DNA of 15,493 nt from positions 1 to 15,493 of the forward strand of contig JAEOTB010000026.1 of NCBI GenBank assembly GCA_016840065.1, written 5' to 3'. A program made the translations under genes and the position numbers. The notes below the pieces were generated by a model. It saw only the letters and a program-made list of their open reading frames with translations, was not told where the DNA came from and did no database searches. Below, piece by piece: positions 1 to 15,493 of the stretch. Origin of the DNA: Candidatus Hermodarchaeota archaeon (GTDB lineage Archaea; Asgardarchaeota; Hermodarchaeia; Hermodarchaeales; Hermodarchaeaceae). Numbering within the stretch: position 1 is the first letter of the stretch; the number at the start of each line of letters is the position of its first letter.

Positions 1-2
1 AT

Positions 3-1784
3 CAAGGTCCCTACATCAATGATCTCGTCTTCAGCTTTTATCATGGCGCCGATGCACAATGGGCAGCGTTGACAGACGGTGTTATTGATGCTGGTAATGA
101 ATTAGTAGTACCCGTGGCTAGATCTGACATACAAGCTGATCAGATAGAAACTGACGCTTTCTGGGGAATTGCTTGTAGCACACACGACGATGAATACTTT
201 GTAGAGGAACCTCCCTACGGTATACCACTGTTTGAACTAACTGGCTGGCCGCTGAACCATCTTTCCCTTCGCAGAGCAATCGCAATGGCAATCGACAAGA
301 CATACCTAGCCGAAAGGTGTTTTGGCGAGCACGGATTCGCTACTGATCATATAATACCACAAAGCTTTGGTGCGTGGCACAATCCAGAACTCCCTGTTGA
401 CCATCGTTCTGGTGATCTTGCAGGTGCTATTGCTCTATTAGATGCTGCTGGTTTTGTAGATCGTAATAGCGATGGTTATCGCGACGCACCTGACTCGGAT
501 GACGAAGTAAACATCAATTTCTTCTATACTCCAATTGAACTAATGAGTAAAGAGGACTCACATTCGATAATCGCGACAAATACGACGATAATAGCAGAAT
601 ATGTCGGTGAGGTTCTAGGTAATCTTGGTTTTATGTACACCCTCAATCCAGTGACCTCCCAAAGCCTATACTATCTTACCCATCTAGGAACACGGGGCTA
701 TCACTTAGCTCTGGTACCTTTCTATCTCCCAGAACATACACCATTTTTCTTAGACGACCTATTCTACAGCTGGAACATTCCTTACACCAATTACTTCAAT
801 TTTGACAACGAAACCGTTGATGGTCTCCTTGAATCGCTTAATGTTACCTACGAGTACCATGAATTCAAGGATTATGTTTGGGACATCCAAGATGCCCTAG
901 CTTTGAATCAGCCGCTCATCCCTCTAATCAGCAAATACACCTTCATCGCGCATCGAACAGACAGATTCGACCATTGGGTGAACACACCTAGTGCTGGCTC
1001 ATCAAACCATTGGTCCTTTCTCCAGGCTCGCTTGAAAGCTGACCAAATCGAACGAAACCCAATTTCAGGAGTAGGTGGTACAATGGACTTCGGACTCAGT
1101 AATGCACCTGACACCCTAAACCCAATGTTGGTATCAGTGGATGATTCGTGGTTGGTGCTGGACTCGATTTATTCCCGCCTTGTAGATGAACATCCCAGCA
1201 CAATTGAAGCAATTCCTAACCTTGCTCGTAGCTGGTATATTGAACCCGAGGGTGGCGGTCTGAAGCTGACATTCAACCTAGTTGACAATGCCACATGGCA
1301 CGACGGAATCAGCTTCTCTTCTTCCGACGTGAATTTCACCTATCATTACATAAACAGCTTACCCGATCCCTGGCCCTTCAGCTGGCCGAAACCACATCTG
1401 GAATTTACATCAATCGATGTTATAAACAACATAACTATTGCAATTCACACTCCCCTCCAAAATTATCTATCTATCTTAGAGCTTGTTAACCAAGTCATTC
1501 TTCCAGAGCACATTTGGGAGGGGATTATAACCCCCCTTGTCTTTACTAATCCAAGGCCAGTTGGCACTGGACCATTCCGATTTAAATCCAGACCCGAAAC
1601 AGGTCTAGTATTCCTTGAATACTATGAGGATTATCATTACGGGTTCTCTGGCGCTCGTCAGGAACTGGTTTATGTTGATGTTCCACTTATGACTTGGCTT
1701 GCATCAGGTAGTTTCATTATTATCATGGTAGCCGTTGCTGCGTTTTGGTATCTCCGTCGACGACCTCATGGTTTTGAGCCCTAG
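3..1784 (+). CDS. Family-5 (Opp/Dpp/Nik-type) ABC solute-binding protein, circularly permuted, C-terminal TM anchor; 5'-truncated by window edge
   Basis: The frame is open from nt 3 (QGPYINDLVFSFYHGADAQWAALTDG), aligning with EGPYINDLAFYFYHGADAQWSALVDG of the downstream paralogue, so TTG at 69 is not the true start. Family-5 motifs: LRRAIAMAID, PDTLNP, PNLARSW, TFNL..NATWHDG..FSSSDVNFT, ILPEHIW, PVGTGPF. Ends in a hydrophobic helix plus RRRPHGFEP. Confidence 0.9.
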   Translation, partial: QGPYINDLVFSFYHGADAQWAALTDGVIDAGNELVVPVARSDIQADQIETDAFWGIACSTHDDEYFVEEPPYGIPLFELTGWPLNHLSLRRAIAMAIDKTYLAERCFGEHGFATDHIIPQSFGAWHNPELPVDHRSGDLAGAIALLDAAGFVDRNSDGYRDAPDSDDEVNINFFYTPIELMSKEDSHSIIATNTTIIAEYVGEVLGNLGFMYTLNPVTSQSLYYLTHLGTRGYHLALVPFYLPEHTPFFLDDLFYSWNIPYTNYFNFDNETVDGLLESLNVTYEYHEFKDYVWDIQDALALNQPLIPLISKYTFIAHRTDRFDHWVNTPSAGSSNHWSFLQARLKADQIERNPISGVGGTMDFGLSNAPDTLNPMLVSVDDSWLVLDSIYSRLVDEHPSTIEAIPNLARSWYIEPEGGGLKLTFNLVDNATWHDGISFSSSDVNFTYHYINSLPDPWPFSWPKPHLEFTSIDVINNITIAIHTPLQNYLSILELVNQVILPEHIWEGIITPLVFTNPRPVGTGPFRFKSRPETGLVFLEYYEDYHYGFSGARQELVYVDVPLMTWLASGSFIIIMVAVAAFWYLRRRPHGFEP

Positions 1785-1851
1785 TAATTCATCTTTCTCA
1801 AGCGAGAGATTGGTGGCAAAAGCCTGGTATTGAGTTTTGCAGATTTAGTTA

Positions 1852-1908
1852 TTCTTAAAAGATTCCACTTCAAGTTCAAGTCATTCGCTTTACTTGATCA
1901 TTGTGGAG
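1852..1908 (+). promoter_or_regulatory. Putative TATA-like box and Shine-Dalgarno for the second solute-binding protein
   Basis: TTCTTAAAA at 1852-1860, and GGAG at 1905-1908, 8 nt before ATG 1917. Confidence 0.4.
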
Positions 1909-1916
1909 ACAATATC

Positions 1917-3899
1917 ATGGTAACGTCTAATTCTATAAAACGCTTATCAAATAGCCGACAAAGACGCCGTGGCCTCTATCTAGCCGTTTGCCTAGTGTTC
2001 TGTGGTTCTCTTATTATCGGATCAAACATCGCTGCAGCAAATGGCTCAGCGATTCCTCGCCAAATCCTATCCAGCTTCTCATACGAAGGTCCATATATCA
2101 ACGACCTAGCATTTTACTTCTATCACGGGGCAGACGCTCAATGGAGTGCCCTCGTCGACGGAGTGATTGATGTCGGTAACGAGTTGATTAACCCAGAAGA
2201 GGCATCTGAAATCGACTGCGATGAAATAGTAGCCGATGCATTCTGGGGTATAGCTTGTAGCACACACGATGACCCCTTCTTCTTCGAAGAAGACTACTAC
2301 CCAGACACTCCTGTACCGCTACCAATATCTGGGTGGCCTCTAAACCACCTCCCCCTCCGCCGGGCAATTGCAATGGCTATCGACAAAGAGTACTTGGCTG
2401 ATATAAGCTTTGAATACGGTGTTGCCCTAGATCATGTTGTTCCTGAATGCTTTGGTGAATGGTCAAATCCTGACCTTCCCTCTGATTACCGTTCAGGCGA
2501 TTTAGAAGGAGCTAATACCCTTCTTGATGATTCGGGCTTCGAAGACCGCAACGGCGACGGTTATCGCGACGCACCAGACTCAGACAACGAAGTAAACATC
2601 AACCTCTTCTATGCGCCACTCGAGTGGTATCCAAAGGCTGATAGCCACTCTGTGCTCTTGACAGACAACAACGTAATCGCTGAATATATCGGAGAAATAC
2701 TAGGTGAGCTAGGCTTCCAGTATACGGTTAACCGGGTCCTACCAGAAGTCCTCTATTACATAACTCACTACGGAACTCGTGGTTATCATTTAGCGCTTAT
2801 TCCTTTCTTCCTCAAGGGTCTTCATCTCAATACTGGAACCCGTCCAATAACCATTCCTCTATACATCAAAGACTGGTTCTATTCTTGGAGTATTCCATAT
2901 ACGAACATCTTCAATTATGATAACGAGACCTGCGACGCAGACATTGAGGCTCTCGACACAACTCCTGATTACAATGACTTCAAGGAGCTAGTATGGGATA
3001 TTCAGGAAAATGTTGCTGAGAACCAGCCAATAATTCCTCTCATAACTACCAAAGTCTTCACCGCTCACAGGAATGACCGCTTCGAAGAATGGGTTAATAC
3101 ACCCTATATTGGGTCATCAAACTACTGGTCTTTGCTCCAAGCTCGACTGAAATCTGGTCAACCCGAGGCTAATTCTATCTCAGGAGTTGGAGGGGCGATG
3201 GACTTCGGCCTTACTGTAGCACCCGACACTCTTAATCCCATTCTGACCTCAGTTGAATCGTCATGGTTGGTTCTTGATGCCATCTATTCACGCCTCGTAG
3301 ACAAACAACCTCTTACAGATGAAGCAATACCGAATCTCGCCCGAAGCTGGATAATAGAACCTGAAGGCGACGGGCTCAAACTGACCTTTAACCTAGTAAG
3401 TAATGCTACATGGCACGATGACACGCCTTTTACCTCTTCTGACGTGAACTTCACTTACTACTATATCCGGGATCTACCTGGTCCCTGGCCTGTCAGGGAT
3501 TCTAAGCCTGTGCTGAACTTCACTTCAATCGACGTAATCAACAATGTTACAATTGTAATCCATACACCACTAAACGGATACAACAATTTCATCGAGTTGG
3601 TGAATATACCCATACTCCCAGAGCACATCTGGAAGGATATTCTCCAACCTGTATATTTCACTAATCCCCGACCAGTAGGTACAGGTCCATTCCGTTTCGT
3701 ATCCAGACCTGAACCTGGAATAATCTTTCTAGAGTACTTTGAAGAATACCACTTTGGGTTTCCTGGTGCTCGTCAGGAAATAGTATACGTCGATGTTCCT
3801 CTTCTCACTTGGCTTGCAGCTGGGTCTTTTGTGATAATCATGACAGCCCTTGCCGCGTTTTGGTTCCTTAGAAGGCGCCCACACGGATTTGAACCATAG
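1917..3899 (+). CDS. Family-5 ABC solute-binding protein, circularly permuted, with signal peptide and C-terminal TM anchor (paralogue of upstream gene)
   Basis: ATG at 1917 is preferred over TTG 1830: GGAG at 1905-1908 precedes it, and it begins a basic n-region (RQRRRG), hydrophobic core and AAA-type cleavage region. Same family-5 motifs as the upstream gene, collinear with it over the full visible length. Confidence 0.92.
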   Translation: MVTSNSIKRLSNSRQRRRGLYLAVCLVFCGSLIIGSNIAAANGSAIPRQILSSFSYEGPYINDLAFYFYHGADAQWSALVDGVIDVGNELINPEEASEIDCDEIVADAFWGIACSTHDDPFFFEEDYYPDTPVPLPISGWPLNHLPLRRAIAMAIDKEYLADISFEYGVALDHVVPECFGEWSNPDLPSDYRSGDLEGANTLLDDSGFEDRNGDGYRDAPDSDNEVNINLFYAPLEWYPKADSHSVLLTDNNVIAEYIGEILGELGFQYTVNRVLPEVLYYITHYGTRGYHLALIPFFLKGLHLNTGTRPITIPLYIKDWFYSWSIPYTNIFNYDNETCDADIEALDTTPDYNDFKELVWDIQENVAENQPIIPLITTKVFTAHRNDRFEEWVNTPYIGSSNYWSLLQARLKSGQPEANSISGVGGAMDFGLTVAPDTLNPILTSVESSWLVLDAIYSRLVDKQPLTDEAIPNLARSWIIEPEGDGLKLTFNLVSNATWHDDTPFTSSDVNFTYYYIRDLPGPWPVRDSKPVLNFTSIDVINNVTIVIHTPLNGYNNFIELVNIPILPEHIWKDILQPVYFTNPRPVGTGPFRFVSRPEPGIIFLEYFEEYHFGFPGARQEIVYVDVPLLTWLAAGSFVIIMTALAAFWFLRRRPHGFEP

Positions 3900-3923
3900 T
3901 CTCTTAGAAGAACTAGATTAATC

Positions 3924-3962
3924 GGATTTGAGGGTGAACACCCTCAACATCCCCTCTTTTTT
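3924..3962 (+). terminator. Hairpin plus T-tract terminator after the solute-binding protein pair
   Basis: Perfect inverted repeat TTGAGGGTG-AA-CACCCTCAA (3928-3947), extendable by GGAT/ATCC with a 1-nt bulge, followed by CCTC and T6 (3957-3962). Confidence 0.7.
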
Positions 3963-4048
3963 CAGATCCTTATTTCAATCTCTTTCTTTATCAATATCCC
4001 ATCTTTGATTCATTTCCCAAACTAATTTATGTCGGCTTGGGTAGCTGA

Positions 4049-4585
4049 TTGTTGAGGAAAAGTGAATTGCCGGAAGAATCGGAACCTTGGATTGTGGTGG
4101 TCCGAGGTGAAGCAGAAGGTGTTGAACAGCGTGTCGCAATTGATTTCGAAGACACTGAACTATTCTTCGGTTCGAAAGGTTACGCTGTTAGCCCAAACTT
4201 CGTGAAGCGCCTTCTTGCTCTTGTTCGAAAAAACGAACACTGGGTAATAAAGACAATTATTGAAGATATTCGTACACCCGAAACCACACCCTTTCCATTG
4301 GTAACTCCTCTCTTTGTATTACTTAGTCGCAGCCATCCTCGCGGGCTTTCAGCTGGAGCTCTTTTTATTGCCCCCGATGATTCTTCCTTATCTCAAACCT
4401 CCTCAGTGGAGGTAGGTAGTGCTGAACGATACAATCTTGTGGGGCTTTCACCTATCGGCTTCGCTGCAGCATGTGCTGATGATGTCCGACTATTTGCACG
4501 GTTCCTAGCCCGATTACTCAAGCACCCTGAAGCCTTTCAGGAGGTATCACTCCTTCTCCCCAGAAGTGCTGCAACACCAGATTAG
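4049..4585 (+). CDS. Hypothetical soluble protein (about 172-178 aa)
   Basis: Fills the gap between the terminator and the convergent methyltransferase, whose stop it abuts exactly. Alternative start TTG 4067 follows TGAGGA (4053-4058). No motif recognised. Confidence 0.7.
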   Translation: MLRKSELPEESEPWIVVVRGEAEGVEQRVAIDFEDTELFFGSKGYAVSPNFVKRLLALVRKNEHWVIKTIIEDIRTPETTPFPLVTPLFVLLSRSHPRGLSAGALFIAPDDSSLSQTSSVEVGSAERYNLVGLSPIGFAAACADDVRLFARFLARLLKHPEAFQEVSLLLPRSAATPD

Positions 4586-5359
4586 TTATCTTTCTAGCTT
4601 CTCAGCCTTGAGCACTAGAAAGAACGGTATACGCCTCTCCCTCTCAAAGAAGGGATCATCATCGACAGGTCTGGGCTCTTCGAGATCCAACAGTCTAAAT
4701 CCCGAACTAGTCAAAGCCTTGACGTAAGTACTGATAGATCTATGGAAGAAGCTAAATTGCTTAGGAAACGGAGTGCCTGCACGAGTTTTCCACTGAATCA
4801 AGTACTCCTTCTCATCAAAGTAATTGTCAAAGACGAAATAACGGCCTTTTCGTCGACCTGAGTCAGGACTTTTCTCATCTAGCACCCACCGCCCTGGACC
4901 AAAGACGTTGAATGCTGGATGTATAATTGAAAAGACAAGAAGTCCCTTGAATTTTAGGGTTCGAAAGAATTCCTGTAAGGCATCTAGAAAGCAAGGCACA
5001 TTTAACAACACAAGATTACAGAGAACAAGGTCAAAAGAGGAGTTCTCGATGAAATCAAGACTACAAATATCACCAACAAAGAATTCAATACTCTCGTCAT
5101 AAGGTCTCTGTTTACAGAGGGCAATCATTTTTTCAGAGATATCAACTCCGACAACATCCGCTCCATGTTTTGCATAATACTGAGAGAGGTAACCTTCACC
5201 GCAGCCAGCGTCGAGGAGCCTTTTCCCCCTAACATCACCAAGAAGTCGCTCAACACATGGATTCAGGATTTTTCGGTGGTGCGGTGTTCCCATGCCATTC
5301 ACCAACGTGGTATAATCCTCAGCATTAGCTTCCCACTGTTCAAAAATACGAGAGTCCAT
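4586..5359 (-). CDS. Class I SAM-dependent methyltransferase
   Basis: Motif I LLDAGCGEG, then VVGVDIS, GDI, FDLVLCNLVL and LKFKGLLVFS. The C-terminal FFHR..STY...GF....LEEP pattern is typical of small-molecule methyltransferases. Confidence 0.93.
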   Translation of the reverse strand: MDSRIFEQWEANAEDYTTLVNGMGTPHHRKILNPCVERLLGDVRGKRLLDAGCGEGYLSQYYAKHGADVVGVDISEKMIALCKQRPYDESIEFFVGDICSLDFIENSSFDLVLCNLVLLNVPCFLDALQEFFRTLKFKGLLVFSIIHPAFNVFGPGRWVLDEKSPDSGRRKGRYFVFDNYFDEKEYLIQWKTRAGTPFPKQFSFFHRSISTYVKALTSSGFRLLDLEEPRPVDDDPFFERERRIPFFLVLKAEKLER

Positions 5360-5444
5360 GAATCAACTCAGGTTCATACCCTCTTAGCCTTTACCATAGG
5401 TTCTGAGTAGGTTTATGTGTACGGAAAAACAGGAAGTTCATACA

Positions 5445-6257
5445 ATGCCAGCAGAAGCATTTCCAAGTTTGGTTACACCAACCACTCCTCCCTTCGATCA
5501 GCTCGAACTAGCACGAGAGGCTAGACGCCATGTCTGCCGGGAGTCAGATGCTGCTCGGAAGTATACGAGTTTCTACGTCGCTGGAGTTTATGGGGGTATC
5601 GCTACAGCCTACGCGCTGGGCTGTTCGCTTAGATGCATTTTCTGCTGGTCTGATTCAAGAGATCATCAAATAGGAAAACGCGTAAGCTTCTATTCGCCAT
5701 CTGAGGTATTTGAGGAGCTATGGGAGACTGCAAGGAAGAAAGGCGTGCGCAAGGCCCGAATATCTGGGGCAGAACCCACGCTCTGCAAAGAGCACATGCT
5801 ACAGCTGCTCCCACTTGTTGAGGAATCTGATTTCGAGAGTTTCATGCTCGAGACCAATGGAACAATATTTGGAACCGATCCTAGCTATGTCCAAGAGGTA
5901 GCAAAATATGACAAGGTCCACATACGCGTAGGGCTCAAAGCCGGTTCACCAGCGGGATACCAAAGGCGTACTGGTGCTCTCGGAACTGGCTATGAACTAC
6001 CCTTCCAAGCCATCAAACATCTACTAGAAGCGAGAGCTAGTTTTCACGTAGCAGCAATGACCGATTCCAGACTGATGTCGGCTAAAGAACGTACCCAGCT
6101 GATAGAAAGGTTGACCGAATTGAGCCCTCTGCTTGCAAGAAACCTAGAAGAAGAAACTTGCGACCGCTACCCATCTACACAACGCAGATTGGAAGCAGCC
6201 AGCGCGGACCCAATTGATTTCTTTGTACGAAGAAAACCCCTAAAACCCCTCCCGTAG
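5445..6257 (+). CDS. Radical SAM protein (resembles the uncharacterised archaeal COG5014-type family)
   Basis: CxxxCxxC (CSLRCIFC) preceded by YGGIATA, a GGE-equivalent ISGAEPTL, and LETNG. ATG 5445 is preferred over 5415 because TTTATG at 5412-5417 is at TATA distance and AGGAAG lies upstream. Subfamily call is from memory of the motif. Confidence 0.88.
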   Translation: MPAEAFPSLVTPTTPPFDQLELAREARRHVCRESDAARKYTSFYVAGVYGGIATAYALGCSLRCIFCWSDSRDHQIGKRVSFYSPSEVFEELWETARKKGVRKARISGAEPTLCKEHMLQLLPLVEESDFESFMLETNGTIFGTDPSYVQEVAKYDKVHIRVGLKAGSPAGYQRRTGALGTGYELPFQAIKHLLEARASFHVAAMTDSRLMSAKERTQLIERLTELSPLLARNLEEETCDRYPSTQRRLEAASADPIDFFVRRKPLKPLP

Positions 6258-6363
6258 GAGCCAGGCGGCTTCCCTGATACTGCTGGCACGAACCTAGCGG
6301 TTGGATGTCTATCCTTAAACCGAGTAGGTAGCGAACATCTCGCGTCTAGTTGTAGACTAGTGG

Positions 6364-6984
6364 CTACTCAGCTATGCTCTTCACAAGTCGGCTAGTATAT
6401 CGGTTAATGGCAGCTGAGAGAATCTGTAGTATAAGGCAAGTGATGATTGCACCTAGGGCAACGTACGCCGCGATGATTCCCCACTCGAAGAGAAGTTCAC
6501 CGGTTAGACTGTAGTTTAAGAGAAAAGCAGTACCCATCGGACTAAGCCAGTATTTCCAGAAAAGGTAATAGGCATAAATCCCGCCACAAAGTCCAAAACA
6601 TACTGCTCCACCGAACAAGAGGAGAATAGTCTTCGTAGCTGGAGTGCTCGTCTCTATCTGTTCATGCTCTTTTCCAATGATGAAGTTTCTCACAGATTTA
6701 TGTGAACGTAGGAAGAATCCTAGAAAAGCGATGAAAACAAGGAAGGTAACTCCGCCACCAAAAAGAAGGGCAAGGATGAGAATATCAGTATAAACACTTA
6801 ACGCATCATAAATACCAGTGATTATCAGAACAAACATAACTCCTTCGCCCAGCAGAACTAGAAGAGAAATCAGTTGTAATGCGAATGTACCACTTGCGAT
6901 GCTACTGAATACACGTTTCATGTTGAATGTGTCTTTTTCAGGCAAAACTATCCCAACTTTAGCATGGTTTCTAATGTTTAACAT
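6364..6984 (-). CDS. Hypothetical integral membrane protein, about 4 TM helices
   Basis: Four hydrophobic segments separated by a polar loop (RSHKSVRNFIIGKEHEQIETST). The true start may be ATG 6921 (MKRVFSS). Confidence 0.8.
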   Translation of the reverse strand: MLNIRNHAKVGIVLPEKDTFNMKRVFSSIASGTFALQLISLLVLLGEGVMFVLIITGIYDALSVYTDILILALLFGGGVTFLVFIAFLGFFLRSHKSVRNFIIGKEHEQIETSTPATKTILLLFGGAVCFGLCGGIYAYYLFWKYWLSPMGTAFLLNYSLTGELLFEWGIIAAYVALGAIITCLILQILSAAINRYTSRLVKSIAE

Positions 6985-7038
6985 ACCTTCTAGTAGAAAA
7001 AGATTTAGCCCATCTAATTCTTAGCGTCATCTTGAGGG

Positions 7039-7066
7039 TGAAGAAGGCATTGTTCTTGCTTCTTCA
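7039..7066 (-). terminator. Possible hairpin downstream of the hemerythrin gene
   Basis: TGAAGAAG (7039-7046) and CTTCTTCA (7059-7066) form an inverted repeat about 25 nt after the stop. No clear U-tract follows. Confidence 0.35.
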
Positions 7067-7089
7067 GGAAGGATTCAAAGCTTTAGCTG

Positions 7090-7650
7090 CTATCTAAGTT
7101 CTTTCTCCAGCTCTAGGACGATCTTCTCGTATCTTCGGTGGGCTGCAGCTCCTCCAACAAGCTTGTCAAAGCGTTTGAAGTCAGCAGCCATATTGTCTTT
7201 TTCGGCTTTACTGAGAACCTTGACCATCGCTGGAAAGACATCATCTTCTTCGGCTTTGAAGTGGGCCTTCATCATGTCAACGTAATTGGTTACTGCACGC
7301 AGGATTCGTTTTCGAGCGCTGGTACTACCCCGCTGATACTCACGGATGGCCTTATGCATCTCATTGGCTAGATCTAAGCCCTGGATGTGCTCATCGATGA
7401 GGACACCGATCTGATCCCAAACCTTCTCTGAAAGTTCGGCTTCGTGCTCTCGCATGTGCATGAATAAGATGTCTTCTTCCTTGCTGTGATGGATTACATC
7501 AGCATAGCTTTGGATAAATTCCACCAGTTTCCAGAACGTGGGAGCCGATATCTCTTTCTTCTTCTTTAGCTTTGAACGAACCTTTTCAACTAATTTGATA
7601 ACGCGTTCAACGAGTTTGTGCTCGTCAAGGAGTATTTGAATCGGATACAA
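7090..7650 (-). CDS. Hemerythrin-like HHE cation-binding domain protein
   Basis: Two HHE repeats: LLDEH...HHSKEEDILF and LIDEH...HFKAEEDDVF. TTG 7650 (MYPIQILLDEH) is preferred because GGAGG lies 8 nt upstream, inside the 7665 GTG extension. Confidence 0.92.
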   Translation of the reverse strand: MYPIQILLDEHKLVERVIKLVEKVRSKLKKKKEISAPTFWKLVEFIQSYADVIHHSKEEDILFMHMREHEAELSEKVWDQIGVLIDEHIQGLDLANEMHKAIREYQRGSTSARKRILRAVTNYVDMMKAHFKAEEDDVFPAMVKVLSKAEKDNMAADFKRFDKLVGGAAAHRRYEKIVLELEKELR

Positions 7651-7816
7651 TCTTATTGCCTCCACTCGTAGTTTTAGCCTCTCCTGATTTCTCTCTGCTT
7701 AAATAATTTCATTATTTTCAACATGCACACCATTTTAACAGACTTACATCTAAGAACGTTTGATACAACCCTTTCGAAGACATTATCTAGTTGGTACAAA
7801 CTCTGCGTTGGTCAAT

Positions 7817-8710
7817 ATGCCTCTTGAAGTTGTTATAGGGCAGGCTGCTGGTTTGATGTGTGCTGCACTCTTTGGCCTCTCCAATATCGTATACAAATCA
7901 CAAAGCGATGAGATTCGACCACTAGCAATAACCTCACTCAAGATGTGGGTTTCTCTCCCACTAATGACTGCCCTAGTAGTACTTCCTTTTACTCTTGGGG
8001 TAAGCTTGGTACCTATAGCGGCCATTCTTCCGCTTACACTGTCAATTATCCCTGGGGCGATAATTGGAGACATGATCTACTTCTACAGTCAGGCTCGTAT
8101 AGGAGTATCACGGGCTTTTCCTATTGCTATGATTTTTCCACTCATCACTTATCTCCTATCAATAATCCTATTGGGCGATATCTTCGTCTTGAATAGATTG
8201 TTTGGGATGATATCGGTGATATTAGGGGTAAGTATTATTACTCGTGAGCAGGCTGTTCAGTTACCTGAAAGCCAACCCAAGACATCGCTAGACAGGCTTG
8301 GCGTTGTATTAGCTTTGATTGCAGCAGTTTTCTGGGCTGTCGCCTCTATTTTTGCCCAAATCGCTCTTATCGGTGTAGACCCGGTCAACGCTAATTTCGT
8401 CCGCATACTAGCTGGTTCAGTCACGTTGGTCCCAGTTTTCACACTGGCACACAGACAAGGGATGCCTTTACCCACGAGGAAAGCTACAAAACTTACACTT
8501 GCTGCAGGGTTCTTTGGTATGGGTCTGGGTTCGCTTGGGTACGTTTTTGCAGTGAAATTCACAGGGGCTGCAGTGTCTGCAGTGTTGTCTTCGACTGCTC
8601 CACTCTTTGCCATCCCTGCGTCCGCCTACTTTCTGAAAGAGAAAATAACGCGGGGAGTAATCTTGGGAACACTAGCAACAGTGATTGGTGTTTGGCTCGT
8701 CATCTTGTGA
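7817..8710 (+). CDS. EamA/DMT family transporter (about 10 TM, two EamA repeats)
   Basis: Duplicated 5-TM halves with IGVSRAFPI..IFPL and TGAAVSAVLSSTAPLF...FLKEKIT. ATG 7817 is preferred over TTG 7760. Confidence 0.92.
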   Translation: MPLEVVIGQAAGLMCAALFGLSNIVYKSQSDEIRPLAITSLKMWVSLPLMTALVVLPFTLGVSLVPIAAILPLTLSIIPGAIIGDMIYFYSQARIGVSRAFPIAMIFPLITYLLSIILLGDIFVLNRLFGMISVILGVSIITREQAVQLPESQPKTSLDRLGVVLALIAAVFWAVASIFAQIALIGVDPVNANFVRILAGSVTLVPVFTLAHRQGMPLPTRKATKLTLAAGFFGMGLGSLGYVFAVKFTGAAVSAVLSSTAPLFAIPASAYFLKEKITRGVILGTLATVIGVWLVIL

Positions 8711-8762
8711 TAGTAACAATGTCCTATGTAGTGAATTCTAACTCTTGGGAATTTCAACACTC

Positions 8763-8768
8763 TTTTAA
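8763..8768 (+). promoter_or_regulatory. TATA-like box, probable leaderless or short-leader transcript of the cysteine hydrolase
   Basis: TTTTAA about 30 nt upstream of ATG 8799, with no SD. Confidence 0.45.
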
Positions 8769-8798
8769 TCTGTCAGGATTATTTCAAGCTGAATAACC

Positions 8799-9335
8799 AT
8801 GAAGGCGCTAATAATAATTGACATGCTGAACGATTTTGTAACAGGGGATCTTAAGACTGATCGTGCTCAACGGATCATTCCCAACCTTCGTCTACTCATT
8901 GATGCCTTTCATAAGCACAAATTACCAGTAATCTTTTCTAACGATGCTCATTATGAGGTAGATTTTGAGATGGCTAAATGGGGGCCGCACGCAATGGCTG
9001 GCACAAAAGGTGCTCAAGTGATTCCTGAGCTAGCTCCAACGAAGGACGACATCATTATCGAAAAACGTACGTATGGCTCTTTCTTTGAAACTCCCTTGGA
9101 TAGCATTCTCCGAATACACAAAGTAGATACTGTTGTGAACGCTGGACTACACACCCATATTTGTGTACGTCATGCATCAGCTGAAGCGTTCTTCCGCGGC
9201 TACAAAATTATTGTACCTCAAGACGCTGTGGAAGCCTTTACCGAGAAGGATCACACTAGCGGTCTAGCCTATCTTAAGGATGTATACGACGCAAGGATAA
9301 TCGATACAAGCACCTTAATCAAAGAACTTCCATAA
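8799..9335 (+). CDS. pncA: Isochorismatase-family cysteine hydrolase, probable nicotinamidase
   Basis: Catalytic Asp (IIDMLNDF), Lys (IEKRTY) and Cys (HTHICV). Metal ligands D-x-H (NDAH) and WGPH. Adjacent to nicotinate PRTase. The family is secure; substrate is inferred. Confidence 0.8.
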   Translation: MKALIIIDMLNDFVTGDLKTDRAQRIIPNLRLLIDAFHKHKLPVIFSNDAHYEVDFEMAKWGPHAMAGTKGAQVIPELAPTKDDIIIEKRTYGSFFETPLDSILRIHKVDTVVNAGLHTHICVRHASAEAFFRGYKIIVPQDAVEAFTEKDHTSGLAYLKDVYDARIIDTSTLIKELP

Positions 9336-9370
9336 TCCCTCTTTCATGCTCCCTTGTTTCTCCTTGGAAA

Positions 9371-10789
9371 TCAGATACCTTTCGGTTGTCGTCTGCGACT
9401 AAACTTCCTTTTTACACGTGATAGCTGGGGACTTAGTTTCACAGGATACGTTGCTGCGTTGCTGAGTTGACGGTATCGTCTAGGTAACTGGTGGAGCTGA
9501 TTTCGGCAATACTCTCGGCTCTCTTCAAGTGAAGGGAAATCATAAACTAGCCGACCCTGCTGGATAATGGGCACAAGAAGGGGTGTTGCATCAGGAATCG
9601 GTTCATCCCAGCGGGCCAGAGTATCTCGGTGGAACTGCTCTTTCCTACTGAAATGACGATAGACCTGTTTCCGAAAAGGCAACAACACCTTTCCTGGACT
9701 CAATTTCACCTTTGGAATGCTTCTTCCATCCTCAATTCGCTCCACGAGCTTGTAAACACCTGGCAGGGCAGAGGGACCTCCCTCTCCGGTTAAGGGATTA
9801 TAGTTTGCACCAGTGGACAATCTGGTGCCAACACCAAAACCATCGACTGGAGCACCAGCCTTTAGCATCTCTTGTATTCGGTACTCGTCGAGGTCGCTAC
9901 TCACGAAGATCTTTACGTCCCTAAATCCCGCGTCATCAAGAATTTGACGCGCAGCCTTACTCAAGACGACGAGATCGCCACTATCGAGGCGGATTCCCTG
10001 TAACTTATAGCCTCGGGATTCCAGCTCTCGACCAACAATACACGCATTCCGAACACCCTCAAGCGTATCATAAGTATCAACCAATAGAATGGTGTTGTGA
10101 GGAAAGCACTCAGCGTATTCACGAAATGCTTGTAGTTCTGTCGGGCGGTTCTGGATGAAAGCATGGTGAATCGTACCAATATACGGGATATCCCACATCT
10201 TTCCCCCAATTACAAGTGATGTTCCAGTTGCTCCTGCGAGGTAGGATGCACGTGCGGATAATAGCGCGGCATCGCGCCCATGAGCACGGCGCGCGCCAAA
10301 ATCGACAATAGTCCTATCCTGTGCGACATCCACCATTCGTGCTGTTTTCGTTGCGATGAGGGTCTGAAAGTTCATCTGATTGAGTATGTAGGTTTCGAGG
10401 AGTTGAACTTCAATGGCTAGGCCTGTGACGCTTAACATCGGTTCTCCAGGAAACATTATCGTCCCTTCTGGGACAGCATGGATATCTCCGCTGAAACGGA
10501 ATTCCTTTAGGAACTCGAGAAAGCCATTTCTGAAATCTGGTGTCGATGTAGCTTCCAGCCATCCTAGATCTTTTTCTTCAAAATTTATTTCTAAAGTGAA
10601 GGCAATTACCTGTTCCAGTCCTGCAGCAACTAGATAGGATCCAAAGGGTAGGCGACGTACGAAATATTCCTCCGTCACTATGGTTTGTTTTCCATAGATG
10701 AAGTCTGGTTTAGCACTTGTTAGCTCGTAATAATCTAAGAAAAGTGCTAAATCACTCTTGGTCAATAAACCTAGCTTTGGCTGTCGCAC
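9371..10789 (-). CDS. pncB: Nicotinate phosphoribosyltransferase
   Basis: DYYELT, DFGARRAHG, GTIHHAFI (phospho-His region), LLVDTYDT, GIRLDSGDL, SSDLDE, GFGVGT, GVYKLV. GTG start with GAAGGGA upstream. Confidence 0.95.
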   Translation of the reverse strand: MRQPKLGLLTKSDLALFLDYYELTSAKPDFIYGKQTIVTEEYFVRRLPFGSYLVAAGLEQVIAFTLEINFEEKDLGWLEATSTPDFRNGFLEFLKEFRFSGDIHAVPEGTIMFPGEPMLSVTGLAIEVQLLETYILNQMNFQTLIATKTARMVDVAQDRTIVDFGARRAHGRDAALLSARASYLAGATGTSLVIGGKMWDIPYIGTIHHAFIQNRPTELQAFREYAECFPHNTILLVDTYDTLEGVRNACIVGRELESRGYKLQGIRLDSGDLVVLSKAARQILDDAGFRDVKIFVSSDLDEYRIQEMLKAGAPVDGFGVGTRLSTGANYNPLTGEGGPSALPGVYKLVERIEDGRSIPKVKLSPGKVLLPFRKQVYRHFSRKEQFHRDTLARWDEPIPDATPLLVPIIQQGRLVYDFPSLEESREYCRNQLHQLPRRYRQLSNAATYPVKLSPQLSRVKRKFSRRRQPKGI

Positions 10790-10869
10790 GAGATCAAATC
10801 CCTTCAGAACAATATCAAAGATATAGGAACGTCAGTGTTCACTCAAAAGTTTTGGCAATGATTTCTCAG

Positions 10870-12000
10870 CTACACTGAAGTCGGAATCAACAGTTCTACT
10901 ACTGATTCAAGTCCTTTTACGAGATGCTGTTCATTATGACCGTAGCCAATACGAATGTGTTGAGGCATAAGAAAGTGATCTCCTGGAGCTAGGAGGACAC
11001 TCTTTTCACGAATCAACCGATACACCAACTCGACAGAATCTATCTCTCTGCTGTATTTGGCAAGACAGATTGCGCCACCCTTAGGTGCAATACATTCGAA
11101 AAGTTCGCCATTGTTTCGAAGCCAATGCTCTACAACTGACCAATTATTTCGCAGAATGGTCCTTGTCCGCTTGATTATTCTCTCCCTATTTTTCTGCTTA
11201 AGGGCAACAATCGCTAAGGTATCACTGAGCATTGAAGGAGCTATGCTAGTATAATCAGTGTGTGCCCAAAGGTCAAAAATCACATCTTTACTCGGGCTAG
11301 CTATCCAGCCAACTCTCAATCCTGGGAGTCCGTACGCCTTTGATAGGCTATTTGTGACAAGAACTTTGTCATAAAAATCAAACATACTAGGGGTTGTCTT
11401 TCCATCTAGTTCAGCTCCTTGATAGACCTCGTCTGACAAAACCCATGCTCCAACGTCCTCAGCAATCTCTGCAATAGCCTTCAACTGATCTAAACCCATA
11501 ATTGCCCCAGTTGGATTGTTTGGGTTACAGATGGCGACCAAACAGGTTTTCTTAGAGATCGAATTCTTCAACTCCTCAATGTCTGGAACCCATGCTGAGC
11601 CATTGTTTCTAAGCCAGAAGGGCTTTACACGGGCTCCAAACGCCTTTCCAATACCCCAAATCTGCATGTAATTTGGAAGCTGAATGATTAACTCGTTTCT
11701 TTCTTTGTACTCCTGAATACACCTCCATGTAGCCACGAAATTCGCTTCAGCACCTCCATTTGTCACAGTGATGTTATCAGCTGTTGCTCCTGCATATTGT
11801 TGGCTGATTAGTTGACGAAGTGCTATCGAACCATTAGTTTGAGGATATCCAAGCTTATTATCAAGTAAGGATCTTTGAGATTGATTGCCAAGGAGTTCAA
11901 TAACCCTCATTGGTTCTACGCCGCTCTCGCTAAGATTATACTTCACAACATGCTCCCATTCTGATTGAATTCTTTCTAGCTCAAACCGTTCTAGCTTCAA
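10870..12000 (-). CDS. PLP-dependent aminotransferase class I/II
   Basis: CNPNNPTG, SDEVY, SLSKAYGLPGLRVGW (PLP Lys), C-terminal IRIGY. TTG start with GGAGG at 12011-12015 on the minus strand. Confidence 0.94.
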   Translation of the reverse strand: MKLERFELERIQSEWEHVVKYNLSESGVEPMRVIELLGNQSQRSLLDNKLGYPQTNGSIALRQLISQQYAGATADNITVTNGGAEANFVATWRCIQEYKERNELIIQLPNYMQIWGIGKAFGARVKPFWLRNNGSAWVPDIEELKNSISKKTCLVAICNPNNPTGAIMGLDQLKAIAEIAEDVGAWVLSDEVYQGAELDGKTTPSMFDFYDKVLVTNSLSKAYGLPGLRVGWIASPSKDVIFDLWAHTDYTSIAPSMLSDTLAIVALKQKNRERIIKRTRTILRNNWSVVEHWLRNNGELFECIAPKGGAICLAKYSREIDSVELVYRLIREKSVLLAPGDHFLMPQHIRIGYGHNEQHLVKGLESVVELLIPTSV

Positions 12001-12142
12001 CTTGGTTTTTCCTCCTTCGGTTTCCTAACCACTGATGTTTTTTATACCATCTGGCTAGCTAGAATTAGTACGTATTATTTGAGGGAAGGATTACCTTCAA
12101 GGAATAAGGCTGTACCTATTCAGTTCCCATGCAAATGATGTC

Positions 12143-12838
12143 TTAGCCTTGTTTTTCTCCTCGGACAGAGATGACTGTCTGATGGAGGGGTATGCTCTTA
12201 CCTGACTTTGCTAAGGCTAGCTCTACAATACGTTGGAGCCCTGAGCAACAGGGTACCTCCATAATGGCCAGAGTGATGCTCTTGATTGTGTTTACACGCA
12301 GTATTTCTGCTAACTTTTCTACGTATCCATGAGCGTCATCGATCTTTGGGCAACCAAAAACTACAGTCTTGCCTTGAAGGAATTCTTGGTGGAAGTTACC
12401 ATAGGCGAATGGTACACAATCTGCTGTTATTAGTAGGTCCGCGTTCTGAAAGAATGGTGCCTTTATTGGAACGAGTCGTAAGGCGATAGGCCACTGTCGA
12501 AGTGCAGATGGTACAGCAGCAGAACTAGTTTCTGTTGCTTCCGCGTGTCCTTTAGAGTGGGTGACCACCTGTTGGCAGCCTCCTTCGCATCCTGCTGTCT
12601 GGGCTAGGTGCTTCTCTACGGCTTCTTCGTCAAAATCTTCAGCTTCGCGCTGGATGATACGGAGCGCTCCTTGAGGGCAATGGCCTAGGCATTCTCCTAG
12701 TCCATCACACAGATCGTCACGAATCAGGCGAGCCTTTCCGTCAATGATTTGTAGGGATCCTTCAGCACAGTTGGGTATGCACTCGCCGCACCCATTGCAC
12801 TTCTCTTCGTCAATCTCTATGATGTCTCTTACAGGCAT
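12143..12838 (-). CDS. Fe-S protein: N-terminal ferredoxin dicluster domain plus conserved Cys-rich C-terminal domain
   Basis: CNGCGECIPNC and CDGLGECLGHCP; C-terminal QWP.....VP..APFF..ADLLI.ADC, GCPKID and MEVPCCSGL, a family widespread in anaerobes. Confidence 0.92.
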   Translation of the reverse strand: MPVRDIIEIDEEKCNGCGECIPNCAEGSLQIIDGKARLIRDDLCDGLGECLGHCPQGALRIIQREAEDFDEEAVEKHLAQTAGCEGGCQQVVTHSKGHAEATETSSAAVPSALRQWPIALRLVPIKAPFFQNADLLITADCVPFAYGNFHQEFLQGKTVVFGCPKIDDAHGYVEKLAEILRVNTIKSITLAIMEVPCCSGLQRIVELALAKSGKSIPLHQTVISVRGEKQG

Positions 12839-12847
12839 ATTTCATTA

Positions 12848-12903
12848 TCCCCGTTTTATCTACTTATTAACATAAATTATATTTTCACTAATAAAATATT
12901 ATT
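12848..12903 (-). promoter_or_regulatory. AT-rich promoter (BRE/TATA-like) and SD of the Fe-S gene
   Basis: The minus strand reads GAAAATATAATTTATG with TTTATG at 12871-12876, and GGGGAT shortly before ATG 12838. Visibly very AT-rich relative to the rest of the window. Confidence 0.55.
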
Positions 12904-12935
12904 GTTGTCCTAGTCCAAATAACGAAACCTAATAG

Positions 12936-12979
12936 GAAAAAGAAGAAACACCGCCCGGCCACTAGAAGCAGCCGAGCGG
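12936..12979 (-). terminator. GC-rich hairpin plus U-rich tract terminator of the PGF-anchored glycoprotein gene
   Basis: Minus strand: CCGCUCGGC-(11 nt)-GCCGGGCGG-UGUUUCUUCUUUUU. The single imperfect pair is a U-G wobble only on the minus (sense) strand. Confidence 0.75.
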
Positions 12980-12994
12980 ATAAGAAGAGCGGGT

Positions 12995-14380
12995 TTAACG
13001 CTTGCGCCGACGTCGTCGAACAAGGAAGACAGCGCCCAGACTAGTAGCCAAACCTATACCAATAGCCTCAAGCGGGAAGCCAGGAATCGGTGGAGGAGTC
13101 GTAGCTTGTCCTATATTCGAATATGCCGTATACGTAGGATCGTGTTCAATCCTGTAACCGTGACACTCACTGAATGATGTAGCATACCAGAACGCCCCAG
13201 CTCCAAAAGTGGTATTAGCATTGTTGTAAAGGTCAAGTGGTCCGGAGAACGTACTCTGTAGATAGGGGCTCATGGCATACGCGAAGACACTGAATAAATC
13301 TGCGGAGAAAGGCAGTTGCCAGCCAACAAGTAAGAGATCAGTTAGGGTCGGTGTGACAACACTAGTATACGCAGGTAAGCTAGAGTTAATAGTGGTGTAG
13401 GGTGGTCCTACGTGGCCAGTTTCGTTGAGTACGTCATATGTACCTCGTGTGCCTACAGCAAAGGCGCGGGCACCTCCAGCTGTTACATTCGCGAACATCC
13501 AGTTGGTTGCATTACTGGGAGTAGTGCTACCGAGGGTTGTTTGGTATTGGGAAGCGAAGATGACAACAAAGTGGGCGGCACCAACCCCGATTCCATGAAG
13601 CGCATCCAGAGGATTAGGAACTTCGATTCCAAACCAGTAAGCTTCTTGAATCTGGCCAATGGTGTAGTAGGTTTCCGCAGTGATTTCTCCAGTAGCCGTA
13701 TCAACCTCTACGTCATACGTCACTGTGAATTCGCTGAAAGTCAATTCGAGAATGGGAGCAAAGAGTGTTACCCAGAACGCAGCCCAGTTGTTTGCAGCTA
13801 CTACGCGCATGGTGAGGTTCGTGTAAGTAACGCCAAACTGGTAGTGTCCATCACTGATTTTTGTAGCATCGATAGCTTCAACAGTGGGAGTGTGTTGTGA
13901 GTTACCTGTATCGACTCCGTAGGGAACCAAGAACCAGCGATCCTCCCCCGCGTTGGGGTATCCGTTCTCGGTTGTGTCGTTCCAGGCATACAGAAATGCG
14001 AGGAGCGCTCCTACGAAGATATCTCTTCCGTTCGGAGTCGTGAAGTGGAGGCCGAAGAGCTGATACGGGAGAGTCATATTGCATGGGTTTGTCCCATTGA
14101 CTTCGACCATACCAAGCGTTACAAGCATCGCTTGGAAACTACCCACAGGTGCCGAGTAGTTCACATAGCTTGCCATGAAGTTCGCTGTGCCGTTTGGTGT
14201 CTCAATTGGTACCGTGTCATCTGTCCAGTATTCCTCACTGAAATAGTGCCCAAATAGCGAATATTCGCTTCCTGGGGTCCATGTGCTTGGTGGTAGAGCC
14301 TTAGAAGTCGTTGGTGAAAGACCGAGTATCATTGAAAAGAAAAGTAACGCTATGCAAGCAATTTTTGTAGTCCTATTCAT
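12995..14380 (-). CDS. Secreted cell-surface glycoprotein with PGF-CTERM-like anchor
   Basis: Signal peptide MNRTTKIACIALLFFSMILGLSPTTSKA; 11 N-x-S/T sequons counted in the mature part; IEHDPTY just before a Thr/Pro linker; C-terminus IPGFP + TM + RRRRRKR. Confidence 0.88.
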   Translation of the reverse strand: MNRTTKIACIALLFFSMILGLSPTTSKALPPSTWTPGSEYSLFGHYFSEEYWTDDTVPIETPNGTANFMASYVNYSAPVGSFQAMLVTLGMVEVNGTNPCNMTLPYQLFGLHFTTPNGRDIFVGALLAFLYAWNDTTENGYPNAGEDRWFLVPYGVDTGNSQHTPTVEAIDATKISDGHYQFGVTYTNLTMRVVAANNWAAFWVTLFAPILELTFSEFTVTYDVEVDTATGEITAETYYTIGQIQEAYWFGIEVPNPLDALHGIGVGAAHFVVIFASQYQTTLGSTTPSNATNWMFANVTAGGARAFAVGTRGTYDVLNETGHVGPPYTTINSSLPAYTSVVTPTLTDLLLVGWQLPFSADLFSVFAYAMSPYLQSTFSGPLDLYNNANTTFGAGAFWYATSFSECHGYRIEHDPTYTAYSNIGQATTPPPIPGFPLEAIGIGLATSLGAVFLVRRRRRKR

Positions 14381-14432
14381 ATAAACTCAATTCCTTCGTT
14401 GAGTTGCTAACTAGTATTCTTCTCCTTCCAGG

Positions 14433-14480
14433 CTTAAAAAGAACTGGAGAAGTTCTTATCTGTGCCTAAAATCAGAACTT
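14433..14480 (-). promoter_or_regulatory. TATA-like box with adjacent 7-5-7 inverted repeat (candidate operator)
   Basis: Minus strand TTTTTAAG (14433-14440) adjoins AAGAACT-ggaga-AGTTCTT (14439-14457). A third half-site AGAACT is at 14474-14479. Confidence 0.5.
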
Positions 14481-14516
14481 AAAATTGCGATTTCCTTAAC
14501 AGAATTGGGGGAACAG

Positions 14517-14549
14517 AAAAAGGAGGGGGGTGCCCAGTCGGGCTGGGCA
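14517..14549 (-). terminator. Hairpin plus pyrimidine tract terminator of the Ig-repeat protein gene
   Basis: TGCCCAG-(5 nt)-CTGGGCA (14531-14549), 10 nt after the stop, followed on the minus strand by CCCCCCUCCUUUUU. Confidence 0.7.
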
Positions 14550-14559
14550 GGGTTTGTAC

Positions 14560-15492
14560 TTAACGACGACGTCGAATACAAACATAGAAAGTGACAACAA
14601 CCGCAAATACCACGATTGCACCAATAGCTGCATAAACAAGTAGGATCAGTAGGGGAATGCCTGGTTGAGTTGTAGTAGCAGCGTTGTCAACAGTTACTGT
14701 GATAGTGTCTGTGGCTGTAAGTCCCAAATTGTCCCAGATAGTGACATTAATAGTGTAGTCACCATTGGACGAGTCGGGAGTATTCCAGAAATAGGCATAG
14801 GGGGAAGTTGTATCGTTCAGGACTAATACTCCATTGAGGCGGAACTCCACTCTTTGAATGCCACTGCCAGGATCGCTAGCTGAGACTGTAACATCAACCG
14901 AACCACTGATTGTTGCACTGTCAACTGGATTAGAGATTGATATAACTGGGCTGACGTCATCGCCCACAATGTAGCTGTAATAGCTACCACCGTTATCATC
15001 GATTCGCAAATTGTCCTTGTTATCTGTCGCATTAATGTAGTACTCAGCTAAGGAACTCCAGGCCTGTGCAGGAATCTGTCCTTCATATGTGTCTGAGACA
15101 TTTGACATAATTATCTGCTGCCAAGGACCACTGTTGATTCGATAGTTAAGCGACACATTCTTCATTCCAGCTAATGCGTCAACTACATCTGCAGAGACGT
15201 CTACGATATCATAGTACATCACTGGAGTAGGAGAATGTCCAACCAAGCTTATTGTGGGTGGCGTCAAGTCAGTTACAGTGTAGTTCCAGAAAGCGCCGTT
15301 ATCTAAAGCGATGGTTACCATTGGCCAAGTATCATTAGCAGTGAAGAAGTATTCAACAAAGGTGCCGTTGGCTTGAGCAGGAATGGTTGAATTGTAGGTG
15401 ACCCCAGACTGCTGTAACATCGTACTATTCTGCCATGCTCCGCCACCAATACGATAATGGAAGAGTGCTGTGTCGAGGTCCTGTTCATACAC
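14560..15492 (-). CDS. C-terminal part of a membrane-anchored surface protein with tandem Ig/FN3-like domains; 5'-truncated by window edge
   Basis: Two related beta-rich repeats (YRI..G.WQ...M....Y...IPAQA.....EY...A.D......DNG...Y.V), then a bacterial-Ig-like domain (D..SPVISISNP...ISGSVDVTVSASD..SGIQRVEF.LNG...PY...WNT...NG.YTI.V...D..G...TITVTVDN), then TTTQPGIP + TM + RRRR. The frame is open to the window end. Confidence 0.9.
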   Translation of the reverse strand: MYEQDLDTALFHYRIGGGAWQNSTMLQQSGVTYNSTIPAQANGTFVEYFFTANDTWPMVTIALDNGAFWNYTVTDLTPPTISLVGHSPTPVMYYDIVDVSADVVDALAGMKNVSLNYRINSGPWQQIIMSNVSDTYEGQIPAQAWSSLAEYYINATDNKDNLRIDDNGGSYYSYIVGDDVSPVISISNPVDSATISGSVDVTVSASDPGSGIQRVEFRLNGVLVLNDTTSPYAYFWNTPDSSNGDYTINVTIWDNLGLTATDTITVTVDNAATTTQPGIPLLILLVYAAIGAIVVFAVVVTFYVCIRRRR

Positions 15493-15493
15493 A

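Follow-up and report, generated by a model that had tools for sequence, protein, structure and literature searches.

Two adjacent genes of a Hermodarchaeota archaeon encode natural circular permutants of the family-5 (cluster C) solute-binding proteins, in which the C-terminal portion of the ordinary fold, about three-fifths of it, precedes the N-terminal two-fifths. The genes, here called A and B, open the stretch of 15,493 nucleotides that was analysed (the window; Candidatus Hermodarchaeota archaeon, GenBank assembly GCA_016840065.1, contig JAEOTB010000026.1). A first-pass annotation, made from the sequence alone, had proposed such a tandem permuted pair and had predicted two partial matches to Pfam SBP_bac_5 in reverse order. 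Both genes gave exactly this pattern: PF00496 matched them at 121.2 and 119.6 bits (cut-off 32.4), in two stretches per protein and with the order reversed; the C-terminal part of the permuted protein matches profile positions 2-142. Similarly, a phmmer comparison with PDB sequences aligned residues 170-440 of protein P0002 to residues 265-522 of 6lzu, and residues 482-630 to residues 33-177. A profile built from 76 canonical proteins also matched in two swapped stretches (Table 1), while canonical controls in the same run gave one collinear match each. A single collinear N-to-C match was not obtained for A or B with Pfam, the PDB sequences or the canonical profile. Both segments derive from one parent domain and occur in reversed order within a single open frame, with the old termini joined, as in circular permutants in general. 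The swapped domain order is confirmed in both genes.

Table 1. Coordinates (nucleotides of the window) of genes A and B, their parts and their motifs.
Feature	Position	Strand	Basis
Gene A, permuted family-5 solute-binding protein	3..1784	+	ORF; PF00496 121 bits, two swapped stretches; 5' end cut by contig start
Gene A, segment I (canonical profile 220-522)	6..1019	+	hmmsearch with canonical profile, E 4e-31
Gene A, linker ARLKADQIERNPISGV, old C-terminus to old N-terminus	1026..1073	+	motif position; between both profile stretches
Gene A, segment II (canonical profile 33-219)	1074..1643	+	hmmsearch E 1e-41; Pfam profile positions 2-142
Gene A, C-terminal membrane helix (1686-1754) and predicted cytoplasmic tail RRRPHGFEP (1755-1781)	1686..1781	+	hydropathy scan, motif positions
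Gene B, complete permuted family-5 solute-binding protein, 660 aa	1917..3899	+	ORF; PF00496 120 bits; ATG at 1917
Gene B, putative signal peptide: RRR n-region, hydrophobic core (residues 19-36), AAA-NG cleavage-like site	1971..2045	+	read from sequence
Gene B, segment I (canonical profile 219-525)	2085..3143	+	hmmsearch E 3e-28; superposes on DppA 206-507
Gene B, linker ARLKSGQPEANSISGV, old C-terminus to old N-terminus	3141..3188	+	motif position; confident model across junction
Gene B, segment II (canonical profile 33-230)	3189..3794	+	hmmsearch E 4e-46; phmmer to 6lzu 33-177
Gene B, C-terminal membrane helix (3801-3869) and tail RRRPHGFEP (3870-3896)	3801..3896	+	hydropathy, motif positions
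Motif GPYIND, genes A / B	6 / 2088		
Motif RRAIAMAID, genes A / B	270 / 2358		
Motif NQP.IPL, genes A / B	906 / 3021		
Motif GG.MDFGL, genes A / B	1074 / 3189		
Motif PVGTGPF, genes A / B	1557 / 3672		
Motif GTGPF, genes A / B	1563 / 3678		

In gene A, segment I runs from the second part of domain I through domain III into the last strands of domain I; segment II starts with the first strand of domain I and continues into domain II and the GTGPF hairpin. The motif positions given in the first-pass annotation were all borne out in both genes. The 16-residue linker between the segments (ARLK..Q.E.N.ISGV) is conserved across the family (alignment A1). Gene B probably begins at ATG 1917, where the database protein P0003 begins, and not at the listed TTG 1830. 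The 5' truncation of gene A is due to a contig break and not to biology, since the start of the window overlaps the end of contig C119 by exactly 127 nt; C119 supplies the first ~57 codons of gene A, including its signal peptide. GPYIND stands where it had been placed, although it does not appear to be the mature N-terminus, as had been supposed: the mature chain probably begins ~15 residues earlier, after the signal-peptide-like AAA-NG site.

The products of both genes are predicted to be extracytoplasmic, on the basis of an RRR stretch followed by a hydrophobic core and AAA-NG at one end and, at the other, a 23-residue hydrophobic helix followed by RRR. A hydropathy scan agreed with the C-terminal membrane helix earlier assigned to each product. 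Only ~35 residues separate the GTGPF motif from this helix in genes A and B. W649, L651, R652, P655, H656 and G657 of gene B are each conserved in 90% or more of the 23 rows of alignment A1, where N496, part of an NATW sequon, is invariant; six N-x-S/T sequons occur in each gene. The dN/dS ratio is 0.083 for gene A against a Hermod orthologue (L040) and 0.087 for gene B against its own orthologue. Synonymous sites are saturated between A and B, which are old tandem paralogues.

An AlphaFold model of the gene B ectodomain (nt 2082-3815), made with an 88-row alignment, reached a pLDDT of 91.8 and a pTM of 0.90; a full-length model from 23 rows (pLDDT 67.9) was set aside. The C-to-N junction is modelled with confidence, with block pLDDT values of 92-97 over model residues 341-380. 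Because Foldseek and VIA-align are sequential, only the first 357 model residues were aligned; these superpose on residues 206-507 of DppA (1dpe) with a Z score of 25.4 and an rmsd of 2.4 Å over 295 residues (VIA-align), and also on AppA 209-520 and on the chitin-binding protein 187-528 (Z 25-27, 295-314 residues). The fit is far better to open 1dpe (2.4 Å) than to closed 1dpp (6.5 Å), thus indicating that this portion spans both lobes. The remaining 220 model residues, equivalent to canonical 1-205, were placed by the profile alone (E 4e-46), the global pTM being 0.90. The chain is cut at DppA 205/206: it begins at 206 and ends at ~205, just ahead of the membrane helix.

This position lends no support to the earlier proposal that the new termini fall near the interlobe hinge. 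With domain I limits that we take to be 1-33, 183-262 and 479-507 in DppA, residue 206 falls within the middle one of these three stretches, and ~57 residues separate it from the first lobe crossing further along the chain. New and old ends would all belong to domain I, so that the two-lobed flytrap with its two crossovers would be preserved, and the sole change would be the point at which the membrane tether leaves domain I. As the profile stretches overlap at positions 219-230, the C-terminal stretch ARQEIVYVDV was considered as a leftover duplicate of the first strand, GPYINDLAFYFY; this was rejected, since the match is too weak and that stretch is modelled as coil.

The permuted form is common in several Asgard lineages. 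It had been suggested that such proteins might exist unremarked in other archaeal genomes, and a taxonomic survey showed that they do: the same order occurs in each of the 30 best loci that a search of 400 genomes of the phylum gave, in the loci labelled Hodarchaeota and Thorarchaeota, and in 81 of the 150 best cluster representatives (1955 representatives matched with E below 1e-10). Overall, the swapped order was found in well over 100 proteins from independent assemblies, closed genomes among them. Proteins cut as in the window genes are termed type A, and those cut near profile position 363 type B. Type A was found in one of 135 genomes of the phylum's largest family, and paralogues are massively expanded, certain Heimdall-group genomes having at least 8 to 10 copies. 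An N-terminal hydrophobic segment is present in 66 and a C-terminal membrane helix in 65 of 76 type-A proteins. The spacer between fold and helix is a long Thr/Pro-rich linker and the tail a generic Lys/Arg one in most relatives outside the Hermod subgroup, whereas the short linker with a conserved RRxPHGF tail is confined to that subgroup, where the juxtamembrane segment is also nearly invariant. Permuted genes stand in tandem in groups of 2 to 6, and some proteins are fusions of several units, such as P0124 with the order C-N-C-N. In a FastTree phylogeny with several long branches, the type-A rows all fall on one side, the all-inclusive type-A split having a support of only 58; three proteins of canonical order (P0137, P0175 and P0262) are neighbours of type A. 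Type B, exemplified by P0176 (labelled Candidatus Culexmicrobium profundum) and L036, is cut inside domain III. When the literature was searched for natural permutants among family-5 or periplasmic binding proteins, only engineered biosensors and general remarks came up, and this branch of family 5 seems not to have been described.

Some relatives are genomically linked to transporters, as permuted genes adjoin OppB/C or OppB/C/D/F genes in five loci (L067, L070, L074, L076 and L048). Transporter genes are absent from the window, from 12 kb of upstream C119 and from 10 kb around the five closest Hermod homologues. The genome of the window does contain an OppB-OppC-OppD-OppF operon, at C123:12402-17567, which has no binding-protein gene, and its SBP_bac_5 matches are permuted genes only, in a fragmented metagenome bin of 131 contigs that is 84% complete with 5% contamination. 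We infer that the window proteins partner this operon. The DppA clamp for peptide termini consists of an Arg and an Asp, R383 and D436 of the E. coli precursor (PMC12136057). The corresponding columns hold A/T and K/L in genes B and A, and an Arg/Asp preference was not seen there across type A, the alignment being uncertain in these loops.

Judged from sequence, A and B most likely encode working receptors of an ABC importer, and their function is probably ordinary nutrient capture. We consider it likely that they are permuted cluster-C receptors, exported, anchored by a helix and feeding an Opp/Dpp-type translocator encoded elsewhere, and that they arose by tandem fusion. Each chain would start with a signal peptide and run from the DppA-206 point through domain III to the old C-terminus; the 16-residue linker would lead to the old N-terminus, followed by domain II and the GTGPF hairpin, which would pass straight into the C-terminal membrane helix. 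The exported receptor, held by this helix, may capture an oligomeric ligand (peptide or oligosaccharide) and hand it over to an ABC translocator of Opp/Dpp type encoded elsewhere in the genome, which several paralogous receptors would share. Tandem copies, which are the rule in this lineage, may have fused head-to-tail and then shed their outer portions. Such an origin is suggested by the arrays, by the C-N-C-N multi-unit proteins, by the existence of a second cut point with the same junction and by the one-sided tree.

A broader proposal, which we regard as tentative and rather doubtful, is that the Asgard family-5 branch constitutes a living record of permutation by duplication, with arrays, fusions, at least two cut points sharing one junction and possible reversions to the canonical order. 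The tether shift may be adaptive, for example by fixing the seat of a helix-anchored receptor above the extracellular inserts of Asgard OppC permeases, which are unusually large. The short spacer and invariant RRxPHGF tail of the Hermod subgroup may add a cytoplasmic interaction.

Of the other explanations, signalling instead of transport fares best, and is still unlikely. Closure of the lobes would act through the juxtamembrane stretch and the helix on a cytoplasmic partner that reads the conserved tail, a coupling already raised in the first-pass annotation. It would suit the orphan state of the Hermod-group genes, the near invariance of their tail and juxtamembrane segment, and the short distance from GTGPF to the helix; three more distant paralogues (contig C37) even carry a CxxC...CxxC tail behind the helix, one of which matches Pfam Zn_Ribbon_1 at 22.6 bits, below the cut-off of 25. 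However, a 9-residue tail is a weak signalling module, the new termini lie within domain I rather than at the hinge, and the same permuted fold elsewhere has long Thr/Pro-rich linkers with plain basic tails, several relatives residing in Opp-type operons. These observations argue against a general coupling of closure to the membrane helix, although such coupling is conceivable in the Hermod subgroup, given its short linker and conserved RRxPHGF tail. Moreover, orphan extra binding proteins that share one translocator are common in family 5, DppA1-5 of P. aeruginosa reportedly being an example.

A main role as an abundant, glycosylated component of the surface coat is more improbable still. The idea echoes the cultured Asgard archaeon P. 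syntrophicum, where a family-5 binding protein with N- and C-terminal helices, DSAG12_03090, has the top identification score and dominates the proteome and the N-glycoproteome, no S-layer protein having been detected (PMC11284389). The sequons of A and B, with the invariant N496, and the massive expansion of paralogues in some Heimdall-group genomes would be compatible with it. Against this, sequons equivalent to the P. syntrophicum glycosites N157, N398, N474 and N483 were found in none of the collected proteins or loci, type A is nearly absent from the phylum's largest family, the binding fold is under strong purifying selection and some members lie within transporter operons. Finally, the notion that wrong gene limits, a frameshift or a chimeric assembly joined neighbours of an ordinary tandem array can draw on the true tandem arrangement, the fragmented bin and a truncated copy on contig C126, and yet it has almost no credibility left, being ruled out by frames unbroken from signal peptide to membrane helix and stop codon, by an in-frame junction with a conserved linker, by the same order in independent assemblies including closed genomes, and further opposed by a dN/dS of 0.08 and a model confident over the junction.

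Cluster-C binding proteins are among the best-studied bacterial receptors and are widespread scaffolds for biosensors, and circular permutants of binding proteins have been engineered in the laboratory. In this archaeon all family-5 genes found in the genome are permuted. The permuted form is subject to strong purifying selection and has expanded to many paralogues in Asgard archaea labelled Hermod, Heimdall/Hod and Thor, which are believed to feed on peptides and other oligomers. Annotation pipelines, which see two partial matches, assign the generic name "ABC transporter substrate-binding protein". With this family, both the tolerance of a hinged two-lobe fold to rewiring and the route of duplication, fusion and truncation can be examined in natural proteins. 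A further question is how the geometry of the tether and docking to the translocator evolve together in cells that lack an outer membrane.

Canonical cluster-C proteins, represented by E. coli DppA (1dpe, 1dpp, 8z1z), B. subtilis AppA (1xoc), the Vibrio chitin-oligosaccharide-binding protein (1zty, 6lzu), NikA and OppA, share with the window proteins the PF00496 domain (~120 bits), the secondary-structure elements, probably the bilobed form with the extra domain II and, as predicted from sequence, the cell-surface location, and some relatives also share the genomic link to OppB/C/D/F-type permeases and ATPases. Unlike them, the window chains are permuted at DppA 205/206, and a conserved 16-residue linker connects their old termini. 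NCBIfam also gave two partial, reversed matches, and no equivalog reached its cut-off (the best, Opp4A, with 74 bits versus 650). As far as the uncertain loop alignment goes, the window proteins lack R383 and D436 of the DppA clamp, and their genes do not lie beside a transporter. Within the parent family other permutants occur: type B has the same C-to-N junction and a different cut point, and the bacterial L065 (an Alphaproteobacteria MAG), whose permuted gene is directly upstream of OppBCDF, is cut near DppA 265-270, by the domain I/III boundary. Archaeal Opp-class binding proteins, for instance the oligopeptide-class sugar-binding proteins of Sulfolobus and Saccharolobus, have a signal peptide and an anchor placed after the canonical C-terminus through a Ser/Thr-rich linker. 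They resemble the window proteins in the export signal, the C-terminal helix anchor, the likely N-glycosylation and the presumed use of Opp-type translocators, whereas the window-type anchor follows the GTGPF hairpin, at canonical ~205, the Hermod subgroup having a very short spacer and, after it, a conserved tail.

The swapped order of the family-5 binding proteins encoded by genes A and B is real and far beyond chance, as follows from comparisons with Pfam, with PDB sequences and with a canonical profile, and the permutation claimed in the first-pass annotation is thus borne out. Every motif on which that annotation relied lies at its reported position in the window, and the Pfam search that it proposed matched SBP_bac_5 to each window protein in two stretches, well above the cut-off and in swapped order, profile positions 2-142 being matched by the C-terminal 150 residues of both proteins. 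A PDB sequence search aligned residues 482-630 of the window protein P0002 with residues 33-177 of a Vibrio chitin-oligosaccharide-binding protein, and residues 170-440 with residues 265-522 of the same chain. A profile built from 76 canonical family-5 proteins (the usual N-then-C order) was matched by both window proteins at positions 219-525 and then at 33-230; canonical controls searched alongside them gave a single collinear match.

The two same-strand open frames take up nt 3-3899 of the window and adjoin each other, in the tandem arrangement already claimed. The window makes up all of contig C127, one of the 131 contigs in a metagenome bin of 2.59 Mb that is 84% complete, and its closest relatives are Hermodarchaeota-labelled MAGs at 81% identity. 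The exact overlap of 127 nt joins the window to contig C119, whose end provides the start codon and signal peptide of gene A (MVTSYSIYIHRLQNRKGTLYLAACLLLLGALVFG...), so that gene A is whole in the genome. For gene B, the most likely start is the ATG also used in the database protein P0003. The two proteins are 69% identical, and the same tandem pair occurs in a Hermodarchaeota MAG (L040). Orthologue dN/dS values of 0.083 for gene A and 0.087 for gene B, together with saturated synonymous sites between the two paralogues, point to an old duplication and to strong purifying selection on both copies.

Coordinates of the permuted genes and of associated features in the window, its genome (G000) and other loci
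Feature	Location	Strand	Remarks
Gene A	window 3-1784	+	open frame, 5' end beyond contig start
Gene B	window 1917-3899	+	660 aa from ATG at 1917
N-A-T-W ahead of WHDG	window 1287-1295 and 3402-3410		N-glycosylation sequon
Frame without Pfam match	window 4049-4585	+	178 aa
Frame without Pfam match	window 6364-6984	-	206 aa
Frame without Pfam match	window 12995-14380	-	461 aa
Big_7 and CBM_56-like domains	window 14560-15492	-	frame continues past contig end
Contig overlap	G000:C119:12128-12254		contig's last 127 nt, identical to window 1-127
Tandem permuted paralogues	G000:C37:3-5653		three genes (L004, L005, L007)
Partial permuted frame	G000:C126:8278-9282		335 aa, last half of permuted protein only
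OppB-OppC-OppD-OppF operon	G000:C123:12402-17567		complete, without adjoining binding-protein gene
OppC-type permease	G000:C123:14451-16562 (L118:2452-4563)		704 aa
Toroid-repeat gene	G000:C7:1-2303 (L117)		PF00432, 58 bits
Permuted tandem array	G072:C2:75000-94900 (L073)		six genes, unbroken
Family-5 protein with third cut point	L065:9122-10762		Alphaproteobacteria MAG

The full-length structure model was poor. For the ectodomain (window 2082-3815), an alignment holding 88 rows of permuted relatives gave a model with a pLDDT of 91.8 and a pTM of 0.90 that was confident over the junction of old C- and N-terminal parts. Sequential structure aligners placed model residues 1-357 on residues 206-507 of DppA in its open form (1dpe; Z 25.4, rmsd 2.4 Å over 295), 209-520 of AppA (Z 27.3) and 187-528 of a chitin-oligosaccharide-binding protein (Z 25.8). 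The same DppA stretch in the closed form (1dpp) gave Z 26.4 with an rmsd of 6.5 Å, and the far better fit to open DppA indicates that model residues 1-357 span both rigid bodies, the predicted state being open. Support for the second half, which corresponds to canonical 1-205, is confined to the sequence profile and the model's global pTM.

The cut maps between DppA residues 205 and 206. By the domain limits of DppA this point falls within the central stretch of domain I, past the GTGPF hairpin and ahead of the sheet strand that follows, about 57 residues short of the chain's first crossing to domain III. The mapping does not bear out the first-pass proposal that the new termini fall near the interlobe hinge; the Alphaproteobacteria protein of L065, different from the window's type (type A), is the one whose cut truly lies close to the domain I/III boundary. 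The accompanying idea, that closure is coupled to the membrane helix, fares no better as a family trait. In most relatives the linker is long and Thr/Pro-rich, and the tail is basic without further features. Among the 76 type-A proteins that begin with Met, 66 have an N-terminal hydrophobic segment and 65 a C-terminal membrane helix. The Hermod subgroup has a short spacer and a nearly invariant RRxPHGF tail, and the three C37 paralogues have a predicted cytoplasmic CxxC...CxxC tail behind the C-terminal membrane helix; a cytoplasmic contact specific to the subgroup is thus retained as an improbable rival. The function of permuted family-5 proteins is probably ordinary. The asparagine of the N-A-T-W motif in gene B (N496) is invariant over the 23-row alignment A1, and the motif lies near position 100 in canonical proteins versus about 430-500 in the window proteins.

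All SBP_bac_5 matches of the window's genome lie in permuted genes, namely A, B, the three on C37 and the truncated copy on C126. The C37 paralogues are about 32% identical to gene B, and Pfam Zn_Ribbon_1 scored 22.6 bits against one of them, under the cut-off of 25. The C126 frame, 67% identical to gene B and directly behind an unrelated 574-aa frame, is either truncated or the product of a chimeric assembly. Tandem arrays of up to 6 paralogues occur in some Asgard loci; the maximum was found in L073, whose genome belongs to the Heimdall-labelled family f10; paralogue numbers in further genomes of this family come to at least 8 to 10.

The permuted form is real and widespread, as had been guessed for other archaea. 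Of the 400 genomes searched in the phylum, 129 had matches at E <= 1e-10. In the window's family the matches extend to 17 of the 18 remaining genomes, against 1 of 135 in the largest family, and all 30 loci fetched are permuted alike. The same permutation was found in loci labelled Hodarchaeota and Thorarchaeota, in one short contig labelled Bathyarchaeia and in one "uncultured archaeon" contig; bacterial and Thermoplasmatota matches from the same search had the canonical order. Further named matches include records labelled Heimdallarchaeota, Hodarchaeales, Kariarchaeaceae, Hermodarchaeia and Thorarchaeota. Exhaustive searching of 1.84 billion cluster representatives yielded 1955 matches at E <= 1e-10, and among the best 150 of these 1955 the simple C-then-N order was present in 81 and the canonical order in 53. 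Full-text literature searches on natural permutants of binding proteins returned only engineered permutants and general remarks, and the one experimental study of an Asgard family-5 binding protein (PMC11284389) does not mention permutation; the form is apparently undescribed.

Other cut points also exist. In type B the cut lies close to profile position 363, within domain III. This type comprises eleven cluster representatives and the phylum locus L036, and its alignment to the window protein crosses the C-to-N junction unbroken, so this junction is common to both. In the L065 protein, residues 32-108 correspond to DppA 271-348 and residues 302-495 to canonical 40-220; its gene lies directly upstream of OppB/C/D/F genes. 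In a quick FastTree tree with long branches, built from segments restored to canonical order and aligned to the profile, one side of a branch held 80 of 80 type-A rows, three nested type-B rows and zero canonical rows (support 58 for all rows, 90 for 79 rows). Canonical P0137, P0175 and P0262 stood next to this group, followed by a clade of eight type-B rows, and the order labels took 5 changes versus 62 when shuffled. This topology agrees with a single main origin of type A and further re-cutting, tandem copies being frequent in the lineage. Giant metagenomic proteins (P0123, P0124, P0151, P0198, P0214) contain several head-to-tail family-5 units, some mixing permuted and canonical ones; P0124 (2427 aa) has the order C-N-C-N, and P0123 (4308 aa) holds both kinds in one chain.

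Window proteins reached no NCBIfam equivalog, and oligosaccharide binders are their best matches among PDB sequences. They do not keep R383 and D436, the clamp residues of DppA (PMC12136057). No Opp-type transporter genes were found downstream of gene B in the window, where the neighbours of the pair encode a methyltransferase, a radical-SAM protein, a hemerythrin-domain protein, an EamA transporter, an isochorismatase, an NAPRTase and an aminotransferase, nor were Opp genes found within 10 kb of the five closest homologues; an amidohydrolase gene lies upstream of gene A on C119. In 20 wider Asgard loci, sampled about 9 kb either side of the permuted gene, OppB and/or OppC were near it in five, adjoining in L067, L070, L074 and L076 and, for OppC, 2.6 kb off in L081; two of the five also have OppD and OppF. 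OppB/C/D/F are likewise close in the Hodarchaeota locus L048.

The OppC-type permease on C123 of the window's genome has about 450 residues between its OppC_N helix (18-63) and BPD_transp_1 core (515-700), a stretch that may form a large insert on the extracellular side, towards the receptor, and OppC proteins beside permuted genes elsewhere in Asgard are also long (about 500-540 aa). A second OppB-like permease gene lies on C7, and immediately upstream of it is a gene for a protein with prenyltransferase-type alpha-alpha toroid repeats, a membrane helix at the C-terminus and a poly-Lys/Arg tail. On the most economical reading, several anchored permuted receptors would feed the shared Opp translocator of C123; orphan extra binding proteins serving a shared translocator are seen in many bacteria.
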